A stretch of DNA of 64,000 nucleotides from Guillardia theta CCMP2712. Lineage: Eukaryota > Protista > Cryptophyta. A program made the position numbers and the translations under genes. Position 1 is the first letter of the stretch, and every line of letters starts with the position of its first letter. Below are positions 1-64,000 of the stretch, one piece after another. The stretch spans positions 941,631 through 1,005,630 of the forward strand of contig NW_005434670.1 in assembly GCF_000315625.1 (NCBI RefSeq). The letters are read 5' to 3'. The notes under the pieces are model-generated. The model ran no database searches, was not told the DNA's origin, and was given only the letters and a program-made list of their open reading frames with translations.

Positions 1-780
1 GCAGAGGTGCAGGACAAGGAGAGGCTGATGAGTCAGCAGCAGGAGGGAGGGGAGGGGAAGGAGCAAGGACCCTGAGAGAGGTTTCTGATCGCTGCGTTTC
101 TATTCCCCCATAAAGATACTAGCTCGCGAATATTCCTTCACGGATCATAGGACAAGCGGCTCGTCACCTCACCAGGGACCTGCTCTCTCCTCCTCCTCCT
201 CCTCCTCCCTCCTCCCTCCTCCCCCTCCCCTCCCCTCCTCCTCCCCTCCCCTCCATCTTGGAGAATGCTACTTTTCTCTTTCTTCTCACCCTCATCTCAC
301 TCTCGTTCTTACTGGCTTTCACAGAGCGTGTGTGTTATTCCCGATGCCTGCTCCTTCTTGCCCTAACTTGTACTGCTAACGTCCTGGCACTCTCCCTCCT
401 GTAGATATTCTTTTGTGCTCCGAATGTAACGAAAGGTGAAACCTTAACCCTCCCTTCCAACAGGCCTCCTCCTCCTCCTCCTCCTCCTCCTCCTCCTTCC
501 TCCTCACACCTCCACCTTGTCCAACTGTTCTTAATCTTCCTCCTCTTTCGTGCTTCTACTCCATTCCTGCCTGTGCTGCTCTCTCTGGCACCTTCCCCTG
601 TCGATCTCTTGTGAAAAACTTTATTCGCCATGCTATATGAACGAGACAGGGTGGGCGGTAAGAGGAAGAAGAGCAGAAAAGACAGCGGAGGAAGGACGAC
701 GAGCAGGACGAGCAACAGGAAGAGGAGGAGCAAGTAGCAAACAGTGCAGGAGGAGGAGGAGGAGATCGAGGTTCTTGGTA

Positions 781-3026
781 TCAGTGGGAGTGGGATGCGA
801 TGGAGAAGACAATCAGCACAGAGAGGAGGATGGCGAAGAAAGTGGCGATGGGCCGGTAGAACCTGTGCAGGAAGGAGGGGAACGGCTGAACGACCGTCTC
901 CAAGTTCACCTTGTCATGTGCGTCCTCCGGGTCGGCGACCTTGAGAGCCTGGAGGAAGCAAGAAGTGTCCTGCTCCTGCTCCTGTGCAGTGCCGAGCTCG
1001 GAGGAGTGCAGTTCTACCTGATGAGGAGGTAGCCAAGAGGAAGGAACCATCCCTCGCACACCGACGGCGGCGAGAGCGATGAGGAGGGGAAGACGAAGTT
1101 GATGGGGCCGAGAGCCAGGTCTCCGCTCCATGCGATGAGCTCGTTGAAGAGTCCTCCCTGCGAGACGTTGAGGAAGCGCAAGGGGAGAAGGGCAAGAAAG
1201 GAAGGGGGAAGAAAAGAACAGAGAAGGAGGAGAGGAGGGATTGAAGGGGACAACGAAGAAGTCGTTTCTGGGAATGGAGGAAACAGAAGTTTGACGCAGG
1301 CAGACGAGAGAAGCATTGGAACGAGAAACAGGCAATTGGTTCAGAGAAGCTGATGACGGAAGGGAGGAAAAGGGCGAACAAGAGGAGGAGGAGGAGGAGG
1401 AGGAGGAGGAGGAGGAGGGGGGGGGGGGGGGAAGAAAGAAAGCGAAGTTGTTGACAGGGAGGAGAGAGAGCAAGAGGGCTAACCTCGTAAAAGACCCAAC
1501 TGACCAACCACGGAAAGAAGATCGCCCAGAAGTGGCTCATCCTCGGCCCGCAGACTCGTCCCACGAGGAGGCTGTAGCGCGTGACGATGCAGATGAAAGG
1601 GATGCCCAGCCCGATCATGCCGAAGGCGAACAGAAAGGCGCTGACGCGGGTGATGGTGGGGGAGCAGGCGTTGGAGAGCGTGTTCAGGAAGTTGCCCTCC
1701 GCTCTGTAGTAGGCCATGGCGCCCATCCATCCGGTTGCCACGTAGAGGATCGTGGAGAAGAAGGTAGAGATCCAGATAGAGGGGGCGATGCCGACTTCTG
1801 CCTTCTTCTCGTTCACCCACGAGGGGACGACGACGATGAAGGCGAAGTTGAAGACGATGCTTCCAAGCACGTGGCTGTAGTCGTGCCCGAAGGCCGGGAC
1901 CTCGTGGTTCCCCATGCCCTGCATGTAGAACTGCATGAGGAACTCAGCGGAGAGGAGGAGGAGCATGTAGAAGGAGATCTTCTGGATGAAGATGTTTTCC
2001 TCCAGGTTCATGATGCTCATGGGGATCAGGATCAGTGCAAGGCTCAGGTACCCCAGCGAGATGATGGCGCGGGACTCCTCGGGGTCGTTGAAGGGGATCA
2101 CCTTCCCCTGGTGGCAGGCAGCCGACTGCTCCATGGTGACCGGGGGCTGGAGGATCGCCTTGAGCGGAGGAGACCAGCTGATGATGTCGAGCGTCGGCCA
2201 GACCTGGAGGGCGTACGTGGTGTGCCGGGGGTTGAGGAAAACGATGAAGGAGTCCATGACCTGCGCGTTTGAGATGATAGAGGAGGAGATCTGCGCCATC
2301 ATGTTCACTATGAACATCCCCTGCGCAAGCTGCATCCCCCTGTGCCCCCAGAACTCCTCGAAGACGTTGACGAACTCAATCCTCCTCTGGAAGCGGCTGT
2401 TGCCTGGCACGCGCGCCATGGCGTCTGTGAGGAGAATCGCGGCCAGGGAGGAGGCGATGCAGATGACGAAAAGGACTACGGTAGGAACGAACCAGCCAGC
2501 ATCCTGCACGAGCACAAGCCGCTAATCAGATCCGATGAGAGTCATGAGAAGGAGGGAGGACCTCAGGAGAAGGGAGGAGGAGAAGAACATTAGAGGGTTG
2601 GGGAAGCGAGGAGAGGGAAAGCAGGAGGAGAGGTGAGGAGAGGTGACGAGAGAAGGGGAGGGGATGGGAGGGGAGGAGAGGACAGGTGAGGTGAGGAGGG
2701 GAGGAGGGGAAGGGAATAAGGGGACAGAGGAAAGAGCAGTGAAAGAGAAAGGGGAGGGGAAAGAGTCCAGGAGGGAGGGGTGGACAAAGATCTCTCACCT
2801 GGTAGACTTTGGGAAGGACGAGCATGCCTGGGCCAGCGATGTTGTTGACGACGATGACGATGGAGCTGAAGAAGCCAAGAGACTTTCCTCCCAGCAGTCC
2901 TCCCCTCGACGTGTCTGGTCTGCCTTCATTGTCCCTGTAGCTGACGAAGCTGGCCTCATTCGAAGGGTCTTTGAGCTGCCTGTACTCGCTCCTCCGAGGG
3001 TGATCGCTGTGCCAGAAGCCCGACAT
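781..3026 (-). CDS. Amino-acid transporter (Aa_trans/AAAP, APC superfamily), multi-exon
   Basis: Exon 1 (3026-2799) contains the TM1 motif SIVIVVNNIAGPGMLVLP. A GT-AG intron joins VYQ|DAGW. Exon 2 (2503-1484) has many hydrophobic helices. Exon 3 starts about 1158 (GGLFNELIAWSG). There is an apparent 1-bp frameshift near 1086-1090, and the 3' end is approximate. Confidence 0.85.
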
Positions 3027-4200
3027 GGAGGAGGCGGCAGCTGCTGCTCTACCCCTTGCTGCCCTGTCTTGTAATCAACAGAGTTCGAGAACCAAGTGGA
3101 AGCGGTTTGATTTGTCTATCAGTGCAGTTCCAAGTCCATAAGTCCCGTCTGGACGGGTTGTGCTATGTAGCAGATGACGTATGTGTGATCGATCAGGTAC
3201 TGCAAACAAACAGGATGTTTTCAAGGTCGTGTCTTCTAAGAATCCAGGCAAACATGAAAGGCAGGCATGTCATCGAAGCATAGAGGAAACAGGTTTTCAT
3301 GCATACATCTTGGAGGCAGACCGTCACTCTCAGACACATCACACGACAGATCACACATGGGAGATCTACTACTGTCTTCAGGCATCCATTGCAGACAGTC
3401 TGATGCAATCATGTCTTTTCTCTCGCTCATGTCTTTTCACATGATTGTATCCTCCTTCCTGTGCGACTCTTTCTACTCAATCCTCTTCCATTCCCAACCA
3501 GCTGTTCACACCTGACATCTCCCTCCTCACACCCTCTGTTGATCTCTCCAACCATCTTCGGCCTCTTCGCTCTCCCATCATCTTCTACCACTCCATGTTC
3601 CTTCTCCAAATCTTCTCCACCACTTCACTTCCTCCTCCTCATCGCAGACTTACATGTTGCCTCCGTCTACTCCAGTACCATGCGCGCTGGTTCCCCGAAA
3701 TTCTACCACCGGTGGTATTTTGTGATTACCGGTATATTTTATTGCTTTTGTGCAGAGAAATGGAGGGGTTATCTTGTCTCAGGGATTCATTTCCCAGGGG
3801 TAGTACCTGCTGAGTCACCATCACGAGTCTGCCTCAGAGAAAGAGACATGATCCCCGCATCCCCCCTCATCTCAGATGCGCCTCAATCTGCTCTTCAATG
3901 CCGGATCGTTGGGCTGCAATGCGAGGAACGGCGATGCTGATTCCGTTTCATGATAACGGAGAAGAGTGGAAAGAGGACTGAAGAAGATGAGGGGAGAGGA
4001 GAGGATGGGCATGAAGAACTCCAAGAGGAAAGGGCCGAGAAAATCGAACATGTTCTTGAATGCAACATGTATTGATTCGGAACAGATGGTCTAGATACAT
4101 GGACGGTGCAAGTAACGGTCTGCACATACGGGACCGGAGGATTTAAATCCACTAGCACATCATAATTGAATGCGGTACCACTTTGGGCGAGAGGACACGA

Positions 4201-5322
4201 ATGCGATCGCAGAGCTTCTTCATCCTGCTGGAGTTTCTCGCCATGATAACATGCGTAAACACGGACAAGAGTTTGAAAGCAGTTGATCAGTTAGGATCAG
4301 GTCAGGACTGTTTGAATGTCAAAAGCAAGCCCGCTGCCCTTTGCAAGCATGCGGGCTGCAACAAACGAAAAGCGTACGGGGACGCGACAATGAGGGTGGC
4401 AGAGGCTTGTTCGAAGCATAAACAACCCCATCACATCAATCTCATGACCAAGAGATGCAACTGGCCTTCCTGCAGCAAGTATGCTTCCTTCAAGACAGAC
4501 AGTCAAACCTTCTGCGCTCTCCACAAGCCGGCCAACTCAACAGATTTCAGAAGTTCAGCAAAGGTTTGTCGATACCCAGAATGCAAGAAGCAAGCCTCGT
4601 ACGGAATTGCTCGACCCCTTTGGTGCAGAGATCACATGAACATCTCTGTCGACGTCGACGTCAAGAATCGGCTGTGCACGTTCGGCAACTGCTCCCAACG
4701 CGCTCTGTATGGAGATGCATCATCGGGCTTCAACTTGCGCTGTGCTCAACACAGGCTGACGTCGGACGTGAAAAGAAGGTTGTGAAGTTCAATGGTGAAC
4801 TACTGTGACGCTGTTGATCTTGCCAGGATGCTCTCGAGCAACGCCTCTGCTCTCTCGAGCAACGCCTCTGCTCTCACGGTAAGGAACGAGACATCCAAGA
4901 TCTCCTCCAGTGAAACCTTGAACTTGCCAGCAAGCAACAGGCCAGCGGGGCGGAGGTTACAACAGCACCAGAGGATGTGAGGGGCGAGGGTGCTGGTGCC
5001 GCTCTGCTCACTTTGCTCTCCCTCAGCAGCGCTGGCACCGAGACCAAGATCCATCAGGAGGAAACTCATGAAGAAGCTCATCTCTGCGTACAAAGCGCTC
5101 TGTGGCACTCGATGTCAGAACAGGACAGGGGCGAAGGTGTACACCCAGAGTATGTCTGAGGATGCTGGGAGAACCAGCAGCTCTCGTGAGGTAGGACGGG
5201 AATGTGATCTTGAATGTGAGTGCAAAGCTCAAGCCAAAGAGGGGATGACGGTGATCGCTGAACAACTTCAGAGGTGTTGGACCAGTGATGATATTCTCTT
5301 GTCTTCTGACGGTCATGTTTAA
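4201..5322 (+). CDS. EsV-1-7-type cysteine-rich repeat protein with hydrophobic N-terminus
   Basis: ORF 4183-4785 has four C-x4-C...(Y/F)...C-x2-H repeats: CKHAGC..AYG..CSKHK, CNWPSC..ASF..CALHK, CRYPEC..SYG..CRDH and CTFGNC..LYG..CAQHR. It probably splices on into 4828-5322; the 3' structure is uncertain. Confidence 0.75.
4831..4872 (+). repeat. 21-bp tandem duplication (LSSNASA x2)
   Basis: ctctcgagcaacgcctctgct occurs twice head-to-tail. Confidence 0.9.
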
Positions 5323-5566
5323 GGTATATCACAAGCATCCCTCCATACAACAAGTATATTACAGTTCTGGTTGAAAGTGCGCTGGGTCGAGGATTCTTCC
5401 AGCTGCTTCTCTCCTCCGGGTTCCGGGTGAAGGTTTACACATTGGAGCTCTCATCTCCGACCGTGAAGCCTGGTCTGTCATCCATGGACTTGAAGTTCTA
5501 GCCCAACGTTCTTGAGTGCTCAGCTCCACGAGTCAAGAGACTGGGGTTTGCATCCTCTTGGAGTCA

Positions 5567-8500
5567 TCAAAGGTTGCAAGAATCCGGTAAAATACATATG
5601 TCCTGCGAAAAAGACGGATCACCGACCGGAAAGGCAGGCAGGGAGCAGCGGCAACCATGGGCGGCAGCGGCTCTGTCATCTCGAAGTATCCAAGGCGAGC
5701 CGTCAGCGTGAAGTTGAGGTCAGAGTTCATGTCGAGGATGCGGTCAGCTGGGATCTTGAAGGCGGACGCGATGCCGTAGAGCTGGCAGGCCGTCAGGACC
5801 CCAAGCGCAGCTCAGAAGTCACTCACTGTCTCTTGCCACTGGGGCCGGTACAAGTGCCCAACGTTGGCTGTGCGGGAGATCCCGTTCTCGCCTACCTGCT
5901 GGATCGCACTAGGGTCCCGAACATGAGGGTTTAGGCTCCAGATCTGCCAGAAAAGCATCAGAGAGTGAGGAGGCGATCTTCCAGGAACGAGGAGGAGAGC
6001 ACGAGGGTTGGTTACCTGCAGCCAGTTTGTCTTGAAGCGTGTTGCTATGCTCACGATGGAGTCGCTGGGTTGGAGGTACCAGATGCATCGCTGGACCTGG
6101 ACTTGGATGCAGTGGCTCTGACAGTGCGGCACCGGCATGTGGGAGGTTCCCGGACAAGGGCTTGACTCAACGCAGCTCTGGAGGCATACTTCACCGACCC
6201 ATCCTCCGTGGAAGTAGTTTGGAGTCCACAAGAGGAATCCTTGAGAGTCTGCGATGTTGGACAGCTGTAGGTTGACATCCTTGGTGAAGCTCCCGAGGGT
6301 TTGCATGTCGGCTCCGATGAGAATCAAACCTGTTCGGCTGGTCTTCCAGTTGTGATCACCCAAGATCTCCTCATCGGGAAACAAACTTGTTCCTCTAGCA
6401 GAAGGCCACGTCACTGGAAGGGAGCATGCAAGGGAAGGTACCTGATCTGAGAAATGCTGATGGATGGCACCGGCATGCTCGCATAGAACGGTGGATCGTT
6501 CCTTCGGACCGCGATGGGAACAGAGAGCTGCAAGGCAAACTCACACCAGGAGGAAAGAGAAGTCAACGTCTCTACCTGCTTGCCCATGGTAGCCTGATGG
6601 ATCACTTGTGGGCTTGTAACAGTAGGAGGAAGGGTGTAACGTACGTTCACAAGCACGCACTGCATGGCGCTCCCATAGTCTATCGGGCATCAAGTGGGGG
6701 TCACCTCATGACAAGAGGGCAAACTTGACTTACGGGTCGCCATCACGTTTGCGCAGACAACAGCAGTCTTGTTCTCCCCCACGCAAGGCCGCCAGAAGAT
6801 TTGCTTCGAGAGATTTCCGTACGGCTGCCTCAGGTAGTAGAGAGTAACGGAGAAGTTGGAGACGATGGCAGATATCTAGCACAAACGTGTCAGGGGTCGC
6901 TCAGAGCAGCTCATCTCCCGACTCACTGGTGTATATCCTGAGATGTTATTAGGAGTGATGTCAGTGATGGGCGGGCCCTGGCCCTTCCTGTACATAATGA
7001 ACACTGCGATGCCCGTCTTCGTGAAGTCAGCCTTCAGCAAGCTGTTTTGTTCAAGATGTATCCTTGGCTGAAGTATTGGTCCAGCCTCTGGGTATTGTTG
7101 ACAAGAACAATGTCGGTAATGGCCTGGAACGAGTCAGGGACCGAGTTCGACTCGAAGGTCTCGTAGTCTTGTGTGTGCAGCTTCTCAAAGATTACCGAGA
7201 CGTCCAAACTTCCTTGCACATCTTTCCCTTGTACCCAGTCATAAGTTTCGACCGGGGCTGACGAGATCCAGCCCATGGGGACTGGCTGAGACTGGCTGTG
7301 GTCTATCGCCTGGTAGGAGATGGGGAGGTAAAAGCTAGAGGGACGAGAACCAAAGAACTTGGTCTGATAGAAAACGTCGATGGCCGTGATGTAATCTCCT
7401 TCAGGACTGACAGAGTGCATGCTCAACGAGGGTATGACTGCACGGTCGCTGTGACTTTCAACGAAGTTGTAAGGCTCGTACCCTGTGTTGGTAGACTGCA
7501 ACGTGCTCTGCTGAGATTCCGTAGCGATCATGTACCGCAACGACAGCACCTCCATGTCGTCCGCCTTGTTCTCGTACGAAAACGTCTGGGCATAGCTAGA
7601 AACTGACATGGGGTAAAGAGGAAAGTTCTTCCCTATCGTTAGGTCGAGGGTGCAAAGATTGCCAGGTGCACAAGTGTAGGCCGAGTGCTTGCTGGGCTGC
7701 CTTGAAACGATCACGTCGGGTCCCTTCGCCATGAACATGCTCGTCGCTTCAGTCCAGGAGTTCCCGTAACTCACTCGAAAGGTGACGAAACCGAAGTCGC
7801 CGACCTCAAAGTTCTCAAAGGCAACTAGTGTACACTGAGAGTTGAGATGGTCTTGCCCCAACGAAACCGTTCCAGCGACGCGCGTCTCATTCTCGCTAGA
7901 CACTTGCCAGGTGTAGTTTGCAGGATAATTGTCGTCGGCAGTCCAAAAGATCGTCCCACTGCTTCTTGATACCAAGTTTCCTCGATTCAGACTGCAGACG
8001 GTGAGGGGGCTGGTGTTGCTGACGTTGATGTACAACACGGGAAAGATGACGATGCGAGGTGACCCGATGTAGTCCGAGAGATCGATGCTCGTGCTAACCT
8101 TGTAGCTGCTTGCTGTCCCGTTCTTGCAACAACCCTGCAGAGATGCAACCCATGGCGTCGTCCTACAGGGTTGGCCGACGTAGTGACCAGGGGGGTAGAA
8201 CACGTTGCAAGCTTTGAACTCGCCCGAGTACTTGTGCGAGATCCTCGTGACTCCTAGGAACCAGTCGTTCTCCACGTCCACTGACTCCACTTGTATCGTC
8301 ATCCCGTATTGCGAGGACCCGTCACCTGCCAAAGATTTCAACATCACCAACAATGTGCAGGTTTGCGACAAGTGAACACGACGAACCTGGATCGAAGAGC
8401 GAGGCGATGGCAACACTAGATGCCTGGACATCAGCTGTCGTGCCGGAAAGCAAGACAGCATCTCCAACAGACGGAGAGCTGCATTGGTTGCAGACTGGAT

Positions 8501-8708
8501 CGCAACGGCGACAAGGCCATTCGAAAGAACGTCGCCAAGCGCTCCATATCTCGAAGTCAACTGATGTTGTTCCTTGAGTTTGCCGCCATGAAATGGATGC
8601 TGCTATGAAGTTCCCTGAAGCAGCAACACGCACGTCAATGATGATGAGCAGCAGGCAGGCGAGCGAGCGCGGCAGGAGAAGGAAACGTCGCATCCTCGCT
8701 CCTGGCAT
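5567..8708 (-). CDS. Secreted multidomain protein A: signal peptide, Sib-like N-terminal region, MABP-like beta-prism, two C-terminal LysM domains
   Basis: Signal peptide RRFLLLPRSLACLLLIIIDVRVAA, then NFIAASISWRQ, PG|DG..VESVDVENDWF and PWVASLQGCC. The middle has YITAIDV/AITDIVL/PPITDI repeats. LysM1 is CIWYLQPSDSIVSIATRFKTNWLQ|IWSLNP; LysM2 ends DICILPDSCNL*. It is colinear with the paralog at 35967-38936. Confidence 0.8.
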
Positions 8709-9417
8709 GCCGCGGGTTTCGCTCACTCGAACTGCATGGAAAGTCCAAGGGTTCGGCAAGGATCAAACATGGCGCGCATTGTTCGCGCCTGCAGCCGGCA
8801 AGCTGCCATGCTCTTCGCCTCCTCCTTGCTGATCTACCTCGTCATAGCCAGCCATGCCGGATCATCGCGAACTGCCGCACAGGCCCTATTCCTTAACCAC
8901 TACCCCTCCATCCCTCTGATAAAGTACCCCTTCTTTTGATTCTATGGAGGGCAGCAATGTACTACTACCTCAGCCCTAGAGACTTCAGCCGACCGCATGC
9001 GTTCACTCGATCTAAAATGGGGGGGTGGGGTTAGATGAATTCGTCAGGGGTAGGGTAGGGTAGCAGATTGAAGTGGGGGCGAGTTTGAAATAGGGGGTAA
9101 GGGGTGATGATCACGGGTACGATTAGCGTTCTGTTGACGAGAAATGGGGGTTACAATTGGGGGTCAAACAACTTGTACCGGTTGGTCACAGGTAGGGGTA
9201 CAAACAGGGTTGCAGAAAGGGTGGTGATGTTAAAATTGAGGGGTGGGGGTGGTGGAAGAGTGTTGCACTCGGGATGGCGGAAGGTAAGCTTCGTCAAGAG
9301 TAGGAAACTGTGGGGAGGAGGAGGAGGAGGAGGAAGGGGGGGGAGGAGGAGGAAACGAGAACACACTGGATACAAGGAGAGGAGGAGGAGGAGGAGTGTG
9401 ATGGTTATATCATCTCT

Positions 9418-11628
9418 ATGAGGCTCTCACATTCTGTCTACTGGCTGAAACGGCCTCGTTACAGAGGAACGATTCTCAATGGTTGACATATGTCGATTTA
9501 TTTGATGATATTCAGATAGAGAAACGTGGAAACTGATGATGTTTTACAGGTGAGACAAGCCAGAAGAAGAAGAGCAAGTCAGAGAAGAAGAACACAGAGG
9601 TGTTCTTCGACCAGAAGCACCTCTTGTGGTTCGGGGGAATCTGCGTTTTCCTTCTTCTCATTCGGGTGGGATATGATGATGGCAAGGGAAAGGCGAAGCA
9701 GGACGACCTCTTGGATGGCCAGGATCTCTATGAGGTGTTAGAGATCAAGAAGACTTCCTCCGACAAGGATGTGAAGAAAGCCTACCACAAACTCGCCATG
9801 AAATGGCACCCGGACAAGAATCCCAATTGCGAGGAATGCCAGCTGAAGTTCCAGAGAGTCGCTAGAGCGTATGAAGTTCTCTCGGACCCCATGAAGAGGA
9901 AGATCTATGACAAGGAGCAGAAGCTGATGGAATCTGCGATCAAGTCGAACACCGTCTCGATCACAACCTCAAACTATCACGAGCTGGTGAAGTCAGGGGA
10001 CATCTGGCTTATCCAAGTCTATGTGGATTGGAATGAATTCTGCCAGCATTATGCGCCTGTGTGGGAGGAAGTTGCTTCTCGTCTCGACGGCGTGATCTCG
10101 GTAGGACGAGTGAACCTGGGCCGAGACAAGGGGCTGGGGTCAAGGCTGATGGGCAGCAAGGACACTGTCCCATCCATCGCGATCTGGGACGGAGCGACTG
10201 AAGTTCGACGAGTGAGGTTTCAGTTCCATGACGTCTCGGTCGATGGTCTTATCAAGTTTGTGGCGCAAGCGATGAGAGAGCGGTTTAAGGTGAAGGAGTT
10301 GAAGGATGCTAGGGACCTCAAGACGTTTGTGAGCGACAACAGGAACAAGGTTCGTGCGGTGTTTGTCGGCAAGGCAGGCAGCCTGGAGCAGGTTTCGTTC
10401 ATTGCTGCAGCCTCAAAGTTTCATCCTCACCTCGCATTGGCGATCACTTCCAAATTGTCTGTGGGGCAATCGGCCTGGGAAGGTATCAAGCCCCCTGCTG
10501 TTCTCTTATTCCGGGGCGACGAGGTCTCGGACGAGCCAGCGATGATCTCAGGCAGACTGTCAAAGAAAGAGATGATGAAGAAGCTGAACGACAGTCGCTA
10601 TCTCTTCTGCCCCAGACTGATTGCCGGCAACTTCCACAATGTGTGCGAGAGCTCCTGGTGTGCTGTGAAGGTGATTGGAGATGGCGAGAAGCCGTTCGCC
10701 TCTGCAAGGGTCCTAGTGAAGGTGAAGAATGCCGTGAAGCCTGCAGGATTGAACGTCTCTGTTGCTGCGATCGAGTCTTCCCTGCAGTCCCCCGTCCTGT
10801 CTTCGTTTGGAAAAGTCAAAAAGGGCGACGTCCTCTTGCTCCACAGAGAAGGCGACGGCGCTGTTGAGTCCGGGGAGAAGAAAATTCGTTACTGGATCTT
10901 GGAGAAGGCCAGTTCTGAGGATGAAACATCTTTGACCAGCCTGATCAAGCAAATTGCGACAAAGGGAGAAGGTTCAAACGTGGTCGAGGGACATGTAGAC
11001 GGAGGCGAGAATGCCCTCACCTCCAAGTTGGTTCCCGATCGTGTGTCTTTCACTCAGGTTCGTTTTGTAGTGGCTGATAGACCACATAGCATGGTCACGT
11101 TGCTTTCAGGTCGTCTTTGATTTCGTGGACAACCTCTCGGTGGAGAAGCAGATCATCTTATACACTGTCCTCTTGGTGTGCATTTTTTCTTGTTCACCCC
11201 TGGCTGATCTTGTGCTTCTTAGAGTATTGGGGTGCTGTTCTCCTTCTACGTCGGCAAGCCCATCCTTCAGGCGACAACTTTAGCGTTGGATCAGAAGTAT
11301 CTTCAGCAGGTGAAACCACTTGTTTCATCTCTTCCTCTTCATTGCACCTAGCTCAATGTTGGACAGTTTTCTTCCTCAATTCTTGTCTCACTTTCATCAA
11401 TTCGGTCAAAAGTTCCAGTGCCCACTCTTATCATTTACACAGGACAACCAAGAAGACCTTGACGGGTCTGATAGTGGTAAGGAGGCGTCGCCAAGGCACC
11501 ACTCGGATGTGAGACAAGCTTTATGGAATATCGTGATCATTGCAGCTTGACATGCCATGCAGAGCGAGGAAGAGGACGATCAAGATGACGAAGACGAAGA
11601 TGTCGTGCTTGTCAAGAAAAGAAAATAG
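9418..11628 (+). CDS. DnaJ + thioredoxin-fold membrane protein (DNAJC16/ERdj8-like)
   Basis: J-domain [31 protein letters not shown], followed by thioredoxin-like [24 protein letters not shown]. Hydrophobic segments lie near the N-terminus and after the Trx domains, and there is an acidic tail ending at TAG 11626-11628. The start exon is inferred from a phase-1 intron. Confidence 0.85.
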
Positions 11629-11784
11629 TCAAGGACAATCTTTTGCTACGCTTCTTGTACTTCTAAGCAACCTTTAAGATATCAAACAAGCACCCTTTTT
11701 CAATATTCTTCAAGCGTCCTTCAGATGGGCATCCAACTCTGCTGATCGAGTCATATTACATCTTCACATTCATCCTATTCTAGT

Positions 11785-13234
11785 TCATACCTGCAATCCT
11801 CCGTTCACATTCACGCCTGCCCGCGCAAGCCGTCGAGCCGCAGGGTCGTGAGGTCTCGACAGTCCTGCCTCCTTCGACCAGGGAGAATTGGATCCCAAGT
11901 TCAAGATTGGCCTGCGAGACGTTCGCTGCTCGAGCTTCATGCGATTGTCTGACGGTCCCCAACTAGCAGTCACGTCAGCGTCCATTAGAAAATGTTTCGT
12001 CGCCACCTGTGCGAGCTGCCCCACACGATTCCCTCCTGCCCTGCCGGCCTCACTTGTCTCTCGGGGACCGCTGGCGCGTCCGGGAAAGGAGAAGGGGCGA
12101 GGGGGATGGCGTTGCGCAGCTTGGCAGTATTGTCCCCAAACACTTGGTTGCTGAACTTGTGTGGGCGAAGACGAACCGGTTGCTGCACATCCTTGAAAGC
12201 GCCTGAGTGAGAAGTTAGAGGGGGTGTAATGGCGGCAACGCTAGTGATGCTGAACCTCGTTGCCAGGGCCAGGCGTCGCTAAGGATGTTGAGAAAGCTCA
12301 TGTTGTCCTTCTTTGCTTGCTGTGAATGCGCGTCCTTCATAGCCAGCTGGTGTGCAGAGGAAGAATGCCTGCTGAATCGATTCTTGCTGGCTGTTCGAAC
12401 TTTCATCTGCTCTGCTTGCAAGTGCGCATCGTGAGGCTCGCCGAAGATCTTAGGAGGAAAGATGGCCTTAGTCGGCGCTGACACCTCCTGCTGGTCGACC
12501 GGAGCAATTTGGTTCGGCATCCATGAATAGATGTCGGGCTGCCCTGACAAAGCCCCGGGCTGGCGACTTCCAGCGTGAGGGAGGGGGAGCCTGGAGAGAG
12601 CGATGGTTGTAGCGCCACATCGCAGCTGAGACCCATCGAGGACACAAGCGTTTGACTGCTGCTTGCTCCCCTTGAGCTGCTTCAGCAGATCCTGGATCAG
12701 CTTGTTGTCACGCGCCTCTTTGCGTTGCAGGCTGGACACCTCTGCTTCCACCTGCGACAGCTCCGACTTCCCCTCCTCTGACTTGCACGTCGCTCCCTCG
12801 AACGTCACTCCACACTTCTCACTGAGCGACTGCTCCCAGCTAGTCCAGGCATGTCCTGCTTCCTTGTCTAATGCCTTGTATCCAGCCATCAGGGTTGGCC
12901 AGCAGCATCCAAAGGCTTCGGCCTTCTGCCGCATGGCGACGGCGCATTCTTTTCCACATGAAGAGCTCTGCTTCAGGTTTCCACACTTATCCCTGATGAG
13001 CTCACTGAACTTGGACATGTCTTCCTGCCCAGCACACTTCTTGAATTGTGGGTGCATGGATGCGTACAACTGCGCTGTGGAAATCGCAGGCTGCTGCGCA
13101 CTCTTCTCCGCCAGCTCAGCCTTCCTCTGGGGCGAGGAGATCAAGACCATGAGAGCGAGCACGCTCGCCATGCAGGTCAGCCCTGTCGCCAACGCTGCTC
13201 CCCCTCCTCCTCCTCCCAGTCGCCTGCCCGACAT
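11785..13234 (-). CDS. Uncharacterised protein with N-terminal membrane anchor, 8-Cys domain and coiled coil
   Basis: ORF 12215-13255 has hydrophobic ALATGLTCMASVLALMVLISS, a Cys pattern including GCCW, and a heptad segment. Plausible short GT-AG introns extend it to about 11785. Confidence 0.6.
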
Positions 13235-14648
13235 GGTCGCCTTCTCAAGAGACACAGTAACGGAATGTCCTGAATGTAACGGAAAATAACCTAAACTGTA
13301 ACGTACAAGAGAACTCCTCGAGGTAAAGGAGTTTCAGACAGCGCGTGCAAAGTTGCTGATCGCTTAATATACTTATAATTTATACATATATATAAACGTC
13401 CCATAATGTTGAACCGATGGGTTTGACAGATTCAGAGGTGCAAATACACTATGGCCACAAATGGGTAGGGTTCTTTATGTCGGCACCCCCTGGGATAGAC
13501 TCTAATGGGGGTGTGGCTCTGACATTGAGGGGCAAGAGAAAGATCCTCCATCTATGGACCCCCTTTCAATGATTGTTTCATGCAGTGGGCAGGCGGAAGA
13601 GTGGCTGGTTTCGAGGAGGGTGGGGTCTGTTTCCATGCATCTCGATTTGAACGGCCGAGTGAGCTCTTTCAATCATACCTCAAGGTAAGAAATCTTCCAA
13701 TTGATCTACTATCAAATATACAACATCATCGCTACCCTGCTCTCACACAGGACATCCGACTCTGACTCCTAGTGCCTGTGTGGTCCGTTTGCTGACCATT
13801 TCTTTTTTTGCACTGCTCACCCAAGGTGGACATGTCGCAAATATCCGGGGTTCGTGCTGGGCATACCCTGAAGAATTCGAATTTTATAGGAACGTCTATA
13901 AGTAAAAAGGCACTAGAAGCTCTCTGACCTCCCTGAATCAGTACCTCACTCCCAACTGCATCGAATCTCGCATCACCCTACCCCCACAATATCCTGCTTA
14001 CGTCGTGCTTTACTCTGCTGACAATCATTTGTAGGAAAATGTAAATCTCAAGAAGCCTCTTTTCGTTTATTTGGTTTCTAAAAATGAAACCAATAATATA
14101 CTTTTAATACAAACAACGTACCGCTCTTCGTTCATGCGTCCTCCCCTTCCGTTCCCAAACGCCATTGCTGTAGCAATGCTCTCCTTCCCGCCTGCCTTCC
14201 TGCCTGATCCACTCAACCCCTTCATGCTTGCTCCGTGTTCGCTTCCTTCTCAACTTACCCTCACTGTTTTTTATATCACCCCTCTTTTGCTAACGACCGC
14301 TCCTGAAACATTGACGACGGTAGATGGTTGCGAGCACTTGCCTTTGATCTTCTCACTGCTCTAGCTTGATGCTCTCAATTTCTGGCGGGATAATGAGGTT
14401 CCCGAGAAGTGACTCCACCATTGTAATCATTTGAGCGATGCATTTTACACGATGTTGATTAGAGTGAGGAAGTTGCCCACAATGTCGGATTGTGAAAATT
14501 TTCCCTGCAAAGCAATTTTCCCTGCTGCTTTGCAGGGAAAATCCTTCACTTCATCTCCCCATGCTGAGGAAAGTCTGACATCTTGTCTTTTCAGCTTTAG
14601 GTTATATTGGTTATTCTTGTCTCACAAACGGTGAGGCTTGTAGATGTT

Positions 14649-16370
14649 ATGAGGTACAAACTTTCATATTCACAGTCTATGCAACAAGCGAAGGAGAAGG
14701 CAGGCTCGGCAGCAAAGGACTTCATACGCGCTTCCTCTGCGGCTGTTTCCGCCATCTTGAAGCGCAGAGAAGACTCGGACTGCACAGGAGAGGGTGTCTG
14801 CCATGAGGTTTCGCAAGAGGAGAGGAGGTCGCAGGATGAAACGGAGAGGCGTCATTCGGACACGAATAGCTGCCAGGGCAGAATCTCATGCGAGTCGAGA
14901 GAGGAAGAGATGATCTCTGCAAAGGCAGGAGAGCAGCCCATGTTGTCCCGCAGGAAACTCCCTGCGGTGAGGATCAGGGCAGCGATCAACTACATGATAT
15001 CTCTCACTCAGAGTGGTATTCACAAGGATTACATCCTGCAGGCAAGCGAGTATGGGCGGGGGCACTATGGGGTGGTGAGAAAGGCGACGGATCGATGGAC
15101 GGGAGAGGAGGTGGCAGTGAAGGTGATCTCCAAGGTGGGAGACAACGGGGGACTGGAGACTCACCTGATTCAGCGGGAGATCGATATCATGAAAGACGTA
15201 GATCACCCCAACGTCGTGAGGATGTTCGCGTGCTACGAGTCCAGGAGCCACTTCCACATCGTCATGGAGCCGGTGACAGGAGGGCAGCTGCTGGACCGCA
15301 TCGTGGCGAAGGAGCACTACTCGGAGACAGAGGCAGCCGACTGCTTCCTGCAGATTATCAGCGCGGTCAAGTACCTTCATCAGATCGGCATCGTTCACAG
15401 GGACCTCAAGCCGGAGAACGTCCTGTACGCCAGCCCGGACCCGGACTCTCCTCTCAAGATCTGTGACTTCGGGCTCAGCCTCAAGTCCGACATCGAAGAG
15501 CTCGAGGCCGGACGGGCCCGGATGTGGAGCAAGTGCGGGTCGCCGGACTACGTAGCTCCGGAGGTGCTGGGCCGCTCAGGGTACGGGAAGGAGTGCGACG
15601 TGTGGAGCTGCGGGTGCATCCTGTACGTGCTGCTGTGCGGGTTCGCTCCCTTCGGGCAGGACACGCTGAGGAAGAAGTTCAGCTCGATCTGCCGTGGGAA
15701 GTTCAACTTCCCCAGCCCCTACTGGGACCATGTGTCCGATGACGCCAAGGTGAGGAGGGTTGAGGAGGGAAGGAGACTTTGACGGAGAGATGAAGTGGAG
15801 CGTGGGGGGAGGGGGAGGGGGAGGGGAGGACGACGGNNNNNNNNNNNNNNNNNNNNNNNNNNNNNNNNNNNNNNNNNNNNNNNNNNNNNNNNNNNNNNNN
15901 NNNNNNNNNNNNNNNNNNNNNNNNNNNNNNNNNNNNTCCTCCTCCCTCCTCCCCTCCTCCCTCCTCCCTCCTCCTCCTCCCCTCCCTCCCTCCTCCCCTC
16001 CCCCTCCCTCCCTCCTCCCCTCGCCCCTCCCTCCCTCCTCCTCCCTCTCCCCTCCTCCGCTCCCGTCCCCCTGCCCTCGCCTTCCTTCCCTCTCTGTCGA
16101 CTTCTCCTCTCTCCATCTGTGTCCCGCCTCTTCTATATTGCAAGTCCGGCACCCTCTGCCTCTACTTCATCATCCCAGCCGTACGCGCTCCCGCTCTCTC
16201 TGACTCTTTCACAGCTCGCCGATCAAACAGGGAAGGGAGCCATCGGCTTCAAAGATTTCACTCGCCTCCTCTACGTCAGGACCAGGTCGTTCGTCCCTCG
16301 TGTCAGTGACGTCGACTTACCCTCCAGCAGGAAGTGCTCTGATTGCAACACAACAGTCCTTCGCCAATGA
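14649..16370 (+). CDS. CAMK-group Ser/Thr kinase (CaMK1/CDPK-like), interrupted by an assembly gap
   Basis: Kinase motifs GRGHYGVV, VAVK, HRDLKPEN, ICDFG, CGSPDYVAPE, DVWSCG and FPSPYWDHVSDDAK. After the gap there is an EF-hand-like DQTGKGAIGFKDF. Start and end are approximate. Confidence 0.9.
15837..15936. other. Assembly gap (100 N)
   Basis: Run of N flanked by low-complexity G/A and C/T tracts. Confidence 1.
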
Positions 16371-16499
16371 CCGTCCTCTTCTCCTCCTCGTCCACGACAA
16401 CGTTACAACAGCCACAACATGATTCTTTTGATTATTCTTTCATTCCCCTCCTCTTGTAAATAGGTGTGACAGCACTAATCAATAATCGAGTACACCAGC

Positions 16500-17570
16500 T
16501 CAGCTGTCTAGCGAGCACACAAGCAACCGCTCTACCCTCATGCTCCTCAGCTTGCAAAGATCTTCCAGCGTCAGCCACAAGTTCGGAACCACCCTGATCA
16601 ATCTGTACGCGTCGTCGTAGGACAGAGCAAGGAGGAGAGAGTCTTCCGATGCCTGAACGTCTGCTCCCCTCTTGCCCTCTGATAGCGCTCGTTCCTTGGA
16701 CAGGCCCTGCTTCAGCAGCCGGCAGATCTTCATGACAGACATCTCCCCGAAGCACTCCCCCTTCTCCAGCTTGTCGATGATCACCCCGTCCAGCATACAG
16801 ATGCAGCTCCCTGATGCAACCCAGAACATGTGAGTTCCTATCGAATCCTTCTTCGCAATAATCTCGTCCTTCTTGGCCACGCTCACCGTCATCCGGTCAG
16901 CAATCTCTCGCAGGCAGTTCATGTCCACCCTCCGAGCACGGATCGTGCTGCTCTGCAGCAAAGCAGCGACTCGTCCATCGATGTCGAGGGGAGAGTTCTT
17001 CACCGCCTCGATCCTCAACTCCAGCAGCCTCGTTCTCTTCATCCTCTCGCTGTTGACCCTGATGCAATCCTCCAACGAGAACCAGAGGTTTGGTACCATC
17101 CTCATCAACGGCAGGACGACCTTGTAAGACAGCTCAAGCAAGGTGCAAGTTTCCATGGCAACAATGTCGGCTGATCTCCGGCATTCCTGCAGTGCTGTCT
17201 TAATGTCGACTCCATCTCTGACCAGCTTGCAGAGCTTCACGACGAGCATCTCCCCAAAGCATCTTCCAGGCTGAAGAAAGTCTATGACCTTGTTGTCCAG
17301 GATACACTCACAGCACCCGGACACCAGCCAGAACATGTGGGTCCCATGGCATCCCTTCCTCGCTATGAAATCTCCCCTCTCCACAATGCGCACAGACATC
17401 TTCTGTGCAACGAACTGGAGGCAGGTTGCATCCACTGCCCTTGCTCGTATGATGGGCGAATTCATCAGGATCTGCATCTTTTCATGGAGATCGATGCTCC
17501 CCCTCCTGCTACACCTCGGCGATTCCTCCTCTTCATTACACTGCTTTTGATGTGCCTCCACCATACTCAT
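16500..17570 (-). CDS. Intronless protein with two tandem cyclic-nucleotide-binding (cNMP/Crp-fold) domains
   Basis: Two internal repeats each carry I..KG/D..GTHMFW..SG.C.C.LD..VID.L..G.CFGEM...R.AD..A.E...LL.LSY. There is an N-terminal RRGS motif. Confidence 0.85.
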   Translation of the reverse strand: MSMVEAHQKQCNEEEESPRCSRRGSIDLHEKMQILMNSPIIRARAVDATCLQFVAQKMSVRIVERGDFIARKGCHGTHMFWLVSGCCECILDNKVIDFLQPGRCFGEMLVVKLCKLVRDGVDIKTALQECRRSADIVAMETCTLLELSYKVVLPLMRMVPNLWFSLEDCIRVNSERMKRTRLLELRIEAVKNSPLDIDGRVAALLQSSTIRARRVDMNCLREIADRMTVSVAKKDEIIAKKDSIGTHMFWVASGSCICMLDGVIIDKLEKGECFGEMSVMKICRLLKQGLSKERALSEGKRGADVQASEDSLLLALSYDDAYRLIRVVPNLWLTLEDLCKLRSMRVERLLVCSLDS

Positions 17571-18559
17571 CGGAATTCAACTGCTACGACTAGTTCTTCC
17601 TACTCATCAGCATTGCTCAAACCTTCCTGTGCTCGAACCCTTCTCTCTATGTCTTGGTATTGCCCTCAGATGACTGTCTTCTCTCTCTCTCCTCTCCTCT
17701 TCACTCCTCTCCTCTACTTCGCTGCTGCTCGCCCTCGCCCGTGGCTTTCGATTCCTCCCGTTGCGTCTGCAGGGAATGCACGGGATACCGAGAGGTCGTG
17801 GTAATTATCGAAAACACTTCTTTTCGAATACATAGAGATTTGGTTTCTTCGAAACGCTGTAGTTTGAGAACCAGGGCATGCCGGTCACAGGGTTGTTGGA
17901 CCCCCTTCTCCTACTGTGAAATCAAATCAATTGGAGGTGGGTCATCTCCAAGCAATTATATTGACCAATTTATGCACGCAGTGTCGGGTCGCCTGAATTG
18001 GGGGTAGGGTGCTTCTGAAAGAGGTCAAGGGTCGGAAAAGACGGTCCAAATATTGAGATTTTGGGGTGGGTGGTGGAAAATTTGGGGGTACCCTACAACA
18101 CCCCTGGGATACAACAGGGTGGATCGGGGGTGGTTGTAGCTTACACGACAGAGGGGGGTGGTGGACCATGACTGCCTGTTGTGCCATGTGACAGGTCCCG
18201 GACCTACCCCATGTGAGAACGGGACCCACCCACCCCACCTCTCGATTCACCATCCCGTTGGCCCCCGGGACGCTGGGTTGGGGGTTGCATTGGCTACTTC
18301 ACAATCCAACGCCCCCACACCAGGCTCATCGTTTTCTCGAATCTAGCACTAATATCAAATGCGATAGTGCAGCTCACCTTTGTAAATCCTGCACCAGATT
18401 GAGGACCTCTCCGGCTGTAAACGGTCACGAGGTCTCCCCCGGACTGATGAGTCGGTCTACGGGCCGGGGGCCGGGGGTCCGAGGATGGCCCGGGCGTGGC
18501 ACTGCGGCATGTGCCACTGCGACTGTTGTGAGTCCGTGGAGGGCTCGCCGGGGTCGTTT

Positions 18560-18610
18560 TTTACTCAAAGTTAAGTTAAAAATCTTTACTCAAAGTTAAG
18601 TTAAAAAATC
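18560..18610 (+). repeat. 25-bp tandem duplication inside a GC-rich intergenic island
   Basis: tttactcaaagttaagttaaaaatc is repeated twice; the second copy has one extra A. Confidence 0.9.
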
Positions 18611-19325
18611 AGTACCGTGCTCATCGGCTCTTACCGTACTGTTCGGATTTTCATAGCCGGGGCCCGCCGCAGCAGACGGGCAGCCGCGCCGCTGAAGTCG
18701 GACCATCGCTGAGTCGCGGCCGGATTTCCGAAGTTCTCTCAGCTGAGCTGCGGCGAAGGTACTGAAAGCCTGACTCGGAGTATCATGCGGCATGGCAGTT
18801 CAGTTAAAGCACTGAGTAGCCGGGCGGCCTGGCAAGATGACCGTACCGTACTGTGAGGGTCAACTGAGTTGCCAGGTTGAGAGTCGGCGGCGGCGAGGCT
18901 CGCTGTCTTTTCCGACCGAGAGTCTCACTGTCGGCCCGGACGGCACGGGCCGTACGGTACGGTCAGAGTCCGATGAAGTTCGCCCGGCCCGGGTCACCGG
19001 TATCATAGTATCCGACCGATCATACTGATATGATAGTCAATGTCAGTGATTGGCAGTCACCGTGCAGTACGGTATGCGGCGCGGCCTGTCACGGCGCACA
19101 GTGTCGAGAAGTTCAGATGTCACAGTGTGCATTCCATGGCATTTTCTAATGCTCGCTTTTGATCATTTTCGAGCGGGGTACTTCAGCCCAGGATTTTTGA
19201 ATGGTCGGCGCACTGAAAATTTGTACCAGAAACTTCGATAATGGTTGAAAGTATGTTTGAATCGGGGACCGTGTCGAGCAGTTTTAGGTTTACAAGTATT
19301 CTTGCTTCCTCCAAACAACAAGGTT

Positions 19326-21101
19326 TCAAACATTAAAACTATTTTTGACCTTACACGCTTTTACACGCCTGGGGGGTGCATATACAACCAAATCGCCTGC
19401 CCTACCCTTCCCCCATTGCTCTGCATCCGCACCCGCCGGCGCAGGCGGCGTTTGTTTGAATCCCAGATGGCTCTCAGCCAATGGCTCTTTCATCTTATTC
19501 AAGCTCCAGGCCATCCAAGGTTGGATCATGTGTGAATGTTTGTACTTTTGCGGCATACTGCAAGACGACGTTTCAAACAGCTCGAGCTTGTTTTTCAAAG
19601 GAAGCTGTAGGAATCAGCATCGCCATGGATTCCAGAGCCTAGGGCTGTTTTCGAATCCTTTTGATGCTCATTGCAAGATGGAGAATTGCTCGTTTTTGGT
19701 GATCAAGCATCCACAACCCTCTTTCGTATGCTTGAGCTTCGAGCACATCTCTGACTGTAGAGTTGTTTGGTGTCTAGATTGTTTCTCGTAAAGGATCTCT
19801 CTGATTAGGCAATTGATTGTTGTTTTGGTTGGCATTCTACAAGACCCATACTTCCTCCTCTCTGTGTCAACCAAGCACATAAGCATAAGGCATGTCAGTC
19901 GTGTAGGCAACTTGATTGCAAATAGATCGCAAGTGTAAGATCTATGAACTATTCAACGCCATGAATGCCGGATGTGAATGAACTTCCCTCAGGACTTCTC
20001 AGTATCAGAACCAGCGAGCTAAGACATAAGGTAGAGTCTCCATTGAATATCATTCCTGCGAATGTAATGTTTTTATCAGTTGTGGGGAAGAGAAGCATGG
20101 AGACAAGCGGGTGCCCAAGCGAATAGGAACATCTTGCGGATGTAGGTTTGGACAAAGACGGCGATGATTCCGAGGTTGTGAAACAGGCAGCGAAAAGATG
20201 CTGAGGTTTTCGGAGTTCATAAACATGGCTTGTGACGAGCATGTCACACGTAAAGCGATGGAAAACAACAAACAAAAATTGTAAAGCAATCGAAAGCAAC
20301 GAAAATCAATTGAAAACAACAAACAAAATTCTTCTCAAACGTCTTACTCCTTGACTTCAACCACTGATTGAACATCATTTTGACCTCGGTCATATCTCGA
20401 CAAATCCGATTGTACTCCGCCGCTGAACAGAAAGTTGTTTGCGCCATCTTTTCAACGAGTGGTGCCGGGTTTGCAATCGAGAAGTGAGAGATTTCACAGT
20501 ATTTATTATTTTCGATGTCGTCTTCATGAAAAAATATATACCCATGCACTCTGAAATTATCGTGGAGATCATCGTTGGCATGCTCCAACATGCAAGGAAA
20601 GCTGAAGAAACACATTTTTGGTATAGCATTCATTTCATCCGTATCCTTGTAAATTGATTGATAACAATCACGGTTTCCAACCTTGTTCAAAATTCTTTTC
20701 AGGGCCACACAGGGCACTCGATTAGTTATAATGGTTTCGTCTACATGTTCCAAGAGGACTCCATTGTACATGATGTACACTTCGACAACCTGTGCATCTG
20801 AGTGCAGCGATTTGATCATGCCCAGTCGATTCACTTCAACGCCCCTGTGATCTTCACACTGATATTGAACCCCTGTGCCAGGCTCAAGAATAATATTCAA
20901 ATTACTGCTTGGCTTTTTCCAGTACATCCTGGGCAAGTCTCGATCATCAACTGACGTATGCAGGATCATTCGAAGCTTCAAATCTTGAGGTGTCTTTGAC
21001 TCATCACAAGTCTCTTCCTGCTCCAAGAATGTATCGAAATCTTCCTGCCTTCGCCTTCTCTGAATTCCATTTGTTGCTGATACACGACGGTGAAGATTCA
21101 T
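19326..21101 (-). CDS. Hypothetical protein in a lower-GC segment, possible BAH-like region
   Basis: Long ORF 20244-21227 (complex sequence from MNLHRR), with further minus-strand ORF pieces down to 19326. The exon structure is unresolved. Confidence 0.45.
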
Positions 21102-21954
21102 TTGTTGGTGTCTATAACTGGAGCGCAAGGGAAAGGGAAGCAACGGGGAGAGAGGGGAGCAGGGGGGAGGGAGGGAGCAGGGAGGAAGGGAGGGGAGCAG
21201 GGGGGAGGGAGGGAGGGAGAAGAGCATGGAAGGAGGAGGGGAGGGATACTTGCAATGGAGATCTCAGGATTTTTAATGAAAATTATTTGCTCTTTGATCG
21301 GGGGCAAGGGGACCTGTGTTTCGGTGGCACCCTATAGACATAGGGTAGGTATCCATATAAAACAACCGGTGTAGAAAAAAAAGATTGCCGTTGCTAGCTG
21401 GCATACGACTCCTTGATTTGAAAACAAAAATACTTATTGGCTGGATTTACTACACTCGTCAATGGCTGACACTAATAAGATTTCATGAGCGTGTATCGAA
21501 ATATACGAATAACCCTACCCCCTCCACATCAGACAAACATACCGGTACACAGGGTAGAGAGCAGCCAAGAGGCGTGTAAGCCGGAACTCAAATGCTTAAA
21601 ACAAATATAAAAGAGTACTGAGTGGTACAAATCATCCTGGTACAAAATTGACTAAAAACTGTATGCTTATGATCAAATTAACAGGTACAAGTGTTTGTTA
21701 AAAGGATATTAATTTATAATTGGGCATTAGTAAATGCCATGGAATGTTTCCTCACTCCGAGGCTCATAGAGCCGGCCGGCGGCTCCGAAACAAACTTAAC
21801 TCAGTTCCGGTGGTAACTTGCCGGGCGCGAGCGGCCCGCCGCGGCGGCACTGACTCCCGGGCGGGCCCGGCCGGAGCCGGGCCCGGGAACCCCTAATAAG
21901 TACCCGGCTAGTTCGTTTCAAAAGTTTCCGGGAGAAAATTTGACCACCAGTGGG

Positions 21955-24900
21955 ATGGCGGCGAAGACTGAGGGAGGAAAGGGGAGGCCATGGCTGGAAG
22001 AAGGGAACCTGCTGCTCACGTAAGAAGCCATTTGTTACATCCCTTCTATCTATCATCATCCTCATCTCTCCTCCTTCGCTCAGGATGATTGGCATTCACC
22101 ACTCTGCCACCGTCTCAGTGCACTGAACTTCGCGGCTCTGAGTGACCGTCGGGTATGCAGGCCGCGAGAAGCGGAGTGGCTGCTGGGGCCCAACACGTCG
22201 AGCTACGGGAAGAGGACAACGGGCCCCTCGAAGCCGCAAGAAGGCAGTGAGTTGTCAGCCGCTGAAAAGCTTGAGGTGATAGCTCTGCGTCCTTGTAGGT
22301 ACGAGGGAACAATCTTTGCGAGAGTGCGTCGAATCCCTTTCAACCATCGTTGCTGGAGGTGACCATGTGGTGTTCGAATCGCTTGCATCGCTATCTTTCA
22401 CTGTCGTGCATGTCCTCGATGTTGCTGTCATGATCATCCTGGTCGTTGCTGCGACCTCGATCAAGAACGTAGATCCTAGTTCTGATATTTGCTTGCTTGC
22501 TCCTCCTCTCCGTCGCCACCTTCGTCCCTTCGTCCTCCTCCTCCTCCTCAACCTCAGTGCAACTGACTTTCGCTCCCAGTGGAGCGCTCGAGCTCGCTTC
22601 TTTTTGATCAGCTCCAAGTGCGTGAGAGCGTGATGAGAAACATGAAGAAATGGGCTGAGCAGGACCAGGAGAAGGCGATTTCAAGGTGATGAACGCTCTC
22701 AAGTTTGCAAGATTGCAATGAGACAACATGGCAGAAACGATGAAATCATCGAGCTGCGCCAGAGATGCGACGAGGTGATAACATGCAGGTCAAGGGAACA
22801 TGTTGAGACCCTGGCAGTCGAACGAGATGCTGAGAGTGGCAGTGGAGAGCAACAAGGCGCTCAGGGTGCATATGATCACATTGCAGGTGAACTAGAGAGC
22901 TCTATCAGTGAGGTCTGACTTGCTGCTGTTGAAGAGAGATGGGCAGCAGCTGCAGCGGGCGGTTGACGACGCGCGATCAAAGCTCGGTAAATCAGCGACA
23001 ACTTCTGTGAGGTCGCACGTGTTGGATGTGATGTTTTCATGCGGAACAGTCGCAAGTGAGAGGCGATGGAAGGAGAGCACCGTAGAGGAGGCAGCGGCAC
23101 TCCAGCGATGTCGGTAATGAAGGAGGTACAGGGGCGCCCAACTCTGACGTGTCGCAGGAAATCTTTGATCCTAGCGAAAACACTTTCGTCATGGAAGAGC
23201 TGTTTGCTCCTCTCGCAAGACCTTCATCGCGTTCAGCAAGACACCAAGATCGGTAGAGTTGTACGGGTTGAGACGTTCGTATTTCTCACTTTTCTTTTGC
23301 TCAGCGAATCGAATGACGATGCTGTCTTTCTGGAACATGTTCAGGCTTGACATGCAGAGAGCTTTTCGCCGTTGGAAGATATGTTACCTGTTCGGGAGGG
23401 AGCTGGAGTCACGTTGTTTGAATCCTTGGAAGAGAAGTCTTAGCAGAAACAAGAAGAGAATTGTCATGTGGAGGTGGGCAGATGAAGGTTGAATGGTTTG
23501 TTGATCGAGTTTGTTGGTGACGTGGAAAGCAGCACAAAGACACAACAGGCTAATGAAAAGTAAGAAGAAATTGATCAGAGGGGTGAGGAGACGGCTGAAA
23601 GCTTCAAGTTTTCTCCGTTGGTGGAATCAAGTCAAATCGCAGGTAAACACGAAGTCTGATCTCAGCGAGATTTCTCACAAATTGACCAGATGATGAAACG
23701 TTTTATGCCAAATGTGAGAAGAAGGAAGATCACTTGGCAGTACTTCAGAACCTGGTCTGTTTTCACCTCTTGCATCCTGGTACTTCCATGTCTCTGCGAT
23801 TGGTCGCATCCCTTGTGATTTCTGTCAGCACCTACGAAAGTCTGAGAGAAAGAGATTGGTGGAGTGGAAAGTCTGTGCAGAAGAAAGGATCAAGCTCACG
23901 CTCGAATCGTTCAACACGTTGAGGAAGGTCGCGGTCAGATCAGGAGCAGCGAGGAAGCTTGCTGGCCTTCTGCTGGTGATCTTGCTCTACCCCCGTTGGT
24001 TCTTACAGGCACTTGTGCAGAAGTGTTGGAGGAGAAACGCGCTGAGGAGATGCTTCAACGCGCTCAACCAAGTGTCGTGTCACACACAAAGAGTCCAGGG
24101 GGCTCAAAGAAGATCAAAGTTTGCCATCCTGTTCTTCAGCTTGCACATGTGGAGAAGAGAAATCAGCCTTTCCATCCGAACGGACCTGAGGCGAACGATC
24201 GAGACGTCGCAGGATACCGCTTCTCTACTCCATCACTTCAAGAGCTGGGCCAGCATGACTGGCAGGGCCTCGTGGAAACCGACACTCTCATGCAGAGTAC
24301 AACATGTGTTTGCAAGGAGACGGTTTTTGAGATGCGCGTCTCTGTTTCTCAGGTGAGAAATCCACATGTCATTCTGTTCTCGATGCTCTTTCCTTCCCGG
24401 CTCCTGACTTCTCCCTCCCTCCAAATCTGCAGCGTGCTCTACAACAAGATCTTGGCAGGGAGGAAAGTGATCGGCAAACTCCGGCGGCAACAGCTCATCA
24501 AACTTGGCAAGCTCCTGAGGCGGTGGAAGAAGAGTTATGATGAGAAAAGAAGGAGGGGGTTATCATCCTGGATCAGGAGAAGGAGAAGAAATGTGATACG
24601 ATGAGAACTGCACTGAGCCTTCTGACAGCGGCACAGGCGCAAGTCAGGAGGAGAACTCTGCACTCTTGGAGCGATCTTGCTGCCCATGAGAAGTTTGTCA
24701 GGAACTTCACTGTTCACTTGCTGTGCAGATATATGATGAGGAATCTCACGGATGCTTTTCTCATGTGAGAACGACATCTTGGCAAGCCGCTTCTCACTTT
24801 CCACGCAGGTGGTTGGAGACGATGGTCCTCGCCAGGTCCAGACGCCATTTCTTCAAAATGCTCGCAGCTCGCACGAGGAGGAGACGCTGTCGACAGACGC

Positions 24901-25155
24901 TAGCGAGCATGGTAGATGCTCATCTGGGCAAGAGAGCAGGTGAAAGTGTAGGAGGCGTCCTCCTTCAATGACGAGCAGGCAGACGAGCTGAGGGAAGCAG
25001 AGGACAGGCTTGTCGATGCCATCGTTCAGGTGAGGTAAACGATGTAAAGGGAGGGAGGGATAACGAGGACGAGACAGGCGTGTGCTGGAAATGGCACCAC
25101 TAAGGAAATCTTTGAAGCTGCGATTCAGAATGTTCACAGCACAAAGAAGGTAATG
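21955..25155 (+). CDS. Coiled-coil protein with Sfi1-like Trp-periodic repeats, many short exons
   Basis: Recurrent basic helical units ending in (F/L)xxW: TLSSWK, AFRRWK, LNPWK, LVTWK, FLRWW, YFRTWS, LVEWK, LHMWR, FKSWA, LRRWK, LSSWI and LHSWS. Boundaries are approximate. Confidence 0.6.
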
Positions 25156-25377
25156 TCAATAGCTGGAATAAATGTATGACATGTTCATCTGTGACTCTTC
25201 GCTCTCTTTCATGACTCAGTTCTCCCTGGTCTTCTACCTCTCCCTCGCTCTCCCTCTCCCTCCCCCTCCCCCTCCCCCTCCCTCCTCCCTCTCCCTCTCC
25301 CCCTCCCTCTCCCTCTCCCTCTCCCTCTCCCTCTCCCCCTCCCTCTCCCTCTCTCTCTCCCTCGTTCTCTTCCTCTT

Positions 25378-28300
25378 TTATACGATAAGCTCCACTGCAT
25401 CACCGCTGTTATCCAGCTGCAGGCCAATGAACAATCTGCCGTAAGCCTCCTCAATCCGATCGATCGCCATCGCTGCTCCTCCTCGCATCTGCCAAGTAGC
25501 TCAGCTTCCTTCTCCTACCCGCTCGCATCCACCAGCAAGAACGTGACGACCGCAGCGTGCGGGTCAAGCTCAACCGACAAGATGTCTTCCTCTAGCACGT
25601 CTGCGAGGAGTCAGACTGAGCGCATGCTGCTGGCACAAGGTACCGCATCCTCTATTGGCGGACACCAGGACCCCATCCTTCCACATGCCGAAGGTCTGGT
25701 CCACGAGGTAGGATGAAAGCTTGAGGTGCAGCCAATCGCGATCGAGCAGGTTTGCTGCAAAAGAGGTGAGGGAGGGAGATGAAGGAGGAGGAAGAGGCGG
25801 AGAAGAAGAGAAGAGGAGGAGATGAAGGAGGGACAGGGAAGGAAGGGGGGCAAGGAACAGGAGCCGGGAGAGATGATAGGGGTGAGGAAGAGGAGAGATG
25901 ATAGGGAGGGGAGGGGGGTCAAGGAGGAGGGAGAGGCTGAGAGTATACATCGCCTCGAACGGAGAGCGTCGACAAACCCGAGGCGAAACCCTCCTGTCAG
26001 CCTGAGGATACGAAACTTGTTGTGCTTCAGCGTGACGTCACAAGTGCTGGAGCTGCTAACCTTGTACTCGACGGTCCTCCGGCTGTTGGAGATTTCGAGG
26101 AAGAAGTGCGTCAGGTCCTACCAGATACTTTAGGAGCTCCTTCTGTTCCTTGCGAACTCTCACTTGCACTCTTAGCCGATCGTCGCCCCCCTCCGGCGTT
26201 GCGCCGAAGATCATGTCGCACAGCGTGCAAACTTCTGTCTTGGATCGTGTTTGGATACAGATCTCCTGAGAAACATCAACGCCAAGTCATCTCGACCCTC
26301 CCACGTCGCTCCTCCAACACCTCCAATGGTCTTCTTGCTTCCAGCAGGTACCTCTCGAGCAGCTTCCGAGGGATGTAGTCATAGTCTTGCAGACAACCTT
26401 ATAAATGTCATCAGCTCCTTCTCCTCCCCCTCACGCCTCATCCTCCCCCTCACCCTCGAACCAGCTCGTCGGCACAGCCTCCGCCATCCTCTTGGCAACG
26501 GGCCTGGGAGAGTCGACAAACGTCTTGAACATGAACCCCGTCGCAAGCACTCTCCCTCCCCGCCTCTCCTCCAACCCTCCCATCCTCGGTCCGGCACCTC
26601 TGAACACGCTCCTCTCAACAGATCCGTTCATCACTCTCCCCCAACGAATCAAGTCGCTGCGGGTGATGTGTACAACCTTCAGGTGGGTCCGATCGAGCGA
26701 GACCGGGACGAGCCGGTCGGAGAAACTCCCACGGGCGTCATACCTCTCGTACTGCAACAGCATCTCCCCGTACCCTTGCACCTGGTACACTTCTCCAGGC
26801 ACTAGGCTCGTGCCCAAGAACTTTGACACCAGCTCGTACACCCTCCCTCCCTTGACCAGCTCGCTCTCCCTGATACTGACCTGCCCTCCATCCTGCGCCT
26901 GCAGCGGGAGGAAGGTTCGGTCCGGCGCGTGATCCCCATGCAGTGCCCGCCTGAGCTCCACCTGGTTGCAGGTGATGAGGGTGTGGATGGCGAGCAGAAG
27001 TCGCCCTGGTGAAGACTCGCCAGAGCTCTCGATCTCTTGTGCAATCGTGACCAGCAGGCTGCCCAACTCATCGTCCTCTCCAGCTGAACCCTGGTACTCT
27101 TCGTCCAGCTGGTCGTCTGCCGGCATGTCTGCACGGAGCTTGAGGATCTGAGCGACAAGATCCTCGCGCTCGAAGAATTGCTCTACTTCTACTCCTGCAG
27201 CGCGCAGCTCGAACTTCATCTCGGAGACTGACATAGTTGGCGGGTCACGGACCACCTGCAGCAACCTCTCAAGCAGGTCGTTCCTCTCGAACAACCCCTC
27301 GACGGAGATGTTGCGGTCCGCCAACATTTGCCTGCACAGAATGGTCAGGGTTCAGTCAGACTTCAACTTCCCAGCACTTGATCTCAACCACACTCAGCCT
27401 GTCGTAGGCTCGCCGTAATCTCCTCATCCCCTGGTCCGCCGGGTTCTGACTTGCGGCTCTCAGGAGATCGCGGATGGCTCTAAAAGCCGGAACAACTCTC
27501 TTGCTCTCCATCAGCAGCAGGTTGCGGAGGCTCTGCTTCAAAAGCCCCGTCCCTCTGTCCTCGCTGTCGTCCTGCGGCCCAGAATGCCTCCAGACAGTGA
27601 TCGCTCCGTCGCTCGCTCCTGCAGTCACGATCGTCCCTGGATGAGCAGAGAAGGAGATGGAGCATATCATGGATCCGTGCATGGATGAGGACACGAGAAT
27701 CGGTCCCTCGACATGATCGCAATACCTCAGGAAAGAGAGCTTGTCGACGACTTCTCGATCCTCTACCGACGTCAGGAGCCTGGAGAGCAGGTACATGGCA
27801 CTCTCCGCCTCCTCCTCGCTGTCTTTCTGCTGAACTGCCTGTAGGAACACGAGGCTGAACACCTGACGACTTGTGTGCGACCAGAGCTTGATCCTGCTCA
27901 TGACAGTCAGGCTGTTTAAGAGGAGAGGAGAGCTCCACCTGCGGGAGGAGATATGGAGCAACTTAGCAACGTCTTCTATCAGGCCCAACTCGAAATCGTT
28001 TGTCACTCGCTCGTATCCTATGTCCCTCTCGAACTCTCCGGTCATCACCAGCCAGACGCCGCGATGGTCAGCGACGGGAAACTCTGTGAGCATCAGCCTC
28101 CCTTCGGCATCCGCCATGGCCAGCTTTGTCCCTCTCATCGCCATGGTCTTGAACTTGACGCTGCTCGAGTTCTGTATCGAGCTAACGGCTGGTCCGATCG
28201 GCGAGGTGTGTGAGTGAAAGTCTGCCAGGTCGGAATCGGCAGCCCTCACGAGCTTCAGGGTCTTGACGTTCCAGAGGTTCACGTGCAACGAGCGATCGTG

Positions 28301-31300
28301 ACAGGCCTGTACGCTGACGTTGTCTTTCATCCAGTCGAGGCTGAGAACAGCTTCGTCCGCCCTCGATGAGTCCTGGCAGCTGCCCAGGTAGATGTGCGAA
28401 GGCTCGTTCAGTTTCAGCAGCTCTACCAGCAGCCTTGCTTCCTCGTTCCTCAGCCCGTCAAGGTTTCTCTGCAGCATCTCGAGCTGTTTGACGTTGGCCG
28501 CGTAAGTCTCTTCCAGCTCAGCGATCCTCTCACCGATCTGATCTGTCTTGCGCAACTTGAACGCCTCCAGCGCCTCCACTTGCTCGTCGAATCGTTTCCT
28601 CCGAGACATTGACACCTCACACCTGTGAACACAGATGTTGAGCTCTCCCTGAATCTTGTCCGTTTCTTTGGCGAGTTTCTTGGCTTCATCCGCCAACCCT
28701 CGAGCTTGGTTGATGTCGTCAGTCCCGATGCACTGACTCAATAGTCAGACACCATCTTCCGCATCGCCTTCACTTACCTTGAGACACTGAAACAACTGCA
28801 GCAAGAGGCGAGCGTCGACTTTACCGACAAGTTCTTCAGCCTTGAATTGAGCTAGCCTGTCAATGCACTCCAGCTTTCTGATCAAGAATTCATCGAGCTC
28901 CGCCTTCCACGCGCCTCTCACTGAAGCTTCGGGGAAACTTCTCGAGAAGTTCTCTTGGATGTGATACTTGATGTCTTCCAGCGACTCCGCGGCGTATTCA
29001 AGAGCCTCCTGCACCAACAGGATCGACTGCTCCCTCAGCTTAGGTCGGTTCGCGTACGCGTTCCTCAGAGGGGGCCGGTCGGTGAGCAGGGCATACTTCC
29101 TGAGCTGCTTGAGGTTAGACGACTTGGCGTGAGGTTGACAGCAAGTCTGGATGAGAGTAGCGAGCAAGACGCCGTCTGCAAAGTCCCAGTGAATGCAATC
29201 AAAGTCCAGCGAAAGCTTGAAGATCTCTTCTGCCCAGCGCTTGAAAGCCACGTGACCGTGGGTGTCGAAGATGTCGATCAACCCACTCGCAGTCCCCACC
29301 GCCAAGTGATTGCCGTCTGGAGAGTAGCGAACGCAAGTGAGAGATGTGAATCTTTGCAGGAAGTCGATCTGGTGGATGGGCTTCAGATCAGCATCGAGTA
29401 TCATACACCTCTTGTTGGCTGCTACTGCAATGTGACTGCCGTTGGGCGATATGTCAGCAGAGGTCACCGACGAGTGGAGGTGACAAAAGTCGACGCAGGT
29501 CAAACGTTGACTGTCCCACTTCTGTATGAACCCATGGTATGTCGCTGTGAGGAACCAGGGAGACGTCGGGTTGCAGCAGACGTTCACCACGTGCTGACGA
29601 GGCACTCCCTCGCAGACCTTGTAGCCCAGCTGGAACCGATCCCACGAGCTCATGACGAAGAGAGAGCCGCAGCTAGGCTGGATCAAGACGCTCTGGTCGA
29701 AGAAGTCAAACGAGCACCCGACGGCAGCATGCTTCTCTTCCGACGGTTGAGGGTCACCCAACGAGACCGAAAGACTCGCAACCTGCTCGATGAAAATGTT
29801 CGGCTCCTCGCTCAAGTGAACCTGCCGTCCGTCGCACACGAAGTAGAAGGTTTTAGACTTGATTGCTGGAGGCTTTCCATATGCGGATGTAGGAAATTGC
29901 AACTTGTGTCTGAGAGTATCCAGAGAGTCTTCGCCAGCCATTGCCACAACGTCCAAAGTGACAACATCGGAAACGATCGGAACGAAATATCGCATGACTT
30001 TCTTCGTCTGGAAATTCCAAATCTTTGACAAGCCGCTGCCCTCACAAGTCAGAATGCAAGAGTCTTGATCAAAGGTATTGTGGACGATGATTCTCGAGAT
30101 GCTGCAATGATGCATGTGATACACTCTCATCAATCGACCGAACTCAAACTCGTAGATGTTCCCTAGTTCACATCCGAACACCACTCGCTGGTAACCGACG
30201 TATGCAGCAGCGGTCATGGAGGGGACGGAAAGGTGGTCCGCTGCTTCCCCGGCCCTCACTGAGAAGTTCCATGACAAGTCTCCGCCCGTCCGCGTCATCT
30301 TGACAAAGTCTGGAAGTCCAATGCCGAAAGTGACGAACTCAGGTGACGAGACTCGTGCGAAGGGATCAAAAACCAAGTGATCGAGGAACTCAGTGAAGGT
30401 GAACCTTCCTATCACTGCCTCGCGCTCATAACTGAGAATGAAGACGAAGCTCTTCTTGCCGCGACCCAGCAAAGCTACATCACAACTCTTCGGAAGGAAC
30501 TGGATCTCCTGTATCTTGACCTGAAACAAGGAATCAATCGCAACCCTTTTGTGCACTTCCAGGCTTATGACGTCCCAGATGATTATGGTTCTTTTGGTAC
30601 GAACGCTCAAAGTGCACACTCTCTGTCTTTGGACATCCAGGTCAACCGATACAATCTCGTCGTTACCGTGTTCGAGAAAGTGTCGCTGACTGTTGTTCCT
30701 CTTGTCAGACAGAACTGCAGTCGACCGATGGATCGAGAGGTATTCCCCAGTGCACACCACAAAAATATTTGTTGAATGATGACTGCGCCTCCCATGCAAT
30801 GAGTGGACGCGGAGAGATTGGCCTCGATAGACGAACATCTCAGAGTCCAACTCGTCTTCACGGAAAGCTTCAAAGTCGTCGACCTTGAGTCGCTGCTTGT
30901 CGTAGCTGACGGTAGTTTGCTTCTCCTCCTTGTGGGAACTAGCAGGCAACTCTGATATCTTGCGGTGGCTCTGGATGGTCTTCTGCACAAGCTTCCATTG
31001 TACAACACTCCCTTCCCCGTGAGAGCAAGTCAAGAGATGGTTGCCGACGAACGAGAGAGCGCTGACTTGAGCTGTGTGACATGTGTACTTCATGCTGTGA
31101 GGATCACGAGACGTGCAAGGGAACCTACAAACAATTACGTCTGATCCAGAGCTGTAGCTCAGAGTGTCTTTGAAGAGCATACTTCTGTCTACTTGCAATG
31201 TTGTCCTGTCGTTTGACGTATCTTCATCGTTGACAATCTCCAGAACAGATTGCTCCATCGTACAAGAGTGCGAGGCCCACTTGACATCTAGAGGGATTTC

Positions 31301-34300
31301 TCCTCCTCTCCGACTTGTGCAGGAAACAGGTGAGTGGTTGTTGTAATGTATTCCCCAGAACAAGAGCTCTTTGCTCGCAGAGTTTGCCCTGACATAATTC
31401 GAGTCGAGCGACCAGTCCAAGTACAAGATGGATGCTGTCGATCCTGACATTTTCATGAACTTTTCAGCAAGATTGTGAGACCTGCGAATATGGACAAAGT
31501 GATCTCCAGTCGACAATGCCAAGAGCTGGTCGTTTGGAGCAAATTTCACACCGATCACGCTCTTGCCACATTTCAAAGCTGCTGAGAGGATTTGGAAAGT
31601 CAGTTTCCCTCCTTTCAAGAGCTTCTGAGAAAATTCAGCCTCCAGATCTACCTCGACCATTTTAGATTCCATCTTGAAATTGACATGAGTGATTTGGCGA
31701 CTCTCAATTTTCTTGGACAGCTGCTTCTCAAATAGTAGTTCTTTCTTCTGACCTTCCGAAATCAGACCATTCTTCTTCAGGATGTCCATTTCCGCAATGA
31801 ACAATCGTCTTCGCTTTATGGACGACTTGTTGTCATTGTGTAAAATCCCCTTTCGAATTCTCTTCGTCCTGTGTGTATGGAGCTCAGCTTCAAGGTCCAA
31901 GATTTCATGTTGTAGTTTTTCCTGCTGCAACACAATTGTTTTATCAGCAACCTTTCGATCTTTACGAGTCCGTTTCTCATGGTCTAAGAGCTTTTTGAGT
32001 TCAATCTGTCTGGAATTGATGTCATTCAGCAACTTCTTCTCATATTCTGTCCAAGTAACTCCCTCTAGAGACAGTCGCATCCCTCCGTTAAATATTGAGG
32101 TGATCGAAACGTCATTTTCTGAAGTGACATGTTGAATGTCAGTAAATGTTTCGACGTCGATAACGACAATGTTTCCATCCTTCAAGCCTATCACACAACT
32201 GAGCCCATCGTACGAGAAGCACATGCTCAAGATCGACGATTTGTACTTATTTCTTCTCATGCACTTTCTGTCTGCAAGATTCCACAGCGCAGCGACTCCG
32301 TCATCAGAGCCACTGACAAACTTGGTGTCATCCATTGGAGAAATGCTCAATGCTAGGACGCTTTCCTTTGAAGGTGAGTCCATCACCAAGATCAGCTCCC
32401 TTGTTCTATCTCGACACCTGTAAAGAATGTTTTGGTCCGTTCCAATCAGAACCGTACTTGCAACCTTGTCAGACTGATTCCTGGTTTGGTCCATGAAATG
32501 AAATCCAGTAGACTTCATGACTCCTGGAAAGTTTGAGATCGCAACTCCATATTGCTTCACTTGAGACTGATACAGACGAGGTATGTTTTGCTCATGGACT
32601 TTGGTAACAGAGAAGGATACTCCTTTGCCCTCTACTTCATGTCGTTTCCACATGCTGAAAACAATCGAACCGTCTGATCCTGAAGACATCAGGTAATGCA
32701 CGTCCGACATCGCACTATCCCAAGTCAGAGACATATCAATAACACTATCCTTATGCATTGCACAGATATCCACTATTTGACATCCTTTCCAAACGTATAT
32801 ATTCCCGTCCTCCATTCCTGTCAAAAATTCATCTACCCCACAAACAGCCACACAGAAAATAGTCTGCATTTTGATCTGACCATCCAATGGAAAATCATCA
32901 TTCCACTTCCAATAGCTCTTTCCATTAACTACTTCTGAATATCTTTGCGTACAAACCAAAGTGTTTTTCTTGTAACATTCATCAATGTGAAATGCACGAG
33001 CGCTGGCATCTCGAAGCTTCATCCGAATGGTTTCTTGCTGATGAATGTCTTCATAGCTATGCAGGATTCGATGAATCGCATTCATGGACCACCGAAAATA
33101 CGGATTTTGACTGAAACCTCTTCTTGGAAACGATTTCTCTTGGAGTTTGCGTTTGAATTGATCACAAAGGAATGAAAAGGCTTGTTCCAAACTTTTGAAT
33201 GTATCCAACGTTTTCTGCCACTGTAGCAGATCAGCATGAATGACAAAGTCTTTGATGTAAGAAGTCACTTTCAAGGCCAGAATGTAGGCTTGCACTGCAG
33301 AACGGAAATCATTGCCTTGGCTTGCGTCATCAGCCAAAGTAACAAGATCGCACAATAGTTCATATGCGGGCTGAATATCAACGTCTGTGTACTCATACTC
33401 TTTGACTGAATGAACATGTCGAAGAATTTCCAACTCCAAGTCAATGACTTCCATGAACAGGTCGCTATCTGCTGTACAAAAATTGGTCCACTGTTCAAGT
33501 CTGTTATGCCCACAGACAAAGATCAAGTCTTCATGTGGATGCACCGCTATTGAACTGATCTTGTTGACACCCAAGCACGCAAAGGTTTTCAGACCAATCG
33601 GTTCCTGCTCAAGATCAAATATGACTAGGTATTGAAACCCTGCTATCAAAAACACAGCGATCATGTCAAGTCCATTCCTTCCGAATTCCAGGGCGAGAAC
33701 AACAACTGGTTGCCCTGCATCTATTTTCCGGTCGATAGGGCTCCATTCTTTTACACGTATGAAGCGACGTGAGTATTGGTCATCATGAAGCAAGGTCCAG
33801 ATGATGATGGAAGGCTTCTCGTCATCTACGTTCAGCTCATGCCCCGTTGCGATGATATTTCCAGAAGGATGCAACGCAGCACAGGTAATTCTCTGATTTG
33901 TTTCCTGCAGAACCAACTGGCGATTTGTAATGTAATCAAGGACGACTCCTGTCGCACCGACAAAATAGAACACACAATTTTCCTTTGACAAGATGAAAAT
34001 TCGGCATGAAAACTTACTTCCGCCGAAGCCATACACGTGCTCCATCTCCAACTCTCGACGCACACTGAGGTCTTGCGCTTCACCTTCCAGCTCCATGTCG
34101 GTCTGGCTGATGTTTTTGCGCCAGGGCTCGAGGATCTCAAAGGTGTCAGACGCAGAGTCATGAGCTGAAGGCTCTTCCTCCCCCGGACGCTGGTGTGCCA
34201 CAAGAGTTTGATGCATTCTTCGTAGATGAGGATGGGCGTCTTCACGACGTCTCGACTCCTCTCCTCGACAAGAACACTTCCACAGGTTCATGAATACCCG

Positions 34301-35227
34301 AAGGATGAAATGTTTCAAGCTGTGCTCTTTCTCTTGTAGGTTGCTGTGGACAGAATGCAAGAAGTTGAGGTCATCTTTGTTCTTCCGATATTCTTCCTTC
34401 AGTTTCCTGGGTGCAAACAGCAATGTCACACAGAGGGCAAAGCTGCGAAAGCAAATCAAAACCTGAGCTCGTCAGCCTTCTGATAGAATTCGAGCTGTTT
34501 GCTGTTGTGGAGAGAGAGCTCCAGGTCTTGATGGTTGTACGCGTCACGCAGCTCTGAAGTAGCTCTTTCGCGCTTGCTCGTGTAGTCCTGCAGGAAATGC
34601 GCATGATCTTGCGAAGAATCGTGAAGCTTCTTCTTCCACCATTGGATGGATGCTTTCGTCTTCCAGTTGAACCCGGAGACTGTTGCATGTCCTGCCGAGG
34701 AGGAGGAGAAATCGTAGTCCTCATGAAGCGATGTCAGCTGGTCAATGCTATAAGTCTTTTCTTTGATCTCCTTGGTTAGCCTTAAGATGCAGACCCTACA
34801 CTTGTCATCTATCAGCTGCTGGATGCCTTGGCGATTTCGTATAACTTCGACAATAGATCCTAACAACGCATTCCTGTCTTTGTCGCTTGCAATTTCTTCA
34901 ACATTCGGTACGTAACGCACTTGAGAAGCAGACGTGATTTCTTTGAGTTCTTGCTCTCTGTCATGTAGATTTGACGTAGGTATCACCTCTCTTGCTGTGT
35001 GAGGAAGTTCGAGCTCCAGGATCTGTTCTTGGCTCCTCTTCAGTTTGACAACATCGTCGGAGAGGTACCATGACAGTGTCGTCAAGTTGCACAGTTCTGA
35101 TATTGTGGAGTTTGACATGTCAGAGTGAAGCAAGTTTGGATCTTTTAGGTGTGAGTGACAGGTTCCTAGTACATTCACCTTCTCCTCACCTTCCCGCCAC
35201 CTTCATCCCTCGATTATGCGAAACCAT
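25378..35227 (-). CDS. Giant EML-like WD40 protein (HELP-like motif, multiple beta-propellers, coiled coils) with C-terminal tandem SAP-like motifs
   Basis: ORFs 34456-35178, 28745-34459, 27356-28741 and 26431-27327 are joined by short GT-AG introns (ELR|KLKEE, CLK|CIG, EIK|QML). EML hallmarks: LEMEHVYGF..YFVGATGVV, LDWSLDSNYVRANS..ELLFW, KWASHSCT, RFPC and Q.HFLEH..EI. Stop at 25378; the start is approximate. Confidence 0.8.
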
Positions 35228-35966
35228 GGCGGGGCTTGTGAACCACCAGGCAAGGGGCCTAATTCCGAAGTTCGCGGGGCACTTCGGATCGCCGCCGGGC
35301 AGTGAGAGGCCGGGCCCGCACCCGGGCGCGACCGGGGCCGCCCGGAGAATCATGGCCGGGCCACCCACTGCGGCCTCCGGCGCTGAGTGACGGACTAGAG
35401 TCGGGCCTGCTCAAGACTCTACTCTCCTGATTGTCCTCGTACTGATTTTTAACACCGTCGATGCTCACTGCCGGCCCGCCGGCATGCCGGGACCGGGCCG
35501 GGCCGGGCCGCGGGCGCCGGCGCCGCCCCCCGGCCCCCGGCCCGCCGCCGCCGCACTGCCGCTGAGTGCTTCAGGTGAAGTGTCAAAGATCGTTTTTGAC
35601 GGTTACGATAGTTTGACTGATTTGACCCTGGATGGGTGGGTCCGTTTTCCTTAGCTGCAAAGGGTGGGGAGGTCGTCTCGGGACCGGTCCATTCCTAGTC
35701 ATTTCGATAGGTACCAAATTATTTGTGCATGCGACCCCTCTTCCAGCGCTATTTCAGTGGGGTGGTAGTCGAGGGGGGTAGGGCTACCACTAGCGCTGAA
35801 AGGCCGCCTCTTGGACATGCTGAGATGAGAGAGCGGAGGAGCGACAGGTCAGGAGCAGAGGAGAGAGGAGAGGAGAGGAGCTCGTAGAGCTACAGGAGGA
35901 GGTAGGGACAAGACCGAGCCCTTGAAATCCTGCCTATCGATATCCTTCCTGATCTGATACAAGACC

Positions 35967-38936
35967 ATGGCGATTGTAGTGCTAACGGCGGTCCTTTCCC
36001 TGATTGCGGCGTATGCAAACGCTCAGCAGACATGCCCGGGGGTGGAAGCGATTTACACTGGAAGTCCTGTCGGAGCTTTTATTTCAGCATCGATCTCGTG
36101 GAAGCAGTTGTATGGCAATACGGTGTCCTTTGAGATTCAAGGGATGTGGAGACGAAAGCATCAGTGGCCTTGCTCCTTGAAGACAGGTTTCAGCGGTCCA
36201 GACGGATATCCTGGACTGGGGGACCAACTTAAAGTGATGGGGTTGTCGGCTATCGATGACACCTCACCGGATCCAAGGATCATCACACCTGGCAAGATTG
36301 GAGCTTTCTTCAGCACAGGTACGCCACTATCGTCCTGTCTTTGGTCACTGACTGTTGCGATGCAGGAGATGGGAAGGATTATGAACTGCCGTTGAAGGTT
36401 GTCTCCTATTCTATTGAAGAAGACTGGATTTCCACCATTTCTGTTTTGGTGCACACTTATCCCGCTCCTTTCCAAACATTGCAAGAGATTTACCCTGCAA
36501 GTTATGTTGCGGTTTCAGGCCAACAAGACTTGACTCAGCCATATACAATCATTCCATGGAGAGCCACTCTTTCAGGATGCTGTCGTAGGTGGGCTGCTCA
36601 GACTACAAGCTTGAACTTTGCTGTTGGAGCAGAGGTAGATCTGAGTAATCAAATTTCTTCAGCCAGAATTGTCAGCATGCCTTACTGGACTATCACCCCG
36701 ACCAAGAGGACGATCTCGGTCTGTGCTTTGTCTTTGACGGGGCAAATGGGTATGTTCCAGAAGAATGGAGGTACTTTGAACTGGCCTTTGGATGATAACA
36801 TACCAGCGAGCTTTGAGTGGAGTATTCTGGGTTCGAGCCTTCCAGCCAAAATTGTGAGCGGGGCACAAACATCATGTGTAGTGATCGAGGTTGATCCTTT
36901 GGGAGTCAGTGCAGGAGAATTCATCCGCCTGCGGAATAAATTAGGCAATGCAGTATCGGAAGCTGAAATGGCAATAGCGGTAAAGGCGAACACTGAAGTT
37001 CCGGCAACGCCAGTCGCGACATCCACGAATCCTGTTCTTGACACAAGGATGTCCTGTCCTGCAAGTTCAAGTTGCATGAAGATTCTCAGCCTTGGCAAGT
37101 ACTACGCCTGGTCTAAGATGAAATGGACAGCAGGAACTTGGACAAGCCCGCTCGAACTGAGGTATACAGTAGCTACTGCCTCCTCTCAAAGCCCTCTGGT
37201 TTCGACGTCGCAGTCTAGTGTTGTCTACAGCACCACCAAGGCCGGCGAGGACCATGCCTACCTCCCGCGGGGTTCCTGGCTGTCGCCTTACAACGATGCA
37301 GGGGAGTACGTGACAGACTTAGCGGTGACGTACACCTCTTCGACTACCAATGCGGACCCTTCTGCAGACCTTCCTATCTCTTATGGACAACGAGACTACT
37401 ACGACCAGGGAAATCCTCTCCCAAACGTCTGGAATTCTGTTCCAAACAGCAATTTCAATGACGGGTTTGGTGGAGCACACGTCAACCTGTTTATCCAGAG
37501 AATGACGTCTCAGGCTGCAGCAGGGATCGTAGACCCTAAAATCATGGCAGCTATAACTTCAATCAAGCTCGCCAACGAATCTCAAGTAGCCGACTACTTG
37601 TACGAAGGATACATCAAGCTTGAGAGAAATCTGCTGCAGCAGAGCAACCGGGGGAGCATCTTCATCATGTACAAAAAGGGGTCTGGTCCTCCTGTCCTAG
37701 ATATCTCGACATCGCCGGTCGTTGGGTACGTGAATGTGAACGCTTCGACGACAGTGGACGGAAGAAATCAAACAACAATCAACCTGTATGTAAAGTATAG
37801 TGACGACAAAAGCATCCAGAGGGCACTTATGTGGAGACCATGCACTTCGCAAAACGAGCCCGTCGTGATCTGTATCGCGACAGTTATCTCTGCAACAGGA
37901 TTCGGAGATCAGCAATTCTGTGTTTATCTTGATGTCGTTCCCCTTCGAGCTCCAGCCATCACTCCAAACCTACCAGGGCCATATTCAGCTATCATGGGCG
38001 ACCTGACAGAAATCACCTTGGCCATCGTTCGCAGGGATGAACCTATCTCCGGCCTCGACCAGGACCCAATTATCCAGTTCAGCTCAACGCATGGTTCGTT
38101 GCCTGAATTCAGGATGCAAGAAGCTCTCACCAGCGCCACCCCCGCTGTTCTACAACTTGTAATTATCATCTCAGTGACGTGTCGAAAAGTTCTGATGCCA
38201 TCGCATTGCAGGTGGGTGCGGATAAGAAGACCCCGGGCCTTTCTCAAGTGCTCGGCAGTGGCGACAGCGTTGTGTACGACTCGTATGTCTCCTACTTCCA
38301 GTGGATCCCCTCGCCCTATCAAGGGGGTTGGAAGGGTTCGATCTGTGTGGAAGTGTGTCTCGAAGCCGGAAGCTGCCCGGCGACCCCCAACGTCTTCAGT
38401 CCCGTCTGCTCGACATTCTGCCTGGACATACTCGTGGAGAGATGTAAATGGGCACTGCAGTCGGAGGATTCCTTCGCCGAGATCGCTCCTCGCTTCCGGA
38501 CCAACTGGCTGCAGGTCCTTCTGCCTCTTCGTACCCCGCGTTCCTCTGACTCGCAGCAGCTCTGGTACCTCAACCCCTTCTTCCAGCACCCCGACTACAG
38601 CGGAGTTTCGACACAAGCAGGGGCCGTGAAGGTGATCAACGTTGGTAGAGTGTACAGGGTGCAGATGGGAGATACGGTATGGTGTCTTGTCGCCTTCTCC
38701 TCGTTGCTCCGCTGACTCCACACCTCGCAGGTCAATTCCATCCTCGAGCGCTTCGGCGCTTCGCTGCAGAGCTTGATAAACTTGAATGCTGACGTCACCA
38801 ACTCATCCATCCTTGCCAAGAAGGGAGAGTTGGCGCTGCAGGTGAAGCAAGAGCGCCAGCCCTCTTGTCTTGCCCGCTGACTTTGTTGAAGGAGTTGTGT
38901 ATCATCCCTGATTCTTGCGCCGTGCTGGCGAGCTAG
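35967..38936 (+). CDS. Secreted multidomain protein B: signal peptide, Sib-like N-terminal region, MABP-like beta-prism, two C-terminal LysM domains
   Basis: Signal peptide MAIVVLTAVLSLIAAYANA, then AFISASISWKQ, TG|DG..VVSYSIEEDW and PWRATLSGCCR. The middle has YVTDLAV/AITSIKL/PPVLDI repeats. LysM1 is CKWALQSEDSFAEIAPRFRTNWLQ|LWYLNP; LysM2 is YRVQMGDT|VNSILERFGASLQSLINLN...ELCIIPDSC. Confidence 0.85.
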
Positions 38937-39432
38937 AGCGAGTCGTTTCCCTTGTCCCCATCACCGTGTAAATAGGTTGAATTTATTGTATGGCTAGTGC
39001 ATGCAAGAGCCAATGAAAGAACAGCGTCTTGTTGCGATTGATAGGGTGAGCAGCTCTTTTACCGCCTCCTCCTCTCAATCTTCTCCCCGCGCCACCATGA
39101 CATCTCTCTCTGCTCTACGTCGTGACTTCATTTTTGCACTGCACCTACTAAAAAAGCGCAAGTCACTCTGTCGGTTTCTTTTTTACTTTTTTTTAAGTTT
39201 TTCTCATTTTTTTTTAGTTGAACACTTTTACCACAATCGTGCTGTCGGGGAGGGTGCGAAATGCTGGGGCAAGGCGAAGAGGGCAGAGGGAGAGGGGAGG
39301 GAGAGGAGGGCGAGAGCAGAGGAAGAGGAACAGGGTAAGGAGGAGGAGGAGGAGAAGGAGGAGGAGGAGGAGGAGGAGGAGGGGAGGGATACGACAACAA
39401 GCATGAAGGTTCCTTGAGAATGAAGTGAAGTC

Positions 39433-44131
<4,699 letters not shown>

Positions 44132-44309
44132 ACTGATCCCTCCCCCTCCCCCTCCCCCGAAGTCTCCCTCTTCCTCCCTCTTTCGCCCCCTCCCTCCCCT
44201 CCTCCTACCTATCCCCCTCTCCTCCCCTCCATCCCATCCCTTGGATATCATATCTTTTATACACAGATCAGCACAGCCCTTGCACGTCTAGATAAGAGGC
44301 CCCTGATAC

Positions 44310-46718
44310 TCAAGGAGCGATCCCTTCAAGTAGTACCTGCAGAGACGTCAGCCAACGAGAAACGAGGAGGGCAGGGAAGAGGAGTGAAGGAGAAGGAAGG
44401 AGAGGGGGGAAGTGAAGAGGCGACGAGGAGGGGAGAGAAATGGAGGAAGTGAGAGAAGGTGGCTGAAAGTTGGGATAGAGACGCAAACAAAGGGAAGGGG
44501 AAGAAGAGAGGATGGGAGGCAAGAGGAAGAGGAAGGGAGGAGGAATGAAAGGGAGGGAAGAGAAAGAGGAAGGGCAAGGCAGGGGAGTAGAAGGAAGAGG
44601 AGGGGAGGATAGAGGAGGAGGCAGGCACAGACCAGCATCCCTGCCTTCCCTTGGCGTTGCTTCTCTCCAGCACGCTTCTCTCCCAGAACTCTACCAACTT
44701 CGACCTGTTGCCCTCTCAGCGCCTCAACCTCCTCATCCTCCTCCTCGTCGTCATCACCATCAACAATCATCGTCCTCTATAACATCTCCGTTGCCATCAT
44801 CACCATCACCATCATCACCATCACCATCATCATCAGCAGCACCATCATCGTTTCTCACCCGGGGCCCAACATCCTTGCTCGGAACTGGACGTATGCTCTA
44901 TCCTTCTCTGTGAACCTGCAGGATGGTGTGACTTCCCTCGCTCCCTTCTCATAAATCCTTCTCTCCTCTCCTCTCCCCTCCTGCCTTCTCCCCTCCTCTC
45001 CTCTCGCCCCATCCTCCTCTCCTCTCGCCCCATCCTCCTCTCCTCTCGCTCCATCCTCCTCTTCTCTTCTCCTCTCCCACTCACTGGCATTCCTCCACGT
45101 TGACTCCCAGAATTTCTCCACCGTTGGTCTGGAAGCTGTATCTGAAGGGGAGGTAAGGGAGAGAGCAGACCGAGGAGAAAGAACGAGGGGAAGACGGAGG
45201 AGGAGGAGCGAAAAGGAGGAGGAGCGAAAAGGAGGAGGAGCGAAAAGGAGGAGGAGGAGGAGGAGGAGGAGGAGGAGGAGGGTTGGCATGGACGAGGAAG
45301 AAATTTTCTCACGATTGGCAGAAGTCAATGAGCTCGCGACGCCACATGGCCTGACAAGCTCGTTAGAAACAAGACCATCATCCCCCAACAGTCAACTCTC
45401 CCTGTCCCTCCTCCCTCTCTATCTCTCCCTGCGCGGATCCTCCTCCTCCTCCTCCTCCTCTTCCTCCTCCTCTATCATGTTCCTCTTAATGCCACCACCA
45501 CTACAGTCCTATGACACCTCAAAATCTCATCACAAAATCCTCCACACTCTCCTACCAACTCTACCCGCTCCTACTCTTTGTCCCATCCTCATCTTACACA
45601 TCGATCGTCACCTGGTTCGTGTTGTACTCTGGACTCTTTCGTGCAGTTGTTCGCATCAGGAAGTCTAGAGGAAATTCAAGATCAGCAAGACAAAAGAGAA
45701 AAGAGCGAGACGATCTGAAGGAGGAAGAGGAGGAGGGAGAAGAGGAGGAGGATGGGGGGGTAGCACTGGTACCAGGAAGGCAGTAGGCAAATGCGGAGTA
45801 ACGTGCTCGGATTAGCTCAACCTGAAGAAACGTCAGAGGTCAACGAGGATGAGGATGAGGATGAGGATGAGGATGAGGATGAGGAGGAGGAGGAGGAGGA
45901 GGAGGACGAAAGTAAGGGAGATAGGAGCAGGAGCAGGAAGAGAGAGAAAGAGAGGAGCAGCAGAGGGACTGAACTCACCGGGTCAAGGGGAGGATTCTCG
46001 CTAGAGTGCCATCTACCACCTGGCCGAACACTTCGATCAGACGAGAAAAGTGGACAAGGATGACAAGAACAAGGAGGGGAGGGGGGGAGGAGGAGGGGAG
46101 GGGGGGAGGAATAGGAGCAAGAGAAAGTGGAGGAGCAGGGGGAGCAGGAGCAGGATGAGGAGCAGGATGAGAAGAAACGACTTACAGCATCTCTCATACA
46201 TGAACCCGGACCCGCATGCACAAGGAGTTGTGCGGGGGTTAACGGGAACTCGATTCTGCACTACGAGGTACTTCAAGTCCGGGGAAACTTCCGTGTTAGC
46301 TGCAGTGACGTCAGTCTGCAGCTGACGGCAGCATGAGAGTCAGTATAGCTATCAAGCTCACCTTGCATGCGAAGGCTGGCAGGTCTTCTCCTCGACAGAG
46401 AGGAAGCAATGCTTCTTGAGTCCACGGCGTTGGGAGCCTGAGGGAGAGAGCAAAGCTCAGGACTAGGGAGGTTGAGCAGAGCAGAGCAGAGCAGAGCAGA
46501 GGCGAGCAGAGGAGGTTGAACGAAGAAGGATGGGAAGAGAAGAGACTTCGGAAGTGGGAAGAAGGAAGACTAGAGGACAAGGCTAGAGCGAGGATCACCT
46601 TGCCCCGTAGCTGGAAGGAGGGCTGGAGGTGGTAAGCGTCTACTGCAGAGACGAGGATTACACACACGAGGAGCAGGTGTCCCTGTCCTGGTCTTTGGAG
46701 CCAGTTGCTGTGGGTCAT
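44310..46718 (-). CDS. SEC-C motif / YchJ-like (UPF0225) protein with putative bipartite plastid-targeting presequence
   Basis: PCACGSGFMYERCCK, ARYSAFAY, DFLMRTTA and VEFWERSVLER...VLLEG lie across short exons. The N-terminus reads LLLVCVILVSAVDA-YHLQPSF. Confidence 0.75.
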
Positions 46719-48221
46719 TGTCGTGGGATACAAGCTGCCACAAAATTAGTCGGGAGGAGTAGGAAAAGGTCGTGCAACGAGCTTCATGTTGGGAGGAGGC
46801 CAGGAGGGGGGGGGGGGCTGTAGAGGGGAGGGACAGCAAGGTTCAAATTTTCTGAACTTTTAGGCAGGACATTTCCAATCGCATTACTACCTCAACGTGT
46901 GAATTCATGTTGTTCATCACCATTTCGCTGTCTTTGTTTGCTTTTTCCTCCCTTTCCCCTACCACTACATCCAAGGATTTTACTCCACCATCTTCCAATT
47001 CCCGTCCTGACTCGTTCATTACCGTCGTTTTTCAGGTCTCCATTGTTTCCCTTTCCCTCTATCACATGCGCGCTATCTACTACGTTCACTTCTTCCATTG
47101 GACTCTTATCCTTGTCTATTCTAGGTCCTCGTCCTCGTCCTCGCAAATTCTTGCACCTTCTCACTCAACTTCTCGTCCTCGTTCCCTCTTCGTCCTTCCT
47201 CCAGCTCATCCTCCCCATCTTACTCCTCGTCCTCGTCCTCATCCTTGTCCTCGCTCTCATCTTCCTCCTCCTCCTTCTCCTCCTCGTCCTCCTCCTCGTC
47301 GTCGTCCTTCCCTCATCTTGCGCATTGCTCTAGCACACAAGGCCTTCCAAACGAATCACAGAGAAATCTCACTATCGATTAACAGAGATTTACACGATGT
47401 CACAGAGAAGCCCAAATCACGATTAACAGAGAATGACTCTGAATCACACGCTGTCACACATTTTCGCGTAAGCCCTAGCTGTAAAGAGAATCTCTCTGCC
47501 TTCCCCACGGTTTATGTCACAACCCATAGGGCTGGGGGTCCGGGGAGGGAGGGAAGGGGTGAGGGCATGGGGCCGAGAGTTTAAAGACAGAATTAGAAAA
47601 TCGGATAGGAAGGGGCCGGGGGGTTGGTGTTGAGCCTTGAAGGTGTGATCGGGGGAAAGGACATAGCGGGGAGGAGGGGCAGACATTCATGAGTCCCAAA
47701 GAAGTGGGAGACACCCGTGAGTTCGTTTTACAGTAGCAAGGGTCAGAAATCTCCCTCAGTCACTACTACCGTAGCAGCGCGAGTCACAAAAATTCTCTTT
47801 CGGGCGGCGCAAACTCCTCCCGGCTCACGATGCTTTTAGCCTCCACCGCCAGACGCGTTGAAGTTGATCAGTACTACTGAAAAACTGAAAAAGTTTGTAC
47901 CACCGCGGGGGGGTACATTTTGCTTCCGCAGTTTAGCCGTGAGTGGCCGCGCTCGGAGTCGCCCAGGGCCCGTCCGCCCCGCCCGGGCCCGTACTATCAT
48001 CGGAGCGGCCGGGCCGGTCTGGGCCGGGCGGCGGACCGGGCAACTGTGCAAACAAAAAGGTCAAGATGACAACCCGGCGGTGTAGTAGTGAGATGACAGT
48101 GAGTATCAAGAGGCAGGGGGCATGAGGCAACAAACAAGCAGTGCTAGTTCAGCTACAGCTGAGCAGCACTATCGGGACTAGCTAGACCACTGGCAGTCTG
48201 AGGTGAAGAGAGGCTCTGGAC

Positions 48222-49350
48222 TATGATGATGATGGTGATGATGGTGATGATCATTTGTAAGGTTCAGTGAGACAGATCATGAGAGCCTTAGGGAGGAGAT
48301 TCCGATAGTGAAGCAACTGTGATTTGATTGTGTTACATACTTATCTGTGATTTGACCTGGGTCTGCGGAGGCTCGTTTTCAGCAGCTTCCTTGGAATGTG
48401 TGATGGATAATTGATTCTTCTCATCAGGGAGTTGTTTTGATCTGGGACAAACAGTAGAATGCGGCGTTCATATTTCTTCTCCTTCATTCAATTGAACATG
48501 GGTATCATCTCGCTGTCATTCTATGTCTTCCTAGGAGCTGTAGCTCGACGATTCTTCCCCCTGCAGATATTGACAGTGGCTGGACAAAAAGAAGTCAAGT
48601 GGACAAGTATGAACTTCGTTGACGTTGTCCTTGTGGTGAGCATAGAACATTCTGTCCTGCACCTGTTCCCTTTGTGACGAGGCCACCTTTCCACAGATTG
48701 AGTCGTTCATGATGATCTTGGCTGCGCTCATATTTCTTGGGAGGGAGACATTTTGCCTTTCTAAAACTTTGGCCGAGACGACGAGTGCGAACCACGTGTT
48801 TCTGGGATCGAACAAAGTTGCCATGCTCCTGGGCTTCGCATGCGAGGCTGTCGCATTTGTGGCTTCATGCATCGGACTGGCAATGGCGTGTATTACACTC
48901 AATTCGGTATGCCCTAATTGGAGAAATCATCATAGAGCAGGCAAGCTTTGACCATCATGGTTGTAGGTTGTCGGTAAGAGCTGTCTGTCAGCGAGAACTG
49001 TGGAATTTTCGTGTGGAGGTATCGCAAGTTTGTCCCTGTGACATCTTCATGTCTGTGATTTTCGATTGCAGTCGAGGCGCCAGTGGACGACACGCTTCCC
49101 ACATGTATCTTGGTGAGGCTGCAGCAATGGCTGGCATCCCTATTCTTGATCTACTATCTCTTCTCGGGGGGGACGTCGGCCACGATGATGTACTATTATC
49201 AGAGGAATTTCGAGAAAGTGACAGAGGCATAAAATTTACAAAGATGGCACTCGATCGCACTTGCCAAGAAAACACAATGTACAACGCAGAATGCCCTTGA
49301 TTTGCAGGCTCAGAGAAGACGAGTAAGGAGCGGTCAAGCTCTCATAGTCT
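48222..49350 (+). CDS. Hypothetical multi-pass membrane protein
   Basis: Several hydrophobic plus-strand ORF segments (MGIISLSFYVFLG, MMILAALIFLG, AMLLGFACEAVAFVASCIGLAMAC) separated by short putative introns. Confidence 0.4.
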
Positions 49351-49404
49351 GCGATAGGGTTCGCTCTCGTTGCCAGACGTAAGGCCTGGCTGAGTGCTTC
49401 CACT

Positions 49405-50353
49405 TTGAGCAAGCCTCGCCTCCATCTCCTCCACCTGGCGGGCAGGAGTCAGGATCGTGTCAACCGCTGCTCTAACCCACTCACCCCGTTCAATCTCCCC
49501 GAAAAGATTCGCCACGGTCCTTTCAAAATGGACGTGCCCGGAAGGTTCAGACCCTCTAGACGCTCAGAAATTTGCTGTCTACATTTTTGACATAAGGACG
49601 AGTCGAACAAGGAGCAAACTTTGTCACCTGAATCTGAATATCGTGTAGATTACCGCCGCAGTAAAGCATAACCAGAACAGCGTCGACCAAAAACTGCAAG
49701 GGAGACCCAAACTCCAACACTCTTCATCCGGCATGAATGCAGCATCGACTCTTCAAGCCGAACATGTCACATACCAAGAATATCTTTCTTGTCGATCTCA
49801 CCTCACACGCAGCAAGATATGCAAATTCGTTTCGGGGTTCGGTGTGATCACAGCGATCGTGTAAGGAACGTACTGCTCCTTCCCGTCCACCTTCATGTTG
49901 TGCCCTCGGCATTCTTTGGTCTGCAGCGACATGCAATTCACCCACTTGTTCAGTGCTGAATCTTCTTTGCATGGCTCGGCACTTGCATCGCGGGCCAACA
50001 ACTTTTGGTAGTTGATCTCATCGTAGATGGATACCTATAACAGCATGATTCAGAGGAACAATATCATGGTAAGCAGCTCCAGCACGAACCATGAATGGAA
50101 CCTTGACAGTATCGGATTTGTCGATATGCAACACCCGAATATCCCATCCATCTGATTCAGTCAGAGGAGCCGAGAGGTTGTACATTCCGCGGCTTTCGGC
50201 TGAGAGGACCAGACGGTTGGGGCAGAAGTCATCAACATTGTCACCACATGGCTGCGGGCATTGAGGGGTAGCCGGCACACTCCTGCATCTGCTGCGCTCC
50301 ACAAAAAGGCATACAAAGAATAAAACCGAAGCTGCAGACTGACATTTGTACAT
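49405..50353 (-). CDS. Hypothetical Cys-containing secreted or single-pass membrane protein
   Basis: Signal-like SAASVLFFVCLFV; Cys-rich exons at 50018-50371 and 49798-50001; hydrophobic FWSTLFWLCFTAA near 49660. Confidence 0.4.
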
Positions 50354-51211
50354 CTTTGCACAACCTGCCACTGACGGTAAGAGAGCATCGTGATCAGTCT
50401 TCTTGCATAAGAAAACTTGGCTTTCTCCATGAATTGCTGCCCTCTATGACCAACCATGCATTGACATGATCTCTTTGAATCTTTCCATCCATTCTTGGTT
50501 CTTATCTGCTCATCTTCAGCGATGTACCCTCTCAATCAATGGCTAACTATCGTCTCGCGAACTTACATAAAACCATGCTTCATCTGACCTTTTTCCTTCC
50601 CTCTCTCTTCTCCTCTCCCTTCATGAAATCTTCCCCTTTCTTCTTCCCTCTCTCTTCTCCTCTCCCTTCATGCAATCTTCCCCTTTCTTCTTCCCTCTCT
50701 CCTCTCTTCTCCTCTCCGTGCGATCTTTCTATCTCTTCCTCCCCTCTACGCCTCTTCCACCAGCCATCACCATACACCAGACGGAAATCTCAGCAAACCT
50801 TCACTGCTCATTCGTATTCCGATGGGGGCTTTCTGATAAAAGAATTTCGAAAACATTCCCCGACAATTTTGAATATCTCAATGATAACTACATATACCAA
50901 TGAAAAATATTTGGAAATGGCACGGAATTTGTACACGTGCTCCGATAGGCTGTATGTGTAAGCAACCGTTACATTTGTCATAACCGCCTTACACCAGGGC
51001 AGGTGGGGCCCGCCGGGCCCGCGCCGCCGGCCCCCCGGACTTGCTAACTTAACAGCTTCACTGACGGTTTCGACTGTCGGAGGCCCGGCCGGCATGTCCC
51101 GAGGCATCATGGCATCTGACTAGGTCACAGAACTCCGCGAGGCCGAGCGCCGACTATGTGCATAGCCTTCCATGCAGCCTGAGGGTCACCGGGAGGGCGA
51201 GTCAGGCACTG

Positions 51212-51963
51212 CTATCTTAGTGATCGCTGTACCTGATGCTCATCCTGCCCGACGGTCGGCTCCTCCTTGGTCATGGTGTAGACATCCCACAGCTGCTTCA
51301 GCATCACAGGAGGCATCCAACGTCCCCCGCCACTCACAGCTCTGCACATCTGATCGAAGTCGTTGACCCAGGCACTGACGTCGAACAGCGGGGACCATCT
51401 GGACGGCTGTGAGAGGAGAAGGAGGAGGAGGAGGAGGAGGAGAAGGAGGAGGAGAAGGAGGAGCAAGCGCTGGAGCATGAGCAGGAGGAGCATGAGAAGT
51501 AGAAAGAGCAGCAGGAGTAAAAAGGGGAGGACGAGGAAGAGGAGGAGGAGGAGGAGGTAGATAGTGAGGAGGGGGAGGAGGGGGAGGGGGAGGAGGGGGA
51601 GGAGGAAGATAGGGAGGAGGACGAGGAGGACGAGGAGGACGAGGAAGATAGGGAGGAGGTAGATAGTGAAGAGGAGGAGGAGAAGGAGGAGGAAGAGGAG
51701 GAGGAGGTGGATAGGGAGGAGGAGGGACAAGGGGAAGCTGTTCACATGATCCTCCGAAGAAGCTTTGTCTTGAGCTTGTCGACAGCTCTTCCCCCCAGCG
51801 CTTCCGAGCTCTCTTCTCTCGCAAACCTGTGAGCAAGCTGGTTCAAAGTCAGTGCTCCTTAAAATGCTACAAGAATGAACGGAGATTGAGCAGAAAGTCG
51901 AAGGGGGAAGAATGACGACAAGGACGAGGACGACGAAGGGATAGAGGGAGAGGGCGACGACAG

Positions 51964-51995
<32 letters not shown>

Positions 51996-54720
51996 AACGG
52001 CCAACCTTGAAGTATTCGTCGTGGTCTCGGACGATGAGCTCCTGCAGTCGAAGGGCTCTGAGCATGCTCGACATCATCCGACCGATGGGCTTCGTGGATG
52101 GAAGGTGGAGGATGGGTACCCCAGCGAAGAGCGTGTCTGCTCCAGTCGCGCCAGAGTTGTAGTTGGGCGTGTCCTGCTCGAAAGGTTAGGAGGAGGAGGA
52201 GCAGCGAAAAAGAGGAGGAGGAGGAGGAGGAGGAGGAGGAGGAGGAGGAGGAGGAGGAGGAGGAGGAGGAGGAGGAGGAGGAGGAGGAGGAGGAGGAGGA
52301 GGAGGAGGAGGACGGTCACGTAGTCGGTACCACNNNNNNNNNNNNNNNNNNNNNNNNNNNNNNNNNNNNNNNNNNNNNNNNNNNNNNNNNNNNNNNNNNN
52401 NNNNNNNNNNNNNNNNNNNNNNNNNNNNNNNNNGAGGAGGAGGAGGAGGAGGAGGAGGAGGTCACTATGGTCCACAGCCCCACCAGGGAGAGGTCACACA
52501 GCGCAGCTCGGCGCAGGTGGTCCTTGACCGCAGCCCTCCTGGCGAAGATGAGACGGTCGGGGGAGACGCCGGCAGCTTGCAGCTCCCTCCGCAGGTTCCT
52601 CTCCGACACCGGCGTCCCCTCCAACATCCACAGGACAGCGTTGCTGACATTGCCCAGCAGGCTGGTCCAGGAGGAGAAGGTCACGGGGTCGACCTTGAAG
52701 TGCTGGTTGAAGTTGCAGAGGACGAAGCTCGTGGCAGGCAGGAGGTTGTTCACCTTCCTCATGCTCAGGTCGAGCTCCCCCAGCGTGTCGAAGTCGAGCT
52801 TCGACCCTCCAGAGTTCGCCCACAGCTGGTGGACGAGGCGGTGGGAGGGCCCGAGGAAGCTCTCGGGGAGGAGCAGGAGGCGCTCTGTGAAGGACGGGGC
52901 GCTTTCAGGGGAAGCGACGACTCGGTCCGCCATGTAGTAGTCTATCCAGGGGGCTCCAGTGGTCCCGATGTAGCCGTGGTAGTGCACCTGGACAGGAGCA
53001 GGGCGAAGGCTGAGGACATCCTGTCTGTGGTCGGAGGTGTATCCTATCAGGTCGAAGAGGATGCAGATGCCTGCTGAGTTGACCAGGTCCGCTGCCCGCA
53101 CCGACTCCTCCCTGTCCCACTTCCTCTTCACGTTTGGCCCTCGCCCGAGCATGACGATCTTCACGTCTCCGACCAGGTGGCGGTTCTTGCTCTCCGCAGC
53201 CGCTGCCTGCTGCTGCTCGTGGATGAGGAACACGGTGACGTCCATCCTGGACAGGTCGTGGAGGGAGAGCACAGAACGCATCATGTTGCCCACGGGATGA
53301 TCCCGTAGGAGGTCGCTGGAGATGTAGCCGATGCGCAGGCGAGAGGAGAGCGTCGGGCTCCAGGAGGGATATGCCCAGCTTGGGACTTCCTCCTCCTCCT
53401 GCTCCTGCCTGCTCCTGATCTCCAGTGGCTGCACCATCCCCATCGTCCTGACTTCCTCCAGGCTCAGGTCGAGGCCCCAAAGATGGAGAGGAGGCTGGGC
53501 CCCTGCCCCACAGACTTGTCCTCCCTCGCACTCAAAGTTCCACTCGTTGCGCTGCAGGAGCAGCACGTCGGGAGGGAGCTGGAGGATAACGGACATCATC
53601 TCTTCGTCCTCCTCCCTCCACCTCCACTCACACCCCATCACCCGCACTGGAATCATGCGGACGAACGGGAGGTTGGCCATCTCCATCCTAGTCAAGCACC
53701 CGTCGGGGCGTTGACAGTCTGCCGCCTTGGACTCCTTGCAGGCAAGGCAGCGGCGGCATCGTTCCAGCAGTGAATCATCGAAGCGGAAGGCCCGAGCGAT
53801 CTGAAGGCAAACTCACTCCATCAGCAACGATGAAAGTTGGAGGGAAACCTGAGACGCCCGATGCAGGTTCTCCTTTGCGCTGGTAAGTTTGTTATGGTGC
53901 AGATCGTAGACGGTCAGCTGGGAAGGAGGGAAGCAGGATCAGCAGGAGGAAACGAGACAGCAACAGCACTGCACACTTGCAAAGAAGTGTTGTACAAGTT
54001 GGTAACGATGTCCAGCTCGAAGTCAGGGACTTGACAGCCAGTGATGGCTGGTTGACATGGCTCGTGAGACATGCGCTTCATTCCCTCCTCGCTGTACTTG
54101 ATGAACGTGATGGGGTCTCCCTGTGCGAATAGACAATCAGAGGAGGAGGAGGAGGAGGAGGAGGAGGAGGAGGAGATAATGAGGAGGAGGAGGAGGAGGA
54201 GGAGGAGGAACAGCAGGAACAGCAGCAGCTAAAGAAATTTCCCACCTGGTGGAGGTAGAGATTTGCGATGGACCAGAACGCGTGCTCGTACTTGAGCTGA
54301 TGGTGTAGAGTGTAGTTGATCCCAGCAAGGAGAACTTGTTCTGCCGTGCGGAAATCTTTCCTCTTCCTCAGGATGTTCGCGTACGTTACCGACGTCATAT
54401 GGTCCACCTGCATCTCGGCCGCATGCTTCGCAGCGTTGTACGCTTCCTCTGCTCAGCATGTCACAGATGGAATTGCAGCTCCTTCTCTCACCCTCCATCC
54501 CAATCGCCATGTAGGAGTTCGCCATATTGTTCCATGGCACGTTCGAGTCCGGACGGAGACGTGCGGCCTCTCGCCATTGCGCTATCGCCTCCTCGTGTCT
54601 GCCAGCTTGAGCATGATCGTTGCCAGCAATCAGGTGCTGGAGGGGATCAACGTCGCTACTGGCACCAAGAACTCTCCCTTCCCAGTGGAGCAGCAAGAGG
54701 AGGAGGAAGGTTGTGCGCAT
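51212..54720 (-). CDS. GT41 O-GlcNAc-transferase-like protein (OGT/SEC-type) with few TPRs and a predicted signal peptide
   Basis: Catalytic-domain motifs RLRIGYISSD..DHP, DLIGYT, RPAPVQ..GYIGTTGA..IDY, CNFNQHFK, HLRRAALCDLSL|DTPNYN..DTLFAGVP and SPLFD. A TPR-like GRHEEAIAQWREAARLRP is present. The N-terminus reads MRTTFLLLLLLHW. Confidence 0.88.
52213..52310 (+). repeat. (GAG)n trinucleotide microsatellite, intronic
   Basis: About 32 perfect copies next to an assembly gap. Confidence 0.95.
52334..52433. other. Assembly gap (100 N)
   Basis: Run of N. Confidence 1.
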
Positions 54721-54823
54721 GCCCAACCATCAACGCAGAATCTGAAGACCATGAAAGTCATCAGGGAAGCAGCTCAGGGATATTCTTCGTTTGATGGAGA
54801 GCTATCATCCTTTGCTCTTGCGA

Positions 54824-57800
54824 CTATTTCAGTCCCACACGCTCTGGCGATGATTCCTTCCCTATTGCCCATCTCTCCCTCTCCTGCCTCCCTCCCTTCT
54901 CGTTACGTTCTTCCTCCTTTCTTTCTCCCTCCTCCGCTTTCTCACTCCCTTCCCTCCCTCCCTTCCCTCCCTCCCTTGAACAAACCGAGGATGGCATACT
55001 CGGCATCGCCAGGACAAAGTACCGGTCCTTTCATNNNNNNNNNNNNNNNNNNNNNNNNNNNNNNNNNNNNNNNNNNNNNNNNNNNNNNNNNNNNNNNNNN
55101 NNNNNNNNNNNNNNNNNNNNNNNNNNNNNNNNNNCGGGTGGAGGGGACTGCCTGCGAGGATTGGGTTGTTCAATATTGATACAGTCGAGGAGTGCAGCAA
55201 GGGAGGGAGGAGGGGGGAGGAGGGGGGAGGGAGGAGGGGGAGGAGGTAGGAAGGGGAGGGGGGAGGGGGGAGGGGGGAGGGGGAGGAGGTAGGAAGGGGA
55301 CGGGGGAGGGGGCAGGGAGGAGGGGGGAGGAGGTAGGAAGGGGAATGGGGAAGGGGGATGGGGGAGGGTGGAAGAAGGATGGAAAGGTGCGAGAGACATC
55401 TCAAATAAGAACGATGGCGGAAAATGGATCGGGCAGGGAGAAGAAGTGACAGCATCTTGATGTGTGGGACGTACTGGGAGAAAGCTGGAGTGGAGATCTT
55501 GTGATTTGCCATCTCTTCCCATTTCAAACTCCATTCTTTCAACTCCTCCTGATGCATGTGGTTCTCAACCATCAATCTTCGGTTCTGTTCGCTCAGTTGA
55601 CCGACCTGTTATCCAAAAGAAAGCCATTAAATTCCCATCACACACAAAGCTCGTCGAGAATTTTACAGCAAGTTCTAGCTTCTTGTTCTCTGACTCTCCG
55701 ACGATCTTTTCTTCAGGTTAGAAATGACAGCAAAACTACTTACCCATCTAATTACCTGATAAGCCGAGGCTCCGAGTCTGATGCGATCAGGAGAACCTTC
55801 GGCTTGCAATGTCTGCCTCTTGAGTTTGGTCTCGAGATCCTGTTGCCGCAACTTGGAGCTCTCCAGCTCCATCTCCAGCACCTCCACCTGAGACAATCGA
55901 CCTCGGAGCTGCGCGAGCTCCGTGCTCGCCGCTTGCAGCTCAGCCTTGGACTGGTTCAGACTCTTCTCCCTGTCGTTGCTCGCTCTCGCCGAGGCTTGCA
56001 GCTCGTCGTACATCTTGTTCCTCTCGGCCTCCAACTGCTGCATGTTCTCTGCCATCGCCGCTGCGGATTGCTGAGACTCGTTGAGCGACTGCTGGAGTTG
56101 ATTGACCTGCATCAAGTTCAGCGAGCAGACAAGGGGAGCAGTCGCTCTGCCTACCTTGATCTTGAGCTGAGCCATCTCATTGCCCATTGCCTCTGTTTGC
56201 TGACGCCAGACTTGAGATTCAGACACAACCTGGGGCGAGTCAGGGGATACTAGACGGCAGTTGACGTGAACCTGTCTGTACTTCATTTCGTATTCTTGGA
56301 CAAGATGGTTGGATCGCTGAACACTCCAGTAGGGATTCTCAGGATCATTCAGCTTCTCAATTTCAACCTGAGCCTGACGAGGGAAAGAACACGGACAAGT
56401 GAGATTTCAATCGACGACAGGCCAAGTCAACACTAGACCTCTCTCAGCCTCGATTGGGTCTGCATCAGCTCTTGCCGCACTGCATGCAACTCCATCGCCT
56501 TCGTCTCACACTCGCTCCTGGCACGGTTCGAAAGTTCTGCAGCCTGCGCCTTCTCAGTCTCCTGTGCAGGAAAACACGTCAAACATCAGGAAGGGAGGAT
56601 CGGAGGCGAGTTTTCGTCACCAGCATTAATGCGGCATTCGCAGCTCTGATGGCGTCTTGACTTGCATGCACCTTCTCGTCCTCGACGATCTTGAGCAGCT
56701 CCTTCAGTCTGAGAATCTCTTGCTCGAGCCCCAGCCTCGACGACAACTCCCTCGTCACATTTTCCTCTGCTCATTGAAAATATTACGCCAGAAAGACTTC
56801 AACGCTCTGGTTGTTACTCCTCACCGCTCAAGCTCCGCGTCTGAATCTCAGCGGCCAGTCCTTGTTCCGCTGTTCTCCTCATTTGCATTTGAATGGAGAG
56901 TTGCTCATTCATACTTTCGGCTTTCCTGCAGTGGTATAACATGAGGGATCAAACCTCAGCTGGAACAAGCGTTGTGAAGGGCAACCTCATCAAGTCAATG
57001 GTGTCAGCCTCGGCCCTTTGCCTAGCCTTCGCCTCCACTCGAGCGAGTGCTTCGACTTTCCCTCGCTCTGCCCTTTCCCTCGAAAGCTCATTCTGACAAC
57101 AATCAGTCAGAGATTCATGCACACATAGAGAAAACTGTCGAAACAGCACGGCCATCAGGACATTTCTCGTGACCTCTTCAAACCCCTCACATCTCAAGTA
57201 AACTTCAAGTCCCCACCATCAATATCTTGTGTGCATTCATGGCTTCGCTTGCGTCCATCTCTACTCTCTTCAGCTTGATTTGCTTCTCATTCATTATCTT
57301 GCACTATGTCAAGATAATTACAGTATCATGTTGCATGATCGCACCTTCTCAAAAGAAGCCCTTGTACTCGCAAGCATGCCCTCCAGCTTCTTCTTCGCCG
57401 CTTCTTTTTGCCCGCCGGAAATTCTCAAAATTGCAAGTCGTGAGTGCGCACTCTGAAAGCTTCCCTGAGATTGATTATCAGAGCCAGCAGAACGACATGC
57501 TCAACAGAACGACGACATGCTCAACAGAACGACGACATGCTCGACAGAACATGCTCGACAGAACATGCTCAACAGAACATGCTCGACAGAACATGCTCGA
57601 CAGAACATGCTCGACAGAACATGCTCGACAGAACATGCTCAACAGAACATGCTCGACATAGGTCTGCAGGATCTTGGCAGTGATATACCTTGATCTCGTG
57701 GTACAAGCTCTCAACGCTGTCCTCCTCCGAGCCGCCCTTGAGGTGAGCGCGGGTATGAAACACGACTTGGTCCAGGGAGTTCTTGTGGAGAAATTTCAAC

Positions 57801-58079
57801 TTGACAGAATCCATTCATCGAATTTCTCACATTGTCAGGAAGAAGCTGGTTGATTTGTTGTTCATCAAAGGTTTCAATCTTCCCACCGTCCCAGCACACT
57901 ACCAATGTCCATGTCAAGGTAATACCAAGAATCCTTCTCTTCAGCTTCTTCCTCCTCTTCCCCCCCTCCCTACCCTCACCTGAGATCCTCTGATCTTTGA
58001 TCGCAAACACAGTCCCTCTCATCTGCACGTTCCCTTGTCCCCGCATCGCCCGCATCCCCACCGCGGCCTTCAGCGCCAT
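54824..58079 (-). CDS. Long coiled-coil protein, multi-exon, function unknown
   Basis: E/Q/K/A-rich heptad exons (e.g. 55675-56286, 56949-57197) separated by roughly 50-nt GT-AG introns. The 3' end crosses a gap and is uncertain. Confidence 0.6.
55035..55134. other. Assembly gap (100 N)
   Basis: Run of N. Confidence 1.
57488..57656 (+). repeat. 14-bp minisatellite (CAGAACATGCTCRA) x8 plus three expanded variants
   Basis: Units of 17, 20 and 20 bp (extra GAC triplets), then eight 14-bp units. It lies within a predicted intron (57688-57453, minus strand). Confidence 0.95.
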
Positions 58080-58524
58080 TTCCGATCGGACTTGGAACCG
58101 CGCCCCTCAAATCTCCACCCCCAGGACCCCTGCTCCCTAGAGCAAAATCACTAGTATATGAGGGGTAGGTGGGAGAAAACAAAAGATCAATCAAATGACA
58201 GAGGCGTTTCGTTTTCTAGTTTCGAAGTTTCTATCGAAGTTTCTATCAAAAGTTTCAAGATTTCAATGTTGCAAAGTTCCAAAGTTGCGATGAGGCCGAA
58301 GGAAAATGGCGGGAAGGGACGGCATGGGGGGGCGGAGTGGGATCCAGCAGAGCTCTGTTGTCCTCCCCTGCCTCGGCCTTGGAGAAGCTCTCAAAGGGAC
58401 GTGCATGCTAGTATGAAGGAGATGGGGCCGATGAAACAGAAGATCCGATCTTGTTCAGAAGCCAACTAGCCCTTGATTCCGAAATTTTGAAATCCCCACC
58501 TTGTCTCACATGTGAGGTCATCAA

Positions 58525-61500
58525 CATGGCCTGCTGCATCCATCGTCGATCGAGTGACACGCTGTTTTTTGTGTTCTTTGTGGTTTGCTGTGTACATATA
58601 TGCGATGTCTCAGGGGAAACAGCTCGTGCAAGGAGTGCAATCTCGATATTTGACAGGTACGAGGAATCCTTGTCCGACGAGGCTCTGCGGTACCTGCATG
58701 CCAAAGGGATCAACAAATCACGACAAAAGGAGGGAGTCAGAAAGAACCTGCGCCATGCAAAACTCAGTCTGAAGGATAGGAAGGAGGGACGAGCCGTAGG
58801 GATTGAGAGAAAAGACAAAGCCCAGGCCGATGTCGAAAATGGCGAAACAGAGCGGAGAGAGATCTGTGTTGGAAAGGCAGCTCAGCGAATGTTGAATGCG
58901 GATGATCAGGAAGTTATTCGAAACGCCAAGCCTAAGAAAAAGACATGTGACAACTCGGGCAACAAGAAAAAACTCAAGGAAATCTCGAAAGGAGATATTC
59001 TGCTGGACTCTGATACATATTACTGTGGCACAAAGAAGAAGCTGTCAGCACGAGCATACAAAACACCGAAGGGGAAGAAGAAAGATTCTGTCTTCCCTCC
59101 CAGTGGAATCGAGATGCTAGAGCAAAACACCTTGAAAGAAGATTCCATTGTTCTTGAGCAGGACTTGGAGAGGATCTCCCCTGAGAAGGCGATAGATTCT
59201 TCTCCGATTCTAGCTTCACATGTCACTGAGAGCTCATCATGGTCGTTACAATCTTTGAATGACCAATTCCAAGACATCTGTACTGATGCCACCTTGCCCA
59301 ATCCTCTAAACTCAGTCACTGAGAGTGGAGAGGATTATTCTTTCGTTCAAGGGTCTCCGGGAAAACTTGATCATTTGAACCTCACCAATGCATCTGGCGC
59401 AGAAACTTATGAAAGAAAAGCAAAAAAAAAGAAATCCACCATTAGGTGAGGCATTCTTTACTGAATTTCGTACAGTAAGATGAGATTTGATCAGGAGGGA
59501 TCCATTGAAAGTCAGCGAGGGACCAGGTTCAGAATCGATTGGAAGTGCCATACAAGGAGACCAAATTGTAGATTCTTTCAATTCCACAGACGGAGATGTT
59601 AAAACGCAATTGGAATGTTGTATTGTAGTCGATGGAAAACCGGTAGGCACATACATCGTACTGCTATCCACTGGTAATCTTGACTTTGATTGAACAGAAT
59701 GCTCTTAAGCGACCTAGACATCTTGTTGGGGGCCATACGTACGATCCCAACACGAGAGAGAAGAAGGTGAAGTCATCTTCGACCGATGGTTGATTTGCTC
59801 AGATGAACTGAACGTACAATCTTCCCACAGAGATTTTTGAAGGAGTGCGGGGACCAGCTACCACAGGTGAGATTGAATCGTGCTAGTCTAAATCGAAAGT
59901 AATACATTTCTGAGCAGAAACCTTGGCAAGGAGCGATGTCGCTCACTCTAGAATTTCACATGCCTCGCCCGAAGATTCATTTTAGTTCCAGGAAAGCAAG
60001 GTAATGATCATTGCAAGCAGTTTGCTTGAAATGCTGTTTTAACGAAGTTTGCCCCTCCTGTAGTCTTGGTCAACTCAAGGATTCCGCTCCTGTCTATCCT
60101 GCTAAAGTTCCTGACTTGGACAACCTGGTGAAATTCGTAAGTGCTCACAGAGAAAGAGATTCTCTTGTGAAATATTGGTTTTCAGGTTTTGGATGCGCTG
60201 AATGAAAAATTGTACCAGGATGACAAACAGGTTTGGCATGACATGTGCATTTTCTGTAATGATCATCAACCATGAACAGATATGTGAGATTGTTGCTCGC
60301 AAGATATATCAGAACACTTCAGGGGACGGACGCACTATCGTCTATGCGAAGTTTTTGGAATCCAGCGCTTAGTTGCTCGCCAGCATTGCTTTATTCTTTT
60401 GTTTCCATGCTCACGGTTAAGGTGTTGTATAGTATGAAACTCTTTCAAAGTTCCTTGTCCCTGCTTAGCTTCTTGCACCTCTGTATTACAGAGTCAGCGA
60501 GAGAAACAGAACATGTTTCGACCTTCGCCGTTCGACTGCAAATTTCTGTCTTGAGCAAACTGGTGTTAGCAGCCATGGCCCCGTGATCTCCTGCCCAGCG
60601 GATGACAGCGGAGGTAATCTACAAACAGCTCAAGGAGGAGCAGCTGGAGGAGGAGCTGGAGAGACCTCGTCTTCATAGTTGTCAAACAGGAATGCGCATT
60701 CCTCGTGGAAGTCTCGAGCTGGACCCTCAGTCGCATCGCCCTGCTCCGATGATGAGGAAGGGTGGTCAGCAGGATCAGATTCTGCGGAGAAAGCACAGGG
60801 GACGGGGAGCAGGACTTCCAGGACGAGAGGAGGGGAGGGAATGGCGGTTGAAGGGGAGGGGAGGGAGGAGGATGAGGACAGGAAAGCATATAGTCACCTC
60901 ATGCCGGTTGTAGCTGTCAGTGCAGAGTGGCTCGAGCAGCTCTGAGAGGTCCAGCGAACGCTTCCTCAAGGCAGCAGCAGGAGCTTGACCCAAACTGGCC
61001 TCTTCACGATGAGGAGGGAGGAGGGCAAGAGAGGTTGGACCTGGAGGTGCGGAGGACGAAGGCCATATCATCAACGATCCCCTCGCAAGCTTCACATACT
61101 GTCGGATGGTACTGCCATCCATGTTATGTCCACTGCCCCCCTCCTGCACCTGCTCACCTGCTCGCTCCTGGCCAGCCTCTTCTTGGCCTGCCACCCAGTT
61201 CTCTGCTCGCCACGTCAGTTCCTTCTCCTTCCCCTGCTGCCTCCCACCTCAAAGCCGCATACTTTCATAACAGAGCCCGGCTCGTCTGAGCAGAAGCCCA
61301 TGATCTGCAACACAAAGTCAACTGCTCCCCTGGCTCCTCCTGCCCCTGCCCCTGCCCCTGCCCCTGCTGCAGCATCTCCTAAAAGGCAGCAGGTACCTTC
61401 TCGTGTAGTCCCAGCCGTCCATTCGGCACCTGCACACGCTGAGAGCTCTGGGTTGACGAAGTTCATCCACCTTGGAGGACCACTGATTAGCGCAGTCCTG

Positions 61501-61924
61501 AATCTCTTTGATCGAAAGGTCCCGACTCTGATCGCTGGATCTGCAGGAGAAGCTTCACGTCTGACCACAAGCTCCCAGCTCCTGCACCTCTTGCACCAAG
61601 AAGCGAACAGGCTGAAGTGCCGTGAGACGATCTTGTGACCGTGCCACTGCGGTCAATTTCAGCACGGCAGGCAGCAGGCAAGGGGCGCGGGCTGCCTTGA
61701 CCACTCTCGCACAATCAGCACGGGAGATGTTGCTAAGAGCGTTCATGTACGAGGAGGAACAAATCTTCATCATTGCGTTGGATGACTCTGCATTTTCACT
61801 CGAAAGACTTGCAGTCCCTCCCTGTCTTCAACATCATCCATCCTTCCACAAGCAAGTGCAGGTTGTTACCGGACTGATGATTCCGGCAGCAGCCAGCCGG
61901 GAGACGAGGGGGCCCCAGTCATGA
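58525..61924 (+). CDS. Hypothetical protein(s), multi-exon, with N-terminal hydrophobic segment and Lys-rich region
   Basis: ORF 58451-59449 followed by many short plus-strand exons to 61924. No family was recognised, and it may be more than one gene. Confidence 0.4.
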
Positions 61925-61934
61925 TGCATCGCCT

Positions 61935-63260
61935 CTAAACTCCGTCGACAGGCGTCACAATGCCTCTTGGAGGGCGTGAGAAGATTGGAGGTGAAAATTT
62001 GAAGATGATCGACAAGACAGAAACAACCAACATGGAGATTAAAATCATAGTTGTCATGTCATCGATTGTTATCATCACCATCACCATCACCATCACCACA
62101 ACAACAAGAACCATGATCATGATCATAATCATGATCAGCAGCAGCGGCAGCGGCAGCGGCAGCACTAATACCACCACCGCCACAACATCATCATCATCAA
62201 CAACAAGAACCACTCTCATCGGCATCTCACACCCAATCATCACCATTCTATCCGGGAATTCGAAGCTCGCGATGGTGTCCCTGACCCACTTGTGGATCCC
62301 GTTGGCAGAAGTCTGCTCAAGGAGGGAATGTGAGCATCGGGGAGGAAAGGACTGATCCGGAGCTACAAGATCCGGAGCTGACCTGACCGTCATAAGAAAG
62401 GATCTCTCCCTTGTGGACCCACTTGACAGCAGGGAGATCTGTGGCCCCGTACTTGTCCTCGAGACTCCTGCGATCTTCGGGGCTCATCTCCTCCAGGATC
62501 ACCTGTGACGATGGAACACTTAGGGACCGGGCAGCGGTGTGCTGACGTCACCATGGAGAGGTGAAGTTGCGTCAGTCCTTCCTGTGCAAGCTGATTGGCC
62601 GCCCATTTGAGGTTGGGTATCAGTTGCCTGAGGAGAGAATTTTGTGATCATGTCCGAGTACGTCAGGAGGAGACGTCACCTGCTGCGTTCGCACTGTGAT
62701 GACAAGAAGGCAACCAGCAAGCTGTCTGTCGCTCTCTCGAGCTCGTCGAGGTCCTTTGCCGTCTTGATGGCTGAGACTGAAACTCTTGAGCTCAGTGCAG
62801 ACAGACGTAAGCTCTAGCTCCTCCATCAACTCCCTATCCTTCCATCCCCTGCCCCATTGCGTCTCTCCTCGTATCCCTGCTTCTCTTTCCCGAATTTTCA
62901 ACTCTCTCCTTTCTCCTCCGCTCTCCTCTCTTGTGATCTCCTCCTCTCCCCCCATGCTCTCCTCTCCCCTCCTCTCCCCTCCTCACCTCCAATCCCTGCA
63001 TCGGCTCCCACTCTCTCCATCCTCGTCAGCCACATCTGCGCCGCCATCGCCAAGCACACGGCCCAGCTACCATGGCGCATCTCCCCGACGAACCCTCATC
63101 CCCGCGCAACCATCAAGTTTGTTCCACCTGGAGTTCCACCCCTTCCAGCGACCCTTGCAGCACCCCACCCTGTTCAGCTGCCACTCCACCATGGCGGAAG
63201 CGGCGCTCACGAGCACGACGAGGCAGGAGAAGGAGAGAGCGAGTAAGTCGGCAAGAGAAC
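61935..63260 (-). CDS. PDI-like single thioredoxin-fold protein with CxxS motif
   Basis: The spliced reading is AIKTAKDLDELERATDSLLVAFLSSQCERSR|QLIPNLKWAANQL...|LEDKYGATDLPAVKWVHKGEILSYDG|..SANGIHKWV. The 5' exons and the ends are uncertain. Confidence 0.65.
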
Positions 63261-63584
63261 CATCTCTCCTCTCTCCTCTCTCCTCCTCCTCCTCCTCTTC
63301 CACTCTCCTCTCCCTCCTCCTCCTCCTCCACTCTCCTCTCCCTCCCTTCTTTCTCCTCCTCCTCCTCCGTCTGGTCGCCTTCTTCATCATGGGCACCCCA
63401 TCCCTCGACCTATGCATAGAACTCAACCTCGCATGCTCCTTGTGCTTGTTGTTCCTCGTACTGGGATCGCCACCCACCCACTCATCATTTCTTGTCTCTG
63501 AATACAAATCCAGGTTTGCTGCAACTTGCGAAATCGCAGTCATCGCGTCCGAATGACATTCCTGACTGGTGACTTGATGTATCT

Positions 63585-64000
63585 ATGAACGATCGCCTCT
63601 TCACAAAGACGTTAAACTCAAATTCTGCCTTGTTCGAGTCATTTCGACATTCCTGTGACTTCCGTTTTCTTCTTGAAGGTTCAAGACCTTGAAAGTGCAA
63701 CTTGTTCCAATAGTGGAGAAGGCGATGGAGTTTAGTGTCTTCATCGCGCCATACATCAGGTGAGGTAGCTGAAAGTTGAAAGCAAGAGGAGGATCGACGT
63801 TCTTTCTCACTTGCTAAGTGTCGGTGCAGGGAGATGTATGTTCAAGCACGAGCCGTGTACCTTCTCCTTCCTACCACAGCGATCCGAATGATCTACGGCC
63901 TTGGCGTCTGTTTCTTCGGTGGAATGTTTCCTTTGACAATTGCGGCCTTCGAGACGTTTCGAGTCAGGTGAAGAGGGATGGGAAGAGAGAGAGGGGAGGG
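63585..64000 (+). CDS. 5' part of an uncharacterised membrane protein, truncated by the window end
   Basis: Exons FKTLKVQLVPIVEKAMEFSVFIAPYI and EMYVQARAVYLLLPTTAIRMIYGLGVCFFGGMFPLTIAAFETFRV, each with GT-AG borders. Confidence 0.55.

What the first reader, a model, noticed from the sequence alone, without database searches (positions are those of the whole stretch)
5567..8708. Diverged paralog (copy A) of the LysM protein, about 27 kb away on the opposite strand
It has the same domain order and conserved blocks as copy B: SISW, WRR..WPC, GCC, LPISY, FIMY.KG.GPP, W.PC, W.P....GGW.G..C...C.E...CP, RC.W.LQ..DS...IA.RF.TNWLQ and terminal CI.PDSC. Introns fall at matching positions (G|DG, NWLQ|, and before the last CI.PDSC exon). 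Strong divergence with both frames intact implies an old duplication kept under selection, so this is a gene family rather than a one-off fusion.
Basis: seen in the sequence. Interest (0 to 1): 0.75.

Follow-up and report, generated by a model that had tools for sequence, protein, structure and literature searches.

The report
Diverged secreted LysM protein paralog
This is a real, expressed and spliced gene of the alga Guillardia theta: a fast-evolving member of a small family, so far named only from cryptophytes, of secreted sugar-binding (LysM) surface-type proteins, which the reference annotation breaks into two fragments because the assembly is one base short.

Summary
Window 5567-8708 (minus strand) is a nine-exon gene. 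A 903-aa transcript ORF from public data (P0002) matches its exons residue for residue.

It aligns with copy B's lineage over its whole length: 30% identity, residues 32-903, E 2e-113. It shares four intron positions with copy B, all in the same phase.

The architecture tested here is:
- signal peptide
- Sib-N-type domain
- two Ig-like domains
- MABP beta-prism
- Cys-rich beta-sandwich
- two LysM domains

"Gene family from an old duplication" is supported. G. theta has six full-length paralogs, four of them within 106 kb. Hanusia phi has separate orthologs of A (69% identity) and B (81%). Named relatives are all cryptophytes.

Three corrections:
- The assembly has four A at 7045-7048 where the mRNA needs five, so the genomic frame is not intact. 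The reference annotation holds only 234-aa and 133-aa fragments.
- Copy A has eight introns, not three, and four are not seen in the other paralogs.
- dN/dS between A and B cannot be estimated, because synonymous sites are saturated.

Function (binding of microbial or surface glycans) is inferred, not shown. The scan already followed up copy B (s1-437013); this agrees and adds to it. Interest is moderate.

The parts
5567..8708 (-). Whole coding region of copy A (903 codons plus stop), nine exons
   Evidence: P0002 maps residue for residue onto the window. All eight junctions are GT-AG and reproduce the protein exactly.
8387..8708 (-). Exon 1: signal peptide (about residues 1-30) and the start of the Sib-N-type domain. 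Intron 1 is 8326-8386 (61 nt, phase 1, at G|DG) and is shared with copy B.
   Evidence: The only hydrophobic stretch of the protein is residues 8-36.
6927..8325 (-). Exon 2: rest of the Sib-N-type domain (to about 8003), two Ig-like domains (8002-7403) and the first part of the MABP beta-prism
7045..7048 (-). A-run where genome and mRNA differ by one base: four A in the assembly, five needed by the mRNA. The reference model P0006 ends here.
   Evidence: Genome sequence. The frame changes between residues 534 and 535. Four transcript ORFs read NKNSLL, while the annotated P0006 ends NKTAC. This is the only copy of the stretch in the genome.
6801..7402 (-). MABP-type beta-prism, residues 416-599. 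It spans the A-run and intron 2 (6876-6926, 51 nt).
   Evidence: VIA-align matches: 8b6v Z 12.7, 2qp2 Z 11.7, 3tow (MVB12B MABP) Z 10.5 with 130 of 152 residues aligned. Ig-like background is Z 8.3 or less.
6442..6875 (-). Exons 3-5 (6875-6734, 6679-6576, 6527-6442). Introns 3-5 are 54, 48 and 47 nt in phases 1, 0 and 2. Together with intron 2 these are the four introns that were not seen in the other G. theta paralogs.
   Evidence: The other paralogs give continuous HSPs across most of these positions.
6085..6635 (-). Cys-rich beta-sandwich, residues 637-788, with the W.PC and GGW..C...C motifs
   Evidence: Generic beta-sandwich matches with Z about 7. The 788 end was set from the whole-protein model; the higher-confidence P0007 model puts the first strand of LysM1 at 789-791. 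This module recurs in more than 20 other loci of the genome.
5857..6084 (-). LysM 1, residues about 789-840, split by intron 6 (5944-6015, 72 nt, phase 0, after NWLQ; shared with copy B)
   Evidence: Pfam LysM 37.8 bits against a cut-off of 20.9. Beta-alpha-alpha-beta unit in the pLDDT 86 model.
5567..5856 (-). LysM 2 and the C-terminal CILPDSC, residues 841-903, then the stop codon TGA at 5569-5567. Introns 7 (5782-5826, 45 nt) and 8 (5603-5655, 53 nt) are both phase 0 and shared with copy B.
   Evidence: Foldseek top matches are tandem LysM proteins: 4uz2, 4s3k, 5jce, 4b8v.
35967..38936 (+). Copy B, the paralog compared. Six exons: 35967-36318, 36366-38134, 38212-38514, 38560-38676, 38731-38841, 38892-38936.
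   Evidence: Junctions were chosen by GT-AG, open frame and similarity to the Hanusia ortholog P0003.

Best explanation
Copy A is a functional nuclear gene of Guillardia theta CCMP2712. It is one of six paralogs of a family named so far only from cryptophytes. It arose by an old duplication, before the Guillardia-Hanusia split, and has since diverged faster than its neighbours.

The product is a 903-aa secreted, probably N-glycosylated, disulphide-rich protein with no membrane anchor. Its order of parts is: signal peptide, Sib-N-type domain, two Ig-like domains, MABP beta-prism, Cys-rich beta-sandwich, two LysM domains.

Shown here: the gene model, its expression and splicing, the domain folds, the paralogy and the family's spread.

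Inferred: the LysM pair holds a GlcNAc-containing glycan such as bacterial peptidoglycan or a chitin-like polymer. The beta-prism and the N-terminal adhesion-type domains contact a membrane or another surface. The protein would then act as an extracellular bridge or recognition molecule. I put about 0.4 on this function.

The frameshift in the reference sequence is most likely an assembly error, not a broken gene.
For: Gene model and expression
- P0002 matches the window's exons exactly, and all eight junctions are GT-AG.
- Four transcript ORFs exist, including two that retain an intron.
- The organism is fixed by cluster members GUITHDRAFT_150174 / XP_005841165.1.

Domains
- Pfam LysM: E 1.8e-9, two stretches.
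- The C-terminal model has pLDDT 86 and two LysM folds; the best PDB matches are all tandem LysM proteins.
- MABP beta-prism: Z 10.5-12.7.
- The N-terminal region aligns with the N-terminal domains of proteins that pass the SIBA-E_N cut-off: hhalign probability 100, E 5.9e-42, 183 columns.
- Only one hydrophobic stretch (the N-terminus), 11 NxS/T sequons, 24 Cys.

Family and history
- Six paralogs.
- A+Hanusia-A and B+Hanusia-B each have 100/100 support. The A stem is 2.28 changes per site. The path since the split is 0.42 for A against 0.23 for B.
- 17 of 17 Cys are conserved, and LysM1 is 85% identical to the Hanusia ortholog.
Against: - The genome as assembled carries a frameshift at 7045-7048. 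No transcript nucleotides or raw reads could be read here to settle which sequence is right.
- No ligand, localisation or expression level is known.
- LysM2 shows pN about equal to pS between A and B (28 codons only), and carries QET where canonical LysM domains have GDT.
- The direct Pfam SIBA-E_N score is below the cut-off (18.3 against 28.1 bits).
- No chitin synthase was found in the genome by six-frame search, so a self-made chitin ligand is unsupported. One of the two searches had a control that could not ring.
Confidence: 0.8

Rival explanations
1. Copy A is a pseudogene. The one-base loss in exon 2 is real, and the gene is decaying after duplication, which would also explain its long branch.
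For: The assembly reads through to a TGA right after ILNKTAC. The reference annotation stops there (P0006). A is the most diverged C4 paralog, with a stem of 2.28.
Against: Four transcript-derived ORFs are otherwise 99-100% identical to the locus and are open across the site. The locus is single-copy, so they must come from it. The long branch predates the Guillardia-Hanusia split, and since then the two orthologs keep 69% identity, 17 of 17 Cys and an 85% identical LysM1. There are no other stops or shifts in 903 codons.
Confidence: 0.04
2. The protein is real and secreted but works on the alga's own surface, as a structural or self-adhesion component (cell covering, cell-cell or gamete contact), not in recognising microbes.
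For: Sib-N and Ig-like domains are typical of adhesion molecules; Sib proteins mediate substrate adhesion in Dictyostelium (PMC3279395, PMC9197732). The genome has at least five more genes that pair a cut-off-passing SIBA-E_N domain with the same Cys-rich LysM module about 1-3 kb downstream. That looks like a general surface-protein toolkit.
Against: LysM ligands are GlcNAc polymers, and no chitin synthase was detected in the genome (weak negative). The fast evolution of A relative to B fits an outward-facing role somewhat better. Neither point is decisive.
Confidence: 0.3
3. The beta-prism marks a membrane-attacking role, as in MACPF toxins. The protein would be a targeting subunit of a lytic system.
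For: The best structural matches of residues 416-599 are the C-terminal beta-prisms of the pore formers Mpf2Ba1 (8b6v) and Plu-MACPF (2qp2). MABP domains were proposed to bind membranes (PMC2881412).
Against: No MACPF or other pore-forming domain appears in Pfam scans of 24 family members or in the fold search. The same fold occurs in the non-lytic MVB12B at similar Z.
Confidence: 0.03

Closest known systems
Copy B of the same window (35967-38936) and its Hanusia phi ortholog A0A7S0EE67 (P0012/P0003), named only 'LysM domain-containing protein'
   Same: Same domain order end to end, 30% identity over residues 32-903, and four introns at the same position and phase.
   Different: A has four extra introns and lacks B's LQL|VG intron. 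A's branch is far longer. Since the split from Hanusia, A has diverged about 1.7-1.8 times as much as B. In the tree B groups with the C4 paralogs at 875 kb and 939 kb (95/96), while A's place is unresolved.
Dictyostelium Sib A-E adhesion proteins (Pfam SIBA-E_N, PF24907)
   Same: The N-terminal domain is homologous by profile-profile comparison with cut-off-passing SIBA-E_N domains. The motifs EDW..G....H.Y, PW.A..GCC and DLS....SPR are shared.
   Different: No VWA domain in Pfam scans, no transmembrane helix and so no cytosolic tail. The direct Pfam score is below the cut-off. This is not a Sib protein; only the first domain is shared.
MABP beta-prism of MVB12B (3tow) and the C-terminal beta-prisms of Plu-MACPF (2qp2) and Mpf2Ba1 (8b6v)
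   Same: Same fold, with Z 10.5-12.7 and 126-130 residues aligned.
   Different: 14-18% identity and no Pfam sequence match. Here the domain is extracellular and embedded between Ig-like domains, not in an ESCRT subunit or a pore former.
Tandem-LysM glycan binders: T. thermophilus NlpC/P60 LysM pair (4uz2), SleL (4s3k), rice CEBiP (5jce), Ecp6 (4b8v)
   Same: Two beta-alpha-alpha-beta LysM units in tandem, with Pfam LysM above the cut-off.
   Different: LysM1 has SDS and LysM2 has QET where the usual motif is GDT. LysM1 carries a long loop. The pair ends in a Cys-containing CILPDSC tail. The partner domains are different.

Membership tests
LysM (PF01476) | Score above Pfam's gathering cut-off | tested here: met
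   37.8 bits against 20.9, E 1.8e-9, two stretches at max_evalue 1; one stretch passed at 0.01.
LysM (PF01476) | Beta-alpha-alpha-beta fold | tested here: met
   The model of the last 133 residues has pLDDT 86.3 and two such units. The best PDB matches are all LysM proteins, and a single Volvox LysM domain gives target-normalised TM 0.77 at rmsd 2.4.
LysM (PF01476) | Binding of GlcNAc-containing glycans | not testable with these tools
   Needs a binding assay.
SIBA-E_N (PF24907) | Score above Pfam's gathering cut-off | tested here: not met
   18.3 bits against 28.1 for P0002. 7 of 24 family members hit weakly, best E 1.2e-4.
SIBA-E_N (PF24907) | Homology to domains that do pass the cut-off | tested here: met
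   hhalign of the family's N-terminal region against the N-terminal regions of P0051, P0058, P0065 and others (33.6-47.9 bits; P0049, also in the template, scores 27.3, just under the cut-off): probability 100, E 5.9e-42, 183 columns.
Sib adhesion receptors (Dictyostelium SibA-E) | VWA domain, transmembrane helix and cytosolic tail | tested here: not met
   No VWA hit. No hydrophobic stretch apart from the signal peptide.
MABP beta-prism | Beta-prism fold matching a solved MABP domain | tested here: met
   3tow Z 10.5, rmsd 3.6, 130 of 152 residues aligned; 8b6v Z 12.7; 2qp2 Z 11.7. Background is Z 8.3 or less. The model in this part has moderate confidence: most blocks are at pLDDT 70-86, with low loops.
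MABP beta-prism | Sequence-profile match | tested here: inconclusive
   No Pfam family was reported for residues 416-599 apart from a chance-level DUF7795 hit. The ESM Atlas gave no usable hit.
Cryptophyte Sib-N / MABP / double-LysM family (copy B's family) | Full-length collinear similarity to other members | tested here: met
   E 2e-113 over residues 32-903. All six G. theta loci match across the large exon.
Cryptophyte Sib-N / MABP / double-LysM family (copy B's family) | Shared gene structure | tested here: met
   Four introns share position and phase with copy B.

The most novel reading that the evidence does not exclude
The Sib-N / beta-prism / LysM genes are a cryptophyte-specific repertoire of secreted receptors for bacteria or prey. 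Copy A would be its rapidly diversifying arm, with a changed ligand specificity fixed before Guillardia and Hanusia split. It would be a lineage-specific pattern-recognition system built from an amoeba-type adhesion domain, a membrane-binding beta-prism and LysM.
Probability: 0.15. Interest if true: 0.6.

Novelty: new variant of a known kind. Interest (0 to 1): 0.35.

Why it matters
Practical value: the reference annotation of G. theta has no full-length model of this gene. It holds only a 234-aa fragment that ends at the one-base discrepancy and a 133-aa LysM fragment. The nine-exon model given here repairs the annotation and flags a probable assembly error.

Biological value: the work shows that a domain combination not found in the literature searched (Sib-N, MABP beta-prism, double LysM) is a multi-copy, clustered family named so far only from cryptophytes, with unequal rates among paralogs. 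If the LysM pair binds bacterial wall material, these genes are candidates for how cryptophyte algae sense or hold bacteria. That bears on mixotrophy and on alga-bacterium associations. The function is not yet tested, and the parts are all known domain types, so the surprise to a specialist is moderate.

Tried and rejected
Only pN 0.47 and dN 0.75 can be stated.
- PDB sequence search with P0002: no match at E up to 1.
- Foldseek with the whole 903-residue model: only generic strings of Ig-like domains such as titin and alpha-2-macroglobulin, which is uninformative.
- ESM Atlas on residues 455-575 and 30-212: nothing usable.
- Literature: no paper links G. theta or MABP with LysM proteins of this kind.
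- A second genomic copy that could explain the mRNA/genome difference: none.
- Chitin synthase families in the genome: no hits. The control for PF01644 could not ring, so this is a weak negative.
Copy A was handled through the database ORF P0002, and copy B exon by exon by reference. A joined copy B protein was therefore not aligned, folded or searched.
- Expression comparison of A and B: not possible with these tools.
Full report
**What is there**

The window is eukaryotic nuclear DNA. Cluster members of the gene's product carry the names GUITHDRAFT_150174 / XP_005841165.1, which fixes the organism as Guillardia theta CCMP2712. The genome is 87.1 Mb in 669 contigs, and the window is contig C4:941631-1005630.

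A search with the large exon found a Hanusia phi protein with 66% identity (P0001). A search with that protein found P0002, a 903-aa MMETSP transcript ORF marked complete.

**Gene model of copy A**

P0002 maps onto the window by exact matches only. All eight junctions are GT-AG and reproduce the protein exactly.

| Exon | Window coordinates (minus strand) |
|---|---|
| 1 | 8708-8387 |
| 2 | 8325-6927 |
| 3 | 6875-6734 |
| 4 | 6679-6576 |
| 5 | 6527-6442 |
| 6 | 6394-6016 |
| 7 | 5943-5827 |
| 8 | 5781-5656 |
| 9 | 5602-5567 (includes the TGA stop) |

- Intron lengths in order: 61, 51, 54, 48, 47, 72, 45 and 53 nt.
- Intron phases in order: 1, 0, 1, 0, 2, 0, 0, 0.
- The finding's coordinates are exactly the start and stop codons.

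**One-base discrepancy**

Between residues 534 and 535 the exact match changes frame, with one base counted twice.

- The genome reads TTG AAC AAA ACA GCT TGC TGA.
- The protein reads L N K N S L L K, which needs five A where the assembly has four (7045-7048).
- Three MMETSP ORFs and one JGI/IMG ORF all read through this site. The annotated model P0006 (234 aa) ends ...ILNKTAC at exactly this point, and the other annotated model, P0007 (133 aa), covers only the C-terminus.
- The stretch is single-copy in the genome.

The simplest reading is an error in the assembly. So "both frames intact" is true of the mRNA but not of the reference DNA.

**Isoforms**

- P0008 retains the last intron.
- P0009 retains intron 7 and ends ETVSDF.
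- The Hanusia fragment P0001 ends in a similar way after ETV. It also carries a 20-residue insert, starting with V and ending with Q, exactly where G. theta has intron 2. This looks like intron retention there too, which is an inference.

**Comparison with copy B**

Copy B's model was derived exon by exon with the Hanusia ortholog P0003 as a guide.

- Exons: 35967-36318, 36366-38134, 38212-38514, 38560-38676, 38731-38841, 38892-38936.
- Intron phases: 1, 0, 0, 0, 0.

Four introns coincide with copy A in position and phase:
- inside the G codon of G|DG (phase 1)
- after NWLQ (phase 0)
- after (E/D)T in LysM2 (phase 0)
- two residues before CI.PDSC (phase 0)

Copy A has four more introns, after residues 574, 621, 656 and 684. 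Copy B has one of its own, at LQL|VG.

The other G. theta paralogs give continuous matches across most of the A-specific positions. The two C160 copies also lack intron 1.

BLASTP of P0002 against P0003 gives one alignment from residue 32 to 903: 30% identity, E 2e-113. The similarity is therefore not confined to LysM.

I did not build a joined copy B protein.

**The family**

The genome holds six loci with the full architecture:

| Locus | Strand | Note |
|---|---|---|
| C4:874.4-876.9 kb | + | |
| C4:938.8-941.2 kb | + | ends 430 nt before the window starts |
| C4:947.2-950.3 kb | - | copy A |
| C4:977.7-980.3 kb | + | copy B |
| C160:110.8-113.4 kb | + | inverted pair |
| C160:114.8-117.4 kb | - | inverted pair |

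- The C160 pair is about 98.8% identical in DNA.
- The C160 pair has 6 synonymous and 6 non-synonymous codon differences in 571 codons.
- All six loci have an open large exon.

An exhaustive HMMER search of 1.84 billion representatives with P0001 found only 10 proteins at E 1e-30 or better. About 100 further proteins match only the C-terminal Cys-rich plus LysM part.

Named members come from Hanusia, Geminigera, Teleaulax, Rhodomonas and Hemiselmis, which are all cryptophytes. One partial sequence is filed under an archaeal MAG.

**Age and rate**

Results of the maximum-likelihood tree (20 rows, 702 columns):

- A pairs with Hanusia P0001 and B pairs with Hanusia P0003, each with 100/100 support. 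The duplication therefore predates that split.
- B groups with the C4 copies at 875 kb and 939 kb (95/96).
- A sits on a stem of 2.28 changes per site, and its place is unresolved.
- A single clade of all C4 copies is not rejected (AU p = 0.27). A local origin is possible but not shown.
- Since the split, the A pair has a path of 0.42 against 0.23 for the B pair.
- Identity to the Hanusia ortholog is 68.8% for A and 81.1% for B.

Signs of constraint in A:
- All 17 aligned Cys are conserved.
- LysM1 is the best-kept part, at 85% identity.

Between A and B, synonymous sites are saturated (pS 0.81) and pN is 0.47. No ratio can be given.

**Domains**

- Pfam finds LysM above the cut-off in P0002 and a weak SIBA-E_N hit of 18.3 bits.
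- The AlphaFold2 model made with a 24-sequence alignment has pLDDT 64.9 and pTM 0.64. It is almost all beta.
- Whole-model Foldseek gave only generic Ig strings.
- VIA-align against 48,161 chains put residues 416-599 on the beta-prisms of Mpf2Ba1 (Z 12.7), Plu-MACPF (Z 11.7) and the MABP domain of MVB12B (Z 10.5, 130 of 152 residues aligned). These are clearly above the Ig-like background of Z 8.3 or less. Residues 637-788 matched only common beta-sandwiches.
- MABP domains were defined in MVB12, Crag and bacterial pore formers and were proposed to contact membranes (PMC2881412).
- The last 133 residues (P0007), folded with 33 sequences, gave pLDDT 86.3 and two beta-alpha-alpha-beta units. The best PDB matches were all tandem-LysM proteins.

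For the N-terminus:
- Proteins that share only A's C-terminal module often carry a SIBA-E_N domain above the cut-off, up to 47.9 bits.
- hhalign of the family's residues 30-215 against their N-terminal regions gave probability 100, E 5.9e-42, over 183 columns.
- The first domain is therefore a diverged Sib-N domain.
- The protein lacks the VWA domain, transmembrane helix and tail of Sib receptors, so it is not a Sib protein.

In G. theta itself, eight loci pass the SIBA-E_N cut-off. Five of them lie about 1-3 kb upstream of a Cys-rich LysM module on the same strand. The wider superfamily therefore has at least 11 genes here.

**How it probably works**

Shown:
- A signal peptide is the only hydrophobic stretch.
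- There are 11 N-glycosylation sequons and 24 Cys.
- The domain string is as above.

Inferred: the protein is a secreted protein in which the LysM pair binds a GlcNAc polymer and the beta-prism and adhesion-type domains bind a membrane or surface. My estimates:

| Reading | Estimate |
|---|---|
| Outward-facing role (bacteria or prey) | about 0.4 |
| Self-surface role | about 0.3 |
| Undecided | the rest |

No chitin synthase was found by six-frame search. This is a weak negative.

**Verdict**

The earlier follow-up of copy B (s1-437013) reached the same architecture. I re-tested each domain on copy A rather than taking it over. The result is solid but only moderately surprising.

Noticed in passing
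window 7045-7048: The reference assembly has AAAA where four transcript ORFs require AAAAA. The NCBI models for this gene are two fragments, P0006 (234 aa) and GUITHDRAFT_150174 (133 aa). This is probably an assembly error that splits the gene.
   Followed up: partly
L005:1381-2961 and L006:1276-3171 (G000:C160:110.8-117.4 kb): Two further family members form an inverted pair, about 98.8% identical in DNA. They have 6 synonymous and 6 non-synonymous codon differences in 571 codons and indels in a purine-rich intron. Both lack intron 1.
   Followed up: partly
L002:1437-4265 (G000:C4:938.8-941.2 kb): Another full-length paralog ends about 430 nt before the window starts. Four family members therefore lie within 106 kb of contig C4.
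   Followed up: partly
G000 C36:305.2-308.8 kb, C119:34.3-37.7 kb and 60.8-64.2 kb, C5:20.6-22.2 kb, C11:311.0-313.8 kb: Five other loci pair a SIBA-E_N domain above the Pfam cut-off with the same Cys-rich LysM module about 1-3 kb downstream on the same strand. This is a sister subfamily. Relatives elsewhere carry Laminin_G_3 or Folate_rec domains in the middle.
   Followed up: partly
P0171 (MGB1594515.1), member of the P0032 cluster: A 688-aa partial member of this otherwise cryptophyte family is deposited as a protein of a Promethearchaeia (Asgard) MAG. It is most likely a eukaryotic contig binned by mistake.
   Followed up: no
P0001 (Hanusia phi), at the place of window intron 2 (6876-6926): The Hanusia transcript has an in-frame 20-residue insert that starts with V and ends with Q, exactly where G. 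theta has a 51-nt intron. It ends after ETV, like the G. theta isoform that retains intron 7. Both look like retained introns, possibly a conserved truncated isoform without LysM2.
   Followed up: no
window 28745-34459 (-), 16500-17570 (-), 14607-15782 (+), 9600-11120 (+): Long open frames of neighbouring genes: a 1904-aa ORF whose sequence looks like WD-repeat/EML-type proteins, a tandem cNMP-binding protein, a CaM-kinase-like kinase and a DnaJ plus thioredoxin-like protein. These were read by eye only. Three runs of N (300 in all) mark assembly gaps near 15.8, 52.3 and 55.1 kb.
   Followed up: no

Follow-up and report, generated by a model that had tools for sequence, protein, structure and literature searches.

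A secreted Guillardia theta protein that joins a diverged SIBA-E_N domain, an MABP-type beta-prism and two LysM domains, and the family around it

What kind of protein is encoded at positions 35967 to 38936 of the 64,000-nucleotide stretch of Guillardia theta CCMP2712 DNA analysed here (the window), and could it serve to recognise other organisms? An earlier note, made from the DNA letters, had read this locus (copy B) as a secreted protein with Sib-like, MABP-like and LysM parts and had proposed a part in sensing microbes or prey. All the motifs it quoted are found in the translation, namely the N-terminal series FISASISW...VSFE...WRR, GDGKDYELPLKVVSYSIEEDW...HTY, WRATLSGCC and VDLSNQISSARIVSMP, three repeat starts (YVTDLAVTY, AAITSIKLAN..EGY and PPVLDISTSPVVGY) and two LysM-like stretches. 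Whether these sit in one reading frame, and what they amount to as domains, depends in the first place on the gene model, which is as follows.

35967..38936, plus strand: coding region of copy B, from the start ATG at 35967 to a TAG ending at 38936, in six exons and five introns, with a spliced translation free of internal stops
35967-36318, 36366-38158, 38212-38514, 38557 (or 38560)-38676, 38731-38841 and 38892-38936, plus strand: the exons
36319-36365, 38159-38211, 38515-38556 (or -38559), 38677-38730 and 38842-38891, plus strand: the introns, all five GT-AG and 42-54 nt long

The spliced model comprises 2724 nt or 907 aa with no frame breaks and represents a real gene. A related organism supplies an orthologue (P0001/L009) as an uninterrupted transcript ORF of 905 aa, which is 80.7% identical to copy B, is colinear with it across all five junctions and ends at the same position as the copy B product, so the LysM exons are part of the copy B gene; that they might form a separate gene, the outcome against which the earlier note had guarded, is excluded for the orthologue, in which a single ORF holds all the parts. 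At the exon 3/4 junction one Q of copy B is missing from the orthologous transcript, and because of this the second AG of a CAGCAG is probably the acceptor, with exon 4 then starting at 38560. That copy B is an annotation artefact, two neighbouring genes or a pseudogene having been merged, is highly improbable: intron 3 is indeed in frame and without a stop, and RNA of the same species gives no splice support (three raw reads at 95-99% identity in a 6% sample of one run carrying that species label), but the uninterrupted ORF of the relative spans all exons, the order of the parts is kept in all paralogues, and each domain is 75-90% identical to its counterpart in the orthologue, with the frame intact. 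Two further runs held no reads matching copy B, and these sparse RNA results do not mean that the gene is silent. The four sequencing runs that contain the stretch are genomic, and their contigs run colinear through the introns with no joints. Next to copy B lie a minus-strand gene for an EML-like WD40 giant and a FUT8-like fragment, and neither provides functional context.

Pfam finds no match in the exon pieces of the window even at E<=1, because the introns split the domains, and the domain analysis was run by way of the orthologous transcript and of family profiles. The product of copy B is a soluble secreted modular protein of approximately 95 kDa, and we hold with high confidence to the following order of its modules.

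35967..36023, plus strand: signal peptide, aa 1-19, MAIVVLTAVLSLIAAYANA followed by QQ, the top hydropathy window and conserved in P0001
36066..36694, plus strand: diverged SIBA-E_N-type domain, aa 34-227, split by intron 1, from hhalign of A3 against A2
36695..37294, plus strand: beta-rich spacer, aa 228-427, conserved in the paralogues (alignment A1)
37295..37813, plus strand: type-I beta-prism of the MABP type, aa 428-600, carrying three internal repeats
37814..38442, plus strand: beta-sandwich and cysteine-rich region, aa 601-792, split by intron 2, from the AF2 model of P0001:690-905
38443..38637, plus strand: LysM 1, aa 793-843, split by intron 3, from profile A5, the AF2 model and Foldseek
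38644..38903, plus strand: LysM 2, aa 846-897, split by introns 4 and 5 and followed by a conserved C..P.SC tail, from Pfam, profile A5 and the AF2 model

The three domain calls (SIBA-E_N, MABP and LysM) are far beyond chance matches to motifs, since profile or fold searches back each of them. Secretion is indicated by the N-terminus, the signal peptide being the sole strongly hydrophobic stretch of the protein: with Kyte-Doolittle windows of 19 residues values above 1.3 occur at residues 1-3 only (maximum 2.07), the next-best window outside the N-terminus reaches 1.28, and the scan of the whole protein finds no C-terminal hydrophobic segment, bearing out both the signal peptide and the lack of a C-terminal TM helix as first read. 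The cleavage site is a prediction from the A-x-A pattern. GPI anchoring was set aside because the C-terminus has no hydrophobic tail. Plastid targeting in cryptophytes uses a phenylalanine-type transit motif, and it was likewise set aside here because the mature N-terminus begins QQTC and lacks such a motif.

The head of the protein is where a resemblance to the Sib proteins had been suspected. These have an extracellular VWA domain, a single TM helix and a cytosolic tail with talin-binding NPxY motifs, and so are similar to integrin beta. Aligned by hhalign, the family N-termini (A3) match the domains of the same genome whose passing scores against Pfam PF24907 are 31.7-58 bits (A2) with a probability of 99.8% and an E of 1e-27 over 150 columns, compared to 0.2% for the control of A3 against the prism profile A4. 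The resemblance thus stands for an N-terminal SIBA-E_N domain, although one so diverged that the copy B subfamily scores 12-22 bits against PF24907, below the cut-off of 28.1; the more distant relatives P0028, P0037 and P0038, whose middle and tail are the same, pass it at 36-45 bits. It does not extend to the rest of a Sib protein. Neither the window exons nor P0001-3 match any VWA family at E<=1, no NP.Y motif occurs in the copy B protein, and the chain stops five residues past its last conserved cysteine, where the orthologous transcript has the same end point. That copy B is nevertheless a true Sib-type, integrin-beta-like transmembrane receptor for adhesion or phagocytosis, for which the shared SIBA-E_N domain might speak, is therefore scarcely credible. 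Sib orthology is rejected on the VWA, TM and NPxY features and is refuted for the present gene model, and because these integrin-like features are absent the function of a Sib-type receptor is not transferable.

Downstream of the head the spacer may include an Ig-like module resembling the second Sib domain. The model of its residues 372-427 is of low confidence, at a pLDDT of about 47-58, and a look-alike search of the ESM Atlas with residues 22-340 gave PKD/He_PIG-type leads at 0.83, a score below the useful range and not taken as evidence. The prism that follows is better placed, being a type-I beta-prism with three homologous subdomains, and profile and fold searches uphold the MABP-like, three-fold repeat of the earlier reading. 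The family profile A4 matches the prism of Mpf2Ba1 (8b6u/8b6v) at an E of 5.7e-14, in sequence and fold the copy B prism comes closest to those at the C-termini of two bacterial MACPF proteins, Mpf2Ba1 and Plu-MACPF (2qp2), and the P2 domain of perforin-2/MPEG1 (6sb1) is matched too; PF10240 (MABP) itself has no match at E<=1 in the window exon or in P0001-3, and a feature search of the ESM Atlas with the prism region gave no usable match. The Plu-MACPF/plu1415 prism is a founding MABP member (PMC2881412; de Souza and Aravind 2010), and for the MABP prisms of MACPF proteins and of MVB12 a role as modules that bind membranes or targets has been proposed or shown (PMC2881412). Binding of acidic lipids, which had been attached to the MABP call, is unsupported for copy B, whose prism (residues 428-600) has its nearest relatives in the bacterial MACPF prisms, has a net charge of -5, which would argue against a simple electrostatic attraction to such lipids, and contains none of the cysteines that eukaryotic MABP domains conserve (PMC2881412), in fact no cysteine at all. 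An MVB12B type of lipid binding is for these reasons not to be assumed.

From the closeness of the prism to bacterial MACPF pore-formers and to perforin-2 P2 one can draw a further role, in which copy B would serve an antimicrobial or lytic system as its targeting subunit, with the LysM domains on the bacterial wall and the prism on the membrane, marking bacterial envelopes for a separately encoded effector. We regard this as improbable: Mpf2Ba1 and Plu-MACPF are the best prism matches and perforin-2 is among the matches, but neither copy B nor any family member scanned has a MACPF or other effector domain, no such effector gene lies nearby, and function is not transferable from similarity of fold.

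The tail begins with the beta-sandwich, whose strands (E23-E106 in the AF2 model of P0001:690-905) precede the LysM domains, and this cysteine-rich region has eight cysteines. Its last 70 or so residues form a cassette, W.PSPYQGGW...C...C...RC, which is conserved together with the LysM pair across 37 family sequences and is present in about 60 representatives. Both LysM domains of the earlier reading are confirmed, with the fold and the Pfam support for the pair taken from the ~80%-identical orthologue P0001 rather than from the window protein itself. Pfam LysM (PF01476) scores 27.9 bits on P0001 847-881, equivalent to LysM 2, over a cut-off of 20.9, and finds two stretches in the relative P0024 at 36.8 bits. 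Positions 73-118 of profile A5 align to the LysM of Ecp6, YaaH/SleL and SafA, positions 119-165 match many LysM chains, and the best A5 match, Ecp6 as crystallised with a GlcNAc tetramer (4b8v), spans both LysM domains at an E of 2.3e-8. In the same AF2 model each LysM has the beta-alpha-alpha-beta order (E104-106, H113-120, H124-129 and E151-153 for LysM 1; E156-159 through E203-206 for LysM 2), and Foldseek places tandem-LysM structures at the top, with single LysM chains at TMt 0.7-0.8 and 2.0-2.6 A. Copy B is 83% identical to P0001 in LysM 1 and 80.6% in LysM 2.

The Guillardia theta genome has at least seven paralogues, copy B among them, and six of its loci pass PF24907 and are followed on the same strand by a LysM match 1.1-3.3 kb downstream. 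The wider family numbers 161 representatives at E<=1e-3 and keeps a constant SIBA-E_N head and a constant tail of beta-sandwich and two LysM around a variable middle, which can be the MABP-like prism or, as Pfam shows, a ConA-like Laminin_G_3 or a folate-receptor-like Folate_rec module. The search for the same architecture among cryptophytes succeeded, the named members being from cryptophytes only (Hanusia phi, Hemiselmis andersenii, Rhodomonas salina and Proteomonas sulcata), and the database labels of family members are hypothetical or uncharacterised. As to the claim that the architecture lacked any description, no paper was found on the domain combination or its family, but copy B does not stand alone and is one subfamily of a larger family known by name from several genera of cryptophytes.

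What the protein does is put forward here as a hypothesis from computation. LysM domains bind GlcNAc polymers, and copy B is probably a secreted glycan-binding protein of recognition or adhesion, directed at microbial or cell-surface glycans. For the mechanism we suggest, tentatively and at somewhat less than even confidence, a pattern-recognition or adhesion lectin that tethers or agglutinates. The LysM pair would bind a GlcNAc-containing polymer, the prism and the Sib-type head would offer a second binding surface, on the surface of the alga itself or on the membrane of a target, microbes or particles would thereby be tethered or agglutinated, and the exchange of middle domains among the paralogues could diversify the targets recognised. 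The LysM ligand may more likely be foreign (bacterial peptidoglycan, or the chitin of other organisms) than self-made because searches of the genome turned up no chitin synthase; neither Chitin_synth_2 nor Chitin_synth_1 (PF03142, PF01644) had a match, in a search that went exon by exon and had no positive control for PF01644, so that these negatives count only weakly against a self-made ligand and do not disprove a GlcNAc polymer of the alga's own making.

Quite a different use of the same parts would be in a protein of the alga's own surface or matrix, where the C-terminal LysM pair would anchor to a GlcNAc glycan of the periplast or of a secreted matrix and the Sib-type head and variable middle would point outward in a structural or adhesive role, recognition of microbes then not being the primary one. 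LysM anchors hold bacterial wall enzymes, and the classic wall anchor pairs a C-terminal LysM tail with an N-terminal load that varies. The LysM matches include LytE, NlpC/P60 and MltD, the paralogous set is large with constant ends, and the FUT8-like glycosyltransferase fragment 3.5 kb downstream is a weak hint in this direction; Sib proteins are moreover substrate-adhesion molecules (PMC9197732). Against such an anchor stand the chitin synthase searches, with the limits given, and the composition of the periplast: we know of no GlcNAc polymer in the periplasts of cryptophytes. This use seems rather unlikely. A bolder extension of the tethering lectin, and one we consider doubtful, is that cryptophytes have diversified a whole secreted repertoire of recognition on one scaffold (a Sib-type head as in the amoeba receptors for phagocytic adhesion, an exchangeable sensing module and a LysM tail binding peptidoglycan or chitin), its members acting as opsonins or prey-capture factors in a soluble system of innate recognition within a secondary alga.

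The three domain families are already known, and it is their combination in one secreted protein, together with its family, that is undescribed in the papers found. Cryptophytes are ecologically important algae that are often called mixotrophs, and with a LysM tail that did bind bacterial walls the family would be a testable candidate for how they recognise bacteria, be these prey, symbionts or pathogens. The SIBA-E_N domain is extended beyond the Dictyostelium-type receptors and a eukaryotic extracellular MABP prism without an attached MACPF is added, both of use for domain classification and for dating modules of adhesion and phagocytosis. Were the scaffold repertoire to prove true, the bacterivory or microbiome control of a mixotrophic alga would be tied to an adhesion module that predates the split of Amoebozoa and cryptophytes.

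Compared to known systems, copy B shares with SibA-E of Dictyostelium discoideum a homologous N-terminal domain, with the motif order F..G.ISW, V.FE, WRR, GDG, EEDW, HTY, GCCR and VDLS..SPR..P, and in both proteins, which are extracellular, this domain stands at the N-terminus of the mature chain. In contrast to SibA-E, copy B is soluble, without the VWA domain, TM helix or NPxY/talin-binding tail, has a SIBA-E_N too diverged for Pfam's own cut-off, and carries an MABP prism and LysM domains that are not described for Sib proteins (PMC9197732). Among MABP domains (Mpf2Ba1, Plu-MACPF, human MVB12B 3tow and perforin-2 P2) its prism differs in being extracellular, acidic, cysteine-free and unmatched by PF10240, and in having a central place in a LysM protein, where the others follow a MACPF or belong to a cytosolic trafficking protein. 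In contrast to the multi-LysM proteins (the fungal effector Ecp6, the plant CEBiP/CERK1/NFP ectodomains and the bacterial NlpC/P60 and SleL pairs) copy B has no kinase, GPI or TM anchor or hydrolase domain, and its LysM pair is a C-terminal tail after approximately 790 residues of unrelated modules; with them it shares secretion, tandem LysM domains of the beta-alpha-alpha-beta type, and conserved cysteines before, between and after these domains.

Copy B, a Guillardia theta gene, encodes a secreted, soluble, multi-domain protein that combines a Sib-type head, an MABP-type prism and two LysM domains. The window corresponds to C4:941631-1005630 in an 87.1-Mb assembly of 669 contigs, and the exons, from reading of the DNA and its ORFs, are as follows.

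35967-36318, plus strand, exon 1
36366-38158, plus strand, exon 2
38212-38514, plus strand, exon 3
38557-38676 as modelled (start probably 38560), plus strand, exon 4
38731-38841, plus strand, exon 5
38892-38936, plus strand, exon 6

The five introns are 42-54 nt long and all GT...AG, and splicing yields 2724 nt, an open frame of 907 aa free of internal stops. When exon 2 was used as the query, a word-indexed protein search retrieved P0001, an orthologous database protein of 905 aa, at 80% identity across that exon; in global alignment the spliced product is 80.7% identical to it and colinear at 5 of 5 junctions, with 75-90% identity in every domain. P0001 is encoded by one unbroken ORF, 164-2881, on a 2980-nt JGI contig (L009), and this single uninterrupted frame shows the contig to be a transcript. 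The sole mismatch in colinearity is one additional Q in copy B at the exon 3/4 junction, a CAGCAG tandem acceptor, which puts the probable start of exon 4 at 38560; the second AG is the one that the orthologous transcript supports. Intron 3 (window 38515-38559) is 42 nt, in frame and stop-free, and its retention would add 14 residues within LysM 1. A separate gene for the LysM exons, the possibility raised in the earlier note, is excluded for P0001 by its unbroken colinear ORF and, from this comparison, is very unlikely for copy B. For the same species, a 6% sample of the one raw RNA run yielded 3 reads, and the sequencing runs containing the copy B stretch are genomic, with contigs that continue through the introns; given the colinear orthologue, an annotation artefact is judged highly improbable.

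At the N-terminus the Pfam SIBA-E_N model (PF24907, cut-off 28.1 bits) matches the copy B subfamily weakly and at a constant position, the GDG...EEDW...HTY block: E is 0.07-0.16 in P0001-3, and the scores of a paralogue on contig C160 (19.6 bits) and of P0008 and P0024 (19-22 bits) lie under the cut-off. A six-frame PF24907 scan of the whole genome gave eight loci over the cut-off (maximum 60.6 bits) and four of the copy B subfamily slightly under it. Six of the eight were aligned (A2; five, rescanned, pass Pfam at 31.7-58 bits) and compared by hhalign with a separate alignment of the subfamily N-termini (A3), giving a probability of 99.8% and E 1e-27 across 150 columns, and all Sib-like motifs listed in the earlier note are in register; when A3 was instead compared with the prism alignment A4, as a control, the probability was 0.2%. 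More distant database relatives with middle and tail in common with copy B are over the Pfam cut-off (P0028 36.3, P0037 44.6, P0038 37.8 bits). Given the hhalign match and these relatives, the head of copy B is, as judged from sequence, a diverged SIBA-E_N domain.

The middle domain (window:37127-37819, aa 372-602) was modelled from 33 sequences with mean pLDDT 80.6, and >90 for most of residues 428-600.

Matches of the copy B prism model (entry, protein, match values)
8b6v, Mpf2Ba1: 12.4; 132; 3.6 A
2qp2, Plu-MACPF: 10.5; 124; 3.6 A
3tow, MVB12B MABP: 9.9; 128/152; 3.6 A
6sb1, perforin-2 P2: 5.0; 131; 5.2 A
6u23, MPEG-1: 4.0; 121; 5.2 A

Foldseek returned the identical top four (8b6v, 2qp2, 3tow, 6sb1) with noise below, and among the ESM Atlas neighbours are clusters carrying the PF10240 MABP annotation (MACPF+MABP, 'MABP domain-containing protein', DENND4B). 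At the sequence level, profile A4 matches the Mpf2Ba1 prism at E 5.7e-14 in two overlapping repeat registers, and so an internal repeat is demonstrated; the three-fold repeat noticed earlier corresponds to the predicted first strands (DLAVTYTS, ITSIKLAN, VLDIS) of the three prism repeats. The MABP family is defined as a type-I beta-prism of three homologous subdomains, with Plu-MACPF as a founding member (PMC2881412). The MABP-like prism claimed in the earlier note thus holds in fold and profile, but not its acidic-lipid binding: such binding, known for MVB12B, is not to be assumed here because the copy B prism carries a net charge of -5, has no cysteines and, like P0001-3, has no Pfam PF10240 match. 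The prism repeat unit also detects the fish protein P0078 (Fundulus heteroclitus XP_035984499.1), which has five or more repeat stretches, and P0099, in which four stretches follow an astacin protease domain; neither receives a MABP annotation from Pfam at E<=0.01, and so many MABP-like repeats appear, from these sequences, to escape PF10240.

Iterative search within the collected proteins found the last ~170 residues conserved in ~60 representatives, and 37 sequences of this cassette (alignment A5) have the consensus W.P...QGG..G..C...C...V.RC.W.VQ.EDSL.EIA.RF.TNWLQLW.LNP...HPD...INVG..Y.....DT....A.RFG.....L..LN.DL......CVIPNSC. Against the PDB the A5 profile matches LysM chains, Ecp6 first (E 2.3e-8, both units aligned), then LytE, the Thermus NlpC/P60 LysM pair, YaaH/SleL, chitinase LysM domains and MltD, with SafA aligned over the first unit only. 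A model of P0001:690-905 (pLDDT 79.9) has a beta-sandwich and, after it, two beta-alpha-alpha-beta units; its Foldseek matches are nearly all LysM proteins, tandem-LysM structures first, and superpositions on single LysM domains give 2.0-2.6 A. With LysM 2 also over the Pfam cut-off in P0001, both LysM domains, first recognised by motif, are real.

Residues 1-19, MAIVVLTAVLSLIAAYANA, form the only strongly hydrophobic 19-residue window (score 2.07; best internal window 1.28), and the C-terminus lies 5 residues past the last conserved cysteine, so the product is predicted to be soluble and to enter the secretory pathway. Its sequence contains 19 cysteines, four N-x-S/T sites and no NP.Y motif.

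A profile search (family alignment A1) of 1.84 billion representatives gave 161 proteins at E<=1e-3. Relatives of exon 2 in the same genome are these.

C4:874711, exon 2 relative
C4:939077, exon 2 relative, ~0.9 kb ahead of the window start
window 5576-8615, minus strand, copy A
C160, two near-identical inverted copies
C37, exon 2 relative

The C160 copies, L004 (C160:111031-112380, plus) and L006 (C160:115861-117207, minus), lie head to head ~3.5 kb apart with a SIBA-E_N domain uninterrupted by introns, and make up a recent inverted duplication. Across the family the ends are constant and the middle is variable. Beyond the copy B subfamily, six PF24907-passing loci are followed on their own strand, 1.1-3.3 kb downstream, by a LysM match; among database proteins, P0041, P0053, P0067 and P0072 place Laminin_G_3 between the same head and tail, and in P0034 and P0037 the Sib-type head region is followed by Folate_rec (PF03024, 32-34 bits) and then by the prism/LysM tail, an unusual setting for a folate-receptor-family domain. 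Members with an organism name all come from cryptophytes (Hanusia phi, Hemiselmis andersenii, Rhodomonas salina, Proteomonas sulcata), that of H. andersenii being UniRef A0A6U4NQ56, 'Uncharacterized protein'; the others are environmental contigs. P0156, P0188, P0189 and P0216 (MGB1594515.1, MGB1594731.1, MGB1598015.1, MGB1606369.1; locus tags ACPIOQ_...) come from one MAG, 'Promethearchaeia archaeon', a bin that very likely contains mis-binned cryptophyte DNA.

The upstream neighbour of copy B (window 26431-35178, minus) encodes an unrelated WD40 protein of very large size whose beta-propellers are of EML type; it comprises an open frame of 1904 aa and the ORFs flanking it. Downstream, long purine-rich GAG/GGA runs (window 39270-39400 and 39950-40160; poly-E, poly-G or poly-D by frame) are low-complexity sequence, intergenic or inside a neighbouring gene, and an ORF at window 42482-43339 (plus) scores 26.7 bits, just short of the 27.6-bit cut-off, for FUT8_N_cat, an alpha-1,6-fucosyltransferase catalytic domain.

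The LysM pair would bind a GlcNAc polymer, and because no chitin synthase was detected in genome searches, which carry caveats, that ligand is more likely foreign. The remaining modules may supply a second attachment, so that the protein could bridge or mark microbes or particles, a reading we put forward tentatively. In the main alternative, the LysM domains would instead serve as an anchor on the surface of the alga itself, the rest being adhesive or structural; this seems somewhat unlikely, given the chitin synthase result. That the protein does the targeting for a lytic effector encoded elsewhere is improbable. The domains are already known, but the searchable literature describes neither the architecture nor the family; with bridging or marking as the preferred role, the family makes a well-supported and testable candidate for recognition in cryptophytes, as predicted from sequence and models.

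In Dictyostelium, the Sib proteins are membrane proteins of type I that combine a VWA domain with a glycine-rich TM helix and talin-binding NPxY motifs (PMC9197732). Copy B shares their type of head but has no VWA domain, TM helix or NPxY motif, and Sib orthology is rejected on these grounds; that it is a true Sib receptor has a negligible probability, and its likeness to the Sib proteins lies in the N-terminal domain.
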